Assembly (NCBI GenBank): GCA_949290645.1
Contig: CASESG010000001.1
Span: forward strand, 5,104 to 69,103
DNA from: an uncultured Bacillota bacterium
GTDB lineage: Bacteria; Bacillota_I; Bacilli_A; RFN20; CAG-288
Direction of reading: 5' to 3'
Length of the DNA: 64,000 nucleotides
Numbering within the stretch: the first letter of the stretch is position 1; every line of letters begins with the position of its first letter. Shown piece by piece: positions 1 to 64,000 of the stretch. A program made the position numbers and the translations under genes. Under the pieces are notes generated by a model that saw only the letters and a program-made list of their open reading frames with translations, did no database searches and was not told the origin of the DNA.

Positions 1-2
1 AG

Positions 3-161
3 TTCGTTCCTCATGTCACGCTGTTTCGAAAAGCGCCTTCCGATTCTAGCCTGCCTTCGCTTGCGCTTTCGGAATTGAGAATCGCATTGGAGAAGTCCGT
101 CGTCTTGGAATCGATCCTGGGCGGACCCAATCCGGATTATCGGGAAGTCGCTCTTCCGTAA
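3..161 (+). CDS. 3' end of a 2H-phosphoesterase-like gene (ThpR/LigT-like RNA 2',3'-cyclic phosphodiesterase), truncated by the window edge
   Basis: Frame 3 is open from the window edge to TAA at 159-161. The translation FVPHVTLFRKAP...ESILGGPNPDYREVALP carries an H-x-T-x (HVTL) motif like the second motif of 2H phosphoesterases. Only 52 codons are visible. Confidence 0.4.
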   Translation, partial: FVPHVTLFRKAPSDSSLPSLALSELRIALEKSVVLESILGGPNPDYREVALP

Positions 162-174
162 ACCTCCTTCCAAG

Positions 175-1095
175 TCATTTCAGGCGAGACATCATCTTGT
201 CGATGCATTTTTTCTTCTGGCGATTGTCGGGATGGACATATAGGTTTAGCGTTGTTCCGATGTTGGCGTGTCCCAGGATGGCGCTGAGGGCTTTGTAATC
301 GCATCCGGCTTCCACGCAGCGCGTCGCAAAGCTGTGCCTCAGGCCATGGAAGCGGACTTGCGGCATGTCTAGTTTCTTGAGCAGTCGGGAATAATAGGCC
401 CGAAACGCCCTCGGTTCGAGAGGTTTCTTGCTGTTGGTGAGAACGTAATGGCTCGGCTCGGTGATTTTCCCGATGGACTTCAGCCTTCTCAGCAGAGAAT
501 GGGAAAGCGGGATCTCTCGTTCCGACGAGGAGGTCTTGGGCTTGTCGATGCGAATCTCGGATTTCTTGTTTTCGAAAGAGTAGACTCTCTGTATCGTTCT
601 CCGGATGGTGAGGATTCCCGCTTCCAGGTCGATGTCCTGAAAACGAAGAGAACAGACCTCACCGATTCGAAGGCCTTCTTCGAGGCAAAGGCTGATTCCA
701 AGATTGTGGAAGGAGAAATGGGTGTCCAGATAACGAAGAAGTTTCTTTTGTTCCTCCAACGTGAAAACCGGAAGGTTTCTTTTTTCCTCGAAGACCGGAT
801 ATTGAACGTCGACTTTTTGATAAGGCCAGTTCCCCTTTGAGCATCCGTAATAGTAGATGGATTGTGCCAAAGAGACACGACACTTGATGGTCTTTGCCTT
901 GAGGCCTCGCTTTTTCTGGGAAAGAGCGAAATCTTGCAATTGGCTTTTGAATGGGACTTTCATGGACTGGAAGTAATGGACGAAGACGTTTTCGATGCCC
1001 CATCGATAAAGGGCATATGTCGAGGGCTTGATGTAATCTTTCCGTTCCTCGAGAAAGTCATGGGCGATTTCCATAAATGATTTTTGCACGATCAT
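175..1095 (-). CDS. Tyrosine site-specific recombinase (integrase/invertase family)
   Basis: 306-aa ORF. The catalytic signature is readable: GLRIGE (Arg), HGLRHSFAT (H-x-x-R), LGHANIGTTLNLYVH (His/Tyr region). GGAGG abuts the ATG at 1095, so GTG at 1089 may be the true start. Confidence 0.9.
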   Translation of the reverse strand: MIVQKSFMEIAHDFLEERKDYIKPSTYALYRWGIENVFVHYFQSMKVPFKSQLQDFALSQKKRGLKAKTIKCRVSLAQSIYYYGCSKGNWPYQKVDVQYPVFEEKRNLPVFTLEEQKKLLRYLDTHFSFHNLGISLCLEEGLRIGEVCSLRFQDIDLEAGILTIRRTIQRVYSFENKKSEIRIDKPKTSSSEREIPLSHSLLRRLKSIGKITEPSHYVLTNSKKPLEPRAFRAYYSRLLKKLDMPQVRFHGLRHSFATRCVEAGCDYKALSAILGHANIGTTLNLYVHPDNRQKKKCIDKMMSRLK

Positions 1096-1111
1096 CCTCC
1101 GTCACTAATAT
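1084..1111 (+). promoter_or_regulatory. Candidate sigma-70-type promoter reading into the invertible cassette and methyltransferase operon
   Basis: TTGCAC (1084-1089), 16-nt spacer, TAATAT (1106-1111) on the + strand, just left of the left inverted repeat. Identified by eye only. Confidence 0.3.
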
Positions 1112-1157
1112 TGGCGTCCTGCCTCAATGACGTGCGGAGGCAAAAAGAAAAAGTGTA

Positions 1158-1544
1158 TTAAGCAGGATGCTTAAGGCTCAAAAGTTCCTTAAGTTGCCAC
1201 CAAAGGACGCCTTTTTTGCCCTCAATGCCTGTTTTCGAATGCGTTTTTCGCGCAACAGAATAATCTTGACAAGGAAAGCCAGCAGTCAAAAGGTTGAAAT
1301 CCGGAAGAAGGCTTTTGTCGACCTTGGCAATGTCAATGTTATCTAATCTTTCGGTATTGAAACCAAAACGTTTTTGATAGCAATCAAATGCATACTGCTT
1401 CTTTCTTCCAGGTTCCCATTGATTAGCGTAAACAAAATCAAAACGTTTCTTTTCTTTTGTCTTTCCATCGATGAGACGCACTTTGTTCAAACCGACACGG
1501 AATCCTCCGACTCCAGCAAAAAGTTCTATAGCCGTTGTTTTCAT
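1158..1544 (-). CDS. DNA (cytosine-5)-methyltransferase, N-terminal module (motifs I-IV), inverted relative to the rest of the gene
   Basis: 128-aa ORF MKTTAIELFAGVGGFRVGL...AGFPCQDYSVA...LKHPA. It has the AdoMet motif I (FAGxGG) and the catalytic motif IV (PCQ). It stops at TAA exactly at the IRL boundary. Confidence 0.85.
   Translation of the reverse strand: MKTTAIELFAGVGGFRVGLNKVRLIDGKTKEKKRFDFVYANQWEPGRKKQYAFDCYQKRFGFNTERLDNIDIAKVDKSLLPDFNLLTAGFPCQDYSVARKTHSKTGIEGKKGVLWWQLKELLSLKHPA
1159..1176. repeat. Left inverted repeat (IRL) of the intragenic invertible cassette
   Basis: TAAGCAGGATGCTTAAGG is the exact reverse complement of 1559-1576. The site itself has 7-bp palindromic arms TTAAGCA/TGCTTAA (1158-1164 and 1168-1174) around an asymmetric GGA centre. 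Confidence 0.9.
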
Positions 1545-1558
1545 AACTCAATTATAAT

Positions 1559-1576
1559 CCTTAAGCATCCTGCTTA
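1559..1576. repeat. Right inverted repeat (IRR) of the intragenic invertible cassette
   Basis: CCTTAAGCATCCTGCTTA is the exact reverse complement of 1159-1176. The central trinucleotide is TCC (inverted relative to IRL), which fits inverted rather than direct site orientation. Confidence 0.9.
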
Positions 1577-2432
1577 CGGAATATTGGAGAATGTCAATCG
1601 ACTGGTTCTTTCCCCTAAAAAACAACGGGGAAGAGACTTTGGAATCATCCTTCGATGTTTGGATGATTTGGGATACTCGGCATGCTGGAGAATATTGAAT
1701 GCTGCTGACTATGGATATCCTCAGCGAAGAAGAAGGACCTTCATTTTCATCTATAGAAACGATTTGAATTATTCGAAAGACATTTCAAAGCACGAGCCTG
1801 AGGATGTCCTTTTGAAGGAAAGCATTTTTGCGAAAGCGTTTCCTGTCGATTCTCTTTCCTCATCCCTTTCGACATACTCTTTGGTGGATGACTATCATGA
1901 CCTGGTCGAGGTCTCCGATCGCTTTCGTGCGCATTTCGATAATGCAGGCTGGATGCACAAGGGGATTGTTTACACAGCGAAAGTCAAATCAAAGGAAAAG
2001 CCGATGTGTCCGCTGTCGAACATTGTCCTTCCTTGCACGGACTCTTCTTTCTATCTGACGGACAAGCAGAGGGATCAGTTTTCCTATCTGCGGGGGAAGA
2101 AGAAAGTCCAGAGAAAAGCATCGACAGGGCTCTCCTATCAGTATTGCGAGGGAAGCATGTCTCCTTTTGATTCGCTGGACCTTCCCGGAAGAACGATGCT
2201 GACAAGCGAAGGCTCGGTCAATCGTTCGAGCCACATCATTCCCGATCCCAAGACAGGGCGTCTTCGTTTCCTTACGCCCGTGGAGTGTGAGAGGCTCAAT
2301 GGTTTTCCGGACGGATGGACCGATACGGGCATGCCACGATCCTCGCGCTATTTCATGATGGGAAATGCCCTTGTCTGTGGCATTGTCGAGAAGCTTGGCG
2401 ACCAACTTCTGAAAATCATGAAGGAGGATTGA
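1560..2432 (+). CDS. DNA (cytosine-5)-methyltransferase, C-terminal module (motifs VI-X plus target-recognition region), lacking its own N-terminus in this orientation
   Basis: Reads LKHPAYGILENVNRLV (motif VI ENV), YGYPQRRRRTFIFIY (motif VIII QRR), and FMMGNALVCGIVEKLG (motif X GNA). The track ORF 1374..2432 starts at a TTG, and its first ~62 codons are antisense to the N-terminal module. Confidence 0.85.
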   Translation, partial: LKHPAYGILENVNRLVLSPKKQRGRDFGIILRCLDDLGYSACWRILNAADYGYPQRRRRTFIFIYRNDLNYSKDISKHEPEDVLLKESIFAKAFPVDSLSSSLSTYSLVDDYHDLVEVSDRFRAHFDNAGWMHKGIVYTAKVKSKEKPMCPLSNIVLPCTDSSFYLTDKQRDQFSYLRGKKKVQRKASTGLSYQYCEGSMSPFDSLDLPGRTMLTSEGSVNRSSHIIPDPKTGRLRFLTPVECERLNGFPDGWTDTGMPRSSRYFMMGNALVCGIVEKLGDQLLKIMKED

Positions 2433-2434
2433 TA

Positions 2435-3151
2435 ATGTCCCTTGATGTCTCGTTTCTTCGTCAGTTTTCTTCTTTGATTCAGTCGGCCTATGCCATTCGT
2501 GGAAAGACGATCGAGGAGGTTCAGGCTTGGACTTCAACGGCGACGGTCTCCAAGGCGCAAAGTTATTTCGCAATCCGGAATTTCCTCAAGAAGGCCTGCC
2601 CCAACGATGGCTTGCAATCATTGCTGGATTATGCGGATATCGCTCTCAAGACGATCGCGTTGGACGAAAAAGGGAGGCTGACCGAGAGCATGTCTTTCTC
2701 TGCTTTCGAATTCTGCAAGGTGGCGACGGAATCCTGGGAATCATCGAGCGTTCAAGCGATGTTTTCGAAGAACTTTTGGTTCTTCGTGACCTATCAAAAA
2801 GGAGAAAAGAACGTTGTTCTCACGGACTTCTTCTGGCGACTTTCGAAAGAAGATTTGGCGTCTGTCCAGTGTTTGTACGAAAGCTACCAAAGAAAATTGT
2901 TGCAAGGAGAGGTCTATGCGAAAGACAAAAATAACGCTGTCGTTCCGGCCTTTCGTCTCGATGGATGCCGGGTGTCCCACATTCGCCCGCATGCCGCAAA
3001 CAGAGAAGATACCTTTCCCCTCCCTGTCGCCGATCGCCTGACGGGACGGAAAAGTGCGACGAAGCAATCCTTCTGGTTGGACAAAGCCTATCTTGAGGAG
3101 ATCGTGAGAATCAATCTTTCTCCCGTGGAAAAGGAGGTCATTGGAAAATGA
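2435..3151 (+). CDS. Putative MutH/Sau3AI-family restriction endonuclease or nickase (238 aa)
   Basis: ATG at 2435 lies 2 nt after the methyltransferase stop. The C-terminal SHIRPHAANREDTFPLP...TKQSFWLDKAYLEEIV resembles the MutH/Sau3AI tail (RPKAAN...FYLKK, recalled from memory). Its position directly behind an m5C methyltransferase fits an R-M pair. Confidence 0.45.
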   Translation: MSLDVSFLRQFSSLIQSAYAIRGKTIEEVQAWTSTATVSKAQSYFAIRNFLKKACPNDGLQSLLDYADIALKTIALDEKGRLTESMSFSAFEFCKVATESWESSSVQAMFSKNFWFFVTYQKGEKNVVLTDFFWRLSKEDLASVQCLYESYQRKLLQGEVYAKDKNNAVVPAFRLDGCRVSHIRPHAANREDTFPLPVADRLTGRKSATKQSFWLDKAYLEEIVRINLSPVEKEVIGK

Positions 3152-4374
3152 TGATCGACAAGGAAACTTTGGAGAAGAAAGCGACGAAGCCGCTCAGAAT
3201 TCACGATCAGCTTCAAACCTTCGACACCTATGCGATTCCTCTTGAGAAGCTCTTTTACAACGATCGAAACGGTCGTATCGCGACGTTCATCGATGAGGAA
3301 GAACTGCGCAAAGACCATTCCCGAGAGGAAATCAAGAGGCTGATGGAAGAGGACATCGCCAGGTACAACGACTTCATCGGCAAGGCCATCAAGGGGGCAG
3401 AAAAGCCGGACTCTTACGAAAAGACCCTGAAAGACATCGAGCACAAGGGACAGATGGTCGCGGGCGTCGTGCTGGATGACGGAAGGATCATCGACGGGAA
3501 TCGAAGGTTCACTGTCCTTCGGGAACTCTACCGGAAGAAGGCCGAGCAACGGTTCTCGACGTTCGAAGCGGTCATCCTTCCGGTGCCTGCCTCGGAAACG
3601 GAGCAGAAAGCCATCACCCTTCTGGAACTGGAGCTGCAGCACAACGTCGACAATCAAAGGGACTATTCCCCCATCGATCGACTGGTCGACTTCTACAAAA
3701 AATGCTGCGATGAAAGGACAAGGACGATCTCGGAAGAGGAATACCGATCCTATGCCAACGTTCCGGCGAAAGAGCTGGCAAGCCTCAAGAGACAGACGGA
3801 AATCATGTTGGAATACTTGGAATGGAGGGGACAGCCGAAAGCGTTCTATCTTCTCAAGGAAGAAGATCTCAACGGACCGCTTGTCGAACTTGCCAATGCG
3901 AAAACGAAATTCTCCGAACACAACTGGCTGGAATTCCGGGACTATTTCTTCGCCCAGATCACCTTAGTGTCCGGAGACAAGACAAGAAACATCCGCAACC
4001 TCATCAAGCTGGCCAAGGAATCCCCTGAGCATGTCCGCCAAATGGTGCAGGCGTTGGACAAAGAAGGAGCCTTTCTCGGAAAGGTCGATGACATTCTGAG
4101 GAAGGAAAAGGAAGGGGTGCAGACTCCGGAAGATACCCACGAAAGGCGGAAATTGGGAGAGGACTTCCTGTCCTTGCAAAAGGAGGCGATTTACCAAAAG
4201 GAGAAGGAGAAGAGCCAGAACAGTCCCCTGGAGAAGCTGCGAAAGGCGCAGACGCTTTGCGATGAAGTCCGTTGGCAGGACATCAAGGAGACGACCGGAG
4301 AAAACAGGAAAGAGATCCAGAAAATCCTTGCGGAGATCACTTGCGCCCTGGAGAAGATCAAGGGCTATTTCTAA
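3148..4374 (+). CDS. ParB/Srx-fold (ParB N-terminal nuclease-like) domain protein, 408 aa
   Basis: The ATGA overlap with the upstream gene suggests translational coupling. VVLDDGRIIDGNRRFTVLRELY resembles the ParB-box DGxxR region. The remainder is helical with no family I recognise. Confidence 0.6.
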   Translation: MMIDKETLEKKATKPLRIHDQLQTFDTYAIPLEKLFYNDRNGRIATFIDEEELRKDHSREEIKRLMEEDIARYNDFIGKAIKGAEKPDSYEKTLKDIEHKGQMVAGVVLDDGRIIDGNRRFTVLRELYRKKAEQRFSTFEAVILPVPASETEQKAITLLELELQHNVDNQRDYSPIDRLVDFYKKCCDERTRTISEEEYRSYANVPAKELASLKRQTEIMLEYLEWRGQPKAFYLLKEEDLNGPLVELANAKTKFSEHNWLEFRDYFFAQITLVSGDKTRNIRNLIKLAKESPEHVRQMVQALDKEGAFLGKVDDILRKEKEGVQTPEDTHERRKLGEDFLSLQKEAIYQKEKEKSQNSPLEKLRKAQTLCDEVRWQDIKETTGENRKEIQKILAEITCALEKIKGYF

Positions 4375-6972
4375 ATGGAAAGAAAGGCTTCCTTGGCGGA
4401 TCTGAGCTTTCAGGGGACCTACGATCCCGCGGTTCCCGGACATGATGCCATCGAGGAGCTTTACCTCCCCTGCCTTTCGCTGGCAAAACGATACGATCGC
4501 GTCTCCGCCTATTTTTCCTCCCGTTCCTTGCAGAGCTATGCCAAGGGCCTCCACGCCTTTGCGAGAAACGATGGTCGCATCCGTTTTGTCTTCTCCAATC
4601 AAATTTCGCCAAAGGAAATGGATGACATCGTAGAGGCCTACAAAAGACGTGAGGCACAGATGGTAGAAGACCTGAAGAAGCATTCCGATGAACTCAATGA
4701 CGACTTTGAAGTTGCCAATCTTTCTTATCTGATTCGGCATGGAATCGCAGAAGTGAAGATTGCCTTCATGACGAACGACCTGGATTCCCTGTTTCATCAA
4801 AAGTTCGGGATCTTCACGGATGAACAGGGCTGCTCGGTTGCCTTCAGCGGTTCCAGCAACGAGACCCTGGAGGGCCTGAATTACAATTCGGAACTTCTGG
4901 ATGTCTTCACCCCGAAGGACTCGATGTCGAAGATCGAGGATCGCAAGCAGCGCTTCGAGAAGATTTGGAACGGAACCTATAGTCCCAAGATGCGCGTCTT
5001 CTCGCCCAGCGAGTCCTTTTTCGAGGAACTGGTCGCCTATGATCGTGGGCGTGTCTTCTCCTCTTTGCAAGAGTACCTGGAATGTCGCAAGGAACGGCTT
5101 TCCCTGGACCATGTCCTTTTGGATGTCGATGAACGAGCCAACCATCTTCTCGTCGAGAACCTCCTCTGCCATCCTTCGTGCGACCGTGCCCTGTCGGGGC
5201 TGATGTCTCTCAAGAAAGGCCGGAAAGTCGGTTCCTGGAGCTATCGCTTCCCCGAGATTACCCTTTCCTTGGCACGGGAGATTCAGGAGGCTCTGCGCCG
5301 TCGATTGATTCCGTTCCGAATCTCATCCTCATTGCAATCGGTCCTCGACCAGCTCAACCGGAAGCTGGAGCGCCGGCTCCAATGGGCGCAGAAGATCAAG
5401 CGCGGGGAAGACGAGGATCTCTGGCATGATGACTATGAGGCTTTCCGAAGAGTCGTCGAAAAGAACACGATGGTCCCTCTGAAGGACTTCCAGATGCGTG
5501 CGGCATACTTCCATTATCGATTGATGTCTTCGGCCGATTATTCCGTTCCTGGCTCGGGAAAGACTTTCATCGCCTATGGCCTCTTTGCCTATCTGCGCGC
5601 GACCGGCCAGGCCCATCGCTTGGTCGTTCTCTCTCCGCTCAACGCTTTCATGGCCTGGGAGGAAGAGGGACGGAAGATCTTTGGCGCGGAAAAGCCCCTT
5701 CATTTCTTCAACAGGGAAAAGCAGGATGGCGATTGTGCGGAAACACTGCTCCGCGATCGATACGATGTCTACTTGTTCAATTATGAGTTTCTGAATTCCG
5801 AAGAGAAAGCGGAAGTCGTCCGAAGACTGCTGGATGACAAGACGATGATCGTCTTCGACGAAATTCATCGCATCAAGAATCCGGAAGGAATGCGCGCCGG
5901 ATGGGCCAAACGACTGTTTCGCACCTATCCCCGACCCCTCTTTCGCCTGGCGCTGACGGGAACGCCCTTGCCCAATTCCTTTCAGGACATCCAGAACACG
6001 ATTGAGATTCTCTACTCCGATGACAAGGACCTGTTTGACGCCTTCTGTTCGAAGAATCTTCGGGAGGCCGACCGAAACGAGGCCGTTGCCCAGGAGATTC
6101 GGCGTCAGTTGTATCCGACTTTCATCCGCGTGACCAAGAGCCAATTGCAGATTCCGGAAGCCGAGAAGGACGATCTCGAGACTCTTGCCGTCGAACCGGA
6201 CGAGGGGCAAAGACGGCTGCTTGGAGAGCTGTGGCGCAAGATTCAAAATCCGCTTCTCCTCTTTGTCCGCCTGATCCAGGCGTCCTCGCACCCGGCCTTG
6301 CTGGAAAAGGAAATCGATGACGGAACGTGGGAGGAACTGGACCTCTCGCTCGAGGGCAAGCCGACCGAAAGGTGGACCTTGTCCGCCGAAAGCCAGGAAT
6401 ACCTTCGTCTCCATCCGCTGTCCCGAAAGACTCTGACGGCCCTTTCTCATATCCAATCCGCCGCACAAGAAGGGAGGAAGGCCCTGCTCTGGTGCCTGTT
6501 CCTGGACACGATCGATTCTTGCCAAGGATGGCTGGAGAAGGAGGGTGTCCGCGTTCTCTCCGTGACGGGAAGGGATTCGGAGCGGCAAAGGGAGGAGAAG
6601 ATTCGTCTCTTTCGCGACGGTGATGTCTCGGTCCTTGTCACCAACCCCAACACGTTGGCGGAATCGGTGTCCTTGCACCAGACATGCCACGAAGCGGTCT
6701 ATCTCGAATATGGCTTCAACCTCACCTACCTGATCCAGTCCAAGGACCGCATCCATCGCGTCGGTCTGCCTCCGGGCACCAAGACCCGTTACCTCTTTGC
6801 CATCACGGAAGGCGATGAAGCGCGCGGTTCTTCGATCGATCGTCGGATTCTCGAACGGCTGGAAAGAAAGAACGAAAGGATGCGCAAGACGATCGAAAGC
6901 GACGACTTGGCTTTGGAAGTCGATCGTCAGACGCTCCTGGAAAGCATTCGGGATATTTTGGAAAATCCATAA
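4375..6972 (+). CDS. Fusion of an N-terminal PLD-family nuclease domain and an SNF2/SF2 helicase (865 aa)
   Basis: Starts directly after the upstream TAA. PLD HxK motif: LFHQKFGIFTD...FSGSSNET. Helicase motifs: VPGSGKTF (I), VFDEIHRIKN (II, DEIH), LTGTPLPNS (III), and C-lobe VLVTNPNTLAESVSLH...LIQSKDRIHRVGL (V-VI). Confidence 0.8.
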   Translation: MERKASLADLSFQGTYDPAVPGHDAIEELYLPCLSLAKRYDRVSAYFSSRSLQSYAKGLHAFARNDGRIRFVFSNQISPKEMDDIVEAYKRREAQMVEDLKKHSDELNDDFEVANLSYLIRHGIAEVKIAFMTNDLDSLFHQKFGIFTDEQGCSVAFSGSSNETLEGLNYNSELLDVFTPKDSMSKIEDRKQRFEKIWNGTYSPKMRVFSPSESFFEELVAYDRGRVFSSLQEYLECRKERLSLDHVLLDVDERANHLLVENLLCHPSCDRALSGLMSLKKGRKVGSWSYRFPEITLSLAREIQEALRRRLIPFRISSSLQSVLDQLNRKLERRLQWAQKIKRGEDEDLWHDDYEAFRRVVEKNTMVPLKDFQMRAAYFHYRLMSSADYSVPGSGKTFIAYGLFAYLRATGQAHRLVVLSPLNAFMAWEEEGRKIFGAEKPLHFFNREKQDGDCAETLLRDRYDVYLFNYEFLNSEEKAEVVRRLLDDKTMIVFDEIHRIKNPEGMRAGWAKRLFRTYPRPLFRLALTGTPLPNSFQDIQNTIEILYSDDKDLFDAFCSKNLREADRNEAVAQEIRRQLYPTFIRVTKSQLQIPEAEKDDLETLAVEPDEGQRRLLGELWRKIQNPLLLFVRLIQASSHPALLEKEIDDGTWEELDLSLEGKPTERWTLSAESQEYLRLHPLSRKTLTALSHIQSAAQEGRKALLWCLFLDTIDSCQGWLEKEGVRVLSVTGRDSERQREEKIRLFRDGDVSVLVTNPNTLAESVSLHQTCHEAVYLEYGFNLTYLIQSKDRIHRVGLPPGTKTRYLFAITEGDEARGSSIDRRILERLERKNERMRKTIESDDLALEVDRQTLLESIRDILENP

Positions 6973-7027
6973 GACAACCGCTTTTCCGTCCGATGTTTCG
7001 GCCATTGCCGTGTTCGCCTTTTGAGCG

Positions 7028-7036
7028 TGGTAAAAT
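7028..7036 (+). promoter_or_regulatory. Candidate extended -10 promoter element for the DUF2130-like gene
   Basis: TGgTAAAAT at 7028-7036, followed by GGGAGGA (7045-7051) and ATG at 7060. No convincing -35 was seen. Confidence 0.3.
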
Positions 7037-7059
7037 AATGTCATGGGAGGAAGGCAAAC

Positions 7060-8448
7060 ATGGAAATTCAGGTCTCCGTGAAGGACAAGGACACCCTTGT
7101 CTTGCAAACGGATGCACATGTCGGGGACATCATCTGCCTCAACAAGATCAGCAATGTCGATCTGTCGGCCATCCAGGACCTTTTGTCCAGGGAGATGGAG
7201 AGAGAAGTCCAGAAGAAGATCCAGGAAGCTCTTTCCCGCCAGCAGAGGGAACTGGAGGCGACACATGCTGCGGAACTCCAGAAGAGTCTCGCCGGACGGG
7301 ACGAACAGTGGAGAGTGAAGAACCAGGAATTGGAGAAGAGCCTTTCGGAAGTCCGACATCAGAAGGACATGGCGCTCAAGGAAAAGGAGGCCGAACTTCA
7401 ATCTCTACATGAAATTCAAAAGACGGCTCTTGAAAACAAGGAATTGGAAGTTCGCCAATCCCTTCAGAAAGAACTCAACGATCAGAAACTTTTGAATCAG
7501 AATCTTAACCTGCAGCTGGAGAATCAGCAGAAGATTCACGAGCAGGAGAAAGAAAACATCCGAAAGATGACGGCCCTGGAAACGGAGAACCGGTTCAACA
7601 AGGAAAAGGAAGAGATGAAGGATTCCTTTGTCCGGGAAAGGGAGGAACTGGAGCGCCAGATTGCCCAGCTCCAGAACACCAAGGCCTCCCTCAACGTGAA
7701 AAGGATCGGGGAGAACCTCGAGCAATGGTGTTCCAACGAAGTTCTGTCCTATATGCAGAACGGCTTTTCCAACTGCCTTTGGAAGAAGGACAACGCTGTC
7801 GTCCAGGAGGAAAACGAGGCGCACGGAAGCAAGGCCGACTATCTTTTCTGGATCTATGCCTCGGAAGAGAAAAAGGAGGAGGAGCTTCTGGCCGGGATCT
7901 GCTTGGACATGAAAGACGAAAACCCGGATTCCACCAATCGGAAGACCAACAGCGACTATTTCCGACAGCTGGACCGGAATCGCACGAAAAAGCATTGCAA
8001 ATACGCCGTCCTGGTCTCTAACCTGGAACTCGATCGTCCCAACGACATCCCGATCTATCGTGTCCAGGAATATCCCGACATGTACGTCGTTCGCCCGGCC
8101 TATCTCATGACCTTCCTCAACATGATTGTCTCCTTGACGACGTATTTCTCGAAGATGATTCTCAAGGATCGGGACAAGACCAACAAGGAAATCGCCTTCG
8201 ACGAATACCACAGGAAATTCGAGGAACTGAAGAATACCTATCTCGACAAGCCCTTGGCCTCGCTGTCGAAGTCGATCGAGGAGCTGTACAAGCAGAACGA
8301 GGCCATCAGCAAGGCCAGCGACCGGATTTCCGAGACGCTGGACGGCATCAAGAGAAGCTATCTCCAACAGATTGAGGAGAAGCTCGCACGCCTCTCCGAA
8401 AAGCTCGGTGCGGAAGAGCGGAAGTATCTTCGCAAAATCGGACAATGA
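7060..8448 (+). CDS. DUF2130-like coiled-coil protein with a C-terminal nuclease-like core (462 aa)
   Basis: A long E/K/Q-rich coiled coil is followed by GENLEQWC...KADYLFWIY...GICLDMKDE...DRNRTKKHCKYAVLVSNLE...YPDMYVVRP. This matches my recollection of the conserved DUF2130 core. Confidence 0.6.
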   Translation: MEIQVSVKDKDTLVLQTDAHVGDIICLNKISNVDLSAIQDLLSREMEREVQKKIQEALSRQQRELEATHAAELQKSLAGRDEQWRVKNQELEKSLSEVRHQKDMALKEKEAELQSLHEIQKTALENKELEVRQSLQKELNDQKLLNQNLNLQLENQQKIHEQEKENIRKMTALETENRFNKEKEEMKDSFVREREELERQIAQLQNTKASLNVKRIGENLEQWCSNEVLSYMQNGFSNCLWKKDNAVVQEENEAHGSKADYLFWIYASEEKKEEELLAGICLDMKDENPDSTNRKTNSDYFRQLDRNRTKKHCKYAVLVSNLELDRPNDIPIYRVQEYPDMYVVRPAYLMTFLNMIVSLTTYFSKMILKDRDKTNKEIAFDEYHRKFEELKNTYLDKPLASLSKSIEELYKQNEAISKASDRISETLDGIKRSYLQQIEEKLARLSEKLGAEERKYLRKIGQ

Positions 8449-8540
8449 CAAGAAAAAAGCGGAATCGGATAGGAATCTTGCCTCGAAGCGGAGTATAATT
8501 TCATCGAAAATTGTAAAGATTTCCCCGGAGAAAGAAACGT

Positions 8541-10526
8541 ATGAAAAGCAAACTCCGATTCTTGGCGCCGTTCTTCGCCTTGGCCTTGACGGCCTGTGAG
8601 AACTTTCCTCGACCGAGCTTTCCCCTCTTGAGCAGCGGTTCCTCCGTGCAAAACTCCTCGGAGGACACCTCCCTTTCCTCGGACGATCCGACTTCTTCGA
8701 CGACCTCTTCCTCCACTTCTTCTTCGGCGTCTTCTTCCTCTTCTAACTCATCGTCTTCGACGTCCACGGGTCCGATACAGGAAGAGAAGGCGACGGTACG
8801 GGTCTCTTCGGACATCGTCGGGGGAGCGGTCGTGCTGGAAGGATACGGGACGGAAGCCGAGGTTCCTCTCGGCACGGAAATCCATCTCCTCGCGACACCG
8901 GAGGAAGGATATTCCCTGACGGAACTGACGGTCAATTCGGTTTCGGTCCTTTCGACTTTGTCTTTCGTCGCCGAGGAAAAGACGACGTACCTGGTCGAGG
9001 CAGAGTTCACCGAGGAAGTCGTCACCGTGACGGAGGGGGCCATTCGCTTTGCGGGCCTCGATCAAGACGGCAGCCTCAGCTTGGACGAGTCGAATCTTGT
9101 CCTGGAGAATGTCGACGTCGCTTCCGTCTCTTCTTCGGGACTCTTCCATGACAGCGAGAACGATTCTTCGAATTTCCGCATGGCCACGGGAAAGAATGCC
9201 GGCATGGTCACCTTCTGCTTCTCCGAGGAAATCACGATCGAGGAAGTCGTCCTCCATTACGAGCCTTATCATAACGACACGCCGGAGGTCACGGTCTCCA
9301 CGGACTCGCAATCCTTGGCCCAAGGAGAATCCTCAAGAACATACGACTTTGGTGGAGAACTTACGAGTCTACTGAAAATTCAATGTCCAAGTGGAAAACG
9401 AATCATTCTTTCTGGAATTGACATTTTTTTCAAGGAAATCGAGGTTGTCCCAGTCCCTGCGACGATTTCCATCACCAATGAAGGAAACGGAGATGTTTCG
9501 ATCAGCCCGAGCTCGGAGTGGATGGTCGGAGATACGATCACGGTCACGGCAACTCCAGAGGAGGGGAACTATCTCTCGCGGCTGACTTTGAACGGTGCGA
9601 ATGGAAAATCCCTTGGCAACAGCCGCTATTCATTCGTCATCAAGGACGTGTCCAACACGTTGTCGGCAATCTTCCGCGAGCGCGGCGCGATCTCGGAGGA
9701 TTATTCCTACCTCTATGCGAACGAGTCGATCTTCCCCGATCGCGGAAATCAGTCCGTCGACATCGACGAATACTACGAACCGATCCGCGGGCTTTCGGGC
9801 CTGGCCCTGAAGGAAGGCCTTCACGACATCATCGACGATCACGAGGAGTTTTCCTATGATTCCGCCAACGATTCGCTCCCGGTGATCGACACCGATCCCT
9901 TTGACAGCGGAAAAGTCCACCTGATCTATCAAAGCCAATTGAAGAACCGGGGCGTTTCCTTCAACAAGGAGCACACCTGGGCCAAGAGCCATGGCGACTT
10001 CGGCACGAGAAAGCCGATGGGGTCGGATCTCCACAACCTCCGAATGTGCCACAACAACCTCAACTCGACAAGGAGCCACCTGGATTTCGCTGAAGTGAGT
10101 CATTCCTCTTCCACCAGCGTCGTCGACAAATACGACTGGGCCCAATCCGATATGGAAGGGAACTATCGCGGGAGCAACTACTTTGAGCCGCAGGACGAAT
10201 GGAAGGGCGATGTCGCACGCATCATCTTCTACATGGCGACAAGGTATGACGGAGGCTCGGGCGAGGTCGATCTGGAGGTCTCGGGCGATATCGACACCAC
10301 GCGCTTCTACGACTTCTCTTCCGGAGCGGACGGACTTCACGGAAACTTCGCCGACCTCTATGAGTGGGCGACGTCCGGAATCGATCCCGTCGACGACTAC
10401 GAGGTCAGCCGCAACAACGTCTGCGACCAGGAATATCAGCACAATCGCAATCCCTTCATCGACCATCCGGAGTTCATCATCATGATCTATGACAAGAACT
10501 ACGATGGCCCGGGTGCCTTGATGTAA
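8541..10526 (+). CDS. Surface lipoprotein with a C-terminal endonuclease I / extracellular (ribo)nuclease domain
   Basis: Signal peptide plus lipobox FFALALTAC. Ser-rich linker SSTTSSSTSSSASSSSSNSSSST. C-terminal FNKEHTWAKSHGDFG...GSDLHNLRMCHNNLNSTRS resembles the Endonuclease_1/Bsn family. Confidence 0.75.
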   Translation: MKSKLRFLAPFFALALTACENFPRPSFPLLSSGSSVQNSSEDTSLSSDDPTSSTTSSSTSSSASSSSSNSSSSTSTGPIQEEKATVRVSSDIVGGAVVLEGYGTEAEVPLGTEIHLLATPEEGYSLTELTVNSVSVLSTLSFVAEEKTTYLVEAEFTEEVVTVTEGAIRFAGLDQDGSLSLDESNLVLENVDVASVSSSGLFHDSENDSSNFRMATGKNAGMVTFCFSEEITIEEVVLHYEPYHNDTPEVTVSTDSQSLAQGESSRTYDFGGELTSLLKIQCPSGKRIILSGIDIFFKEIEVVPVPATISITNEGNGDVSISPSSEWMVGDTITVTATPEEGNYLSRLTLNGANGKSLGNSRYSFVIKDVSNTLSAIFRERGAISEDYSYLYANESIFPDRGNQSVDIDEYYEPIRGLSGLALKEGLHDIIDDHEEFSYDSANDSLPVIDTDPFDSGKVHLIYQSQLKNRGVSFNKEHTWAKSHGDFGTRKPMGSDLHNLRMCHNNLNSTRSHLDFAEVSHSSSTSVVDKYDWAQSDMEGNYRGSNYFEPQDEWKGDVARIIFYMATRYDGGSGEVDLEVSGDIDTTRFYDFSSGADGLHGNFADLYEWATSGIDPVDDYEVSRNNVCDQEYQHNRNPFIDHPEFIIMIYDKNYDGPGALM

Positions 10527-10534
10527 GATACAGG

Positions 10535-10587
10535 AAAAGCCGTGCTTTCTCTCCCTTCGATGGGGAAGGAAAACACGGCTTTTTTTA
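10535..10587. terminator. Bidirectional intrinsic terminator between convergent genes
   Basis: AAAAGCCGTG (10535-10544) pairs with CACGGCTTTT (10574-10583), with flanking A and T runs. Confidence 0.6.
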
Positions 10588-11232
10588 CTTCACGGTACCG
10601 AAGATTCGATCTCCGGCATCTCCAAGGCCCGGGCAGATGTAGGCGTTTTCGTTGAGGCATCGATCCAGGGCTCCGACGTAGAGGGGAACCTCGGGATAGT
10701 GCTCGTGGAAGTTCTTGACGCCTTCCGGAGCGGCGATGATGCAGATGAAGGTGATGTTCTTGCAGCCCTTCTCCTTCAGGAGCTTGACGGCATCGCAGGC
10801 CGAGCCACCGGTCGCCAGCATCGGATCGAGGACATAGATCTCGCGGTCGGCGATGCTGTAGGGAAGCTTGCAGTAGTATTCGTGTGGCTCATGGGTGACT
10901 TCGTCGCGGTAGAGTCCGATGTGGCCGACTTTGGCGGAGGGAACCAGTTCCAGCATGCCCTCGACCATGCCAAGTCCCGCTCTCAGGATGGGGACGAAGC
11001 AGAGCTTCTTTCCGGAGATCTTGGGCTCCTTGGCGTTTTCGATCGGGGTCTCGACATCGACCAGCTCGGTCTTGAGATGGCGCAGGGCTTCATAGCCTTC
11101 CAGGACGGCGACTTCCTTGACCAGACGGCGGAACTCGTTTGTTCCGGTCTTCTTGTCGCGCAAGATCGTGATCTTGTGCTGCAAGAGCGGGTGGTCGAGA
11201 TAGATGACGTTCTTCATCTTCTTTTCTTCCAT
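10585..11232 (-). CDS. upp: Uracil phosphoribosyltransferase
   Basis: [23 protein letters not shown]...[10 protein letters not shown]...[12 protein letters not shown] is the typical Upp pattern. Start chosen at ATG 11232 (MEEKK), preceded by AAAGGAG. Confidence 0.9.
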
Positions 11233-11464
11233 AAAAGAGTCTCCTTTCTTCAAGGGGTTCCTTCTTTCCTTTTGCCCAACCCTCATTCATTGTAATGCTT
11301 TTCTTCGCCAGAAGAAAGGACGCTTTCTTTCTGGGGAAGAAGGAGTGTTTCTTGAAGCACAGAGGATTTCCTTGTTTGACGGATGCGAAATTTCGTGCAA
11401 GAAGAAGGCCTTTGTTTGCTTGCAGAGGAAGAAAACTTTATAATCATTCCAGTCACGAAACAAC

Positions 11465-12727
11465 ATGGTCATTACTCTTGTCATTGACACTTTCGGTGCA
11501 ACCAACAACGGCACGACGGTCACCTGCATGCGGACGGCTTCCTTTCTCAAGAAGTATGGGCATGAGGTTCGAATCATCGCCTATGTTCCCGAGGAACACG
11601 ACGATCTTTCCGACTATCGGATTTTGAGTGTTCCGAGAATCCACATCCCGATTTTCGATAAGCTTATCCTGGACAACGGAATGGTCTTGGCCAAAGGCAA
11701 TCTGAAGGAGATTGCCGAGTTCATCCAGGGTTCGGATGTCGTCCATCTTCTTCTTCCTTTCCATCTGGAGAGCCAGGTTCGGAAAGTGGCCAAGGTGATG
11801 CAGATTCCGGTGACGTCTGCTTTTCACTGCCAGCCCGAGAATGTCTCTTATAACATCCACATGGGACATGTGAAACCCGTCTCTTCCCTGATCTATGCCC
11901 TGTTCCGCCGCTGGTGCTATCGCTATACCCGTCATGTCCACACGCCCAGTGAGATGATGGCCGACCAGATGCGCCTTCATCACTACAAGAACATCATCCA
12001 TCCGATCTCCAACGGAATCTCTCCGATCTTCCGGCCTCTTCCTGTCGAGAAGGAAGAGCGGTTCAAGGACAAGTTCGTCATCCTCATGGTCGGAAGGTTC
12101 TCCGGAGAGAAGAGACAGGACCTGCTCTTCAAGGCAATCGGCCACAGCAAGTACAACGACAAGATCCAGCTTGTCCTCTGCGGTCAGGGACCGCTAAGGA
12201 AGAAGTACGAGAAGCTCTCCAAGAAGTATCTGAAGAACCCCTGCTTCTTCGAATTCCACAGGCAGAAAGAGCTTCTGAAGCTGATCAACCAGTGCGATCT
12301 CTATGTCCATGCCTCTGATGCCGAGAGCGAAGCCATCTCCTGCATCGAAGCCTTTGCCTGCGGCATCGTCCCGGTCATCTCGGATTCCCCGATTTCGGCC
12401 ACCAATTCCTTCTCCTTGGACGACCGCTGTCTCTTCAAGGCCGGGAAATACCGCTCCCTGCAAGAGAGGATCGAATACTTCTATGAGCATCCCGAAGAGA
12501 AGAGGAAACTCTCCGAGAAATATGTCGAATACGGCAAGGGCTTTGCCTTGGACAAATGCGTCCATCTTCTGGAAGAGATGTTCGAGCAAGCCATCCTGGA
12601 CGACAAGGAAGACCGGAAGCTCCACCGTTCTTATTTCACGAACGCCAGCGAGCGAAGGAAGCTCAGGAAAGTCGCCAAGGAAATCGGAATCGAGAATCCC
12701 GACATCTACAAGGAAAGCGTCCGCTGA
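11465..12727 (+). CDS. GT4-family glycosyltransferase (diacylglycerol glucosyltransferase-like)
   Basis: N-terminal VIDTFGATNNGTTV and an E-x7-E region ASDAESEAISCIEAFACG, typical of GT4 lipid/sugar transferases. Confidence 0.7.
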   Translation: MVITLVIDTFGATNNGTTVTCMRTASFLKKYGHEVRIIAYVPEEHDDLSDYRILSVPRIHIPIFDKLILDNGMVLAKGNLKEIAEFIQGSDVVHLLLPFHLESQVRKVAKVMQIPVTSAFHCQPENVSYNIHMGHVKPVSSLIYALFRRWCYRYTRHVHTPSEMMADQMRLHHYKNIIHPISNGISPIFRPLPVEKEERFKDKFVILMVGRFSGEKRQDLLFKAIGHSKYNDKIQLVLCGQGPLRKKYEKLSKKYLKNPCFFEFHRQKELLKLINQCDLYVHASDAESEAISCIEAFACGIVPVISDSPISATNSFSLDDRCLFKAGKYRSLQERIEYFYEHPEEKRKLSEKYVEYGKGFALDKCVHLLEEMFEQAILDDKEDRKLHRSYFTNASERRKLRKVAKEIGIENPDIYKESVR

Positions 12728-13359
12728 CTTTTCTCTCTTGAGAGCTCGAGGCTTTTTCTGACCTTTTCCAGGACGAAGAAATCCGACAAGGTATCGTTCA
12801 AGACGAGGCTGACCCACGTCCTCTTGTTCATGTGATAAGCCGGCAGAACCCCGAGTGTCATGAAGGGGTCGATGTCGTCATTCCGGACATTCAGGAGGTC
12901 GATTCTCTCCTCTTCCCTGTGGATTTTTCTTCCTTCGATCTCGACGAGCAAGGCGAACCATTTCTTGCTTTCGTTTCTCAAGACGGCGAACTCGGGATAC
13001 TTCTCAAAGATGTGGGCAAAAGGAGAGCCCAATTCCTTTTCCAATATCGTATAAATCCGATTTGTTTGTTCAGAAGCATAACGATAGATTGCACATTTCG
13101 AAAGGATGTCTTTGAGCAACATCTCTTTTTCTTCCTTGAGAGGTGTCAGAAACTCTCCCGCTTGATCCAGGTTCACCAGCGGATATGGATCTCCGCTCGT
13201 CTTGTCGATCAAATGGAAGGAGAGGATGTTGTCCTGGACTCGGATCTGGGCCTGGAAAACACCTTTTCTGAAGTCCTTCTCCAAGAGAAAACCAGCCTTG
13301 CCCGGACGAAAGCCATAGTTGAGAAGAAGCTCTTTTGGAAAGACGTAGTTTCCTTTCAT
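12706..13359 (-). CDS. MmcQ/YjbR-family protein
   Basis: The C-terminal KKWFALLVEIEGR...LPAYHMNKRTWVSLVLNDTLSD resembles the YjbR/MmcQ fold signature. Confidence 0.55.
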   Translation of the reverse strand: MKGNYVFPKELLLNYGFRPGKAGFLLEKDFRKGVFQAQIRVQDNILSFHLIDKTSGDPYPLVNLDQAGEFLTPLKEEKEMLLKDILSKCAIYRYASEQTNRIYTILEKELGSPFAHIFEKYPEFAVLRNESKKWFALLVEIEGRKIHREEERIDLLNVRNDDIDPFMTLGVLPAYHMNKRTWVSLVLNDTLSDFFVLEKVRKSLELSREKSQRTLSL

Positions 13360-14744
13360 CTTCCCATCCTCGCTTTCATCGCGGAAAGGATTTCGTCGAC
13401 GTGCTTCTTGAGCTCTCTCTTTCCGAAATCGGTGTGGAGGATGAAGTCGAGCTGATGCCGGTTCTTGTCATAGGAATTGATCTTGTTGAAGGAGAGTCTC
13501 TCCTCGATGTCCTTCTCCTTCCTCTCCTTCAGGTGCTCGACTTGTCTTGTCGTCTCCACTCCGACGAGGAAGGTGAAGAGGTCTTCGAAATGGGCATCGA
13601 AGAGCAGAGGGACTTCCACCGCCTTGTCTTTGCCATCGTTGTCGTTGAGGAAAGACTCGACTCTTCTTCTCAGCTTGGGATAGAGGAAACGGTTGTAGCG
13701 AAGGCGGAAGGAAGGGTCTTCGGTCAAAAGCCGGCTCAGCTCTTTCTTGTCCAGTTTCGGAAGGAAGAGACGAGGGAATTTCTTTTTGGCTTCCTTGAGA
13801 AACTCCTCCTCGCCGTAGATCTTCCGGACTTCCTCGTCTAGGGAGAGAACCAAGAGTCCCCTCTCCTTCAGGTAATGGCAGACAAGGCTTTTTCCGGAGC
13901 CGATCTTTCCGGTCACGGCGACGGAGAAACCGGTCTTCTGGCAGGCCGGGCAGAAGTGTGTTCCTCGTCCCTTGAAGACTCTCTTCTGGATGGTGTTTTT
14001 CTGACATCTCAGGCATTTCTTTCCCTCTCGTCCATAGACTTTCAGGAAGGACTGCATCTCCCCATGGGTCGTGGGACTGGCCTTGTAGGTCCGGATGGTC
14101 GATCCGTTGTTTGCGATGGCTAAGCTGAGAATCCTTTTTGCCTCCTCGACGATTCTTTCGCATTGCCTCAATGTGATCTTGGAGGCCAAGTGGAAGGGAG
14201 AAATCTCGCTAGCGAAGAGGATCTCGTCGGCATAGATGTTTCCGATTCCGGAGATGATGTGCTGATCGAGGAGACATTCCTTGATGGATTTTCGACCGGT
14301 CGAGAGCTTGTCCTTCAATTCCTGGCCCTTGATCTCGAACGGTTCCCTCCCGAGCTTGGAAAGAGGGCCTTCCTCCTTCTCGGAGAGATAATGACAGGTT
14401 CCGAATTTCCGGACGTCATAGAAGGCAAGGCCCTTGTCGGAGGAACAAAAGGGGAGGAAGAGGGAGAGATGAGCGAGACTGTGCCTTTCCTTGTCGACGA
14501 CGAAAAGCTTTCCCTCCATCCGCAGGTGGAAGACAAGTTTCTTCTCGTCGCTGAGATGAACCAGGAGGAATTTTCCTCGTCGGCTCAGGGAGAGGATTCT
14601 TTTTCCCGGAATCTCCTTGAGGAAGGAAGAAAGAGGGGTCTGGAGAAGACGTTTGACAAAGAGGGTCGGCGTGTCGAGGACTTGTCCGACGATCTCCGGC
14701 TCCAGAGTCCTTTTCACGGTCTCGACTTCGGGCAGTTCCGGCAT
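13356..14744 (-). CDS. mutM: Fusion protein: formamidopyrimidine-DNA glycosylase (Fpg/MutM) plus dephospho-CoA kinase (CoaE)
   Basis: MPELPEVETV N-terminus (start chosen at 14744), zinc finger CLRCQ...FCPACQ, then immediately VAVTGKIGSGKS (the CoaE P-loop) in the same frame. Confidence 0.85.
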   Translation of the reverse strand: MPELPEVETVKRTLEPEIVGQVLDTPTLFVKRLLQTPLSSFLKEIPGKRILSLSRRGKFLLVHLSDEKKLVFHLRMEGKLFVVDKERHSLAHLSLFLPFCSSDKGLAFYDVRKFGTCHYLSEKEEGPLSKLGREPFEIKGQELKDKLSTGRKSIKECLLDQHIISGIGNIYADEILFASEISPFHLASKITLRQCERIVEEAKRILSLAIANNGSTIRTYKASPTTHGEMQSFLKVYGREGKKCLRCQKNTIQKRVFKGRGTHFCPACQKTGFSVAVTGKIGSGKSLVCHYLKERGLLVLSLDEEVRKIYGEEEFLKEAKKKFPRLFLPKLDKKELSRLLTEDPSFRLRYNRFLYPKLRRRVESFLNDNDGKDKAVEVPLLFDAHFEDLFTFLVGVETTRQVEHLKERKEKDIEERLSFNKINSYDKNRHQLDFILHTDFGKRELKKHVDEILSAMKARMGR

Positions 14745-14745
14745 C

Positions 14746-17394
14746 TCAGTGAACCTCGTACCAAGTCTTGGCGACATCGCCGTCGACCTTCAAGGGAACA
14801 TCGAGCTGGACGGCATTCTCCATCGTCTTCTTCAACAGCGGAACCAGTTCCTTCTCCTCGCTCTTGTCCAACTTGAAGATGAGTTCGTCGTGGATCTGGA
14901 GCAGGATCTTGGAGCGATAGTTCTTCAAGAGCTTGTCGACCTTGATCATGCTGATCTTCATCAAGTCCGCCGCCGATCCCTGGATGACGGTGTTGACTGC
15001 CGCTCTTTCCGAGAACTGGCGCAGGGCACGGTTAGTGGAGAGGATGTCCTTGAGATACCTGCGGCGGTGGAAGAGAGTCTCGACATAGCCTTTCTCCTTG
15101 GCCATCGCCTTGACCTTCTCCTCGAAGACCGGAATCTCCGGGAAGACTTCTAGGAAGGAGGCAATCAGCTCCTTGGCTTCTCCGTTTGGAATCGAGAGCT
15201 GCTCGGAAAGGCCGTGGGCGGAGATTCCGTAGACGATTCCGAAGTTGACGGCCTTGGCCCTTCTTCTCATCTCCGGGGTGACTTCCTCCAGAGGGACGCC
15301 GAAGACTTTTGCGGCCGTGGCCTTGTGGATGTCTTCCCCGAGGCGGAAGATCTCGACCAGGCTCTCGATCTTTCCGACATGGGCCAGGACTCTCAGCTCG
15401 ATCTGGGAATAGTCCAAAGAGAGCAGATCATAGGCGTAATCGGGATAGAAGAAGGCCTTGCGGATGGCTTTTCCTTCCTCGTTCCGGATGGAGATGTTCT
15501 GAAGGTTGGGCTCGCTCATCGAAAGTCTTCCGGTTGCGGTCAGTGCCTGGTTGAAGATGGCATGGATCTTTCCATCTTCGCTCGAGTGCTTGGGAAGGCT
15601 TGTCGTGTAGCTGGAGACAAGCTTGTTGTAGAGACGATACTGGATGATGAGAGGAACGACCGGATGATCGCCCATATGGGCGTTGAGGACATCGATTCCG
15701 CTTCCTTTTTCGCCCTTGTTCTTATGGAGTCCCAAGGTGGTGAAGAGGACTTCCTCGACCTTCTTGGGGGAGTTGAGGTTGAAATTCTCTCCGACATACT
15801 CGAAGATCTGTTTTCTCAGGACCTCGAGCTTCTCTTGATATTGTGCGTCGATTTCCTTGAGCACCTTCAGATCCATCGGCATGCCTTCGAATTCCATACG
15901 GGCAAGGACTTCCGAGAGCGGAAGCTCGATCTCGTAGAAGAGCTTCGACTCCCCGTTTGTCTCGATCTTGGAAAGGACTTCCTTCCTCAAATCGATGGCA
16001 AGGGAGAGCGTCTGCTCGTAGAGGGGGACATCCTTCTTCAGCTCCAGTCCATAGGAGAAGAAGAGCTCCTCGACTTTCTGCCCGCATTCCGTGTTGATGA
16101 GATAAGTCGCAAGAAGCAGGTCAAAGTCGACGTTCTTCACAAGCGGGAAGCCGTTTCTCAAAAGCAGGACATCCAAGCCTTTGAGGTCATAGACGGTCTT
16201 CTTTTTCTCATTTGTCAGGTACTCGAGGAACGTCTTGTCTTTTTTTGCATCCTCGAGCGGAAGGTGGTAGATGTTCTTCTCCCCGGCCAGGGCGAAGCCG
16301 AGGAGCTTTGCGACATTCTCGTTGCTCTGGTCGCTGTCATAGGTGATGCCGAGGATCTCTTCATGGACGTCGGAAAGGGCGGAGACGGGAAGAATGGTCC
16401 GGTGGATGACCTTGCTGTTCTTCATGGCGGCGTTCTGCTCGGCCTCCGCTTCCAAGAAAGCGTCCATGAGCGAGATCTGCTCTCCGTCCTGATAGGAAAT
16501 CATGTCTTGCATCTTGTCGATATGTGAGAGGAATTGCTTCAATTGGTATTTCAAATAGAAGGCAGAAAGCTTTTCCTTGACATAAGGTTTGAACTTTGAC
16601 TTCTCATAGTCATCCTCCATCGGCAGGGAGGTATCGATGGTTGCGAGCTTCTTGAAGAAGAGAGCCTTCTCTTCGCCAGCGAGGATCTTGGCGTTTGTCT
16701 TGTTCTCCGGATTCTCGTGGCAGGCTTTCAGGATGTTCTCGAGGTGTCCGTATTGGCTGAGAAGCTTCTTGGCGGTCTTCTCTCCGATTCCGGGGATTCC
16801 CTTGTAGTTGTCGCTGGGATCGCCGGCGATTCCTTTGAAGTCGGTCACCTGGTCGGGATCAAGGCCGTAGGAGGATTCCTTGAGGGTCTTCTTGGTCAGC
16901 TCCTCCGTCTTGCTCAGACCCTTCACGGGCAGGAGGATCTTGACATCCTCTCCGATGTCGAGCAGCTGGAGGAAATCGCGGTCGGAGGAGATCAGGATGA
17001 CCTCGTCCTTCTTCTCGTGGGCCAGTCTTGCCATCGATCCGCAGAGGTCGTCGGCCTCGTATCCTTCCATCTCCTGATGGTAGATGCTCATGCTGTCGAG
17101 CAGTTCCCGGGAGATGGGGATCTGGCAGGCGAGCTCTTCCGGGATCTTCTCCCTCTGGGCCTTGTAGTCCTCGAAGGCTTTCTTGCGCATGGTCGGCTTG
17201 TCGGTGTCGAAGGCCACGAAGACATGGTCTCCTTCCTGGGCCATGGCCTTGATCTTCTTCATCAGGTTGTGGAAGGCGAATATGGCGTTGGTCGGGACGT
17301 TGTCCTTGTTGACCATCAGGTTTCCGGTATAGGCGGTCGAATAGTAGGCGCGGAACAAAAGGGAGTTCCCGTCAACGATGAATGTCTTTGCCAT
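14746..17394 (-). CDS. polA: DNA polymerase I
   Basis: 882 aa with a 5' nuclease N-terminus (FIVDGNSLLFRAYY). Polymerase motifs LLSLDYSQIELRVLAH, RRRAKAVNFGIVYG and LQIHDELIF. Confidence 0.95.
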   Translation of the reverse strand: MAKTFIVDGNSLLFRAYYSTAYTGNLMVNKDNVPTNAIFAFHNLMKKIKAMAQEGDHVFVAFDTDKPTMRKKAFEDYKAQREKIPEELACQIPISRELLDSMSIYHQEMEGYEADDLCGSMARLAHEKKDEVILISSDRDFLQLLDIGEDVKILLPVKGLSKTEELTKKTLKESSYGLDPDQVTDFKGIAGDPSDNYKGIPGIGEKTAKKLLSQYGHLENILKACHENPENKTNAKILAGEEKALFFKKLATIDTSLPMEDDYEKSKFKPYVKEKLSAFYLKYQLKQFLSHIDKMQDMISYQDGEQISLMDAFLEAEAEQNAAMKNSKVIHRTILPVSALSDVHEEILGITYDSDQSNENVAKLLGFALAGEKNIYHLPLEDAKKDKTFLEYLTNEKKKTVYDLKGLDVLLLRNGFPLVKNVDFDLLLATYLINTECGQKVEELFFSYGLELKKDVPLYEQTLSLAIDLRKEVLSKIETNGESKLFYEIELPLSEVLARMEFEGMPMDLKVLKEIDAQYQEKLEVLRKQIFEYVGENFNLNSPKKVEEVLFTTLGLHKNKGEKGSGIDVLNAHMGDHPVVPLIIQYRLYNKLVSSYTTSLPKHSSEDGKIHAIFNQALTATGRLSMSEPNLQNISIRNEEGKAIRKAFFYPDYAYDLLSLDYSQIELRVLAHVGKIESLVEIFRLGEDIHKATAAKVFGVPLEEVTPEMRRRAKAVNFGIVYGISAHGLSEQLSIPNGEAKELIASFLEVFPEIPVFEEKVKAMAKEKGYVETLFHRRRYLKDILSTNRALRQFSERAAVNTVIQGSAADLMKISMIKVDKLLKNYRSKILLQIHDELIFKLDKSEEKELVPLLKKTMENAVQLDVPLKVDGDVAKTWYEVH

Positions 17395-20296
17395 AGTTTT
17401 CTTTTCGTCCTTTCTTGTTCACGATCTTCATGTCGAAGAGCACGCCGGTCTTCTTGAAATCTCCTTGGATCAGGAGGAAGTCGTTGTTCTCGATTCCCTC
17501 CACGAGAGTGTAGATCTTGTAGTCCTTGCGTCCGTCGGTCGCGGTGAAGACGTGGTCTCGTTCCACGTTCCCGTCATCCGTGACCAGCATCGTCTTGTAG
17601 CCTTCCATTGAGAGGACGCTTTTGAGGCTTCGTGAGAGAACCATGCCCAAGCTCTGCTTCTCCAGATAGAGTCTCTTTCCGAGATCTTCCTCTCCCACAA
17701 GCGGAGGGACCTGCTCTTCTGGGAAGGACATCCGCGCGAAGGCGAGATAGTCCTGGAAGAGGTCCTTCATCTTCTCCCGTGCTTTCGAGAGGGGATCGAA
17801 GGCTCCGGCATCGATCATCTTGTCGATGGTCCTCTCCTCCTTTCCTTGGAAGAGCGGCCCCATCCTCTGACAGAACTGATAGAAGGAGAGGAACGGACCT
17901 TTCTCCCTTTCCTTGACGATCTGCTCCAGGACCTGCTTGTCGACCTGGCTGATCCGGGACAGAGGGAGAAGGAAGGAAGAATCCCGGAAGAGGATCTCGT
18001 CCTTGTCGGAGAGGTTGATGTCGGGCCCTTTGAGGGTGACCTTGTGCCGATAGATTTCCTTCATCAGTTCATAGCATTCCTCGCTTCCCAGGGAGGTCTC
18101 GTTTAGGGCCGTGCTGTAGAACTCCTTGGGGTAGTTGGCCTTGAGATAGAGAAGCTCGTAGCTGATCAGTCCATAGGCATAGGCGTGGGACTTGTTGAAG
18201 CCATAACCGGCGAACTTCTCGATGTCCTCGTAGATCTTCTCGGCGGTCCCCAGAGGGATCTTGTTCTTCTGGCAGTTGGTGAGGAACCTTTCCTTGTCCT
18301 TCTCCATCTGCTCGACCTTCTTCTTGGAGATGGCCCTGCGGAAGAGGTCGGCCTGGGAGGCGCTGAAGGAGGCGAGGGTCTTGACGATCTCGATGACTTG
18401 CTCCTGGTAGACGATGATGCCGTAGGTCTCCTTCAGGATCGGTTCGAGCCTTTCGTCCAGGTACGTGATCTGTTCCTTCCCGTTCTTCCTCCGGGCAAAC
18501 TCGTCGATGTATTTCATCGGCCCCGGGCGGTAGAGAGCCAGGATCGAGCAGAGGTCGGGGAAGGATTCGGGATGAACCTGTTTTATGGTCTTTCTCATGC
18601 CTGGGCTTTCCAGCTGGAAGATATCGCACAGCTCCAGAGCGTTGAGACAGTCGAAGGTCTTCTTGTCGTCCAGGTGGTCAAGGAGGGAGATCTTGTCTTT
18701 GATCTTTTCCTCAACCTTGCGGATGAAAGTGAGGTTGGAAAGGGAGAGAATATCCATCTTCAAGTATCCCATTCTCTCCATATAGGGGTACTCGTAAAGG
18801 ACAGTCCCTGTCGAACCATTGGAAAGAGGGCACGACTGGGAGAGGTTTTCCTGGCTGACGATGACCCCAGCGGCATGGACGGAGGTGTTGACGGGAAGGC
18901 CAAGCAGAGGATTGATCTTGTCGACCAGGTCCTGATAGTAGGAATCCTGCAGCAGGTTCTCCAGTCTCTTTCCGTAGTAGGAATCGGTCAGGGCGGAGCG
19001 GAAATCCGTGCTGCTGTCCTTGATGACGGAGGTGAGCTTCTTGAGCCGATTCTGGGGATAGGAGAGAGAAGGGCCGATGAGATTGACGGCGCTTCTCGGC
19101 TTGAGCCTGACGAAGGTGACGATGTCGGAGACTCTCTTCTCTCCGTAGCGAACCTTGAGATAGCGGATGATCTCATCCCTGCGGTCGTCCTCAAAGTCGA
19201 TGTCGATATCCGGCATGTTCTTGCGCATCGGATTGAGGAAGCGCTCGAAGGAAAGACGGAAGAGAATGGGGTCGACATCGGTGATAAAGAGGGCGTAGGA
19301 GACAAGGGAACCGGCTGCCGATCCTCTTCCGGGGCCGATGCGGATGTTCTGCCGACGGGCGTACTGGACATAGTCGTGAACCAAGAGAAAGTAGGAGGAA
19401 TAGTCCATCTTCCGGATGACGGAGAGTTCGTATTCCAAGCGTTCGGCATATTCCTTGGGAACCTGGTTGGTGTTCAGCCTCTCGGAAAGGCCGTGCGAGC
19501 AGAGGTCGAAAAGCTCCTTGCTGTCGTTGTCGAAATGGATCAGGGTTCCTCTCTTCTGGAAGAAGACGAACTGACACTTGTCGGCGATCTCCTTCGTCCT
19601 TTCGAGATCTTCCGGACGGTAGATCTCCTGCAAGGATTTGAGGGAGAGAAGGAAATTGGGGCCTCCTTCCGGCAGGGATTCCGCCTTCTCCTTCTTGAGC
19701 GCCTTCTGAAGAAGGACAAGGCTGGCGCAATCCGACTTCTTCAGGTATCGAACCTTGGGGAAGGCCACGGTTTGATATTCCCTCTCCTTGGCGAAGTGAT
19801 AGAGGTCTTCCATCTCGTTCTGCTCCAGAAGGGAGGAGATCACGATTCCGATGTAGAAATCTTCCTTGAAGATCTTCTGAAGCTTGGCAATCTCCGGAGA
19901 GAGACGGGTGAGACCCTCCGGACTTCGCAAGGCGGGATCGTCGCTTTCCAGGACCAGGATCAGGCCTTGGCGGATGCAGGAGAGGAAATCCAGATCGATT
20001 TCCTCCTCCTTCCTGGCAAGAAGGACAAGGAGGTTTCGATAGCCGCTCTCGTCCTTGAGATAGACGACCGCCGAAAGCGGACGACCTAGGGAGGACTCCA
20101 GGGCAATCCGGCATCCGAAAATGGCCTTGGTCGAAGAGCAGGCATCCGCAAAAGAGGGGTAGGCATAGAGGTTGGGATCGGCGATGGCAACGCCTTTGTA
20201 TCCCAGATGCAGGCTTCTCTCCACATAGCTTTCCGGAAGGATGATCGATTCTCCGAAACGATAGGCAGTCAAGGTATTGAGCTGATAAAAATCCAT
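17372..20296 (-). CDS. dnaE: DNA polymerase III alpha subunit (DnaE type)
   Basis: 974 aa. PHP N-terminus, PDIDIDF, GYGFNKSHAYAY and other motifs characteristic of DnaE. Overlaps the polA start by 23 nt. Confidence 0.9.
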   Translation of the reverse strand: MDFYQLNTLTAYRFGESIILPESYVERSLHLGYKGVAIADPNLYAYPSFADACSSTKAIFGCRIALESSLGRPLSAVVYLKDESGYRNLLVLLARKEEEIDLDFLSCIRQGLILVLESDDPALRSPEGLTRLSPEIAKLQKIFKEDFYIGIVISSLLEQNEMEDLYHFAKEREYQTVAFPKVRYLKKSDCASLVLLQKALKKEKAESLPEGGPNFLLSLKSLQEIYRPEDLERTKEIADKCQFVFFQKRGTLIHFDNDSKELFDLCSHGLSERLNTNQVPKEYAERLEYELSVIRKMDYSSYFLLVHDYVQYARRQNIRIGPGRGSAAGSLVSYALFITDVDPILFRLSFERFLNPMRKNMPDIDIDFEDDRRDEIIRYLKVRYGEKRVSDIVTFVRLKPRSAVNLIGPSLSYPQNRLKKLTSVIKDSSTDFRSALTDSYYGKRLENLLQDSYYQDLVDKINPLLGLPVNTSVHAAGVIVSQENLSQSCPLSNGSTGTVLYEYPYMERMGYLKMDILSLSNLTFIRKVEEKIKDKISLLDHLDDKKTFDCLNALELCDIFQLESPGMRKTIKQVHPESFPDLCSILALYRPGPMKYIDEFARRKNGKEQITYLDERLEPILKETYGIIVYQEQVIEIVKTLASFSASQADLFRRAISKKKVEQMEKDKERFLTNCQKNKIPLGTAEKIYEDIEKFAGYGFNKSHAYAYGLISYELLYLKANYPKEFYSTALNETSLGSEECYELMKEIYRHKVTLKGPDINLSDKDEILFRDSSFLLPLSRISQVDKQVLEQIVKEREKGPFLSFYQFCQRMGPLFQGKEERTIDKMIDAGAFDPLSKAREKMKDLFQDYLAFARMSFPEEQVPPLVGEEDLGKRLYLEKQSLGMVLSRSLKSVLSMEGYKTMLVTDDGNVERDHVFTATDGRKDYKIYTLVEGIENNDFLLIQGDFKKTGVLFDMKIVNKKGRKENYGKDIHR

Positions 20297-20437
20297 GGAT
20301 CCCCTTCGGCCCTCTTCTCTGACGAGAAGGTCCTTTCAAAATTATAGGAAAAGGAAGGCATTCCGTCTAGGAAGGCTTTTCGAGGATAAGAAAAGATGGG
20401 CAAAAGCCCATCTCCTTCTCTCCGAAAGCCCTTCTTC

Positions 20438-20665
20438 TTACTTGGCGAGGATGAGATGCTTGAAGAGCAAGCACCAGATGAGGTCGACCCAGCCGAAGAC
20501 GAGTCCGAAGAAGGTGACGACGATGGCGAGGATCAGGGAGATGAGACCCTTCTTCTCCAAGAAGTTGCTCCAGCGGACACCAATCTCGACGATCCAGTTG
20601 ACGAACGGGATGAGGAGAAGGATGAGTTGGACAAGACGACTGCAGCTGTTGAACCATTTCTTCAT
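20438..20665 (-). CDS. Small membrane protein (75 aa, two predicted TM helices)
   Basis: GGAGG lies 8 nt upstream of the ATG. The protein is hydrophobic (LILLLIPFVNWIV...LILAIVVTFFGLVFGWV). No family recognised. Confidence 0.5.
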   Translation of the reverse strand: MKKWFNSCSRLVQLILLLIPFVNWIVEIGVRWSNFLEKKGLISLILAIVVTFFGLVFGWVDLIWCLLFKHLILAK

Positions 20666-20906
20666 GGAATGTACCTCCAGTATCTCTGCCGACTATTATA
20701 CAGGTTTTGAAAGCTATGTACTACCAGTGGAAGAAGTTGATCGAAGCGGAGAGAAACGTCCAAAAAGCCAATCCCGATTTCGTCCTCACTTTGTCCCTGG
20801 AAGTTTCGTTTGCCCTTCTTTTCGAGAATTGGCTCTCTTATTCCGCAAAGCTTTCTTTACAACGTCTTTTCCCTTGGGTATAGTCTAGTCCGAAGAGGTG
20901 ATCCAT

Positions 20907-21638
20907 ATGGAAAACATCATCTATGGGAAAATCCCTGTCAAGAACGCCATCGTCTCGCCCCGGAAACCCTTGCGCCTTTATCTTTCTGTCAGCCACACCG
21001 ACAAGGAGATCCAGTCCTTGGCTTCCAAAAACAGGATCCCCTATCGCCTGACGCCGGACTCGGAACTCGACCGCCTTTCCGGACAGGCCAACCACCAGGG
21101 AGTGATTGCCCAGATGCCTCGCTTTTCCTATGCCAGCCTCGACGATCTCCTTGAGGAGACGAAGGACAGGAAGGAATGCACCATCGTCTTGCTCGACGGC
21201 ATCGAGGATCCGGTCAACTTCGGATCCATCATCCGCACAAGCGGTGCCTTTGCCGTCGATGGCATCGTCGTCCTCGACCGCCGTCAGGCCCCTCTCTCTC
21301 CGACGGTCGCCAAGATTTCGACCGGTGCCGAGATGGTCGTCCCAATCGCCCAGGTCAACAACCTTTCCAAGGCCATCGAAGAACTCCAGAAGAACGGCTT
21401 CTGGGTCGTCTGTTCCGCCGGGGAAGGAAAGGATGTCTATGACGAGATCGACTATTCCGGAAAGATCGTTCTCGTCGTCGGCTCGGAGGGCTTTGGTGCC
21501 TCTCGCCTGGTCAAGGAGAAGTCCGACTTCGTCGCCTCGATTCCTCTTCCGGGAACGATAAAGGCCCTCAACGCCTCTATCGCCACCGCTGTCTTCTTGG
21601 CACAGATCGACTCCTATCGCCGGCATCACGACAAGTAA
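20907..21638 (+). CDS. rlmB: SpoU/TrmH-family 23S rRNA 2'-O-methyltransferase (RlmB-like)
   Basis: HQGVIA, LLDGIEDPVNFGSIIRT and GSEGFG...IPLPGTIKALNASIA motifs. ATG 20907 was chosen because of the upstream GAAGAGG. Confidence 0.85.
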   Translation: MENIIYGKIPVKNAIVSPRKPLRLYLSVSHTDKEIQSLASKNRIPYRLTPDSELDRLSGQANHQGVIAQMPRFSYASLDDLLEETKDRKECTIVLLDGIEDPVNFGSIIRTSGAFAVDGIVVLDRRQAPLSPTVAKISTGAEMVVPIAQVNNLSKAIEELQKNGFWVVCSAGEGKDVYDEIDYSGKIVLVVGSEGFGASRLVKEKSDFVASIPLPGTIKALNASIATAVFLAQIDSYRRHHDK

Positions 21639-21678
21639 CTTTTATCGAACGACTTGTCGGAGTCGGAAAGGAGTTTCC

Positions 21679-22353
21679 ATGGCATTTCATGTCCAAGAGT
21701 TTTATGTGTGTTCAATTCCCGCTTCCATTGCCGAAATCCACGAGACCATCAATGGAAAGACGATCTTTGACGACTATTATCTTTTCATCGGTTTCTCTGC
21801 CGAGGAGCTTGCCATGCTGGCAAAGAAGAACAAAGATGCGATGAAGGCTTTGGAGTCATTGCTGAGAGAGGACATCCAGGAGTTTGAGAACCGATACTGC
21901 AATCGCCTGGATTGCCCGAGTTTTGTCATCCACACCAAACTCGAGGAGTGTCTCGCATCTGCAGTCCGGAAGTTCGACCCTCGGAAGGGACCCTTCCTCC
22001 ATCTCTTCCGAGCCGTCTCGAAAAGAGGGATGGAGCATTTTTCCTCGACTTTTCTCATGCAGAAGAAAAAAGTCCTTCGCATCCTTCCGGAGGTTCATTC
22101 CCGACCGGAGGGAGTCGTCTATCTTCACGACAGCATCCGGTCGAAGGACAGGGAGAAGAGGTTCGAGCTCGACTTCCGGAAATACTTCGAGCAGCTCAGC
22201 CCCACCGAGAGGACAATTCTGAGGATGTACGGAAACCACTTCTCCTATCGGGAGATCGGGGAGCAGGTTCGACTTTCGACCTCCTCAGTCTGCAACAAGG
22301 TGCATCAGATGATCTCCGAGATTCGGAACCGGATGAAGAAGAAGTTGCTATGA
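21679..22353 (+). CDS. Sigma-70 family factor (SigH/ComX-like)
   Basis: The C-terminal region-4 HTH reads LSPTERTILRMYGNHFSYREIGEQVRLSTSSVCNKV. The gene follows rlmB, as sigH does in Bacillus (synteny recalled from memory). Confidence 0.55.
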   Translation: MAFHVQEFYVCSIPASIAEIHETINGKTIFDDYYLFIGFSAEELAMLAKKNKDAMKALESLLREDIQEFENRYCNRLDCPSFVIHTKLEECLASAVRKFDPRKGPFLHLFRAVSKRGMEHFSSTFLMQKKKVLRILPEVHSRPEGVVYLHDSIRSKDREKRFELDFRKYFEQLSPTERTILRMYGNHFSYREIGEQVRLSTSSVCNKVHQMISEIRNRMKKKLL

Positions 22354-22392
22354 AAAAAGGAGCCGGCTTTCGCCAGCTCCCGAGCATGTCGA

Positions 22393-24597
22393 TCAGTGCC
22401 TCTGGAATTTGCCGTGCGGACGAGGACGATCCGGACGTTCGGAGTAGCCTTCGGGCTTGGGGAGGAACTCCCTGTGGGAGACATCCACTCTTCCCTGAGC
22501 ATCGATGCCCGTGACGATGACCTTGAGGGTATCGCCGAGGTGGCAGACGTCTTCGACCTTCTCGACTCTCTTCCAATCCAGCTTGGAGACGTGGCAGAGG
22601 GCATCGGTGTTGCCGAAGAGGTTGACGAAGGCGCCGTAGCTTTCGATGCGGACGACCTTGGCGTCGAACACTTCCCCGACTTGCGGGACGCGAGCGATGG
22701 ACTGGATCATGTCATAGGCCTTCTCGATGGAGGCGGTGTGGACGGAGTAGATGATGACACGCCCGTCGTCGTTGATGTCGATCTTGACGTCGTTGTCGCA
22801 ATCCTTGATGATGCCGTTGATGACCTTGCCCTGGCTTCCGATGACTTCACGGATCTTGTCGGGCATGATGTTGAAACGCTTCATCTTGAGAGCGTATTCG
22901 GAGAGTTCCGTTCTCGGGGCAGGGATGGCGGCGAGCATGACATCGAGGATCTGCTTGCGGGCCGGCTTGCTTTGGGCGAGGGCTTCGCGCAGGACATCCT
23001 TGGTGATGCCACGGATCTTGATGTCCATCTGCAGGGCCGTGATTCCGTTGGGAGTACCGGCGACCTTGAAGTCCATGTCGCCGAGGTGATCCTCCATGCC
23101 TTGGATGTCGGTCAGGATCGTGTAGGGATGGTTGCCATCCAACGGGCCGGAAGTGATCAAGCCCATCGCGATTCCGGAGACCGGAGCCTTGATGGGAACG
23201 CCAGCGTCCATCAAAGCCATGCAGGAAGCGCAGATGGAAGCCTGAGAGGAGGAACCGTTGGATTCGCAGACGTCCGCGACGCATCGGATGGTATAGGGAA
23301 ACTCATCCTCGGAGGGAAGGACATAGGAGAGGGCTCTTTCGCCCAAGGTTCCGTGTCCGATCTCCCTTCTTCCCGGAGTGCCCATGCGGCCGAGCTCGCC
23401 GACCGAATAGGGCGGGAAGTTGTAGTGGTGCATCCATCTCTTGAGGGAATCCCCCGTGATGTCGTCGATGATCTGGGCATCCTCGAGAGGGCCGAGGGTG
23501 CAGGCGGAGAGAACCTGGGTCTGGCCGCGGGTGAACATGGCCGAGCCGTGGGCTCTGGGAAGGAGGTGAACCTGGGCATCGAGAGGACGGATCTCGTCGA
23601 CCTTGCGGCCATCGGGGCGAACCTTGTCGACCGTGATCAGACGGCGGACCTCGTCGCGGACGACCTGCTCCAGGACTTCCTTGGCCTCGTTGACGGCGAG
23701 GTCGTGAAGCTTCTCGTTCTTGTATTCACGGGCATCGATGATGTCGATGACTTCCTTCTCCAGGGCATCGATGGTGTTCTGTCGCTCGAGCTTGTCGAAG
23801 ATGGAGACGGCCTTGATCAGGCGTTGCTCCTGAGTCTCGCTCTGGCCAGGGGAGACATAATTGCGACAGAAGGAGGCGAATTCCTCGTCGATCTTGTAGA
23901 TGTTGAGAGGACGCTTCTCCTTTCCGACTTCCTTGGCGATTTCCTTCTGGAAGCGGCAGAGTTCCTTGATGGCTTCGTGTCCGAACATCAAGGCATCGAG
24001 CATGTCTTCCTCGGAGACTTCCGCCGCACCGGCCTCGACCATGTTGATGGCCTCTTCCGTGCCGGCGACAGCGAGATTGATATCGGATTTCTTCTCTTCC
24101 TCGACGCTCGGGTCGATGATGAACTTGCCATCGACACGGCCGACGCGAACGCCAGCGATCGGGCCTTCGAAGGGGATGTCCGAAATGCAGAGCGCAAGGG
24201 AGGAACCGAACATGGCGGTCATCTCAGGGGAGGCGTCGAGATCGGCGGACATGACCGTCGCCGTCACCTGGGTCTCGTTGACATAGCCCTCGGGGAACAT
24301 CGGACGGATTGGGCGGTCGATCAGACGGGAGAAGAGTGTTTCGCGGTAGCTCTGACGTCCTTCTCTTCTCAGGAAGGATCCCGGAATCTTACCGGCAGCA
24401 TACTGCCTTTCGAAATAGTTGACGGTGAGAGGGAAGAAGTCCTGACCCAATTTCGCTTCCTTGGCCCCGCAGACGGCGCACAGGACAGCGGTGTCATTGA
24501 ATCGGACGAAGCAGGACCCATCGGCCTGCTTGGCGATCTCTCCGGTCTCGACAGTGAGTGTCTTGCCGAAGAATTCGCGTGTGAAGACTCGTTTCAT
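22393..24597 (-). CDS. pnp: Polyribonucleotide nucleotidyltransferase (PNPase)
   Basis: 734 aa with two RNase PH-like domains plus KH and S1 (GEVFDAKVVRIESYGAFV). Confidence 0.95.
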   Translation of the reverse strand: MKRVFTREFFGKTLTVETGEIAKQADGSCFVRFNDTAVLCAVCGAKEAKLGQDFFPLTVNYFERQYAAGKIPGSFLRREGRQSYRETLFSRLIDRPIRPMFPEGYVNETQVTATVMSADLDASPEMTAMFGSSLALCISDIPFEGPIAGVRVGRVDGKFIIDPSVEEEKKSDINLAVAGTEEAINMVEAGAAEVSEEDMLDALMFGHEAIKELCRFQKEIAKEVGKEKRPLNIYKIDEEFASFCRNYVSPGQSETQEQRLIKAVSIFDKLERQNTIDALEKEVIDIIDAREYKNEKLHDLAVNEAKEVLEQVVRDEVRRLITVDKVRPDGRKVDEIRPLDAQVHLLPRAHGSAMFTRGQTQVLSACTLGPLEDAQIIDDITGDSLKRWMHHYNFPPYSVGELGRMGTPGRREIGHGTLGERALSYVLPSEDEFPYTIRCVADVCESNGSSSQASICASCMALMDAGVPIKAPVSGIAMGLITSGPLDGNHPYTILTDIQGMEDHLGDMDFKVAGTPNGITALQMDIKIRGITKDVLREALAQSKPARKQILDVMLAAIPAPRTELSEYALKMKRFNIMPDKIREVIGSQGKVINGIIKDCDNDVKIDINDDGRVIIYSVHTASIEKAYDMIQSIARVPQVGEVFDAKVVRIESYGAFVNLFGNTDALCHVSKLDWKRVEKVEDVCHLGDTLKVIVTGIDAQGRVDVSHREFLPKPEGYSERPDRPRPHGKFQRH

Positions 24598-24914
24598 TCT
24601 TTGACCTCTTTCTTTGTTATTAAACCGAGAAAGATTCTATCATAGATAAGCAATTGAGCGGAAACTATTTCGTTCCTCTTCTTTTCTCGGAGAAGAATGG
24701 CTCCTTTCTCTCACCCTTGGAAAGAGTGAAAAGGAGAGGCTTTCTCCATGGCAAGGAAAGGATAAAGAAAAGCGAAGGAATCCAGCGGGGCGCAAAGGTC
24801 TATCAAGTGATGAAGCAAACAAACAAGTTAAAACAGTAAATAAGAAGTTGTTTTTAGCAAATATTATTGAAAATGAATCAAAAATTCTAGTATTCTGTGA
24901 AATTGATAGAGGTT

Positions 24915-25958
24915 TTACTTATTTTTGTGATACTTGTCGAGGATTCGGAGATAGTATTCCTTCCATAGGCGATAGACATGAGGACGGCTATAGGTTTCCT
25001 TGACTTCTTTGGAGACGGAAAGGGCTTCTTGATAGAGAGTCCCTTTCTCCGACAATCTTTTAAGCAGAGTCGAGAATTCCTCGTTGTCCTTTCCGACAAG
25101 GCTCTTCTTGGGAAGAATTGGCTGATAGAGGGAGAGGCCTCGGATCAGATAGGGAAGGCCACAGGAACAGGCTTCCAGAAGGGACATCGGGAAGAGCTCG
25201 TTGTAGCTAGGAAGGAAGAAGAGATCGCTCAGCTGATAGTAACGGACCATCTCCTCTCGGGAAACAATTCCGGGGAAGAGGACGTTCTTTCTCTTCTTCT
25301 CCATCTCCTTCTTGAGGATGGGATAGCCATCCGTGATACCCTTGAAGGAGAAGCCGCCGAGCCACAGGAAGAAAAGATCCGGATTTCGATCGGCCACTTT
25401 CAAGAAATCCAGGACTCCCTTTCTTGTCTGGACCTGACCGACGGCGATGACGACAAAGCTTTTTTTTGGAATGCCAAGTTTCTCTCTCAGCTCTTCCTTC
25501 TCCTCTGGAGTCGCGGGGTGGAAGACTCTCTCGTCGACGAAGTTGGGAATGTAGGTGATTCTTTCCTTCTCGATTCCCAATCTGGTCAAGGGTTCGAGGA
25601 AGCTTGGGTTGACGACGACAATCTCCTTGGCCCGGCGATAGAAGGAGACGACATAACGGCAGAAGAGAGAAAAGATCGGTTTCGGCAGTCGAATCGAACC
25701 CTTGAGCGTCTCGGGCAGGAAGTGGACATAGCAGACGGAGAGGGTTTTCTTGTTCATCTTGAAGTAGAAGTCGGGATTGACGGAATGGACATGGACGATG
25801 TCGGCTTTACTGGGACTCTTGTTGTAGAGCAAGGTGAAATCCTCTTTTCCAAGCTCCTCCATCAGCCTTGTCTGCTCCAAAAAGGCCGAGCCGACTCCTT
25901 GGGCCGGAGCGGAGGTCGCATGGGAGAGGACATCGATGACGATCTTTTTCTCAGACAT
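24915..25958 (-). CDS. GT4-family glycosyltransferase (second diacylglycerol glycosyltransferase-like gene)
   Basis: Start chosen at MSEKKIVIDVLSH. The E-x7-E region is PSYNELFPMSLLEACSCG. Confidence 0.7.
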   Translation of the reverse strand: MSEKKIVIDVLSHATSAPAQGVGSAFLEQTRLMEELGKEDFTLLYNKSPSKADIVHVHSVNPDFYFKMNKKTLSVCYVHFLPETLKGSIRLPKPIFSLFCRYVVSFYRRAKEIVVVNPSFLEPLTRLGIEKERITYIPNFVDERVFHPATPEEKEELREKLGIPKKSFVVIAVGQVQTRKGVLDFLKVADRNPDLFFLWLGGFSFKGITDGYPILKKEMEKKRKNVLFPGIVSREEMVRYYQLSDLFFLPSYNELFPMSLLEACSCGLPYLIRGLSLYQPILPKKSLVGKDNEEFSTLLKRLSEKGTLYQEALSVSKEVKETYSRPHVYRLWKEYYLRILDKYHKNK

Positions 25959-26179
25959 GTTCTGGTTTCCTTTCGTTTTATGGCGATGTCGGAAGTGAGG
26001 AAAAGAAGGCGGAGTCAAGAAGGCCCTGAGAGAAAAGGGAAAAAGAGCCCAGCCTTCTTACCTCCGCAAAGTGAGGATTGATATTTAAGATAGCAGACTT
26101 CTTTCGAAAAATGGGGAGGAAATCGAGATGAGAGTTGCGATAGACTACTTCTTGCCGAAGAACATCGAAGGAGGAAATC

Positions 26180-27688
26180 ATGGACAACAGAGAAAAGTGG
26201 AACCGTCTTGGCAAGCTCATGGAAGAGATGGAGAATCTTCAGCACATCCGTGCTGTCCTGTCCTTTGACAGCGAGACGATCTGCCCCTTGGGAGGACAGG
26301 AAGAAGATTCCAGGGACATCGTCTATCTCTCCGACAAGATCTTTGCGATCCTCAAGAGCGAGGAATTCCAATCCCTGGTGAAAGAACTCTATGAGAGCAA
26401 CGATGGGGATGAATATTCCAGAAGACTTGTGACTCTTCTCTATCGCGACATGAAAAAGAACGAGAAAGTCACTCTCGAGCTCCAGAGCCAGTGGAACAAG
26501 GCACAGCAGGATGCCTTCCATCTCTGGGCAGAGGCTCGGGAGAAGAAGGACTACTCCCTCTTTGCCCCGGCCTTGGAGAGAATCTGCTCCCTCTCCCGGA
26601 CATTGGTCTCCCTGCGCGAGGACTATGACAAGGAGCATCCGTATCAATCCTTGATCGACGACTATGAGCCGGGCTTCACGGAGCAGGAACTTGACGAATT
26701 CTTTTCTGCCCTCCAGGAAGAAATCGTTCCTCTCCTGAAGAAGATTCGAAATTCGACCTATCGGCCGAGAGAGGATTTCCTCTCCCGCCCGATTCCTCTT
26801 TTCAAGCAGGAGGAATTCTCCCGTGCCTTGTTGAAACTCAACGGCTTCGACTTCCGCCGCGGTGCCTTGACCACGACCATTCATCCCTTCACCAGCCAGA
26901 TCGGGAAGGATGATGTCCGAGTCACGACCCACTACGACGAGACCTCCTTCGCCTCGAACCTGTATACCATCGTCCATGAGGGCGGACACGCCCTCTTCGG
27001 GCAGAACATTCCGACAGAGGTCTTCACCTCTCATCTTGGGGAGGGAAGCCTGACCATGGCCAAACACGAGTCGGTCTCCCGCTTCTACGAGAACCTTATT
27101 GGCAGAAGCCGGGATTACATCCACCTCATCTACCCGCTGTTCCGAAAGATCTTCGCCGTTGAGATGTCGGACGTCACGGAAGAGGAACTCTATGAGGCGG
27201 TCAACGCCGTCCACCTCGACAATCCAATCCGGATGGAGGCCGATGAGCTGACCTATTCGCTCCACATCCTGATCCGCTATCTTTTGGAGAAGGAGTTGAT
27301 GTCCGGAAAGTCAGACCTTTCCTCTCTCAACAAGAAGTGGAACGAACTCTATTTCGAGATTCTGGGAGTCACAGTGAAAGATGACCTCGAAGGAATCCTC
27401 CAGGATGTCCACTGGACTTCTGGCTTTGGCTATTTCCCGACCTATGCGATGGGCAATGCCTTAGGTGCGATGTATTTTTACAAGATGCAGAAAGACATCG
27501 GCTCGGATGAGTTGATCAGACAAGGAAAGATGGTGGACATCCTCGATTGGATAAGACAAAATGTCTTTGCGAGAGCCAGTCTTATGGACACCAAGGAATG
27601 GATTGGGCAGATCACTGGGGAAAAGTTCTCTCCGAGAAGATATCTCGACTATCTGAAGGAGAAGTTCAGCCGTCTCTATCGCCTATAG
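26180..27688 (+). CDS. M32 carboxypeptidase (carboxypeptidase Taq family)
   Basis: HPF motif (TIHPFTS) and zinc site HEGGHALF (HExxH). The length of about 500 aa is typical of the family. Confidence 0.85.
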   Translation: MDNREKWNRLGKLMEEMENLQHIRAVLSFDSETICPLGGQEEDSRDIVYLSDKIFAILKSEEFQSLVKELYESNDGDEYSRRLVTLLYRDMKKNEKVTLELQSQWNKAQQDAFHLWAEAREKKDYSLFAPALERICSLSRTLVSLREDYDKEHPYQSLIDDYEPGFTEQELDEFFSALQEEIVPLLKKIRNSTYRPREDFLSRPIPLFKQEEFSRALLKLNGFDFRRGALTTTIHPFTSQIGKDDVRVTTHYDETSFASNLYTIVHEGGHALFGQNIPTEVFTSHLGEGSLTMAKHESVSRFYENLIGRSRDYIHLIYPLFRKIFAVEMSDVTEEELYEAVNAVHLDNPIRMEADELTYSLHILIRYLLEKELMSGKSDLSSLNKKWNELYFEILGVTVKDDLEGILQDVHWTSGFGYFPTYAMGNALGAMYFYKMQKDIGSDELIRQGKMVDILDWIRQNVFARASLMDTKEWIGQITGEKFSPRRYLDYLKEKFSRLYRL

Positions 27689-28563
27689 GAGAGAAGGTTC
27701 TTGAGATAGGGAAGAATGCTTTCGACATCCGACAAGGCACCTGGGAAGTCTTTTTCGCTCTCCTTGGCGGCTTGATGGAAGACCTCGCTGGCAAAGCAGG
27801 TCAAATCGAAGAGAGAGAAAGTTTTCGTCCCATAGGAGAGAAGGCCCGCCAGGAAACCGGCCAAGGCATCGCCTGAGCCGGCTTTTCCGAGGGCACAAGC
27901 CGGCTCTTCCTCGAGACATTCGGCCTTCTCCTTGTCGACGACGATCGAGCTGTAGGACTTCAGCAGCAAAGTCACATCGTATCTCTTGGCATATTCCTGA
28001 GCCAGGGGGACGTAATCTTTGGGATTCCGGCCGAGATTGTCACACCGGAAGAGTCTCTTCGCCTCCCCGAGGTGGGGTGTCAAAAGAATGCAGGAATTGG
28101 GATTCTTCTTTTGCAGGGGTAGGCTGTCCTTCTCCGCAAGGAGGGCGAGTGCGGTGGCATCGAGGATGAGATTTCCGGGGTAGAAGGAGATCAGCTTTTC
28201 CAAGAAGGTGGCGTTCTTTTCGGTCCGTGCGATTCCGTTTCCAATCAGGACGGAAGTCGCCTTGCTCAGGATCTTTTCGGCTTTCTCATCGAATAGGAAG
28301 GACTCTTCTTCCTGATGGAAGTTGCTGGCGATGGCTGTCTTGGTGATGCGAGAGAAGACGATCTCATAGATGCTTCTTGGGACGGCGACTTCCTGGAAGG
28401 CGGTTCCGGAGAGGGAGCAGTAACTGGAGGAGATGGCAATCGCTCCGGGATAGTCCAGGCATCCTCCAATGAGCAAGGTCATGCCGAAATCGCTCTTGAT
28501 TCCCTGTTCGTCGCGCCGGAGGTAGAGAAGTTCGTGGATTTCCTTCTTACGTTCATGATTCAT
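27676..28563 (-). CDS. nnrD: ADP-dependent NAD(P)H-hydrate dehydratase (YjeF C-terminal type)
   Basis: Start chosen at MNHERKK (28563). GKAGSGDALAGFLAGLL is the typical carbohydrate-kinase-like NnrD motif. Confidence 0.75.
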   Translation of the reverse strand: MNHERKKEIHELLYLRRDEQGIKSDFGMTLLIGGCLDYPGAIAISSSYCSLSGTAFQEVAVPRSIYEIVFSRITKTAIASNFHQEEESFLFDEKAEKILSKATSVLIGNGIARTEKNATFLEKLISFYPGNLILDATALALLAEKDSLPLQKKNPNSCILLTPHLGEAKRLFRCDNLGRNPKDYVPLAQEYAKRYDVTLLLKSYSSIVVDKEKAECLEEEPACALGKAGSGDALAGFLAGLLSYGTKTFSLFDLTCFASEVFHQAAKESEKDFPGALSDVESILPYLKNLLSYRR

Positions 28564-28568
28564 CTTTC

Positions 28569-29459
28569 TTACTTCCCGAAGAGGTCTTTTGTGGTCTCTT
28601 GATATTCCTTCTTGCTCTCTCTCTTGTCCTTTCCGTTCTTGATGTCCTGCCAGGAATCGAAACGAAGCTGGAGCAGGAGGGCGAGTCTCTTCTTTCGGAA
28701 GACTTTCCTTGCGAGAACGGGACATTCCTTCTCGAGGATGGACTTTCCGAGAAGGAAAGCTTCCTCGTGTTTTAGGAGAGTGTCTCTTCTGGGCCTTGCC
28801 ATCAGGGAACCTTTCCATTGGCGATAGAGATAGAGAGGTCTCTTGATGGAGACGACCTTCGGGGCCAAGGAGAGGGCGTGGTAGAGGAAGGGAAGGTCTT
28901 CATAGGTATCCAGAGAAGGGAAGAGAATGTGGTTCTTCAAGAGAAAATCCCGGCGATAGATCCTTCCCCAGACGAATGTCCTCTGCTTCAGGAAGGGACT
29001 GGTCAGAAGGTGGAAGAGGAAATTCTTTCCGTCTCCTTCCTTCCTCAGGCGCGAATAGCCTCTCTTCACTTTCTTTCCCATCAAGAGGGAATAACCTCCG
29101 CTTGCAATCGTGGCGTTCTTCTTTTCCGCCAAGGGGACAAGGACGGAGAGGAAATCCTTCTTGAGGACATCGTCGGAATCGACGAATGCCAGATACTTCC
29201 CTCGTGCGCAGAGAATGCCGGCGTTCCTGGTGGCGGAGACTCCGTCGTTTTTCGCCCGCCGGTAATAACGATACAGGTTCGGCTTCTCTCGTTCCCTCTT
29301 CTGGCAGAGCTTGTGGACTTCCTCCCCGCCTCCGAAGTTCAGGAGCAGGATCTCATAGCGAAAGGAAATCTCTTCCTGTCGCTCCAGGGAATCCAAGCAG
29401 GCCTCGAGATATGGGTGATTGGGAAAGATGGGGACGATAAGGGAGACAAGGACCTCCAT
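28569..29459 (-). CDS. GT2-family glycosyltransferase
   Basis: VSLIVPIFPNHPYLEACLDSL...ATRNAGILCARGKYLAFVDSDD shows the GT-A fold DxD motifs. Confidence 0.8.
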   Translation of the reverse strand: MEVLVSLIVPIFPNHPYLEACLDSLERQEEISFRYEILLLNFGGGEEVHKLCQKREREKPNLYRYYRRAKNDGVSATRNAGILCARGKYLAFVDSDDVLKKDFLSVLVPLAEKKNATIASGGYSLLMGKKVKRGYSRLRKEGDGKNFLFHLLTSPFLKQRTFVWGRIYRRDFLLKNHILFPSLDTYEDLPFLYHALSLAPKVVSIKRPLYLYRQWKGSLMARPRRDTLLKHEEAFLLGKSILEKECPVLARKVFRKKRLALLLQLRFDSWQDIKNGKDKRESKKEYQETTKDLFGK

Positions 29460-29462
29460 CTC

Positions 29463-30419
29463 TTACTCCTTGGGGATGTAGACGGAACGATCGAAGTCGG
29501 CCAGGCGGATGTTTCTTTTCTGAAATTCCTTGTAGAAGGTTCTCTGCGCTTCGGAACGGACGTCCCAGTAATCCTCGTTCTTCATGTAGAAGACGACCTT
29601 GATCTTGATACAGTTGGGCCGGCTCTGGCTGAAGTCCTCGATGGCGGTCGCTGTCTTCTGGTCTTGTGGCAGGTTGATGACGCCGGGGACGCTGTTTGCG
29701 ATCTCTTCCAACAGGGCACAGGTCTTGTCGACGTCGATGCCGTTCAGGAAGGTGAAATACAAGGCGATGCGCCGATATTTCAGAGTGGAATGATCGACGA
29801 CGATATCCGCACTCATCTTCGTGTTCGGTATCAGGATTGTCTTTCCGTCGACCGTTGACAAAGATGTCCGCATCATCGAAATCTTCGTGATTGTTCCTTC
29901 TTCGCCATCGACGCTGATATAATCTCCGGTCTTGAGGTTTCCCTCCGAGAGGATGATGATTCCGTTGGCGAAGTTGGTGATGACATCCTGAAGGCCCAAG
30001 CCGATGGCAAGGAAGGCCGAGGAGATGATCGAGGCAAAGCCCGCAAGAGGGATGCCGAGGACGAAGATGACAAGCAGTGCCAGAAGGATTGCCAGGAAGA
30101 ATTTCAGGGACGTGACGATGAAGTTGATGACCGAGGGGTCGAGGGCACGGACTCTCTGCCCGTCTTTGTGCGCTCTCTTCTTGACCTTGGTCAGGGACTT
30201 TCGAAGCAGGTGGCAGAAGAGCTTGATGAGATAGATGCCCGCGATCAGGATGACGATGGCCAGCGTGATGCGGATGGCAAGGACGACCCCGTCGACGGTG
30301 AAGAAGTGGACGATCTGGTCGCTCAGGTCCTGCCAAAAGTTTCCTCCGCCAGTCGTGGAGGAAGAGGAACTCTCTGCCGCTTGCGCTGTCTGGGAAGAAT
30401 CCACAAGGAATGGGAACAT
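29463..30419 (-). CDS. MscS-family mechanosensitive channel
   Basis: TM helices followed by FANGIIILSEGNLKTGDYISVDGEEGTITKISMMRTSLSTVDGKTILIPN. Confidence 0.85.
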   Translation of the reverse strand: MFPFLVDSSQTAQAAESSSSSTTGGGNFWQDLSDQIVHFFTVDGVVLAIRITLAIVILIAGIYLIKLFCHLLRKSLTKVKKRAHKDGQRVRALDPSVINFIVTSLKFFLAILLALLVIFVLGIPLAGFASIISSAFLAIGLGLQDVITNFANGIIILSEGNLKTGDYISVDGEEGTITKISMMRTSLSTVDGKTILIPNTKMSADIVVDHSTLKYRRIALYFTFLNGIDVDKTCALLEEIANSVPGVINLPQDQKTATAIEDFSQSRPNCIKIKVVFYMKNEDYWDVRSEAQRTFYKEFQKRNIRLADFDRSVYIPKE

Positions 30420-30539
30420 ACTTCAATTATAGCTTTCGAAGGCCTTTGTTTAGTAGGAAAATGTGTTTCTTGCCCTTGAAAGTCGGGCGCTTGTGGAAAC
30501 GGGATTTCTCCCCCTTCCTTGTCGAGGATTGCGGTTTCT

Positions 30540-30557
30540 TCTAGAATATATTCTAGA
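30540..30557. promoter_or_regulatory. Perfect 18-bp palindrome, candidate operator in a divergent intergenic region
   Basis: TCTAGAATATATTCTAGA equals its own reverse complement. It lies between the mscS start (30419) and the lipoprotein start (30618). Confidence 0.35.
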
Positions 30558-30617
30558 TACTATCGTTTTATCCTTCCGAATGTTGTAAAATACCTGTGTT
30601 TTTGGGAGTGATTTGCG

Positions 30618-32696
30618 ATGAAAAGAAAAGTGCCCGTGCTTCTGCTGACAACCTTCCTGAGCCTGCTTCTGCCCTCTTGCGACCAATACGTCGAGGGGAC
30701 GATTCTCTTCGACTTGAACGGTGGCTCCTTTCCGGAGAGCTTTCATTTCGATTCCTTGAGCGGCGAGGGAGGACAGAGAGTCGAGACGGATATTCCCGAT
30801 CCCATCCGCGAAGGCTATTACTTCGTCGGCTGGCGCCTTTTGGAAAAGGACGGGACCTATTCGGAAATCACCACCTATCTCGATCAGAAGACCGGCGAAT
30901 CCTACTATCGCTTCCCTTATGGAGACGTGACGATGGTGGCGTATTTCGAGCCGCTGATGGAGATTTCTTTCGACCTGACGGAAGGAAAGGAGCGCTCTGG
31001 CGCTTTGGTCGCTCCGGAGAATCCCTCTCTCTATGACGCGGACACTTCCACCTTGGACGGATATACGACGATGCGCATTCCCTCCAACGTCTATCTTCCC
31101 ACGGCGACGGCCGAGCATCTTAATTTCGAATACTGGTATACGAAATATCCTCTGGTCGAGACCGAAGATGAGACGGGAACTTCCCGCTTCGTCCTGGACA
31201 CGACAAAGCCGGAAGGGGAATATCGTTTCGACACGGGTTTCGAAAGCGAGGACGGAGCCAGCCGGCCGATGGCCTTCCCCGAGAGCGAGGACGGAAAGCT
31301 GACTCTCTATGCCTCCTGGACGGAAGACCCCAAGGTGACGATCCATTTCGGCTTGGAAGAATATGGAGTCAAGGTGGCTCCTCTCACGTTCCTGCTCGGC
31401 GTCGGCGAGGACATCTCCGCCCCCTTGATCAGCGAAGTCAAGAACACCCTCGGAATCGACCTTTCCCAGGCGGGATACAAGTACTATCGCGAGGAGGGGA
31501 TCGACCTCCGCTTTGCCGGGGCCTATCTCGACGAAGAATGCACCAAGCCTTTCCCCTTCCCCTCCTTGGAGGCGGATGGCGGAAGAGAGGATGTTCCGAT
31601 TTCCACGCAGGATGTCGAGATCTATCTGAACTGGAGCGAGAAGATCGACCTCACTTTGGACTATGGCGAAGGAAAGGTCGGGGAGGAATCCTCCTTCCAC
31701 AGCCAAGACTATTATGTCGGCGATATCCTCGGCTCGGACTTTGCCTCTTTGCATCGTCCTTCCAAGGAAAATGCCGAATTCCAGGGCTTCACCTTCAACG
31801 GCGAGAGCTTCGACCTCTCCTTCGATCCGCTCCCGAAGACGGATGACGGAAAGGTGACCCTGGTCGCCACCTATGCGGACTATCCGCAGCTGACCGTCGT
31901 CGTCGACTATCCCGATTCCGCTCTCAACGTCACCCTTGACCCGAAGCGATTCCTGGCCGGGGAGGATGTCTCCTCCTATGTGGGCTTTGTCGTGAACGAA
32001 GAAAAAGCTGACGACTATGCGGTCTATGACATCGTCTATCAGCAGAAGGGAGATGACGGAAGCTATGGCGAGAAAGCGCCTTTCTCGAACATGATCATGC
32101 CGATGGAAGACACGATTGTCACGATCGAGATGGGATACAAGGCCATCGTGAACATCCATCCCATGGTCGGTGTCTACGGAGAGACGTATTCGGAATTCGA
32201 TCTCTCCTCTGCCCTTCCCGATTATGAGACGACAAGACGCTACGGAAAGACCTATGATGCCACGGAAGGGACGTTCCTTCCGGAGACCTATGGCCCAGAG
32301 GAGCTTGACCCCGGAGTGGAATCCCTTCCGGGACTGATCGATTCGAAGAGGCAATACTTCTACGAAGGAATCTATGCCGATTCGGAGCTGACAAGAGAGC
32401 TTCTTCCTTCGGGTGTCGAGATCTTCCGCGACCAGCCCCAGGTGATCGACGTCTATCTCAAGTTCACCCAGTCGATCGATGTCACTCTCGTCTATGAGGA
32501 TGGCTCGAAGAGCGAGGAGACCTACACCGTCCTTCCGGCGATGCGGAGCGAGGATTTCTTCGCCCAAATCTATGGAGCGGATTTCGATCTCTCGAAGTGG
32601 GACATCTTCACGGCTCTGCCGGATGGCACCACGGCGATGATCGACGGATGGATTCCCTCGACCGACTGCACGCTGACTCTTCGTGCGAGGAACTGA
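30618..32696 (+). CDS. Surface lipoprotein with repeated beta-rich (Listeria-Bacteroides/InlB-B-like) modules
   Basis: Signal peptide plus lipobox LLLPSC. Recurrent G(Y/F)xFxGW-type modules (GYYFVGWRL, FEYWYT, FQGFTFNG). Confidence 0.65.
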   Translation: MKRKVPVLLLTTFLSLLLPSCDQYVEGTILFDLNGGSFPESFHFDSLSGEGGQRVETDIPDPIREGYYFVGWRLLEKDGTYSEITTYLDQKTGESYYRFPYGDVTMVAYFEPLMEISFDLTEGKERSGALVAPENPSLYDADTSTLDGYTTMRIPSNVYLPTATAEHLNFEYWYTKYPLVETEDETGTSRFVLDTTKPEGEYRFDTGFESEDGASRPMAFPESEDGKLTLYASWTEDPKVTIHFGLEEYGVKVAPLTFLLGVGEDISAPLISEVKNTLGIDLSQAGYKYYREEGIDLRFAGAYLDEECTKPFPFPSLEADGGREDVPISTQDVEIYLNWSEKIDLTLDYGEGKVGEESSFHSQDYYVGDILGSDFASLHRPSKENAEFQGFTFNGESFDLSFDPLPKTDDGKVTLVATYADYPQLTVVVDYPDSALNVTLDPKRFLAGEDVSSYVGFVVNEEKADDYAVYDIVYQQKGDDGSYGEKAPFSNMIMPMEDTIVTIEMGYKAIVNIHPMVGVYGETYSEFDLSSALPDYETTRRYGKTYDATEGTFLPETYGPEELDPGVESLPGLIDSKRQYFYEGIYADSELTRELLPSGVEIFRDQPQVIDVYLKFTQSIDVTLVYEDGSKSEETYTVLPAMRSEDFFAQIYGADFDLSKWDIFTALPDGTTAMIDGWIPSTDCTLTLRARN

Positions 32697-32738
32697 ACGT
32701 TTCTTTGATTTTCATTGTGAGGAAAGGATCACTTTTTC

Positions 32739-33854
32739 ATGAGCTTAACCGCAGGTATCGTCGGCTTGCCCAACGTCGGCAAGTCCACTCTCTTCAACGC
32801 CATCACCAACAGCAATGTCCTTGCTGAGAACTATCCGTTTGCGACGATTCAGCCAAACACCGGTGTCGTGGAGGTCAAAGATCCGCGCTTCGACCGGCTT
32901 GTCGAGATCTTCCAACCCGCTCGCCAGGTTCGGGCGACGTTCGAATTCACGGATATCGCCGGATTGGTCAAGGGAGCGAGCAAGGGAGAAGGCCTGGGAA
33001 ACCAATTCCTCGGAAACATCCGAAACACGAATTGCATCATCCATGTCATCCGCTGCTTCGAGAACAGCGACATCATCTCTTACAACGGCCGTCCGGTCGA
33101 TCCGGTCAGCGACGCGATGGAAGTCGACCTGGAATTGATCCTGTCCGACATCGACGTCCTGCAAAAGCGCCTGGAGAAGGTCGAGCGCAAGGCCATCACC
33201 ACCAAGGACAAGGACGGTCTTGTCGAGGTCTCGGCGATCCACAAGCTCCTGGATGCCCTGCAGCACGAGAAGATGGCTCGGGATGTCGAGCTCTCCTTCG
33301 AGGAGAAGGAGAAGGTCCAGGACTTCGCCCTCATCACGTTGAAACCGGTCATCTATGTCGGAAACGTCGATGAGGAAAGCTACGCCGACCCGATGAAGAA
33401 CGAGCATTTCAAGGCCCTTTCGGAATTCGCCAAGAAGGAGAATGCCGAGTGCATCCCGGTCTCGGCCTTGATCGAAGAGGAATTGACCAAGGTCTCTCCG
33501 GAAGACCGCAAGGAATACCTGGAATCTTTGGGCACTTCCCAGACGGGTCTCGACAAGATCACGATGGCGGCTTATCACATCCTGGGCCTGAGGACGTTCT
33601 TCACGGGCGGAAAGGACGAAGTCCGTGCCTGGACCTTCCGCGAAGGAATGACGGCTCCGGAATGTGCGGGTGTCATCCACTCCGACTTCCAGAAGTTCTT
33701 CCTCAAGACGGAGGTCTACACCTATGACGACCTGATTGCCTACGGTTCGGAAGAGAAGGTCAAGCAGGCGGGAAAGATGATGACGGTCGGTAAGGACTAC
33801 AAGGTCCAGGATGGCGACATCCTCTACATTCGCTCCGCCGCGGCGAGGAAATGA
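32739..33854 (+). CDS. ychF: Redox-regulated ATPase YchF
   Basis: GIVGLPNVGKSTLFNAIT P-loop, TGS-like C-terminus, 371 aa. Confidence 0.95.
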   Translation: MSLTAGIVGLPNVGKSTLFNAITNSNVLAENYPFATIQPNTGVVEVKDPRFDRLVEIFQPARQVRATFEFTDIAGLVKGASKGEGLGNQFLGNIRNTNCIIHVIRCFENSDIISYNGRPVDPVSDAMEVDLELILSDIDVLQKRLEKVERKAITTKDKDGLVEVSAIHKLLDALQHEKMARDVELSFEEKEKVQDFALITLKPVIYVGNVDEESYADPMKNEHFKALSEFAKKENAECIPVSALIEEELTKVSPEDRKEYLESLGTSQTGLDKITMAAYHILGLRTFFTGGKDEVRAWTFREGMTAPECAGVIHSDFQKFFLKTEVYTYDDLIAYGSEEKVKQAGKMMTVGKDYKVQDGDILYIRSAAARK

Positions 33855-34339
33855 AGATGGACATCCGCACCGGTTTCGGCTATGACATCCATCGTCTGGT
33901 GGAAGGGGAATACCTGCTCCTAGGCAGGATCCGCGTTCCTTCCTCCTGCATGATCGATGCCCATTCCGACGGGGACATCGTCCTCCATGCCGTCAGCCAG
34001 GCTCTCTACTCCGCCATCGGGGAAGAGGACATCGGAACCCACTTCCCGGACACGGTCAACGAGACGAAGGGGATGGATTCCGCTCAGCTTCTGATCTCTG
34101 CCGTCCACGATGTCGAGAAGGCCGGCTTCCAGCTCTCCAATCTCGTCGTCACCATCGTCCTGGAGAAGCCAAAGCTCAAGGACTACAAGGAACAGATCAA
34201 GAAATCCTTGTCCCATCTTCTGGGAATGGAGAGTTCCCGCATCGCCGTTCATGCCAACACTTCCGAGCGCCTGGGAGCGGTCGGAGAGGGAAAAGCCATC
34301 GAGTGCTATTCCCTCGTCACCCTGATCAAGGAGAATTGA
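33851..34339 (+). CDS. ispF: 2-C-methyl-D-erythritol 2,4-cyclodiphosphate synthase
   Basis: GFGYDIHRL and AHSDGDIVLHAV motifs. Confidence 0.9.
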   Translation: MKMDIRTGFGYDIHRLVEGEYLLLGRIRVPSSCMIDAHSDGDIVLHAVSQALYSAIGEEDIGTHFPDTVNETKGMDSAQLLISAVHDVEKAGFQLSNLVVTIVLEKPKLKDYKEQIKKSLSHLLGMESSRIAVHANTSERLGAVGEGKAIECYSLVTLIKEN

Positions 34340-34343
34340 ACAT

Positions 34344-36002
34344 ATGGACATCCAAAGCAGCATTCGTCAGGAATTGCAGAGAATTGCCAACGAACTTGGA
34401 ATCGAAGTCAGCCTCGAGCAGATCCAGCTCAGCAAGAGCGACAATCGGGAACACGGCGACTATGCCAGCAACATCGCCTTCCAGAAGGCCAAGAGCATGG
34501 GAAAGAAACCCATCGACCTGGCCCAGGAATTCGCTTCCCGCTTCCAGTGCGAAGGCATCGAGAAGGTCGAGGCGGTCTTCCCCGGCTTCCTCAACTTCTT
34601 CCTGAAGTCGGACGAGATGGGAGCGGTCATCGAGGAGATTCTCGAGAAGAAGGAACACTACGGCGATCTCGAGTTCGGAAAGAACGTCCGGGTCGACATC
34701 GAGTATGTCTCCGCCAATCCCACCGGAACCCTCCATCTTGGCCATGCCAGAGGCGCGGCCTTGGGAGACAGCATCAGCCGTATCTTCAAGAAGGCGGGGT
34801 ACGATGTCACAAGGGAATATTACATCAACGATGCCGGAAACCAGATTGACCATCTCGGTGAGTCCTTGATTGCTCGTTATCTCGAGCTCTTCGGCATCCG
34901 GAGAGAGGTTCCCGAGGATGGCTACCATGGCGAGGAAATCATCGAAGTCGCCAAGAAGATGAAGGAGGAATACGGAGACAAGTTCGTTCAGGATCCCGAT
35001 TCCCATCTTGCCTTCTTCAAGGAATATGGTTCCAAGATGCTCCTGGAATTCATCAAGAGGGACTTGGCGGAGTTCCGCGTCAAGCAGGATGTCTACACCT
35101 CCGAGAAGGCCATCCGGGCCAGGGGCGGGGTGGAGAAGACCTTGGAGAAGCTCAAGCCCTATCTCTACGAGAAGGACGGAGCCCTGTTCTTGAACACGAC
35201 CAAGGACGGAGATGACAAGGACCGCGTCCTGGTCAAGTCGGATGGCTCCTATACCTACCTTCTTCCCGACATCGCCTATCACGTCGACAAGTTCGAGCGT
35301 CACTTCGACTTGCTGATCGATCTCTTCGGCGCCGATCACCACGGCTACGTCACCCGCTTGAAGTCGGCCCTTTCCGACCTCGGCTATGACAGCAAGAGAT
35401 TGATCGTCTCCCTGGTCCAGATGGTCCGTCTCTTCAAGAACGGCGAGGAGTTCAAGATGAGCAAGAGGACCGGAAACGCGATCTCGATGAAGGAACTGGT
35501 CGAGGAGTGCTCGGTCGATGCCATCCGCTACTTCTTCGTCTCGAGAAGCGGAAACTCGCATCTCGACTTCGATATCGACCTGGCCAAGACCCTCGGAAGC
35601 GAGAACCCGGTCTACTACGCCCAATACACCCACGCCCGTCTCTGCGGCATCCTGACAAACGGTGCCTCCTTCCTGCCCTATGACAAGAAGGGAGACAAGC
35701 TCGTGAGCAAAAGCGAGAAGAACCTCCTTCTGCTTCTGAAGGAATATCCCAAGGCCATCACCTCGGCCTGCCAGGAGATCGAGCCCTACAAGATCACCAA
35801 CTACGTCCATTCCCTTGCGGTCAGCATCAACGACTTCTACACCAAGTGCCGTGTCCTGGATGATGCCGATGTCGCTTTGTCCAAGCAGCGTCTGGCCCTG
35901 GTGGATGCCTGCCGGATCGTCCTCAAGGATGCCTTGTCCCTGATCGGTGTCTCGGCTCCGGAGCGGATGATGTCCAAGGAGAAGGAAGTGTCTTCCCTTT
36001 GA
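34344..36002 (+). CDS. argS: Arginine--tRNA ligase
   Basis: SANPTGTLHLGHARG (HIGH) and a FKMSKRTG (KMSK-like) motif. 552 aa. Confidence 0.95.
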   Translation: MDIQSSIRQELQRIANELGIEVSLEQIQLSKSDNREHGDYASNIAFQKAKSMGKKPIDLAQEFASRFQCEGIEKVEAVFPGFLNFFLKSDEMGAVIEEILEKKEHYGDLEFGKNVRVDIEYVSANPTGTLHLGHARGAALGDSISRIFKKAGYDVTREYYINDAGNQIDHLGESLIARYLELFGIRREVPEDGYHGEEIIEVAKKMKEEYGDKFVQDPDSHLAFFKEYGSKMLLEFIKRDLAEFRVKQDVYTSEKAIRARGGVEKTLEKLKPYLYEKDGALFLNTTKDGDDKDRVLVKSDGSYTYLLPDIAYHVDKFERHFDLLIDLFGADHHGYVTRLKSALSDLGYDSKRLIVSLVQMVRLFKNGEEFKMSKRTGNAISMKELVEECSVDAIRYFFVSRSGNSHLDFDIDLAKTLGSENPVYYAQYTHARLCGILTNGASFLPYDKKGDKLVSKSEKNLLLLLKEYPKAITSACQEIEPYKITNYVHSLAVSINDFYTKCRVLDDADVALSKQRLALVDACRIVLKDALSLIGVSAPERMMSKEKEVSSL

Positions 36003-36070
36003 AACCGAAGTCGATTATTGTATAGTTCTATGTTGCTGTATATTGAGAATGCCTGAAAGGAGAGAAAGAT

Positions 36071-36499
36071 ATGCCTGTGAACAAACTGTCCTTGGTGGAT
36101 GCCGCCTATCAAGTCCTGACCCGTCGCTATGAGGATCGCAAGGAAAGCGATCCGATGCCGTTCAACGAACTGCTTCTGGCGGTCGGGGAACTGGTCGGGA
36201 TCGAAGACCAGAACGACCTGCTCAACCTCGCCTCGGCCTTCTACACGTCCCTGACGCTCGACGGAAGGTTCGTCATCAAGGAGAACAATACCTGGGTCCT
36301 TCGCGACCACGAGCTCTTCGCCAACATCCACATCGACATGAACGCCGTCTATGCCGAGGATGAGGATGAGGACGAGGAAGACGAGGACGAAGAGAAGGAT
36401 GACGAGGACGAGGATGGCATCGACCGAGACGAGGAGGACGATCTCGACTTGGGAGACAAGACCATCATCGATCCGGACGACGAAGATTCCGACGACTGA
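36071..36499 (+). CDS. rpoE: RNA polymerase delta subunit
   Basis: HARE-HTH-like N-terminus (LSLVDAAYQVL...PFNELL) and a long Asp/Glu tail (DEDEDEEDEDEEKDDEDED). Confidence 0.85.
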   Translation: MPVNKLSLVDAAYQVLTRRYEDRKESDPMPFNELLLAVGELVGIEDQNDLLNLASAFYTSLTLDGRFVIKENNTWVLRDHELFANIHIDMNAVYAEDEDEDEEDEDEEKDDEDEDGIDRDEEDDLDLGDKTIIDPDDEDSDD

Positions 36500-36554
36500 T
36501 TCCTCAAGGCCCTTCGGGGCCTTTTCCTTCCTATCGAAAACAAGGAGAACGAAC

Positions 36555-37511
36555 ATGAACGAACGTCAAGAATTGTTGGATGCGATCTTCGGCAAAATCG
36601 AGAAGGCCGATTCCATCGTCATCTTTGGCCATGTCAATCCCGACGGGGATTGCGTCGGCTCTGTCCTGGGGCTCAAGCACGCCCTTATGGAGCTATTCCC
36701 GGAGAAGAAGGTCTACGGAGTCGGAACCCATCCTTCCTACCTCCCTTCCTTCCTCGAGGAGAGCGATGTCGTTTCCGACGAGGTCGTCTCTTCCTCCCTT
36801 GCGATTTTGGTCGACCTCTCCGACCTTGCCCGGGTCGAGGACCAGAGGATCCAGACGGCCAAGGAGATCGTCTGCTTCGACCACCACGTGGCGGACAAGG
36901 ACTCCTATCCCTTCTTGGTCTATCGGGACGTGACCGCTCCCTCGGCCACCTTCATCCTCAGCCAGCTTCTTCTCGAGCGCTACGGAAAGATTCCCCAGAG
37001 TGCCGCCAAGGAGCTCTTCTTGGGCCTTGTGACCGACACGGGGCGCTTCCAGTATGACTGCGAGCCGAAGACGCTCGAGATGGCGGCAAAGCTCGTTTCC
37101 TGTGGGGTCGATTACCATCCGATCTATCGGGAGCTCTATCGCCAGAACAGCAAGGACCTCCACTATCGGGCCTTTGTCTACGATCACTTCCATTTCGAAG
37201 GCAAGGTCACCTATTGCTTCGTCAGCAAGGCCGATTGGTCTCGTCTTGGCCTGACCCAGCAGGAGGCCGGAGGAAAGGTGAATCTCCTCTCCCTCTTGGA
37301 CAACCATCCCCTCTGGGCCTTCTTCACGGAGCAGGACGACGGAATCATCCGCTGCGAGCTGAGAAGCGACGGAACCTACAACGTCCAGGAAATCGCCAAG
37401 TCCTTCGGTGGTGGAGGACATGTCCCGGCCGCCGGCTGCAAGGTCGAGTCCTTCCAGAAGGCCATGGAAGTCGTGAAGGCTTTGGACAACGCCCGAAAGG
37501 TGGAAGGATGA
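36555..37511 (+). CDS. nrnA: DHH-family phosphoesterase (NrnA-like oligoribonuclease/pAp phosphatase)
   Basis: Start chosen at MNERQELL. GHVNPDGDCVGS (DHH motif I-II), DHH (FDHHV), GGGH near the C-terminus. Confidence 0.8.
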   Translation: MNERQELLDAIFGKIEKADSIVIFGHVNPDGDCVGSVLGLKHALMELFPEKKVYGVGTHPSYLPSFLEESDVVSDEVVSSSLAILVDLSDLARVEDQRIQTAKEIVCFDHHVADKDSYPFLVYRDVTAPSATFILSQLLLERYGKIPQSAAKELFLGLVTDTGRFQYDCEPKTLEMAAKLVSCGVDYHPIYRELYRQNSKDLHYRAFVYDHFHFEGKVTYCFVSKADWSRLGLTQQEAGGKVNLLSLLDNHPLWAFFTEQDDGIIRCELRSDGTYNVQEIAKSFGGGGHVPAAGCKVESFQKAMEVVKALDNARKVEG

Positions 37512-38293
37512 GAGACCTCTCGAAAATCCTTTCCGGGATGATCGAGGCGGGGAAGAAAGCCAGCCTTGCCATCCAGGAAGTCGCCCATCGCCCCTTCTCG
37601 GTCAAGATCAAGGAAGACCACTCCCCGGTGACGGAAGCCGACCTCGCCTCCGACAAGATCCTGAGGAAGATGCTTCCCCTTGACGACGAGATCTTCTATC
37701 TCTCCGAGGAGGAAGACGACGACAAGAGCAGACTCTCCTATGACGAGCTCTTCATCGTCGATCCTCTGGATGGGACGCAGGACTTCGTCGAGAAGGACGG
37801 CTCCTATTCCATCAACATCGCCTATGTCCAGAACAGAAAGCCCGTCCTGGCCCTGATCTTCCTTCCGACCAGTGGCAGCTATTGCTATGCCATCAAAGGA
37901 AAGGGATCCTACTATGTCGAAGAGGGAAGAGAGGAGCGCATCTTCGTCTCCGATCGCCTCGACCATCTCGTCTATGCCAGAAGCAAGACGCACGAGAACG
38001 AAAGGGAGAGAGAAGTCTATCTCCGTCACAAGGACAAGATCGCGAAGGTTCTCGCCCTGGGCGCTTCCCTCAAGGGAGTCTCTCTTGCCCGAGGCATCGT
38101 CGACTGCTCCGTCCGCTACACGCAGATGACCAAGGAATGGGACACCTGTGCGATGGACCTGATCGTCCGGGAAGCGGGCGGAATCTTTGTCGACACCTTG
38201 AGAAGGGAATTCGTCTACAACCGAGAAGATGTTTACAACAGAGATGGCTATGCGATGTTCAATCGCAAGGAAAACTTCTTCTTGTTCGACTAA
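37508..38293 (+). CDS. Inositol monophosphatase/CysQ-family phosphatase
   Basis: ATGA overlap with nrnA. Motifs SPVTEADLASD, FIVDPLDGT and WDTCAMDLIVREAGG. Confidence 0.8.
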   Translation: MRDLSKILSGMIEAGKKASLAIQEVAHRPFSVKIKEDHSPVTEADLASDKILRKMLPLDDEIFYLSEEEDDDKSRLSYDELFIVDPLDGTQDFVEKDGSYSINIAYVQNRKPVLALIFLPTSGSYCYAIKGKGSYYVEEGREERIFVSDRLDHLVYARSKTHENEREREVYLRHKDKIAKVLALGASLKGVSLARGIVDCSVRYTQMTKEWDTCAMDLIVREAGGIFVDTLRREFVYNREDVYNRDGYAMFNRKENFFLFD

Positions 38294-38567
38294 AAATAGC
38301 GTAATAGAATCTGCGTTCTTTGAATCGGAATCGATGCCGGATATCTTCTTTATCGAATGGAGAAGAACAAGGGAGAGCAGTGCCAAAGCGTGTGTCCTTG
38401 TAACGATTGCGCTTCTTCCACGGTCGAGTATGGGGATGAGAAGAAGATATCGATGAGCTTGGTTGCTGATTCGAGGATAATTCCAAATCATTAAGAAAAA
38501 AGCGGACCGCCAACTTGTATTCAAGAGGGCAATCCGCTTTTTTGATGCTCGGTTGTTCTGCTGTCGA

Positions 38568-39218
38568 TCAGACGTTCTTCGTCTTCGCCGAATCCTTCTC
38601 GAAGGCCACAAGGCCGCTGTCGGTCAAGGGGTGGCTGATCAGCTTCTTGAGGACCTTGTAGGGGACGGTTGCGATGTCCGCACCAAGAAGGGCGCAGGTC
38701 TCGACATGGCTCACGGAGCGGATCGAGGCGCAGATGATCTTCGTCTCGTATCCGTAGTTCTTCTTGACCTTCACGATCTCCTCGATCAGCTTGGCGCTGT
38801 CCCAGCCGTTGTCGTCCAGCCTTCCCAAGAAGGGAGAGACGTAGGTGGCATGGCTTTCGAAGGCGAGAAGGGCTTGGCTGAGGGAGAAGCAGAGAGTGAC
38901 GTTGGTCGGGATGTGTTCGTCGTGAAGCTTCTTGCAGACGGAGAGGCCGGCGGTGGTCATGGGGAGCTTGATGACGATGTTTTCCGGCTTGATCTGGTGG
39001 AGCTTCCGGGCCTGGAGAAGCATTCCTTCCTCGTCTTCGGCGGTGACTTCCGCAGAGATCGGACCGTCGATGAGCGTGCTGATCGTCTCGATGATCTCGC
39101 TTTGGCTCTTTCCTTCCTTGGCGATGAGGGAGGGGTTGGTGGTGACGCCCTTGATGAAGGGTGTCTTGCTGAATTCCTCAATCTCCTTGAGATTGGCGGT
39201 GTCGATGAACAGTTCCAT
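38568..39218 (-). CDS. tal: Transaldolase-family enzyme (fructose-6-phosphate aldolase/short transaldolase)
   Basis: MELFIDTANLKEIEE...GVTTNPSL...IKLP pattern. 216 aa. Confidence 0.85.
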   Translation of the reverse strand: MELFIDTANLKEIEEFSKTPFIKGVTTNPSLIAKEGKSQSEIIETISTLIDGPISAEVTAEDEEGMLLQARKLHQIKPENIVIKLPMTTAGLSVCKKLHDEHIPTNVTLCFSLSQALLAFESHATYVSPFLGRLDDNGWDSAKLIEEIVKVKKNYGYETKIICASIRSVSHVETCALLGADIATVPYKVLKKLISHPLTDSGLVAFEKDSAKTKNV

Positions 39219-39238
39219 GTTCGGTCCTCCTTGCTCTT

Positions 39239-39826
39239 TCAGATGCGACGCGGATTGCGGTCGTCGGGATCGACGATTGGTTCGTAGGAATGGAATTTTC
39301 CTTCCATGTATTCCTTGTAGGCCTTAAGGTCTTTCTCGATGACTTCGATGGCGGCTTTCCTTCCTTCGATGGAGGTGACGGAAGTCTCCTTGCCCTCGAG
39401 GGACTTGTAGACGCGGAAGAAGTGACGGATTTCGTTTCCGACATAGTCGGGAAGGTCGGACATCTCGTTGTATCCGGAATAGAAGGGATCGGAGGTGCAG
39501 ACGGCGATGATCTTCTCGTCGATGAATCCCTGGTCGACCATCCGGATGATGCCGATGGGCTTGGACTCGACCAAGGTCAAAGGAACAAGGCTTTCTTGGC
39601 AGAGAACCAGGACGTCGAGAGGATCGTTGTCTTCGGCGTAGGTCAAAGGGATGAAGCCATAGTTGGCCGGATAGTAGGTCGCCGTGTAGAGGACGCGGTC
39701 GAGCTTGATCAGGCCGGTGGATTTGTCGAGCTCGTATTTGCAGTGACTTCCGCGCGGGATCTCGATTACGGAAGTGAATTTTTCAGTGCTGACTCTTTTG
39801 GGGTCGATGTCGTGCCAGATGTTCAT
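39239..39826 (-). CDS. ppa: Family I inorganic pyrophosphatase
   Basis: VIEIPRGSHCKYELD...YPANYGFIP...DNDPLDVLV motifs. Confidence 0.9.
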   Translation of the reverse strand: MNIWHDIDPKRVSTEKFTSVIEIPRGSHCKYELDKSTGLIKLDRVLYTATYYPANYGFIPLTYAEDNDPLDVLVLCQESLVPLTLVESKPIGIIRMVDQGFIDEKIIAVCTSDPFYSGYNEMSDLPDYVGNEIRHFFRVYKSLEGKETSVTSIEGRKAAIEVIEKDLKAYKEYMEGKFHSYEPIVDPDDRNPRRI

Positions 39827-39847
39827 GTCTGATTCTCCTTCAAAATC

Positions 39848-40375
39848 TTAGAGGATGGGGGCGTTTTGATATTTGCGGCGGACAAACGGAGCCAGGATGA
39901 CAAGGCCGAGGTAGGAATTGTAGCGGAAGGCGAGCTTGTCGTATTTCCCGTAGGGGGAATTCTTCAGCTCGTCCTTGAGGTGCAGTTCCGCGAGCATCTT
40001 GTCGTAGATTTCCTTGTATTCCGGTTTCTTTTGAATCAGCTTCTTCTCCTTGAGGAACTTCATGTAGTACATCAGCAGGAAGTCGGTCTGGTTCTTGACC
40101 TTGCTGACGTCGACAGGCGTCTCCTTGAGAAGCTTCAGGTTGTTCTCGGTGGCTTCGCACATCTCGTCGGAGAGATGATAGTTGTCGTTGAGAAGCTTTT
40201 CTTTCGTGCTCGAAACGAGCTTCATCCTCTCGTCCTCATAGGGGAGCAAGTCCATCAGGGCATCATAGGCCCTTTTCATGGCTCGTTTCATGAGGAGGAA
40301 CAGGATGAAGGCCGAAAAAAGATAGACAAGGATGAGGGCAAGGATGACGATGATGACAATAACCCAGCTTTCCAT
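39848..40375 (-). CDS. N-terminally membrane-anchored hypothetical protein
   Basis: Start chosen at MESWVIVIIVILALILVYLF (TM helix). No family recognised. Confidence 0.45.
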   Translation of the reverse strand: MESWVIVIIVILALILVYLFSAFILFLLMKRAMKRAYDALMDLLPYEDERMKLVSSTKEKLLNDNYHLSDEMCEATENNLKLLKETPVDVSKVKNQTDFLLMYYMKFLKEKKLIQKKPEYKEIYDKMLAELHLKDELKNSPYGKYDKLAFRYNSYLGLVILAPFVRRKYQNAPIL

Positions 40376-40457
40376 TTTCTTCGTCCTCGATTCGTTCTCC
40401 TTTACGATAGTAAAAACGAAGAGACAAAACAAGTCTTGACTATGCTAAAATCAGCGT

Positions 40458-41177
40458 ATGAATGCGCAAAACAAGCTGAAAAGGAAAGATGTCGCCGTCC
40501 TGCTCCTGGCCGGGAAGGGAGAGCGTCTATATGATGCCTTGAAAGTGAAGAAGCAGTTCTTGGAATTCGACGGAAAAGCCCTCTTTCTCTACCCTCTGAC
40601 AAGCCTTGTCCTTTCCAAAAGGTTTTCGAAGATCCTTCTCGTCCATGCCGAAGAAGACCGCAAAAAGGTTCAGGATTGCCTTTTGAAAGACCCGATTCTC
40701 CGCAAGGAAAAATTTGAATTTATCATCGGCGGAAAGACAAGAAACGAATCGGTGAGAAACGCTTTGAAAGCAATCAAAGGAAAGAAAGGCAATTTCTCTG
40801 TTCTCATCCATGATGCCGCTCGTCCCTTCCTTACCGTGAAACAAGTCTCCTTTATTATGGACAAGACGTATCGGGCGGAGGCTTTGACCTATTGTATCCC
40901 GCTTGCGGATTCGCTCTTCCGCCAGGACGGAAAGGGAATCGCCTATCTCGACCGGAAGAATCTCTACCTTGTGCAGACACCGCAGGTCTTCGATTTCGAC
41001 AAGCTGGTTGAGCTCTATCAAAATCCGGATTATGAGGACACGACCGACGATTTCTCAAAGGCGGTCCGAGCTGGAATGAAAACTCTTCCACTTCCGGGCG
41101 ATTCCTCGCTTTTCAAGATCACGGGCAAGGACGATCTGGCCCTCCTCTCGATGCTTTCTGTCCTTCCTTCCGATTGA
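40458..41177 (+). CDS. ispD: 2-C-methyl-D-erythritol 4-phosphate cytidylyltransferase
   Basis: VAVLLLAGKGERL, IHDAARPF and QTPQVF motifs. Confidence 0.85.
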   Translation: MNAQNKLKRKDVAVLLLAGKGERLYDALKVKKQFLEFDGKALFLYPLTSLVLSKRFSKILLVHAEEDRKKVQDCLLKDPILRKEKFEFIIGGKTRNESVRNALKAIKGKKGNFSVLIHDAARPFLTVKQVSFIMDKTYRAEALTYCIPLADSLFRQDGKGIAYLDRKNLYLVQTPQVFDFDKLVELYQNPDYEDTTDDFSKAVRAGMKTLPLPGDSSLFKITGKDDLALLSMLSVLPSD

Positions 41178-41243
41178 TAAACGTCTTTTCTTTGACTATA
41201 GTATTCGGGATTACCTTTTTGGTATCGATTAGGAGGGACCAAG

Positions 41244-42530
41244 ATGGTTGAATTTTCAAGACACGGTGCGGTTTTCCAGAACATGGACTATTCGGAGATT
41301 GACAGCCGTGGCGAGGCGATTGCCAAGATGATTGACGAGAAGACGGGAGAGGGAAACGACTTCCTGGGATGGTTGGATTATGCCAGCCGTCTTCCGGAAG
41401 AGGAGATTGCCCGCATCGAGAAGACGGCCAAGCGCATCCGCGAGAACTACGATGCCCTTGTCGTCATCGGTATCGGCGGCTCTTATCTGGGAGCCCGGGC
41501 GATGATCGAGGCGGTCAACGGCTTCTTCCCGGAGGACAAGCTGGAGATCATCTACCTCGGAAACACGCTCTCGAGCACCTATACTGCTCAGGTCATCCGT
41601 CATCTGAGGAACAAGAAGTTCGCGATCAACGTCATCTCCAAGAGCGGAACCACGACCGAACCGGCCGTCGCTTTCCGCCTTCTCAAGGAGATGCTCATCC
41701 AGCGCTTCGGCAAAGCCTATCTCAAGGATGCGGTCATCGCCACGACCGACCGCGCCAAGGGCGCTCTCAAGATGGAAGCGGACAAGGAAGGATACGAGTG
41801 CTTCGTCATCCCCGATGACATCGGCGGACGTTTTTCGGTCATCACTCCGGTTGGCCTTCTTCCGGTCGCTTGCGCTAACATCGACATCCGCGCCTTCCTT
41901 CAGGGCGTCAAGGATGCCGAGAAGGACTACTCCGGCCACGACTACAAGAAGAATCCGGCCTATTTCTATGCCGCGACTCGCTATCTCCTTCACGTCCAGA
42001 AGAAGTTCACCTCGGAGATGTTCGTCTCCTATGAGCTTCAGAACAAGATGATCGAGGAGTGGCTCAAGCAGCTCTTCGACGAATCCGAAGGCAAGGAGGG
42101 AAAGGCCCTCTTGTGCTCCTCGGGTGTCTTCACCACCGATCTTCACTCGATGGGACAGTTCATTCAGCAGGGATCCCCGGTACTCTTCGAGACCATCATC
42201 AAGGAGAAAAACCCGAACTTGGATGTCGAAGTTCCTTCCGACGAGCGGAACCTCGACAACCTTAACTACCTCGCCGGCAAGAATCTCTCCTACATCAACG
42301 ACAAGGCCTATCAGGCGACCTTGGAGGCCCATACGGAAGGACATTCTCCGGCCATGGTGATCTCCATCGACAGGATGGACGCCTACAACATCGGAAACCT
42401 CTTCTACTTCTTCTTCCGCGCCACGGCCTTCTCCGCCTACCTGCTTGGCGTCAACCCCTTCAACCAGCCGGGTGTCGAGATCTACAAGCACAACATGTTC
42501 AAGCTCCTCGGAAAGCCGGGAGTGAAGTAA
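41244..42530 (+). CDS. pgi: Glucose-6-phosphate isomerase
   Basis: VVIGIGGSYLGARA, ISKSGTTTEP and DESEGK motifs. 428 aa. Confidence 0.95.
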   Translation: MVEFSRHGAVFQNMDYSEIDSRGEAIAKMIDEKTGEGNDFLGWLDYASRLPEEEIARIEKTAKRIRENYDALVVIGIGGSYLGARAMIEAVNGFFPEDKLEIIYLGNTLSSTYTAQVIRHLRNKKFAINVISKSGTTTEPAVAFRLLKEMLIQRFGKAYLKDAVIATTDRAKGALKMEADKEGYECFVIPDDIGGRFSVITPVGLLPVACANIDIRAFLQGVKDAEKDYSGHDYKKNPAYFYAATRYLLHVQKKFTSEMFVSYELQNKMIEEWLKQLFDESEGKEGKALLCSSGVFTTDLHSMGQFIQQGSPVLFETIIKEKNPNLDVEVPSDERNLDNLNYLAGKNLSYINDKAYQATLEAHTEGHSPAMVISIDRMDAYNIGNLFYFFFRATAFSAYLLGVNPFNQPGVEIYKHNMFKLLGKPGVK

Positions 42531-42545
42531 TCGTTTCGCAAAAAG

Positions 42546-42573
42546 CCGCCTGGAATCATCCGGGCGGTTTTTT
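42546..42573 (+). terminator. Intrinsic terminator after pgi
   Basis: CCGCCTGG-aatcat-CCGGGCGG hairpin followed by TTTTTT. Confidence 0.7.
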
Positions 42574-42710
42574 GATGGCCTGTCGAAACATTGCAAAATC
42601 AAAATGAGACCCTACTGCAATGCCATGGAAGGAAGATTCCTGTGTCACGAGCCCCATTCAAAAATGAGGCTTAAGGAGCGCTGTGATGAAATAGGGAAAC
42701 CGTCTTTTGA

Positions 42711-43217
42711 TTGGCGGATAGGTCTTCGGAAATGCAATGCCTGAACACAAGAGGAATCATCTGCGTGAGGGATTTCCTTCATATCGAATATCGAGTCTGT
42801 GTCATTGAACCTCTTCTGTGGGAAGACGAGCCCTTTGAGTATCGTTTCTATCCCGACTATGGAATGATCGCTCTCCTTGATTCGGATACTTTCCAGGGAA
42901 TCCACGAAATCAATCTCTCCTTGAAGAAAGAAGTTTATTTCCAGAAAAGCTTTGTTCCGACGTTCATTTCGAAACGAGTCCTGTCGAAGAATCAGGAGGA
43001 TTATTTCGAATTGCCGGATGGGGCGGACCTTGAGGTGATGAATCCGATTCAATACCTGATCGGGACAAAGATGAAGTATTCAAGGGATTCCTTCTATGTC
43101 ATCGCCTTTGAGGAACCCAAGGAATCCGGATTCCGGATATCAAAGGCAAGAGGAATGCCTCAGAACTCACGAAGAAAATTCTTGACTATTTTGCTGCCCG
43201 AAATCGAGCTCTTCTAG
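42711..43217 (+). CDS. Hypothetical ORF, possibly a decayed remnant of a mobile-element gene
   Basis: 168-aa ORF with no convincing start or RBS. The tail RRKFLTILLPEIELF looks like the pre-E-helix segment of serine recombinases. A 135-aa ORF overlaps on the opposite strand. Confidence 0.25.
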   Translation: MADRSSEMQCLNTRGIICVRDFLHIEYRVCVIEPLLWEDEPFEYRFYPDYGMIALLDSDTFQGIHEINLSLKKEVYFQKSFVPTFISKRVLSKNQEDYFELPDGADLEVMNPIQYLIGTKMKYSRDSFYVIAFEEPKESGFRISKARGMPQNSRRKFLTILLPEIELF

Positions 43218-43282
43218 AAGACGGAACGGCGATCGACGCTCCCGGCGTCTTCAAAACACTTCGTTTTCGGTACGAAAAGGAA

Positions 43283-43510
43283 TTGTGCGGGAGAAAGCAG
43301 AGGCAGAAGGAAGGAATTGCGAAAGCGAGGAGGGAAGGGAAATACGTCGGAAGAAAGCCAATCGTCGTCGAAGAGTTCCTCCTTCAGGAAGCGGAAGAGA
43401 GGATCGCTCAAAAGGAAATCACGAAGAGGAAAGCCTCGAGATCGCTCGGGATCAGCATCGACATATTCTATCGGCTCGAAAAGGAATTAAAAAAACAGAA
43501 GGACGTCCTT
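43283..43510 (+). pseudogene. Serine recombinase (resolvase/invertase) C-terminal fragment; catalytic domain missing
   Basis: RQKEGIAKARREGKYVGRKP...ITKRKASRSLGISIDIFYRLEKEL matches the E-helix end plus HTH of resolvases. No intact N-terminal Ser catalytic domain lies upstream, and the frame runs on into tRNA-Val. Confidence 0.55.
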
Positions 43511-43658
43511 TGCGATGTTTGTTTGAGATCCTCTCAGGCAGAGGGAGCCTTTATCCAGGACAACATGGCAATGACAGGAAACTTTTGCCACAGGAAATCC
43601 TCTTCTTTTTCTTGCAACCTGTCGGCCAGTTTGATAAAATATGCAAGCGCCGAATTTC

Positions 43659-43734
43659 GGATGCTTAGCTCAGCTGGAAGAGCATCGCCTTTACACGGCG
43701 GAGGTCAGGAGTTCGAGACTCTTAGCATCCACCA
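43659..43734 (+). tRNA. tRNA-Val (anticodon TAC)
   Basis: Cloverleaf folded by hand: acceptor GGATGCT/AGCATCC, anticodon loop TTTACAC, T-loop GGAGTTCGAGACTCT, encoded CCA. Confidence 0.9.
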
Positions 43735-43761
43735 CTGAAAGAAGCGCAGAAATCGATTTGT

Positions 43762-43845
43762 GGGCGAGTAGCGAAGTGGCCAAACGCGGCAGACTGTAAA
43801 TCTGTTCCTTCGGGTTCGGTGGTTCGAATCCACCCCCGCCCACCA
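43762..43845 (+). tRNA. tRNA-Tyr (anticodon GTA), long variable arm
   Basis: The loop CAGACTGTAAATCTG carries GTA. T-arm GGTGGTTCGAATCCACC, encoded CCA. One A-C mismatch in the acceptor stem. Confidence 0.85.
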
Positions 43846-43890
43846 TCCCTTCGGTAGCAACGCATCTGCGTTCTATATCCGTGCCTTACT

Positions 43891-43964
43891 TGGGGTATAG
43901 CCAAGGGGTAAGGCAACAGACTTTGACTCTGTCAGCGGTGGTTCGAATCCACCTACCCCAGCCA
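43891..43964 (+). tRNA. tRNA-Gln (anticodon TTG)
   Basis: Acceptor TGGGGTA/TACCCCA, anticodon arm CAGACTTTGACTCTG, T-arm GGTGGTTCGAATCCACC, CCA. Confidence 0.9.
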
Positions 43965-43992
43965 TCCTTCTAGCCCGAGGAAGCCCCGAACC

Positions 43993-44068
43993 GTCTCGTT
44001 AGCTCAGTTGGTAGAGCACGTGACTTTTAATCACGGGGCCATGGGTTCGAGTCCCATACGAGACACCA
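43993..44068 (+). tRNA. tRNA-Lys (anticodon TTT)
   Basis: Acceptor GTCTCGT/ACGAGAC, anticodon arm GTGACTTTTAATCAC, T-arm ATGGGTTCGAGTCCCAT, CCA. Confidence 0.9.
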
Positions 44069-44080
44069 CTCCTCTGTTCC

Positions 44081-44168
44081 GCCCAGGTGGCGAAACTGGT
44101 AGACGCACAGGACTTAAAATCCTGCGGGCTTATCACCCATACCGGTCCGATTCCGGTCCTGGGCACCA
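44081..44168 (+). tRNA. tRNA-Leu (anticodon TAA), long variable arm
   Basis: Acceptor GCCCAGG/CCTGGGC, anticodon arm AGGACTTAAAATCCT, CCA. Confidence 0.9.
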
Positions 44169-44702
44169 AGAGATCATTCCTGTCTGTCATCCCCAAAGGG
44201 GGTGGCAGACATTTTTTTGTTTCGGAAAGGTCAGGAAGCTCTCCTCGACGGATGGAAAGCTTCGATTCAGAATCGGTGAGGAAGAAACGTAACCACAAAA
44301 CTTCAATTCATTTTACTTTTGCGGTTTTGGGGATGTGATGCAACACGGAAGGCTTCCTTATTGTCAGCGCCGTTCCTGAATTTGGAGGAGCTGTTGAGGC
44401 AAAATCCACAGGGATACTTTCTGCGGTTGCGCTTCTGTATTTATTAAGGAAAGAAGACCTTATATTCTCGTGTCAAGAAGAAGGAAAAAGGGGAGAGGTG
44501 CCGATTTCCCTTTCTGAAAGCGATTTTGACACAACGGGATCTTCGTTTTTGACAGGTGGGGAAAAGCGGGGATTTGATGTTTGATTTCTGTGTTCATTTT
44601 CTAATGAAAACACTTTGAATTTTCAATAATGTTTAGTTTTAATGAACAGAATTACGATTACTTGATAAATTTCGGATAAAATATCGGACTTTTTTTAATT
44701 TC

Positions 44703-44731
44703 TTGACAAAAGCGGGGGGGGGTGTTAGGTT
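44703..44731 (+). promoter_or_regulatory. Candidate promoter of the GH2/surface-protein operon with a homopolymer in the spacer
   Basis: TTGACA (44703-44708), a 17-nt spacer AAAGCGGGGGGGGGTGT, then extended -10 TGtTAGGTT (44723-44731). ATG at 44771 is preceded by AAAGGA. Confidence 0.45.
44714..44722. repeat. G9 homopolymeric tract
   Basis: Nine consecutive G residues, counted directly in the sequence, inside the promoter spacer. Confidence 0.95.
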
Positions 44732-44770
44732 TTGATTTGAAAGGGCTTACCTTTCAGAAAGGATCACTAC

Positions 44771-47704
44771 ATGAGACGGAAAAAGAATTTGCGCTTGGTA
44801 CTCATGCTCTCCTCCCTGGTCAGCATCGGTGCCTTCGCCCCACTCCAATCCGAATCTTCCGACTCCACTCAGGCAACCTCTCCGATCGTGCTTCCCAATG
44901 ACAAGAAGACGAATGGAGAGAACATCCTGCCGGAAGGCGTCCGCGAGGTCGATTTCAACTACGGATGGACCTTCAAGAAGGGAAACCTGCTCGCCGACAA
45001 GCCTTACGAAGCCTATTACGACGACTCCAACTGGAAGAAAGTCAATCTTCCGTATGACTGGTCCATCTATGAGGACTTCTCGGCGGAAATCTCCTCGGAA
45101 ATCGGACATCTCCCGGGCGGAACGGGCTGGTATCGAAAGGTCTTCACCGTTCCTGCCTCGATGAAGGGAAAGAGGATCACCATCAACTTCGATGGAGTCT
45201 ACATGGAATCCACGGTCTATGTCAACGGACAGAAGGTCGGATTCTATCCTTCGGGCTATGTCCCCTTCCACTATGACATCACCGATTACATCCACTTTGG
45301 TGAAGAGAACGTCATCGCAGTCTCGGCCACGAACCTGGATGGCTTCAACCAGGCCACCTCTCGTTGGTATTCGGGCTCTGGCATCTACCGTGACGTCTTC
45401 CTGACGATTCAGGACTCTCTCCATGTCGGACAGGACGGAACCTCGATCACCTATCCAGACCTCAAGGTCAACCACATGGCCAATCCGGACAACTTCACGG
45501 CCAATGCCGCAATCACCAACACCATCGTCAACGATACGGACGATCAGGCCAAGTTCAAGGTCCGCACGACTCTTCTGGATTACGAGACTTTGGCTCCGAT
45601 CGAGAACGGAGAGCCGGTCACTTCCGAGGAAGTCACCCTCGAGAAGGGAAAGTCCATCGATGTCCAGAACAACATCACGGTCAAGAACCCCAAGCTCTGG
45701 TCGATTGAGTCTCCCAATCTCTACTATGTCCAGACCGAGCTTCTCGACGAGGAAGGAAAGGTCATCGAGACCAAGAAGGACCGGATCGGGTTCCGCTATT
45801 TTGACTGGTACACGATGAACGATGCCGAGGCCGGCGCTCCGGCGGAAGGCTTCTTCCTCAACAACAAGTTCTTGAAGTTCAACGGCGTCTGCATGCACCA
45901 CGATCAGGGAGCCCTGGGTGCCGAGGCCAACTACAACGCCATCCGCCGTCAGATGGAGACGATGAAGGAGATGGGTGTCAACGCCATCCGCATTACGCAC
46001 AACGCCGCCGACTCCGCTCTGCTCCAGGCCTGCGACGAACTGGGGCTTCTCGTCATCGAGGAGAGCTTCGACTCCTGGTATTCCGCCAAGGCCAGCCAGG
46101 ACTTCCATCGCTTCTTCGAGCAGGTCGCAACCCATCCGGAAGCCAACGGAACGGAGACCTGGCCGGAATTCGACCTCCATCACATGATCCAGAAGCATCG
46201 CAACTTCCCTTCCATCATCATGTGGTCGGTCGGTAACGAGATCTGGGACACGCACCATCTGGCGACGGACGCGGCAAAGTCCAAGGCCCTCCAGACCATG
46301 AGGAACCTGGTCCAGTGGTGCCATGAAGCCGACATCGACGGCGATGACGACTCCCGTGCCTCGGGACAGAGAAGGTTTGTCACCATCGGTCAGAACCAGT
46401 GGGACGAATCCTGCATGCCCTTGATGCGGGAACTCGATGCGGTCGGATACAACTACTGGTGGAACTTCCAGGGACAGGACGTCAAGGACTTCCGCTTCTA
46501 TGGATCGGAGACATCCTCGGCCGTCAAGTCCAGAGGCTTCTATTCTGACAGGAACGACATGAGCTCTGTCGTCCTCCAGATGGAAGGCGTCGGCGATCAG
46601 CTCTCCTCCTTCGACAACTCTTCCGTCTCCTGGGGTGCGACCGCTTCTGTCGCCCTGAAGAAGATGCAGGACAGCTACAGCGACGGCACGGCCAACCTCA
46701 TCCATGCCGGCGAATTCGTCTGGACGGGCTTCGACTACGGCGGAGAGCCGACTCCCTGGAACCAAGTCCAGGGCCGCAATCCGCACAACTCCTTCTTCGG
46801 CATCGTCGACACGGCGGGCTTTGCCAAGGATGACTACTTCCTCTATCAGTCCCAGTGGCTGCCTAGGGATGAGACCTTCGTCCACATCGTCGGTCATTAC
46901 AACTGGGAGAACCCAGTTTTGGCCAACCAGATGCTCGACGAGAACGGAAACCTTCCGGTCAAGGTCTACTCCAACGCCGATGCGGTCGAGCTCTTCCTCC
47001 AGAAGCCGGGACAGGAACCGAAGTCTCTGGGAAAGAAATCCTTCACCCCCAAGTCGAAGGAAAACCACACCATCACCGAGACCTACTATCGCTCGAGCGA
47101 AGACAGCAACAGCCTCAACCTCGAGTGGAGCGTCGACTGGGAATACGAAGTCGGAACCAAGCTCTTCGCCAAGGCCTATGACGCCGATGGAGAGGAGATC
47201 ACCCTCGACGAGTACGATCCCTTGGTCCGCAACGCTCCGCAGAGCGAGATCGTCACGGCCGGAGAACCGGCGAGTGTCGTCCTGACTCCGGAGAAGACGA
47301 CCATGACCTCCGACGGCTATGACCTCGTCTACATCGATGCCCAGATCGTCGACAAGGACGGCAATCCCTGCCCCAACGCCATGAACAACATCAACTTCCA
47401 GTTCATCGGCGACACCGAAGCGGCGGAGATCGTCGGTGTCGACAACGGAAATGCGGACTCTTGGGAACGCTTCAAGGACTACGACGGAGAATGGAGACGT
47501 TCCGCCTTCAACGGAAAGGCGCTTGTCATCGTCCGTTCCAAGGGCAAGGATGGTCTCTTCTCCATCCAGGCGACTTCCACCGGACTCAAGGGCTCCACGG
47601 TCAGCTTCGTTTCCCAAGGGGAAAAGGAAGAGACTTCCGAGCAGCTTCTCGACGTCACCGTCGACCCGAAGAGAATCCGTCCCCTCGACGTTGTGAAGAA
47701 GTGA
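44771..47704 (+). CDS. Secreted GH2-family glycoside hydrolase (beta-galactosidase/beta-glucuronidase-like)
   Basis: Signal peptide MRRKKNLRLVLMLSSLVSIGAFA. GH2 hallmarks YRKVF, NGVCMHHDQGALG, NAIRITHN and MWSVGNEI. C-terminal Ig-like extensions. Confidence 0.85.
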   Translation: MRRKKNLRLVLMLSSLVSIGAFAPLQSESSDSTQATSPIVLPNDKKTNGENILPEGVREVDFNYGWTFKKGNLLADKPYEAYYDDSNWKKVNLPYDWSIYEDFSAEISSEIGHLPGGTGWYRKVFTVPASMKGKRITINFDGVYMESTVYVNGQKVGFYPSGYVPFHYDITDYIHFGEENVIAVSATNLDGFNQATSRWYSGSGIYRDVFLTIQDSLHVGQDGTSITYPDLKVNHMANPDNFTANAAITNTIVNDTDDQAKFKVRTTLLDYETLAPIENGEPVTSEEVTLEKGKSIDVQNNITVKNPKLWSIESPNLYYVQTELLDEEGKVIETKKDRIGFRYFDWYTMNDAEAGAPAEGFFLNNKFLKFNGVCMHHDQGALGAEANYNAIRRQMETMKEMGVNAIRITHNAADSALLQACDELGLLVIEESFDSWYSAKASQDFHRFFEQVATHPEANGTETWPEFDLHHMIQKHRNFPSIIMWSVGNEIWDTHHLATDAAKSKALQTMRNLVQWCHEADIDGDDDSRASGQRRFVTIGQNQWDESCMPLMRELDAVGYNYWWNFQGQDVKDFRFYGSETSSAVKSRGFYSDRNDMSSVVLQMEGVGDQLSSFDNSSVSWGATASVALKKMQDSYSDGTANLIHAGEFVWTGFDYGGEPTPWNQVQGRNPHNSFFGIVDTAGFAKDDYFLYQSQWLPRDETFVHIVGHYNWENPVLANQMLDENGNLPVKVYSNADAVELFLQKPGQEPKSLGKKSFTPKSKENHTITETYYRSSEDSNSLNLEWSVDWEYEVGTKLFAKAYDADGEEITLDEYDPLVRNAPQSEIVTAGEPASVVLTPEKTTMTSDGYDLVYIDAQIVDKDGNPCPNAMNNINFQFIGDTEAAEIVGVDNGNADSWERFKDYDGEWRRSAFNGKALVIVRSKGKDGLFSIQATSTGLKGSTVSFVSQGEKEETSEQLLDVTVDPKRIRPLDVVKK

Positions 47705-47720
47705 GAGAGGAGCGAAAACA

Positions 47721-50700
47721 ATGAAACAGAAAAAAGCGATTCGTCTTTCCCTGCTCTTCCTGACGGGCCTGACTTCCGTCGGAATGGCCATGGGAAGTTC
47801 CAATGCGACTCCAGTCGTCGACGGAATGGTCAAGACGGCCAAGCGCGCCGCCTCGACCTTCCTGGGCTTGGCTCCCCTCGATCCGATCACGGTCCAGGCC
47901 CTCTCTGCCCCTAGCGAACTGACTTCCTACCTCCCGACCACGGTCCTGGGATACTATTCCGATGGCTCTTCCCAGACCTTCACCATCACTTGGGACAGCG
48001 CGACCGAGGAACAGGTGAAGACGGCCGGAACCTTCGCCCTCAACGGCAAGGCGACCTATGGCGAGGAGACGCATGACGTCACCATCGCCGTCACTGTCGT
48101 CGTCATCGAGCACATCGTCACGCCGCGCGTCCTCGTCTACATCGAGGATCCGGACAACTACGAGCTTCCCAGAGAGACCCTTGTCATCTACACGGATGGC
48201 TCGACGGCGATGAAGAAGCTCGACTTCACGGGTGTCGAAAAGCCGACCGTCACCGAGCTTGGCGAGAAGAAGGTCACCGGAAAGCTCGAGACAGGAGAGA
48301 GCGTCGAATGCATCATCGAAGGCGTCGGTGCCGATGCCCTGACCAACGTCAACGCCGCCAAGGGCGCGACGGGCAAATTTGACTTCGTCAACTCCTACGA
48401 CAATCCGGATTCGATGTACAACGGCAACCACACCGAGAAGGGCATCTCCAACTGGGAGACGAGAGACCAGTCGACTCCGGAAACTTCGGGACCACAGGAT
48501 GGCTTCTATCACGTCACTGGTTCGATGACCTCGGCGGTCGAGGCCAGCTCGATCATCGTCTACTGGTGGACGGGCGAAACCAACTGCGAGCTTCCTTCCG
48601 CCTATCAGCTGGAGATCGACGACGGCTCCGGCACGTACCAGAAAGTCGACATCGAGGCCGTGGTCGGGGAATACGATGCCCAGAATTACATCACTCCCTA
48701 TCACTTCAACTTCGGCACGAAGAGAATGGTCAAGGCCTGGCGTCTTGGCTGGAAGAATCCGGGACTTGGCAAGTGGTGCAACATCTCCGAGATCGAGGTC
48801 ATGCACCCGACGGGCGAGCTGACGCTCTCCAGCGAGGCCGATTTGACGGACGTCAAGGTCAACGGTGTCTCGATCGAGAACTTCGACGGCTTCCAGAACA
48901 GCCATACCACCAAGGTCGCCTACGATGCCGAGGATGTCGAGATCGTCGCCACGGCGAGCAGCTCGGCCGCGATGGTCTACGTCCAGGAAGGCGAGATCGG
49001 CGGGGAACCCTACCGCATCCACGTCCTGAGCCAGGACTTCTCCCAGCAGAGGACGTACGAAATCTTTGTCCGTCGCGAGAACGCCCCCATCAAGGAGGTC
49101 ACGGTTTCTTTCGGCGGCGATGTCGAGAACTTCCGTCCGGGCGATTCGCTTCCGGTCACGGTCACAGGAACCACGGCCACAGGCGAGACCATCACTTCGG
49201 CCAATGCCGACGACTTCCGCTATGTTGTCGAGAACCTCTCCGGCTCGGCCGAGATGAGGGGAAGCAACCTGGTCGCCCTGACCTCCGGCTATGTCGAGCT
49301 CTCCGCCCAGATGACCTATGGCGGTGCCACGGTGACTTCCAAAGAGATCCGCGTCGCCATCCAGAGAGAGGACACCACCCTCCGTGCCCTCTATGTCGAG
49401 AAGCAGGAAATCACGATCGATCCTCTGGTCGGATACGAGCTTCCGACCACGGTGAAGGTCCACTACGAGGGCGATATCGTCCGCGAGCAGAGCGTCGCGT
49501 GGAATCCGATTCCGGCGAAATATCTCGAATCGGCCAACACCTTCACCATCCAGGGCTATGTCGTCGGAACGACCATGATCGCCGAGCTGGAAGTCTCCGT
49601 CATCACCACCGATGACGTTCGCGACCACATGACGGCGACCTTCTACGGACAGGTCGGCACCGTTCCTACGCTTCCTTCCTCCTTCCCGGCGACCCAGAAG
49701 AGCGACGGAACCTACACCAACGAAGGCGTCACCTGGGACAGCGGCCGCTTCGCGGAAGAATTCCCTGCCCTTGAGGTCGGCCAGTCGGTCCAGGCCTGGT
49801 ACTACTTCAACTCCCAGTCCAACAACTGGAAGTACGTCAACTACGTCGCGACGGAAGGCGAAGCCTCGATGGACTACGCCGACCGCCAGAATGGATACAT
49901 GATTCCGGCTTCCTTCACCTCCACGGCCTCGACGGGCGAAAGCTCGATGGCCTTCTCCGATGCCAAGGGCACGACCTGGTCGCCTGCGGCAGAAGACGAG
50001 AATCCCTACTTCGGCTTCATCTTCGGAAATGCCGGAAACATCCAGACGAAGACCGTCTCGGACATCTCCCTCCACTTCAGCTCTGAGGCCCTTCCTGCGG
50101 GACTGACGGTCCAGTACTTCACAGGAAGCTTGGCCAATGCCGACCTCGACACGACCAACTTCTCCGGCGTCGCCACGGGCGAGACCTGGGAGAGCAGCGC
50201 CCTGACCAACGAGGCTAACTGGAAGAACGTCACCGCACAGAGCGGAACGATTGCCGAGACGACGACGCTCAGCTTCGAGAAGGTCGAGACTTCCGCCATT
50301 CGCGTCCTCATCGACAAGGGAGAAGTTGCCGCAAACGAAATCGGCATCGATGACCTGACGGCGACCGAGAAGGTCTATTCCGTCTCTTCCGAGGCTCCGG
50401 AACTTTCCGCGATCAACGTCACGACCAGCACGGAGGAAGCCGGTTCCCGAGCGACGACCAACATCTATGAGGCGGGCAAGGACGAGTACACCATCGAATA
50501 TGATGGAGCGGGTACCCCGACCATCGAGGCCGTCCTGGCTGACGGAGAGCGAGGCATGATCTTGACTCTTCCGGAACAGGGCAACAACAAGGTCCTCATC
50601 ACCCTGATCTCTGAGGACGGAAAAGGCTCCCGCATCATCACAGTCAACATCAAGCGTCCGGCCAGCGAGATCAAGAGCATCTCCTCCATCCAGGCTCTCG

Positions 50701-51152
50701 AGAAGGTCACGGTCGACTCCGCCAAGGATGCGGCTGCCCTGAACCTTCCCACGAAGGTGACGGTCAACTATTCGGACGGAACGACGGGCGAAGTGGACGT
50801 TTCCTTCGACACCTCGAGTTTCGTCGGAAAGAAAGGAACCTACCTCTTCAACGGAACCCTCGAGCTTCCTCTGGAAGTCATGAACGATCTCAACCTCATC
50901 CCTCAGATCCAGGTCGAGGTCCTCAACGACTACGTCGACACGACCACTCCGGAAGATCCCGACGACAAGCCCAACGATCCGGGAGATGACAACAACCCGA
51001 GCGATCCGGGCGACAACGAGCCGACGGCTCCCGAGGACAAGGGCGGACTTCAGGGCGGCGACATTGCGGCCATCATCCTGGGCGTCCTGCTCGGCCTGAC
51101 CATCGTCGGTGGCCTCGTCTACTACTTCCTCGTCCTTCGCAAGAAGAAGTAA
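47721..51152 (+). CDS. Large cell-surface protein (1143 aa) with Ig-like/Big_4-type and carbohydrate-binding-like modules and a C-terminal TM anchor
   Basis: Signal peptide. Repeated LPTTV..YSDGS....V.W modules. Pro/Asp-rich stalk, then hydrophobic IAAIILGVLLGLTIVGGLVYYFLVLRKKK. Confidence 0.7.
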   Translation: MKQKKAIRLSLLFLTGLTSVGMAMGSSNATPVVDGMVKTAKRAASTFLGLAPLDPITVQALSAPSELTSYLPTTVLGYYSDGSSQTFTITWDSATEEQVKTAGTFALNGKATYGEETHDVTIAVTVVVIEHIVTPRVLVYIEDPDNYELPRETLVIYTDGSTAMKKLDFTGVEKPTVTELGEKKVTGKLETGESVECIIEGVGADALTNVNAAKGATGKFDFVNSYDNPDSMYNGNHTEKGISNWETRDQSTPETSGPQDGFYHVTGSMTSAVEASSIIVYWWTGETNCELPSAYQLEIDDGSGTYQKVDIEAVVGEYDAQNYITPYHFNFGTKRMVKAWRLGWKNPGLGKWCNISEIEVMHPTGELTLSSEADLTDVKVNGVSIENFDGFQNSHTTKVAYDAEDVEIVATASSSAAMVYVQEGEIGGEPYRIHVLSQDFSQQRTYEIFVRRENAPIKEVTVSFGGDVENFRPGDSLPVTVTGTTATGETITSANADDFRYVVENLSGSAEMRGSNLVALTSGYVELSAQMTYGGATVTSKEIRVAIQREDTTLRALYVEKQEITIDPLVGYELPTTVKVHYEGDIVREQSVAWNPIPAKYLESANTFTIQGYVVGTTMIAELEVSVITTDDVRDHMTATFYGQVGTVPTLPSSFPATQKSDGTYTNEGVTWDSGRFAEEFPALEVGQSVQAWYYFNSQSNNWKYVNYVATEGEASMDYADRQNGYMIPASFTSTASTGESSMAFSDAKGTTWSPAAEDENPYFGFIFGNAGNIQTKTVSDISLHFSSEALPAGLTVQYFTGSLANADLDTTNFSGVATGETWESSALTNEANWKNVTAQSGTIAETTTLSFEKVETSAIRVLIDKGEVAANEIGIDDLTATEKVYSVSSEAPELSAINVTTSTEEAGSRATTNIYEAGKDEYTIEYDGAGTPTIEAVLADGERGMILTLPEQGNNKVLITLISEDGKGSRIITVNIKRPASEIKSISSIQALEKVTVDSAKDAAALNLPTKVTVNYSDGTTGEVDVSFDTSSFVGKKGTYLFNGTLELPLEVMNDLNLIPQIQVEVLNDYVDTTTPEDPDDKPNDPGDDNNPSDPGDNEPTAPEDKGGLQGGDIAAIILGVLLGLTIVGGLVYYFLVLRKKK

Positions 51153-51173
51153 TCCATCCTCGCTGAAACCCTT

Positions 51174-51200
51174 GGGGCTGGCCTTCGGCCGGCCCCTTTT
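51174..51200 (+). terminator. Intrinsic terminator after the surface-protein gene
   Basis: GGGGCTGGCC-ttcg-GCCGGCCCC hairpin (near-perfect) followed by TTTT. Confidence 0.7.
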
Positions 51201-51206
51201 CCATCG

Positions 51207-51230
51207 GAAAAACTGGCTTTCTCGGCCAGC
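51207..51230 (-). terminator. Intrinsic terminator after the UvrA-paralogue gene
   Basis: On the minus strand, GCTGGCC-gagaaa-GCCAG is followed by TTTTT. Confidence 0.5.
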
Positions 51231-51255
51231 TTTTCTCCTTATCGATATCTTTCGT

Positions 51256-53733
51256 TTAGAGATACCTTCCGGTCTTGCTTTCCTTGCAGTTGCGGATTTC
51301 GTCCACGGTTCCGCTGCAGACGACTTCTCCGCCTTCCTCTCCTCCACCAGGCCCCATGTCGATGACGTAGTCGGCATTCGTGATGACATCGAGGTCGTGT
51401 TCGATGACGATCAAAGTCGCTCCCTTTTCGATCAGGGTCTGGAAGACAGAGAGGAGGACTTTCACGTCCAGAGGGTGGAGGCCGATTGTCGGCTCGTCGA
51501 AGACGAACAGAGAATCTTCCTGTCCTCTTGCCATCTCGAAGGCGAGCTTGAGACGTTGGGCCTCTCCTCCGGAAAGAGAAGGGGTCTCCTCTCCGAGGGT
51601 CAGATAGCCAAGGCCGAGGTCCTCCAGGACTTGGAGCCTCTGCTGGACCAGTTTCATCTCCTTGGTCTTCGCAAGCGCAGTATGGACGTCCATGGCCATC
51701 AGTTCCGGAAGGGAGAAGGACAATCCGTCCTTGCTCCGATAGAGGATGTCGTCGGCTTCCTTCCGATAGCGGGTGCCGTGGCATTCCGGACAGGGGATGG
51801 TGACGTCGGGAAGGAACTGGACATCGAGGTTGACGATTCCCGTGCCGTCGCAAATCGGACAGCGGAGCTTTCCGGTGTTGTAGGAGAAGTCGCTGGCCTT
51901 GCAGTGCTTTTCCTTGCTGTCCTTCTGGCGGGCGAAGATCTTTCTCAGCTCGTCATGGACATCGGCGTAGGTCGCCACCGTCGAGCGGACGTTGATTCCG
52001 ATCGGCGTGGCATCGATGAGCTTGCATTGGTGGATTCCGCATTCGTCCAATCTCTTGACATGGGAAGGAAGTTTTTGTCCTTTGATCTTTGACATCAATG
52101 CGGGAATCAGACTCTCCAGAATCAGGGTCGTCTTTCCGGAGCCGGAGACTCCAGTGACGGCGATGAGCCTTCCCTTCGGGAAATCGACGGAGAGCGGATG
52201 GACGGTGTGGAGAGAGGATGTCTCGAGATGGATTCTTCCCTTCCGGAAGAGTTCCTCCTTGTTCAGAAGCGATCTTGTCCTTCTTCTTTTTTCCTCCTTG
52301 AGGAAGGGGGCGATGAGGGATGAGGGATTGTTTTCGATTTCCTCAAGCGTTCCTTGAGCGAGGACTTCTCCTCCCTCTTTTCCGGCTCCCTTTCCCATTT
52401 CGATGATGTGATCGGAATGCTTGAGGACGTCGACGTCATGGTCGACAAGGAGGATGGAGTTTCCATCCGAAATCAGGTCGTCCATCACGCCGACAAGGCC
52501 CTTTAGGTTCTCGGGATGAAGGCCGATCGAGGGCTCGTCCAGGACATAGAGCACGCCGGTAGTCCGGTTTCTTACGGCCCTGGCCAGTTGCATCCTCTGT
52601 CTCTCTCCCGTGGAGAGAGTGGCAGCGGAGCGGTCGAGGGTCAGATAACCAAGGCCCAGATCCAGAAGCCTTCTTGCACAATCGAGGAAGGACTCGACGA
52701 TTCTCTTTGCCATGGTCTGCATCTCTTCGGGCAAAGTCGAGGGAACATTCTTGACCCACAAGACCAGTTTCGAGAGGGGCATCTGGCAGCAATCGGCCAG
52801 GGAGAGCCCGTCTATTTTCGGGGCACGGGCTTTTTCGGAGAGCCGAGTCCCGTGGCAAGAAGGACACTCTTCCTGCTTGAGGAATTTCTCCACCCTTTTC
52901 ATTCCGCTCTCGTCCTTGACCTTGCTAAGGGCGTTCTCGACCGTATAGACGGCGTTGTAATACGTGAAATCCAGCTCGGCGAAGTCGTTGGAATTCTTGG
53001 CCTTGTAGAGGATGTGCTTCTTGACGGCAGGACCATGGTAGACGATGTCCTTCTCCTTCGGGGTCAAGTCGCGGAAAGGAACGTCTGTCCTCACGCCCAT
53101 CGCCCGACAGACATCGACCATCAAGGACCACATCAGGGAATTCCAGGGAGCGACCGCTCCCTCCTCGATGGTTTTGGATTCGTCGGGGACGAGAGTGGAG
53201 AGATCGACACTCCGCACGATGCCGGTTCCTTGGCACTTCTCGCACGCTCCTTGGCTGTTGAAGGAGAGCTCCTCCGCCGACGGGGCATAGAAAGAGGCAT
53301 GGCAGATCGGACAGACCAGTTCCTTTCCGGAGGCGACGGCAAGGCTTGGCTTCACGTAATGTCCGTTGGGACAGAGATGGCTGGCAAGGCGGGAGAACAT
53401 CAGTCGCAGGCTGTTGAGAAGCTCCGTCCCTGTTCCGAAGGTGGAACGGATGCCCGGAACGCCGGGCCTCTGCCGAAGAGCCAAGGCTGCTGGGACGTAA
53501 AGGACATCATCGACCTCGGCACGGCTGGCTTCCGTCATTCGCCTTCTTGTGTAAGTCGAAAGGGATTCCAGATATCTTCGGGAACCCTCGGCATAGATGA
53601 TCCCGAGGGCCAGGGAAGACTTTCCGGAACCGGAAACGCCGGCGATCGAAACGATTTTGTTCAGGGGAATGTCGACGTCGATGTTCTTCAGGTTGTGGAC
53701 TCTTGCTCCACGGACTTCGATATGGTCTCGCAT
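51256..53733 (-). CDS. UvrA-family ABC ATPase paralogue (825 aa, shorter than canonical UvrA)
   Basis: IEVRGARVHNLKNIDVDIPLNKIVSIAGVSGSGKSSL. Two ABC modules with zinc-finger cysteines (CPICHASF, CEKCQGTG, CPICDGTG, CPECHGTR). Confidence 0.85.
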   Translation of the reverse strand: MRDHIEVRGARVHNLKNIDVDIPLNKIVSIAGVSGSGKSSLALGIIYAEGSRRYLESLSTYTRRRMTEASRAEVDDVLYVPAALALRQRPGVPGIRSTFGTGTELLNSLRLMFSRLASHLCPNGHYVKPSLAVASGKELVCPICHASFYAPSAEELSFNSQGACEKCQGTGIVRSVDLSTLVPDESKTIEEGAVAPWNSLMWSLMVDVCRAMGVRTDVPFRDLTPKEKDIVYHGPAVKKHILYKAKNSNDFAELDFTYYNAVYTVENALSKVKDESGMKRVEKFLKQEECPSCHGTRLSEKARAPKIDGLSLADCCQMPLSKLVLWVKNVPSTLPEEMQTMAKRIVESFLDCARRLLDLGLGYLTLDRSAATLSTGERQRMQLARAVRNRTTGVLYVLDEPSIGLHPENLKGLVGVMDDLISDGNSILLVDHDVDVLKHSDHIIEMGKGAGKEGGEVLAQGTLEEIENNPSSLIAPFLKEEKRRRTRSLLNKEELFRKGRIHLETSSLHTVHPLSVDFPKGRLIAVTGVSGSGKTTLILESLIPALMSKIKGQKLPSHVKRLDECGIHQCKLIDATPIGINVRSTVATYADVHDELRKIFARQKDSKEKHCKASDFSYNTGKLRCPICDGTGIVNLDVQFLPDVTIPCPECHGTRYRKEADDILYRSKDGLSFSLPELMAMDVHTALAKTKEMKLVQQRLQVLEDLGLGYLTLGEETPSLSGGEAQRLKLAFEMARGQEDSLFVFDEPTIGLHPLDVKVLLSVFQTLIEKGATLIVIEHDLDVITNADYVIDMGPGGGEEGGEVVCSGTVDEIRNCKESKTGRYL

Positions 53734-53830
53734 GTTTTTTCCCTCCAGGATTCATGGCAATCGAAACACGTCGATTTGAAGGAAAAGGTCATTCGATCGC
53801 CTGAGTCATGATCTTGACGTTTTTGCCGGT

Positions 53831-54461
53831 GTAGAAGACGAATCTGAAATCACAATACTACCAAACTCGACGACTATCAGTTCGAGCGGGTCTACCGTAG
53901 AAGACGAATCTGAAATCACAATACTACCAAACCGGGGATGACGGGAACTATCAGGGCGACATGTAGAAGACGAATCTGAAATCACAATACTACCAAACTT
54001 TCTGATACCAGTATTCGAGAACGATTTTGTAGAAGACGAATCTGAAATCACAATACTACCAAACAAATGCCGACTGAAAGACTTAGCAATCAAGGTAGAA
54101 GACGAATCTGAAATCACAATACTACCAAACCCAAGCCGTTGTCAAATGTTGGCCCTATGGGTAGAAGACGAATCTGAAATCACAATACTACCAAACTCTC
54201 TCCAATAGTTTTAGGAAGGTCCGTATGTAGAAGACGAATCTGAAATCACAATACTACCAAACTATTTCCGCAAATTGAATCCGCTCTCGTCTGTAGAAGA
54301 CGAATCTGAAATCACAATACTACCAAACATATAGAGTTCCGTTCACTGTCGTGTTCTTGTAGAAGACGAATCTGAAATCACAATACTACCAAACATGTCT
54401 TCACCGTTGTAACTTTTAGGCATGAGTAGAAGACGAATCTGAAATCACAATACTACCAAAC
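53831..54461 (-). CRISPR. CRISPR array: 10 identical 36-bp repeats and 9 spacers (eight of 30 bp, one of 31 bp)
   Basis: The + strand repeat is GTAGAAGACGAATCTGAAATCACAATACTACCAAAC, at 53831, 53897, 53963, 54029, 54095, 54161, 54227, 54293, 54359 and 54426. Its reverse complement GTTTGGTAG...CTAC has the GTTT...AC polarity of type II-A repeats, so transcription is inferred on the minus strand from the csn2-proximal end. Confidence 0.97.
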
Positions 54462-54509
54462 CTCAATTGATGAGATTTTCAGTGGTTTTTTGCGATTTCC
54501 TATATTATT

Positions 54510-55208
54510 TTAGTTTTCCTTGTCATTGATTGCAATGTGTTGTTCATACAGATCTTCATCGATTCGGATGACTCTTTCACTTGTCGAATTGATGTCTTTT
54601 ATATGACTGGACAGAAGGAGAAAAGAGATTTCTGCACGCCTCATCTCCTGTTGGAAGAGATGAAATTCTTCTTTGTCCAGAAAATCGTGAAGGTTGTAGA
54701 AGAGAAAGACTTCCTTTTTATAGACATGTCGGATGAGACGGATTTTCATGACCAGGTTTTCGAGCCAATTCTCTTCTTGAAGAAGAGGGGCAAGGGCAAA
54801 GGCCTTGAGAATGGTAGTGAGGGAGGTTTCGTTGTCGATGGTTAGAGGGACGGGATAGTCATAGAGAGTCTCATGCAGGAATTCCTGAAGCCTGTTCGTG
54901 ATATCCTGGAAGGAATCCTTTTGTTCGTCGCTCAAGCGGGAAGGGATGTCTTTCTGAAGAAAGGTTCCGATCTTCTTGTCATCCAAAGGACAGTGGAAGA
55001 CATCGAAGAGAAAGAAACCGACTTTCGAGAAGTCCTTTTCCTTGCCGTTATCAAAGTAGTGGAAGAATTCCTCTCCTTCTTCCAGCTGTGTCTCGATTCC
55101 GTGAAGAAAATAGCGAAGCAAGGAAGTGTTTTCGATGACGAGATGTGTCGTTTTCTCTCCATCGAGTGTCAGTTCGGCCTCGATTCTGTGATGCTTCAGC
55201 GTTTTCAT
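54510..55208 (-). CDS. csn2: Csn2 (type II-A adaptation protein)
   Basis: 232-aa ORF immediately downstream of cas2 (4-nt overlap) and 48 bp from the array. Size and position fit Csn2. Sequence similarity was judged only loosely by eye. Confidence 0.75.
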   Translation of the reverse strand: MKTLKHHRIEAELTLDGEKTTHLVIENTSLLRYFLHGIETQLEEGEEFFHYFDNGKEKDFSKVGFFLFDVFHCPLDDKKIGTFLQKDIPSRLSDEQKDSFQDITNRLQEFLHETLYDYPVPLTIDNETSLTTILKAFALAPLLQEENWLENLVMKIRLIRHVYKKEVFLFYNLHDFLDKEEFHLFQQEMRRAEISFLLLSSHIKDINSTSERVIRIDEDLYEQHIAINDKEN

Positions 55209-55543
55209 AATTCGACGACTTTCTTGTCCGTGTGGACGATGTCGGTCGTGAATTCGCCCAAGAGGTTTTCGATCCCGGCGAACTGCTTCTCCGTGACGGT
55301 CAGAAGGGAGACCATTCCCTTGGGAGGAAGGTGGGCATCGATGGCCTTTCTCATCCGGTCGATCGCCGCATCGTTGACGGAGAGTTTGACATAGACGGAT
55401 TCCTGAAACATGATGAAACCGATGCTCTTGAGAAACTTCACGAACTGGCGGTAATGCCTTCGGTTTGCTGCGGTCAACGTCGGAAGGTCGAACATCAGGA
55501 TGGATCGCATATATCTATAGGTGCTCATCTGCGAATGTGACAT
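55205..55543 (-). CDS. cas2: Cas2
   Basis: STYRYMRSILMFDLPT...FQESVYVK is the typical Cas2 N-terminus. The true start is possibly ATG 55528. Confidence 0.9.
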   Translation of the reverse strand: MSHSQMSTYRYMRSILMFDLPTLTAANRRHYRQFVKFLKSIGFIMFQESVYVKLSVNDAAIDRMRKAIDAHLPPKGMVSLLTVTEKQFAGIENLLGEFTTDIVHTDKKVVEL

Positions 55544-56390
55544 TCAATAGAAGCTCAGGACGTTCTTCATTGATGGCATTGATGGCCGAGCAGACGAAAC
55601 CATGGATGGCATTGTCCAGGAGCATCTTTCTTTCTCCGCAGCGAACCATTGTCGAGAGGACATCCAACATCTGGGAGTTGAATTCTTCTTTTTTGAAATC
55701 AGGTTCCAAGGCTTTCGCATCGACAAAAGGTCGCAAAGGTTCCATCAAGTCACAGCCGAAGTTGAATGGGTTGCTCTCGCCGATGTGATGGATTCCGAAT
55801 TGGGGAAGGTATCCCAGCGCAGCGATTTCCCGATTTACGGCGCTTAGAATGATGGAATATCCGTAGTCGAGATAGACATTCTCTTCGCAGGAAAAGTCTC
55901 TTCGGTCGAAGGCTGGTCCGAACAGCATAGGGAAATAGACTTTCGCTGCCAATCCTTCCCGGTTCTCCTTGTCTCCCTCTTGGACCTCTTGCTCATAGGT
56001 GTCCAGAAACGACGAGTCCTTTCCACGCTTTCTCAGAAGTCCTGCTTGGTTATGAATCTTCTGTTGTACGATCCCTTTCCAGACCTTGTCCTTGATTTCC
56101 TGAGACCATTCGATCTGCTTCTTGATCTTCTTGTAGGAATCCTTCGATCCGGCATAGGGTTGGATTTCTCCAGAGGGATTGTGCTTGGAATCGCAGAAGA
56201 TGACGCGGATGTGATGATTCAGGAGTTCGGAAATCAATGCGGTCGTCACGCAGACCTGCTGACTTTCGACGATGAGGATGGAAATCTCATCGAGAAGGAT
56301 CTTGGTCTCGGCATCTTTCATGCACACGAGATAGTTGAGTCGTGTCTCAAGCTTGCAGCGGCTGTTGATCTTCACGATGCGAAAAGCCAT
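55515..56390 (-). CDS. cas1: Cas1
   Basis: 291 aa with a type II Cas1-like sequence (FRIVKINSRCKLETRLNYL...GIHHIGESNPFNFGCDLMEPLRPFVD). Confidence 0.9.
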   Translation of the reverse strand: MAFRIVKINSRCKLETRLNYLVCMKDAETKILLDEISILIVESQQVCVTTALISELLNHHIRVIFCDSKHNPSGEIQPYAGSKDSYKKIKKQIEWSQEIKDKVWKGIVQQKIHNQAGLLRKRGKDSSFLDTYEQEVQEGDKENREGLAAKVYFPMLFGPAFDRRDFSCEENVYLDYGYSIILSAVNREIAALGYLPQFGIHHIGESNPFNFGCDLMEPLRPFVDAKALEPDFKKEEFNSQMLDVLSTMVRCGERKMLLDNAIHGFVCSAINAINEERPELLLNVTFADEHL

Positions 56391-56394
56391 GGCG

Positions 56395-59300
56395 TCAATC
56401 CTCTGGAACCTGGAAGAGGACCTTCTCGTAGAAGCCTGTCACGGATTGGGCGATGAACAAAGTGTTTGCTGGAATTGATTTTCCAAGAACGATTTTTCCT
56501 GAATTTGGCACTAATTGTCGGGAAAGGTAAGTTAAATTCGCACCACTATTGTTTTTCTGAAGAATTTTCACGAGTTCATTAAGAAACTGCTCTTGTTGGA
56601 TTGTTGGTAAATCGTCAAACAAGGAACGATTGGTTTTGACGTCACAAATCGTTGTTTTGATTCCTGAAAGAAGCGCAAAGCAGGGACGTTTGAAGACATC
56701 ATCGCAGAGATAGTCGAAGAATTTATTGTTTTCTTCTCTTGTCAGTTTGAATCCTTTGAAAGTTATAGGACCATAGGAGTTGGCGTATTTGGAAAGATCG
56801 GCGCATTCTCCTTTCGGAAGGCCATTTCCAAGCAGAACGGATATTGCTTTGACATATTTTATCATTTCTTCGGGCAACCAAAGTTGCGAGAGATTACAGG
56901 CTACGAAACTAGGGCCCGTCTTTCCGTTGATTGCGATACGGACGGCCTTGCTCTTGTCGTTTTCGTCAGGATGGAGTTCGATCACGGACTTGATCAAGAC
57001 TTTCGGAAGGATGATGACAGGGTTCTTCAGCTTCGGTCCGATTTCGTTCTTTGTGAGATAGTCCGTGACGAATTTTTCATCGGATGCTTTCTCTTGGAAG
57101 ACGGCGGGTATGTTCTCGAGAGAGTAGATGTGCTTTCCTTTCTTTCCTTCGGATTTCACGAGCATGAAGAAGGGAGCGGTAAGGTCGTTGTAACCACCAT
57201 ATTTGCTTGCGAAATCCTTCTGTGACAAGACGCCATTTTGCTTCAGAGGAAGAACGGCTTTTTCCTGAGTAGAATTGATGCTGACTTTTCGGAAGAGCCC
57301 AGGCTGTTTGTGTGGCAGGATGGTGACAAGAGGATCGTGGAGCTGAAGATTGGCACGGACAAGGTCGATCGTTCCTTCGGAGTTCGGGTCTTCCGTCTTG
57401 TAGGTGGCATCAAGATAACGTTTTGCTTTCCAGACTTTGGCACCGGTTTGATGACCATAACCGATGATGTGATACTTGTCTTTCTTGAAGAAGTGCTCAG
57501 GATCGATCTTGGTCCCTTCGTAGTATTCTTTTTGCTTGCGAAGCTTTTTGACGTCGAAGGAACCGGAGAAGACCTTGTCGTAGACGTTCCCGACCACGAT
57601 GTTGAGATAGGCATCGTGGGCATGGTGGAAGTCGTTGACGTCCCGGCATTTGACAAGGTCGAAGGCTTTTCGGAATTCGCTGACGGTGCTGGCCTTGGAG
57701 TAGACGATGCGGCTTTCCGGGTCGATCTGCTTGAGGATGTCGCACGTCGCCTTGACGCTCTGGCTTGTGATGACGAGCTGGCGATTGACGAAGCCGACGA
57801 GTTCTTCCTCGGTCAGTGGCTTCGATTCCGGGCGCATCAGACGTTCATATTTTGTCTTTGACATCAAAAGATGCTTGTGGCTCTTGTCCATCTTGGAATA
57901 AAGGAACTTGATATGCTCTCTTCCTTTATTTGTCAAGACTCCATTTGGTATTGGGTATTGATCGGATTTTTTGTTGTTTCTTTCCTTTCTGACCAGGACG
58001 CGGTTGTCCAGGCTGTCGTCTTTGACCTTGGCCCGGGGAATGATGTGATCGATGTCGTAGTCCTTCAGTTCGTTGAGATCGATTCTCTCGCCGGTATAGA
58101 CGTCCTTTCCGCACTGGAGGAAGTAGAGGAAGAGTTTGTCGCTTCTTAGTTCGCTCTCCTCCTTTCCCTCCAAAAGGGAATAAAGGTCGGCCTCTTCCTT
58201 GACGAAGTGACAGGCCTTGTAGAGGGCCTCAAGCTGTTTCTTTCGGGACGTGGTCCGTTTCTTCTTGGATGCATCCTTGCGCTTCTGGTCGTCTCTTGTG
58301 CATTCGATGAAATAGGTGTCGAAATGATCTATGCCGAGAATCCTTTTCAGCTCGGCCACGATCTTCGTGGTCTGTCGCAGGGCTCTCTTCATGGCCGGGG
58401 AGCAGTATTGGGCGTCGATGATGTCTTTTTCTCCATCCTCTCCCAAGGTCTCCTTGTTCCTATCCTCGACTTGTTCCTTGAAGCTGAAGGCCTCCTTCGT
58501 CTCATAGATTTCCTGGAAGGACAGGGGGAACTCCCTCATCAGTTCCAGGATCGTCATGTCTTTCTCTTCTCCGGTGTTCTCGTCGACGACAGGGGATTTC
58601 AATCCGTCCAGAAGGAACTTGGACATCCTTCCCCAGCCCTTGTAGCGGAGGGAAGAGAAGTAACGGACTTGCGAGGCGGAAAGACCGAGGCTTTGGAGCT
58701 GTTCTTCTCTCATCTTCCGATCTTCGAAGACGGTCAGGGCTTCGATGACCTCCTCGGCTTTCTCGAATGTTTCCTGATTCGTCCAGAATCTTTCGCCAAA
58801 GCCCCTGGGATTCTCCATGTCGATGAAGGGGGCAAGATTGGCATGCATGTCTTCCTCGAGCAATTCCTTCCCAGTCCTTGTCGTAAGGTCGATCTCGTCT
58901 TCGCTCTTGGCGTTGTATTTTTGGCGTAGGGCCTTGATGAGAGAGCTCCGCTTCGGATTTTTCGTCGTGAGGTAGACATTCTCGATGAGATATTCCTTGT
59001 CTTCCTTGGAAAGTTTCTTTCCGTTGAGCAGCCAGTTGTTCATCTCGTTGTAGAGGACGAAGAGGGAATAGCGAAGGGAAAATCGAGGCAGGGTCGGCTC
59101 ACCGTAAAGGTAGGTGCAGGTGTTGGTCATCCTCTTGATGAATTCTTGCGAGCTTCGATTCTCGTCCACGACCTCGTGGAAGTTCCAAGGAGTGATCTTC
59201 ACGTCCTCTTGTTTTCTCATCATCCATGCGGTCTTGGCTTCTTTAGAAAGAGGCCCGACATAGTAAGGGATTTTGTAGGAAAGCAGGGACAGGATCTTGT

Positions 59301-60798
59301 AGCACCTTTCGTTCGGATGGAGGAAGTCGACATCTTCCTCCCCGAGGAAGGGATAGTACCTCTTCTGGTTGTCGAGGATGGTTTTCATCTCGTTGTAGTT
59401 CAGCTGATAGGGAAGGACGGAATTGTTCTTGCTGTTCTGCTTCGGGAGGAATTCATTGGCTTCCAGAATGGGCTTGATCTCCGACCAGGTCTTCTGATCG
59501 GCCTCGTCGAAGAGATTTTCCTTCGCACTGAGCTCTTTGAGAATTTCCTTGCAGAGATCTTCCTGGCTGACCAGATGCTGAAGCGCGATTTCCTTCTTTC
59601 CGTTGTTCCTCCGGTTGTAGGCGACATAGTTGACGTAGTTCTTCAGACATTTCTTCTTGTCCTGGACAGGTCCGGAAGTCTTGAAGAATTCCTTGTATTT
59701 CTCCGGAAGATAGGTGCGATAGAAGCGCTTGAGAATGCCCAAGTGCTTTCTGTGCGTGTCATAGATGTCGACCATCGCATCGGTCAGGGAAGGCTTTCCC
59801 TTCAGGATGTGGCTGAGGATCCGGAAATCCCGGCTTTCCTTGGCCTTGAGAATCAACCGGCCCTGGACTTCGTTGAGGAGATCGAGCTTGACGTCGATGG
59901 TTTCGTCGAAATCCGCATCCTCGAAGTTGATTTTCTGCTCCTTCCGTTCCTCGTCTTCCTTGTATTCCGGGAAGAGGTCGCCAAGACCTTTCTTGGAACC
60001 ATTAATCAGTTCCAGAAGCGGCTGACGGATGTCGTATTCCTCCCCAGAATTCTTGTAGACGATGCCTCTTTCCGCTTCCTTCTCCTTGAGCATCTTGATT
60101 CCGGACTCCTCTTGGAAAAGCTTGCAGAGCTCCTCAGCCTGCTCTTTGGTCATATGGAAAAGGGCTGGGGAAGACTCCTCCAAGGGAAGCTCTTTCAGGA
60201 TTGCATCGATTTCGTCAAAGTCTGCCTTCAATTTCTCTGCGCTTGTCGAGGAGCCGGAGATCTCGCCCTCTGTCAGGAAGTTCCCGCGATACTTGATCAT
60301 GTGGGCCAGGACAAGATAGATTTCCCTCAGATCGAATTTTTGGTTTGGATTCTGGATCATCCTCTGGCGCAGATGGTAGATGGTCGGATATTCCGTTCGA
60401 AATTTCTTCTCCTTTTCGTGGTCTGCGAAAAGGAGCGACATCGACCGGATGTCTTCGTTCTTGTCTTCCCGATGGAAGAAGGAGGAATTCAAACGCTCGA
60501 AGAAGTGCGGATCGACCTTGTCCATTTCGGGATGGAAGATCTCTTGCAAAAGCAGGAGACGCATCCTTCTTCGTTGAAGCCTTCTCCGGGCGGCACGATG
60601 CGACCTTCTTTCCTTTGCCGTCTGGGCCTCGTCAAAGAGCCGTGCTCCCCAGAGATGCTTCTTTGTGGAATATTTCTTGTTGTCCAGGCCGTATCGAACG
60701 GCTCTTTTCGTGATGATGCTGTAGTCTTGATCCGTGACACAAAAGCCGACAGAGTCGGTCCCGATATCCAGGCCCAGATAGTATTTTTTGCTTTCCAT
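56395..60798 (-). CDS. cas9: Cas9 (type II-A), about 1467 aa
   Basis: RuvC-I YYLGLDIGTDSVGF, HNH DYDIDHIIPRAKVKDDSLDNRVLV...NNKKSD, RuvC-III DVNDFHHAHDAYLN. Start chosen at ATG 60798 (MESKKYYLGLD); the track start at 60825 is a TTG. Confidence 0.95.
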   Translation of the reverse strand: MESKKYYLGLDIGTDSVGFCVTDQDYSIITKRAVRYGLDNKKYSTKKHLWGARLFDEAQTAKERRSHRAARRRLQRRRMRLLLLQEIFHPEMDKVDPHFFERLNSSFFHREDKNEDIRSMSLLFADHEKEKKFRTEYPTIYHLRQRMIQNPNQKFDLREIYLVLAHMIKYRGNFLTEGEISGSSTSAEKLKADFDEIDAILKELPLEESSPALFHMTKEQAEELCKLFQEESGIKMLKEKEAERGIVYKNSGEEYDIRQPLLELINGSKKGLGDLFPEYKEDEERKEQKINFEDADFDETIDVKLDLLNEVQGRLILKAKESRDFRILSHILKGKPSLTDAMVDIYDTHRKHLGILKRFYRTYLPEKYKEFFKTSGPVQDKKKCLKNYVNYVAYNRRNNGKKEIALQHLVSQEDLCKEILKELSAKENLFDEADQKTWSEIKPILEANEFLPKQNSKNNSVLPYQLNYNEMKTILDNQKRYYPFLGEEDVDFLHPNERCYKILSLLSYKIPYYVGPLSKEAKTAWMMRKQEDVKITPWNFHEVVDENRSSQEFIKRMTNTCTYLYGEPTLPRFSLRYSLFVLYNEMNNWLLNGKKLSKEDKEYLIENVYLTTKNPKRSSLIKALRQKYNAKSEDEIDLTTRTGKELLEEDMHANLAPFIDMENPRGFGERFWTNQETFEKAEEVIEALTVFEDRKMREEQLQSLGLSASQVRYFSSLRYKGWGRMSKFLLDGLKSPVVDENTGEEKDMTILELMREFPLSFQEIYETKEAFSFKEQVEDRNKETLGEDGEKDIIDAQYCSPAMKRALRQTTKIVAELKRILGIDHFDTYFIECTRDDQKRKDASKKKRTTSRKKQLEALYKACHFVKEEADLYSLLEGKEESELRSDKLFLYFLQCGKDVYTGERIDLNELKDYDIDHIIPRAKVKDDSLDNRVLVRKERNNKKSDQYPIPNGVLTNKGREHIKFLYSKMDKSHKHLLMSKTKYERLMRPESKPLTEEELVGFVNRQLVITSQSVKATCDILKQIDPESRIVYSKASTVSEFRKAFDLVKCRDVNDFHHAHDAYLNIVVGNVYDKVFSGSFDVKKLRKQKEYYEGTKIDPEHFFKKDKYHIIGYGHQTGAKVWKAKRYLDATYKTEDPNSEGTIDLVRANLQLHDPLVTILPHKQPGLFRKVSINSTQEKAVLPLKQNGVLSQKDFASKYGGYNDLTAPFFMLVKSEGKKGKHIYSLENIPAVFQEKASDEKFVTDYLTKNEIGPKLKNPVIILPKVLIKSVIELHPDENDKSKAVRIAINGKTGPSFVACNLSQLWLPEEMIKYVKAISVLLGNGLPKGECADLSKYANSYGPITFKGFKLTREENNKFFDYLCDDVFKRPCFALLSGIKTTICDVKTNRSLFDDLPTIQQEQFLNELVKILQKNNSGANLTYLSRQLVPNSGKIVLGKSIPANTLFIAQSVTGFYEKVLFQVPED

Positions 60799-60806
60799 GA
60801 GGTGAT

Positions 60807-60835
60807 TTGACTCCTTTTCGTGCAACTGGTATCAT
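60807..60835 (+). promoter_or_regulatory. Candidate promoter of the tracrRNA
   Basis: TTGACT (60807-60812), 17-nt spacer, TATCAT (60830-60835). Divergent from cas9. Confidence 0.5.
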
Positions 60836-60840
60836 TATAA

Positions 60841-60924
60841 GCGTAATCACAATACAAGTCCAAATAAGCAGAAATGCCAAAACTCGAGCCTGTTGTCAGG
60901 CACATGCCCTTCGGGGCATTTTTT
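60841..60924 (+). ncRNA. Predicted tracrRNA (about 84 nt)
   Basis: Anti-repeat AATCACAATAC (60845-60855) is perfectly complementary to crRNA repeat nt 9-19, and CCAAAT pairs with repeat nt 1-6 across an internal loop. This is followed by CAAGTCCAAATAAGCAGAAATGCC (nexus-like, compare Spy CAAGUUAAAAUAAGGCUAGUCCG) and the terminator ATGCCC-ttcg-GGGCAT plus a T-run (60904-60924). The 5' end is inferred from the promoter. Confidence 0.75.
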
Positions 60925-61184
60925 GATTTTGATGGGGAATTCCGAAAATCATCCTTTTGCATCGAGGCACCGATTTTTGGTGGATAATCAGCAATGGAGT
61001 GTCATTTCTTTGGAAGGAGAGGACGAGGAATTCTGTTCACAAAAGCAGAGCCTGAAAGATCTTCCGCACTTCAGCAAAAGACAAAACATATGTTTTTCCG
61101 AAGCTGAGGCCATATACTACGTACGACTTGCGAATCGCCTCAAAGAGTGGAACATTCTCCGCCGAAGGAGTTTTCAAGGAGGAT

Positions 61185-61493
61185 ATGTCAGGAGTGTCTC
61201 AAACGATGAACGGGAATCGGACAGAAAGCGAAAGAATCAGCTGGATTGTGGCTGAGGTCTCTTCGATGATCGCAAAGGAGACAGGAATGTCGCAAATGGA
61301 TTCCTTCTTCTTGTTCAGCCATTCGAAGACGCACGCGATGCTTCTCGACAACTCGATGGAGATGTGGTTTTCCAGCCCCAAGCGATTCTTGAGATCTATC
61401 ATTCCGAGGTTGATACCGGAGATCCGAGGAATTCTCCATACATTTCGGAGGCATGAAACATGGATCGTCCATTCGTATTTTTCGTCTATCTGA
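61185..61493 (+). CDS. Possible DUF3791-like small protein (start uncertain)
   Basis: ...SMIAKETGMSQMDSFFLFSHSKTHAMLLDNSMEMWFSSPKRF loosely resembles DUF3791-type proteins as I recall them. A competing 160-aa ORF lies on the minus strand. Confidence 0.3.
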   Translation: MSGVSQTMNGNRTESERISWIVAEVSSMIAKETGMSQMDSFFLFSHSKTHAMLLDNSMEMWFSSPKRFLRSIIPRLIPEIRGILHTFRRHETWIVHSYFSSI

Positions 61494-61678
61494 TCGAGAG
61501 CTATTCCGAGCATCGAGGAAGAGAGCCCTCCTCCGTCTTGGAAGAACTCAAGCAGAAGAACCTCACTTCCTTCGTCTTTGACATATACGAAATGTATCAC
61601 ACCGAATCCCTCGAAAATGCGTTTCGGGATATCGACTCGTTGTTGAAGACCGGACATCCTCTTTCGGATAATTCTTGA
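61460..61678 (+). CDS. DUF3791-like small protein (72 aa)
   Basis: FFVYLIESYSEHRGREPSSVLEELKQKNLTSFVFDIYEMYHTESLENAFRDIDSLL fits the F.VYCIE.Y....g.S..EV..LF.....YI...YE.LHT......DID pattern recalled for DUF3791. Confidence 0.5.
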   Translation: MDRPFVFFVYLIESYSEHRGREPSSVLEELKQKNLTSFVFDIYEMYHTESLENAFRDIDSLLKTGHPLSDNS

Positions 61679-61955
61679 CAATCACTTCCGTCCCCTTCCT
61701 TGTCCGATTTTGATTTTGGCTGTGGTTCTTTTGCGACATAAACTTTCCTAAAAAGGAGGGAAATTGCAAGTTCCTTGCCATAAGTGCTGCATGGTGCCAA
61801 CTTATTTCTCTTCCCAGTCGATAAGCAGTTCTTTCGCGGAGAATGGACACGATCGAACTCAGGCGTTGGTTTGAGATCATGTCCCAATGCCTTTCTTGTG
61901 TGCCGAAACGAAAAAGAGGCTGCCTGGATTTTTCCAAGCAGCCCGTTTGTCTTTT

Positions 61956-63593
61956 TTACATCATCAGTTCGTAATTGGCCATGTCCATGAAGATGAGGGT
62001 GAAGATTCCGTCATAGTCGAGAATCTCGACATAGAGGGTGATTCCGTTATCGAGTTCCTTGGTGTAGGCCAAGCCTCCGTTGAGACTTCCCTCGAAGCTT
62101 TGGTAGCCCAGTCCTTCCAGGACTTCTCCGTAGGCCAAAAGATCTTCTTGAGTGGGCACGGTGACCTCGTCGTAATAGAGGAAGAAGAGGAACAGGCTGG
62201 GATCTTCGGTGAAGTCTACCCAATAGGGTTGGGTGTAGTTGGTCGGAGCGGGGAGGGTGTTGGCTTCCTCTCCCATCAGGGCAAGGAGGTTGTCGGCACT
62301 CTCTTCCTCGAGCAGGTCGATGAAGTCGGCCGAGGTGCTGGGATCTTTGATGTCGCTTTCCGAGATGCCGTGGTCGGTCGTTCCGAAAGCGGTGAAGGTG
62401 AGCTCGGTCTTGCTCTCTCCGCTGACGTTGGTGGCGAGGATCTGATCGTCGGTGATGGTGATGGTGAAGTCGGCAAGCTCGCTGGCGACGGCTTCGAAGA
62501 TGGTCATCGTCATCAGGTCTCCCTCGACGTCTTCCTTCATGGTATAGACGTCCTCTTCCTTGTCCATCGTGGCGGCGGAGAGACGGAAGGAAGGCATCAG
62601 CTCCTTGAGGCTTCCTTCCTCGGGCTCGCCCTGACGGACATAGAAACCGTCGAGCTTCTCGCAGATCTGGATTCTTCCGTCATCGGTCACGTAGTAGTAC
62701 ATGTCGTATCCGTTTGTCTGATAGGACACGCCCTTCTCGTTGATCTTGTAGTTTGAGGTGGAGAGAAGCTCGTCTCCTTCGTAGTCCTTCTGGACAAGGG
62801 TGTAGTTTCCTGCCGTGAGCTTCTCTATGGCTTCTTCGAAGGTGGCGTCGGAGACTTCGGGATAGGGGACGGCCCTCTCGAGGATCGTCTCTCCTTCCTC
62901 AAGGGCGACAAACGTTCCTTCGTAATGATAGGTATAACTGGTCTGGAAGGAGAAGTCGGCCTCGAAGGCGATGGTCTTTGTTCCTTCGACTTCGAAGGCG
63001 AGACTCCGGAGGTCGAATCCCGGATTTCCGTAGAGCTGGGTGACGATGGCGTTCTCCAGGGTGGCCTTGTCTGTCTCGAGGAGGTATTTCGTTCCTTCCT
63101 TCCGGAAATCGTCGATGGTCAAGGCCGTGAAGAAGTTCCGGAAGCCGTCCTGCTCGAAGCGATAGTATTCATAGGTGACGGGGTTGTAGAGAGGATAGAA
63201 GCTCAGGGTGTTGCTGATGTCCAGACGGGTGGATTCCAGCTGGTCGTCCTTCTTCTGGTAATACGTCTCGAAGAAGAGCGTCTTTCCGCTCTCGTCTGTG
63301 CTGCGGAAGGTGATCTTCTCGTTCTGGCTCTCGGTCTCGGCGGTGGTGGTTGTGGTCTTTCCTCCTGTCGTCTCTTCGGCCTTGGCGTTCATCTTGTATC
63401 CGTTCTGGAAGAGAGGAAGGATGTCCTTCAGCTCCGGAAGGACGGCGGAACTCGGGGAGGAAGAGCTCTCCTGGGTGGCGCTGGAGGTGCTCTCCTGGGT
63501 CGATGAGTCGCTGGAGGATGAGGAATCATCCTTTGGGCCGCAGGCGGTCAGAAGGAGGGGAAGAAGGAAGAGGAAGAAGATATTCTTTTTCAT
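61956..63593 (-). CDS. Lipoprotein of unknown function (545 aa)
   Basis: Start chosen at MKKNIFFLFLLPLLLTACG (lipobox LTAC), followed by a Ser-rich linker. No family recognised. Confidence 0.7.
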   Translation of the reverse strand: MKKNIFFLFLLPLLLTACGPKDDSSSSSDSSTQESTSSATQESSSSPSSAVLPELKDILPLFQNGYKMNAKAEETTGGKTTTTTAETESQNEKITFRSTDESGKTLFFETYYQKKDDQLESTRLDISNTLSFYPLYNPVTYEYYRFEQDGFRNFFTALTIDDFRKEGTKYLLETDKATLENAIVTQLYGNPGFDLRSLAFEVEGTKTIAFEADFSFQTSYTYHYEGTFVALEEGETILERAVPYPEVSDATFEEAIEKLTAGNYTLVQKDYEGDELLSTSNYKINEKGVSYQTNGYDMYYYVTDDGRIQICEKLDGFYVRQGEPEEGSLKELMPSFRLSAATMDKEEDVYTMKEDVEGDLMTMTIFEAVASELADFTITITDDQILATNVSGESKTELTFTAFGTTDHGISESDIKDPSTSADFIDLLEEESADNLLALMGEEANTLPAPTNYTQPYWVDFTEDPSLFLFFLYYDEVTVPTQEDLLAYGEVLEGLGYQSFEGSLNGGLAYTKELDNGITLYVEILDYDGIFTLIFMDMANYELMM

Positions 63594-63833
63594 GTCATTT
63601 ACCTCGCTTGATGAAAGGGAGAAAAGAATAACAGATCTTCGAAGGAGACTGTGATCGGAAAGGGGGAGGGAGAAAGGGGAAGGAAAGTTGTCGGAATATC
63701 GGGGAAAATTCATGAAAAGCGAAAGGAAAGTCCGGAAAAGGAGGTTTTCTCCTCAGCTCGAGAGAGGGCCTCAAATCCTTTGCGGAATCAAGAAAGCGCT
63801 TTTCCTTTTTGACAGAGAAGAATGAAATGAAAA

Positions 63834-63867
63834 ATCCTCCTTCTTTTGAAGACTTCCGAAGGAGGAT
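63834..63867 (-). terminator. Hairpin terminator downstream of the partial gene at the window edge
   Basis: ATCCTCCTTC (63834-63843) pairs with GAAGGAGGAT (63858-63867), with T-runs on both sides. Confidence 0.5.
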
Positions 63868-63879
63868 CTTTTTCTTTGG

Positions 63880-63999
63880 CTAGGGAAGGAATTTCCTTCT
63901 TCCGCTCTGGTATTGCTCGAGGTAGGGCGGGATCTTCCGCTCCGGATTTTCCTTCTTGAAGTAGGGGACAAGGGTGCGGAGGAAGTCCTGGGCGTCGAC
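63880..63999 (-). CDS. 3' end of an unidentified gene continuing beyond the window
   Basis: The minus-strand frame is open from the window edge to TAG (complement 63880-63882), reading ...DAQDFLRTLVPYFKKENPERKIPPYLEQYQSGRRKFLP. It is followed by the hairpin. Too short to assign. Confidence 0.3.
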   Translation of the reverse strand, partial: VDAQDFLRTLVPYFKKENPERKIPPYLEQYQSGRRKFLP

Positions 64000-64000
64000 A

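Follow-up and report, generated by a model that had tools for sequence, protein, structure and literature searches.

Slipped-strand promoter switches are textbook knowledge in Neisseria, Haemophilus, Mycoplasma and Treponema, and reports of them in uncultured gut commensals are, to our knowledge, scarce. In Mycoplasma hyorhinis, the vlp genes reportedly have a poly-A run in the promoter spacer, as Citti and Wise are said to have described in 1995. In Treponema pallidum, a poly-G run upstream of the transcription start site (TSS) of the subfamily II tpr genes reportedly modulates promoter activity, a finding attributed to Giacani et al. in 2007. In the meningococcus, the porA promoter carries a poly-G run between the -35 and -10 hexamers, and compared with 11 G the level is 2-fold lower with 10 G and 13-fold lower with 9 G (PMC3639595). 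Among these systems, porA is the closest precedent for the promoter described here, and among wall-less relatives M. hyorhinis vlp comes closest. A literature search for slipped-strand promoter switches in the lineage studied here found no report.

The window, which is the whole stretch of DNA analysed (64,000 nt), belongs to a metagenome-assembled genome of an uncultured Bacillota bacterium, with 1.23 Mb in 9 contigs, 53% GC and 85% completeness. One promoter in the window has nine consecutive G residues (G9) in its spacer. We estimate a probability of roughly 0.68 that this run is a slipped-strand contingency locus in a sigma-A-type promoter (TTGACA, 17 nt, TGnTAGGTT) driving a split beta-galactosidase operon. 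The earlier note on this DNA had proposed that expression of the operon is phase- or amplitude-variable, and the sequence comparisons with other strains, with a sister species and across the lineage lend support to this proposal. A PBP transpeptidase domain was found in 0 of 45 genomes of the genus, which fits a wall-less gut lineage. A MutS domain is present in 44 of the same 45 genomes, and this rules out absent mismatch repair, as in mycoplasmas, as the cause of run instability. A scan of JGI metagenomes for the GH2 promoter gave no match, and the only assemblies in which the species turned up were from ENA and Logan.

Anatomy of the promoter and its operon

All features given here lie on the forward strand. 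The -35 hexamer of the promoter is TTGACA (44703-44708), which is the same in all 14 assemblies compared and in the sister species. The spacer, AAAGC-G9-TGT, is 17 nt long in this genome (44709-44725) and consists of AAAGC (44709-44713), the G9 homopolymer (44714-44722) and TGT (44723-44725), which separates the run from the -10 hexamer. The homopolymer is the hypermutable element, with 9, 8 or 7 G in 10 haplotypes. The extended -10, TGt-TAGGTT (44723-44731), is composed of TG at 44723-44724 and TAGGTT at 44726-44731, and it reads TGtTAGTTT in the sister species. The ATG of the GH2 ORF is at 44771, and the gap between the -10 and the ATG is 39 nt. On re-reading, the positions that the earlier note had assigned to the -35, the spacer, G9, the -10 and the GH2 start were all exact. 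A homopolymer longer than the threshold of at least about 7 nt is thus located between recognisable -35 and -10 hexamers. TAGGTT agrees with TATAAT at only three of six positions (T1, A2 and T6), and for this reason a consensus promoter scan of the window did not have the G9 promoter in its list. The promoter was called from its phylogenetic footprint in place of the consensus scan.

Downstream of the -10, the predicted mRNA has a 5'-terminal stem-loop, UUUGAAAGG-GCUUA-CCUUUCAGA (44736-44758; -12.1 kcal/mol, z = -3.4). The hairpin begins 5-8 nt past the -10 in the window, in the sister species and in a paralogous GH2 promoter; in the last of these, on contig 4, a GAAAGG... hairpin is equally far from its TATAAA. 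Because the conserved hairpin starts where a TSS is expected, we infer that the TSS is near 44739-44740. The stem-loop at 44736-44758 may stabilise the 5' end of the mRNA. A Shine-Dalgarno sequence, AGAAAGGA (44756-44763), is located 7 nt before the ATG and is conserved in the sister species.

Upstream of the promoter, the box CTTGATAAA (44661-44669) lies 41 nt from the -35 region, and CTTGACAAA is found at equal distance in the sister species. Together with 44702-44710 (CTTGACAAA), this box forms a CTTGAYAAA direct repeat with copies 41 nt apart, the downstream copy of which holds the -35. The repeat could be the site of a regulator or be left over from a duplication of the promoter. Two extra TTGACA boxes (44527-44532 and 44548-44553) are located 150-175 nt upstream, and either could be an alternative promoter. 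After the box at 44548-44553 come 18 nt rich in G, ggtggggaaaagcgggga, and next TTTGAT; together these could form an upstream promoter whose G-rich spacer is of the same style.

The first gene of the operon (44771-47704) encodes a predicted secreted GH2 beta-galactosidase of 977 aa with an N-terminal signal peptide. A Pfam search found the GH2 N-terminal, sandwich and TIM-barrel domains, DUF4982 and the C5 domain, every one of them above the cut-off. The best PDB match is the beta-galactosidase 4cu6 (E = 3e-182, residues 58-953), which we take to be BgaA of Streptococcus pneumoniae. The protein therefore has both the full domain set and the close similarity to a characterised enzyme that define a BgaA-like GH2. 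The earlier description of the first gene product as a secreted GH2 glycosidase is borne out by these domains and by the signal peptide that was found. The second gene (47721-51152) begins 16 nt past the GH2 stop and encodes a surface protein of 1143 aa, in which a signal peptide, three Big_4 domains and a BgaA-like CBM are combined with a C-terminal transmembrane anchor that has RKKK after it. Its stretch from residue 350 to 640 matches the C-terminal portion of 8q2h, a beta-galactosidase of 1737 aa. The earlier note had called this protein giant; at 1143 aa it is large, not giant.

An intrinsic terminator (44181-44211), which is strong, follows an upstream cluster of five tRNAs (43659-44165), and from its sequence it is predicted to shield the operon against transcription entering from upstream. 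Non-coding DNA of about 490 nt comes after this terminator. The two-gene operon is closed by a strong intrinsic terminator at 51174-51196, with a 10-bp stem of 9 GC pairs followed by a T run. According to domain lists, GH2 and Big_4/CBM modules are fused in one protein of 1300-1600 aa in many Bacillota. Because the same modules are fused there, the operon looks like a split BgaA-like surface beta-galactosidase, composed of a catalytic gene and a Big_4/CBM anchored partner. The operon shares the GH2 catalytic region, Big_4, the BgaA-like CBM and surface display with BgaA of S. pneumoniae. Unlike BgaA, it is encoded by two genes, and the anchor is a C-terminal transmembrane helix on the second protein without LPXTG. 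Anchoring by a transmembrane helix fits a genus without PBPs.

Variation of the run among strains and in the sister species

The earlier note had suggested a comparison of strains, and in near-identical strains the run proved to be G9, G8 or G7. The strain set was obtained from the 90%-identity cluster of the GH2 protein by way of the encoding contigs, which gave 14 assemblies and 11 haplotypes. The haplotypes are about 99% identical, with 102 SNP columns over 4.16 kb. Run lengths were read from metagenome consensus assemblies. Five haplotypes have G9 (the window strain, also represented by L001 and L002, and L026, L029, L030 and L056), four have G8 (L024, L025, L031, which is also represented by L032, and L033) and one has G7 (L028). 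In the remaining haplotype, L027, which is the most divergent strain, the run is interrupted (GGGGTGAG). The spacer is accordingly 17 nt in the G9 allele, 16 nt in G8, 15 nt in G7 and 16 nt in the interrupted allele. A Logan contig, L057 (P0131), was left out of the run counts; it begins 35 nt before the ATG, and the run is missing from it. The -35, the TG, the -10, the 5' UTR including the hairpin and the Shine-Dalgarno sequence are invariant across all 14 assemblies. The lengths seen in strains were 7-9 only, with no clearly 'off' length among them. At a second poly-G promoter of the genome (C3:36298), all 3 strains retrieved have G8.

A maximum-likelihood tree of the locus was built with the run masked. 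Three sister pairs contain one G8 and one G9 haplotype each, namely L033/L056 (support 98), L025/L030 (100) and L024/L026 (86). The G8/G9 split inside three supported sister pairs indicates that slippage recurred. The tree needs at least 6 run-length changes among the 11 haplotypes, and shuffled labels need as many, so that in relation to SNPs run length is saturated. The 4.16-kb alignment has just three further indel columns, and the G run is thus polymorphic among close strains far above the background indel rate. This between-strain hypermutability was observed directly in the alignment.

Differences between G7, G8 and G9 could also be artefacts that arose in sequencing or assembly at a homopolymer that is hard to resolve. 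Several platforms are prone to errors in poly-G, and the Logan contig L057 ends just downstream of the expected position of the run. Against this, ENA and Logan assemblies that are identical over the locus agree on the length in two cases (L001/L002, G9; L031/L032, G8); by their consecutive accession numbers, the two members of each pair are probably from the same sample. Differing assemblers (MEGAHIT-style k87, scaffolded) give 8 or 9, and two control T7 runs in the same 4.16 kb are constant, save one that is T6 in the divergent L027. We consider an artefact very improbable, with a small residual risk.

The sister-species locus (L003, on the same contig as G002) encodes a GH2 protein that is 85% identical, but the greater part of the intergenic DNA is not conserved. 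The blocks still shared are the CTTGAYAAA box, the -35, the spacer's 3' end plus TGtTAG, the hairpin and the Shine-Dalgarno sequence, and the core promoter is the best-conserved intergenic block. The spacer in the sister species is also 17 nt long, and it is G-rich and interrupted (GGTGGTGGGG; AATCGGTGGTGGGGTGT), without a homopolymer. The orthologous GH2 promoters in G004 and G013, which are other species of the genus, have no run. The interrupted spacer of the sister species and the promoters of G004 and G013 without a run rule out an ancient run at the GH2 gene. Elsewhere, an orthologous pair of promoters has G8 in one and G10 in the other with compensating flanks, so that both spacers are 18 nt, and the orthologous promoters of one gene family have G8, G8 and G11.

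Poly-G promoters in the genome, the genus and the order

G or C runs of 5, 6, 7, 8, 9 and 10 nt occur 612, 39, 5, 7, 3 and 1 times in the 1.23-Mb genome. The 11 runs of at least 8 nt compare with 0-2 in five 5th-order Markov simulations and with 0.5 by decay extrapolation. An exact TTGACA is present 3-11 nt upstream in 4 of the 11 (binomial P = 4e-9). When the 11 runs were read one by one, five were assigned to promoter spacers, one abuts a -35, three are coding and two were left unassigned. The spacer runs are the G9 of the window promoter, a C8 in TTGCCA-17-TACAAT before a membrane protein, a G9 in TTGACA-19-TAGGAT before a BspA-LRR lipoprotein, a G8 in TTGACA-16-TAAAAA before a lipoprotein and a G8 in TTGACA-18-TATAAA before a secreted protein.

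The run that abuts a -35 (TTGTTT) belongs to the paralogous 1391-aa GH2. In this GH2+Big_4 gene, the G8 (C4:98376-98383, L022) is located directly 5' of the -35 in TTGTTT-16-TATAAA. For the same paralogue (L012), the run of the sister species is a G9 in the equivalent position. The paralogue is thus a second glycosidase gene with a poly-G run at its promoter, and the geometry is unlike that of the window promoter.

The coding runs are a G10 in a signal peptide, which is out of frame in this genome, a G8 early in another secreted protein, and a G8 in an Eco57I-type methylase beside a ResIII helicase. The last of these (C3:90517-90524; L019, about 1518-1525) encodes Gly-Gly in an Eco57I-family N6-adenine methylase, and the methylase gene is directly upstream of the gene for the 993-aa ResIII helicase. 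The two genes are a candidate phase-variable restriction-modification system (phasevarion). The sole very long A/T runs of the genome, A13 (C1:161768-161780) and T14 (C8:2780-2793), lie in DNA that looks non-coding and are candidates for further contingency tracts.

Across the genus, the pattern TTGACA-N3-11-G8+ was found at 34 sites in 20 of 45 species, and the reversed-pattern control in the same 45 species gave none. At 18 of 20 inspected sites the run is directly followed by a TAnnnT -10, and spacer lengths run from 14 to 19 nt, most often 17. The genes downstream of the inspected sites encode lipoproteins, type-IV-pilin-like proteins (GFTLVELL) and proteins with a GFSTWY/GFSVYFF leader motif. 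Two type-IV-pilin-like genes of G048 (L037 and L038; N-terminal KGFTLVELLVVIAILAILAA) have poly-G-spacer promoters with G11 and G9, and they are candidates for phase-variable pilins in a wall-less lineage. In the order, the stricter pattern TTGACA-N7-10-G8-TA was found at 46 sites, in 33 of 151 genomes and 14 of 47 genera, and the control for this pattern gave 0 in the 151 genomes. The promoter design therefore recurs well beyond the window.

The runs are strongly biased to one strand. Poly-G is on the non-template strand at 46 sites in the 151 genomes of the order, compared with 0 for poly-C, and at 34 sites in the 45 genomes of the genus, compared with 3 for poly-C. In addition, a C precedes the run in 16 of the 20 inspected sites. 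Neither the strand bias nor the preceding C is predicted by a pure spacer-length model. One idea is that a non-template G run beside the -10 keeps a G at -14, where the extended -10 is contacted, at any length. Alternatively, the bias could come from common descent of a promoter module or from strand-biased slippage. The preference for G over C may hint at a way of building promoters that withstand slippage and make use of it.

These features could also mean that the G run matters chiefly for its sequence, as a promoter element that supplies, for example, G at -14/-16 for sigma region 3 or the site of a regulator, and that the length changes are incidental. The bias of poly-G over poly-C in the order and the genus would be expected of such an element, as would the usual position of the run against the -10 and the C before it. 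However, an element of this kind does not need 8-11 identical bases, TGT parts the run from the -10 in the GH2 promoter, the sister species works with GGTGGTGGGG, and run length differs among orthologous promoters. We regard this explanation as distinctly doubtful, and it is not exclusive of a slippage switch, with which it is compatible.

A further explanation is that the run is hypermutable but neutral, either because the extended -10 is insensitive to spacers of 15-17 nt or because the TSS belongs to another promoter (44527 or 44548). The -10 is weak and has the TG extension, the spacer of L027 is 16 nt long with no homopolymer in it, G8 occurs about as often as G9, and TTGACA boxes do exist upstream; all of these are consistent with neutrality. 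On the other hand, the core promoter is the best-conserved intergenic block and its 17-nt spacing is kept in the sister species, and the 5' hairpin is equally far from the -10 in two paralogous promoters. Moreover, long G runs are otherwise strongly depleted in the genome and are concentrated in promoter spacers order-wide, which argues for selection. Neutrality of the run is therefore rather unlikely in our judgement, and we favour the slipped-strand contingency locus.

The recurrence of the design also allows a broader and more tentative proposal, to which we give somewhat less than even odds. The order may possess a 'rheostat promoter' module, TTGACA-N(4-11)-C-G(8-11)-TAnnnT, in which the non-template G run abuts the -10. 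In such a module, the sigma contacts at G(-14)/R(-16) would be kept at any length, and slippage would alter the -35/-10 distance alone. The module would have been installed repeatedly before unrelated surface, pilin-like, lipoprotein and glycan-foraging genes. If true, this would amount to a combinatorial phasome that covers nutrient acquisition, as with the BgaA-like beta-galactosidase, and not antigens alone.

Proposed graded expression and comparison with known systems

Promoters follow a spacing rule of 17 +/- 1 nt, and with an extended -10 a promoter can withstand changes of its spacer. By this rule, and by analogy with porA, run length should affect transcription of the operon. Slippage would shift the spacer between 17, 16 and 15 nt (G9, G8 and G7) and would thereby grade transcription, and transcription is presumably strongest with G9, which gives the 17 nt also found in the sister species. 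The activity of G8 may come close to that of G9, given the non-homopolymer 16-nt spacer of L027. Amplitude control is more likely than a strict on/off switch, because the TG extension should buffer the spacing, G8 and G9 are equally common and L027 has a stable 16-nt spacer. Sub-lineages would then express glycan-cleaving, surface-exposed proteins at graded levels, as with a volume control. Reversibility of the run within a clone and its adaptive value are likewise presumed here.

The promoter is one of a lineage-wide set of poly-G promoters and poly-G coding tracts, a probable phasome that would regulate surface proteins, lipoproteins, pilin-like proteins, glycosidases and a restriction-modification methylase. 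There are about 11 such runs in a genome of 1.2 Mb, and roughly one in three genera of the order has the promoter design. In the operon studied here, the candidate switch would govern an enzyme that cleaves host or diet glycans, together with the partner for its surface display. Should the switch prove functional, run length would have to be handled as a heritable expression state in strain-level metagenomic and metatranscriptomic studies of these bacteria.

The resemblance to porA of N. meningitidis is close. Both have a poly-G run (9-11 in porA) in the sigma-70-type spacer of a surface-protein gene, strains differ in its length, and mismatch repair is present in both lineages. Unlike the wall-less gut Bacillota that carries the GH2 promoter, the host of porA is a Gram-negative pathogen of an unrelated phylum, and the target there is a porin, whereas here it is a glycan-degrading enzyme operon predicted from its sequence. 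In the GH2 promoter, 9 G give the 17-nt spacing, and in contrast to porA the design recurs at many promoters across the order.

M. hyorhinis is a wall-less relative in the Bacillota, and its vlp genes have the homopolymer just upstream of the -10 and at several surface (lipo)protein genes, as in the lineage studied here. The vlp genes switch independently and produce combinatorial surface mosaics, to which the poly-G promoters of this lineage may be likened. The vlp runs are poly-A and belong to one paralogous family in one locus, whereas the runs described here are poly-G and precede unrelated, scattered genes. Mycoplasmas are without MutS and MutL, whereas the lineage of the GH2 operon has MutS. 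The tpr genes of T. pallidum are similar in that variable poly-G runs are found in the promoters of several genes for surface proteins, in a bacterium that is host-associated and uncultivable, and there, too, variation was first inferred from sequence heterogeneity. T. pallidum is a spirochaete, and the position of its run relative to the hexamers differs from that in the GH2 promoter. The kind of switch is therefore known; what is new is this member of it, its recurrence throughout a lineage and its link to a glycan-foraging enzyme.
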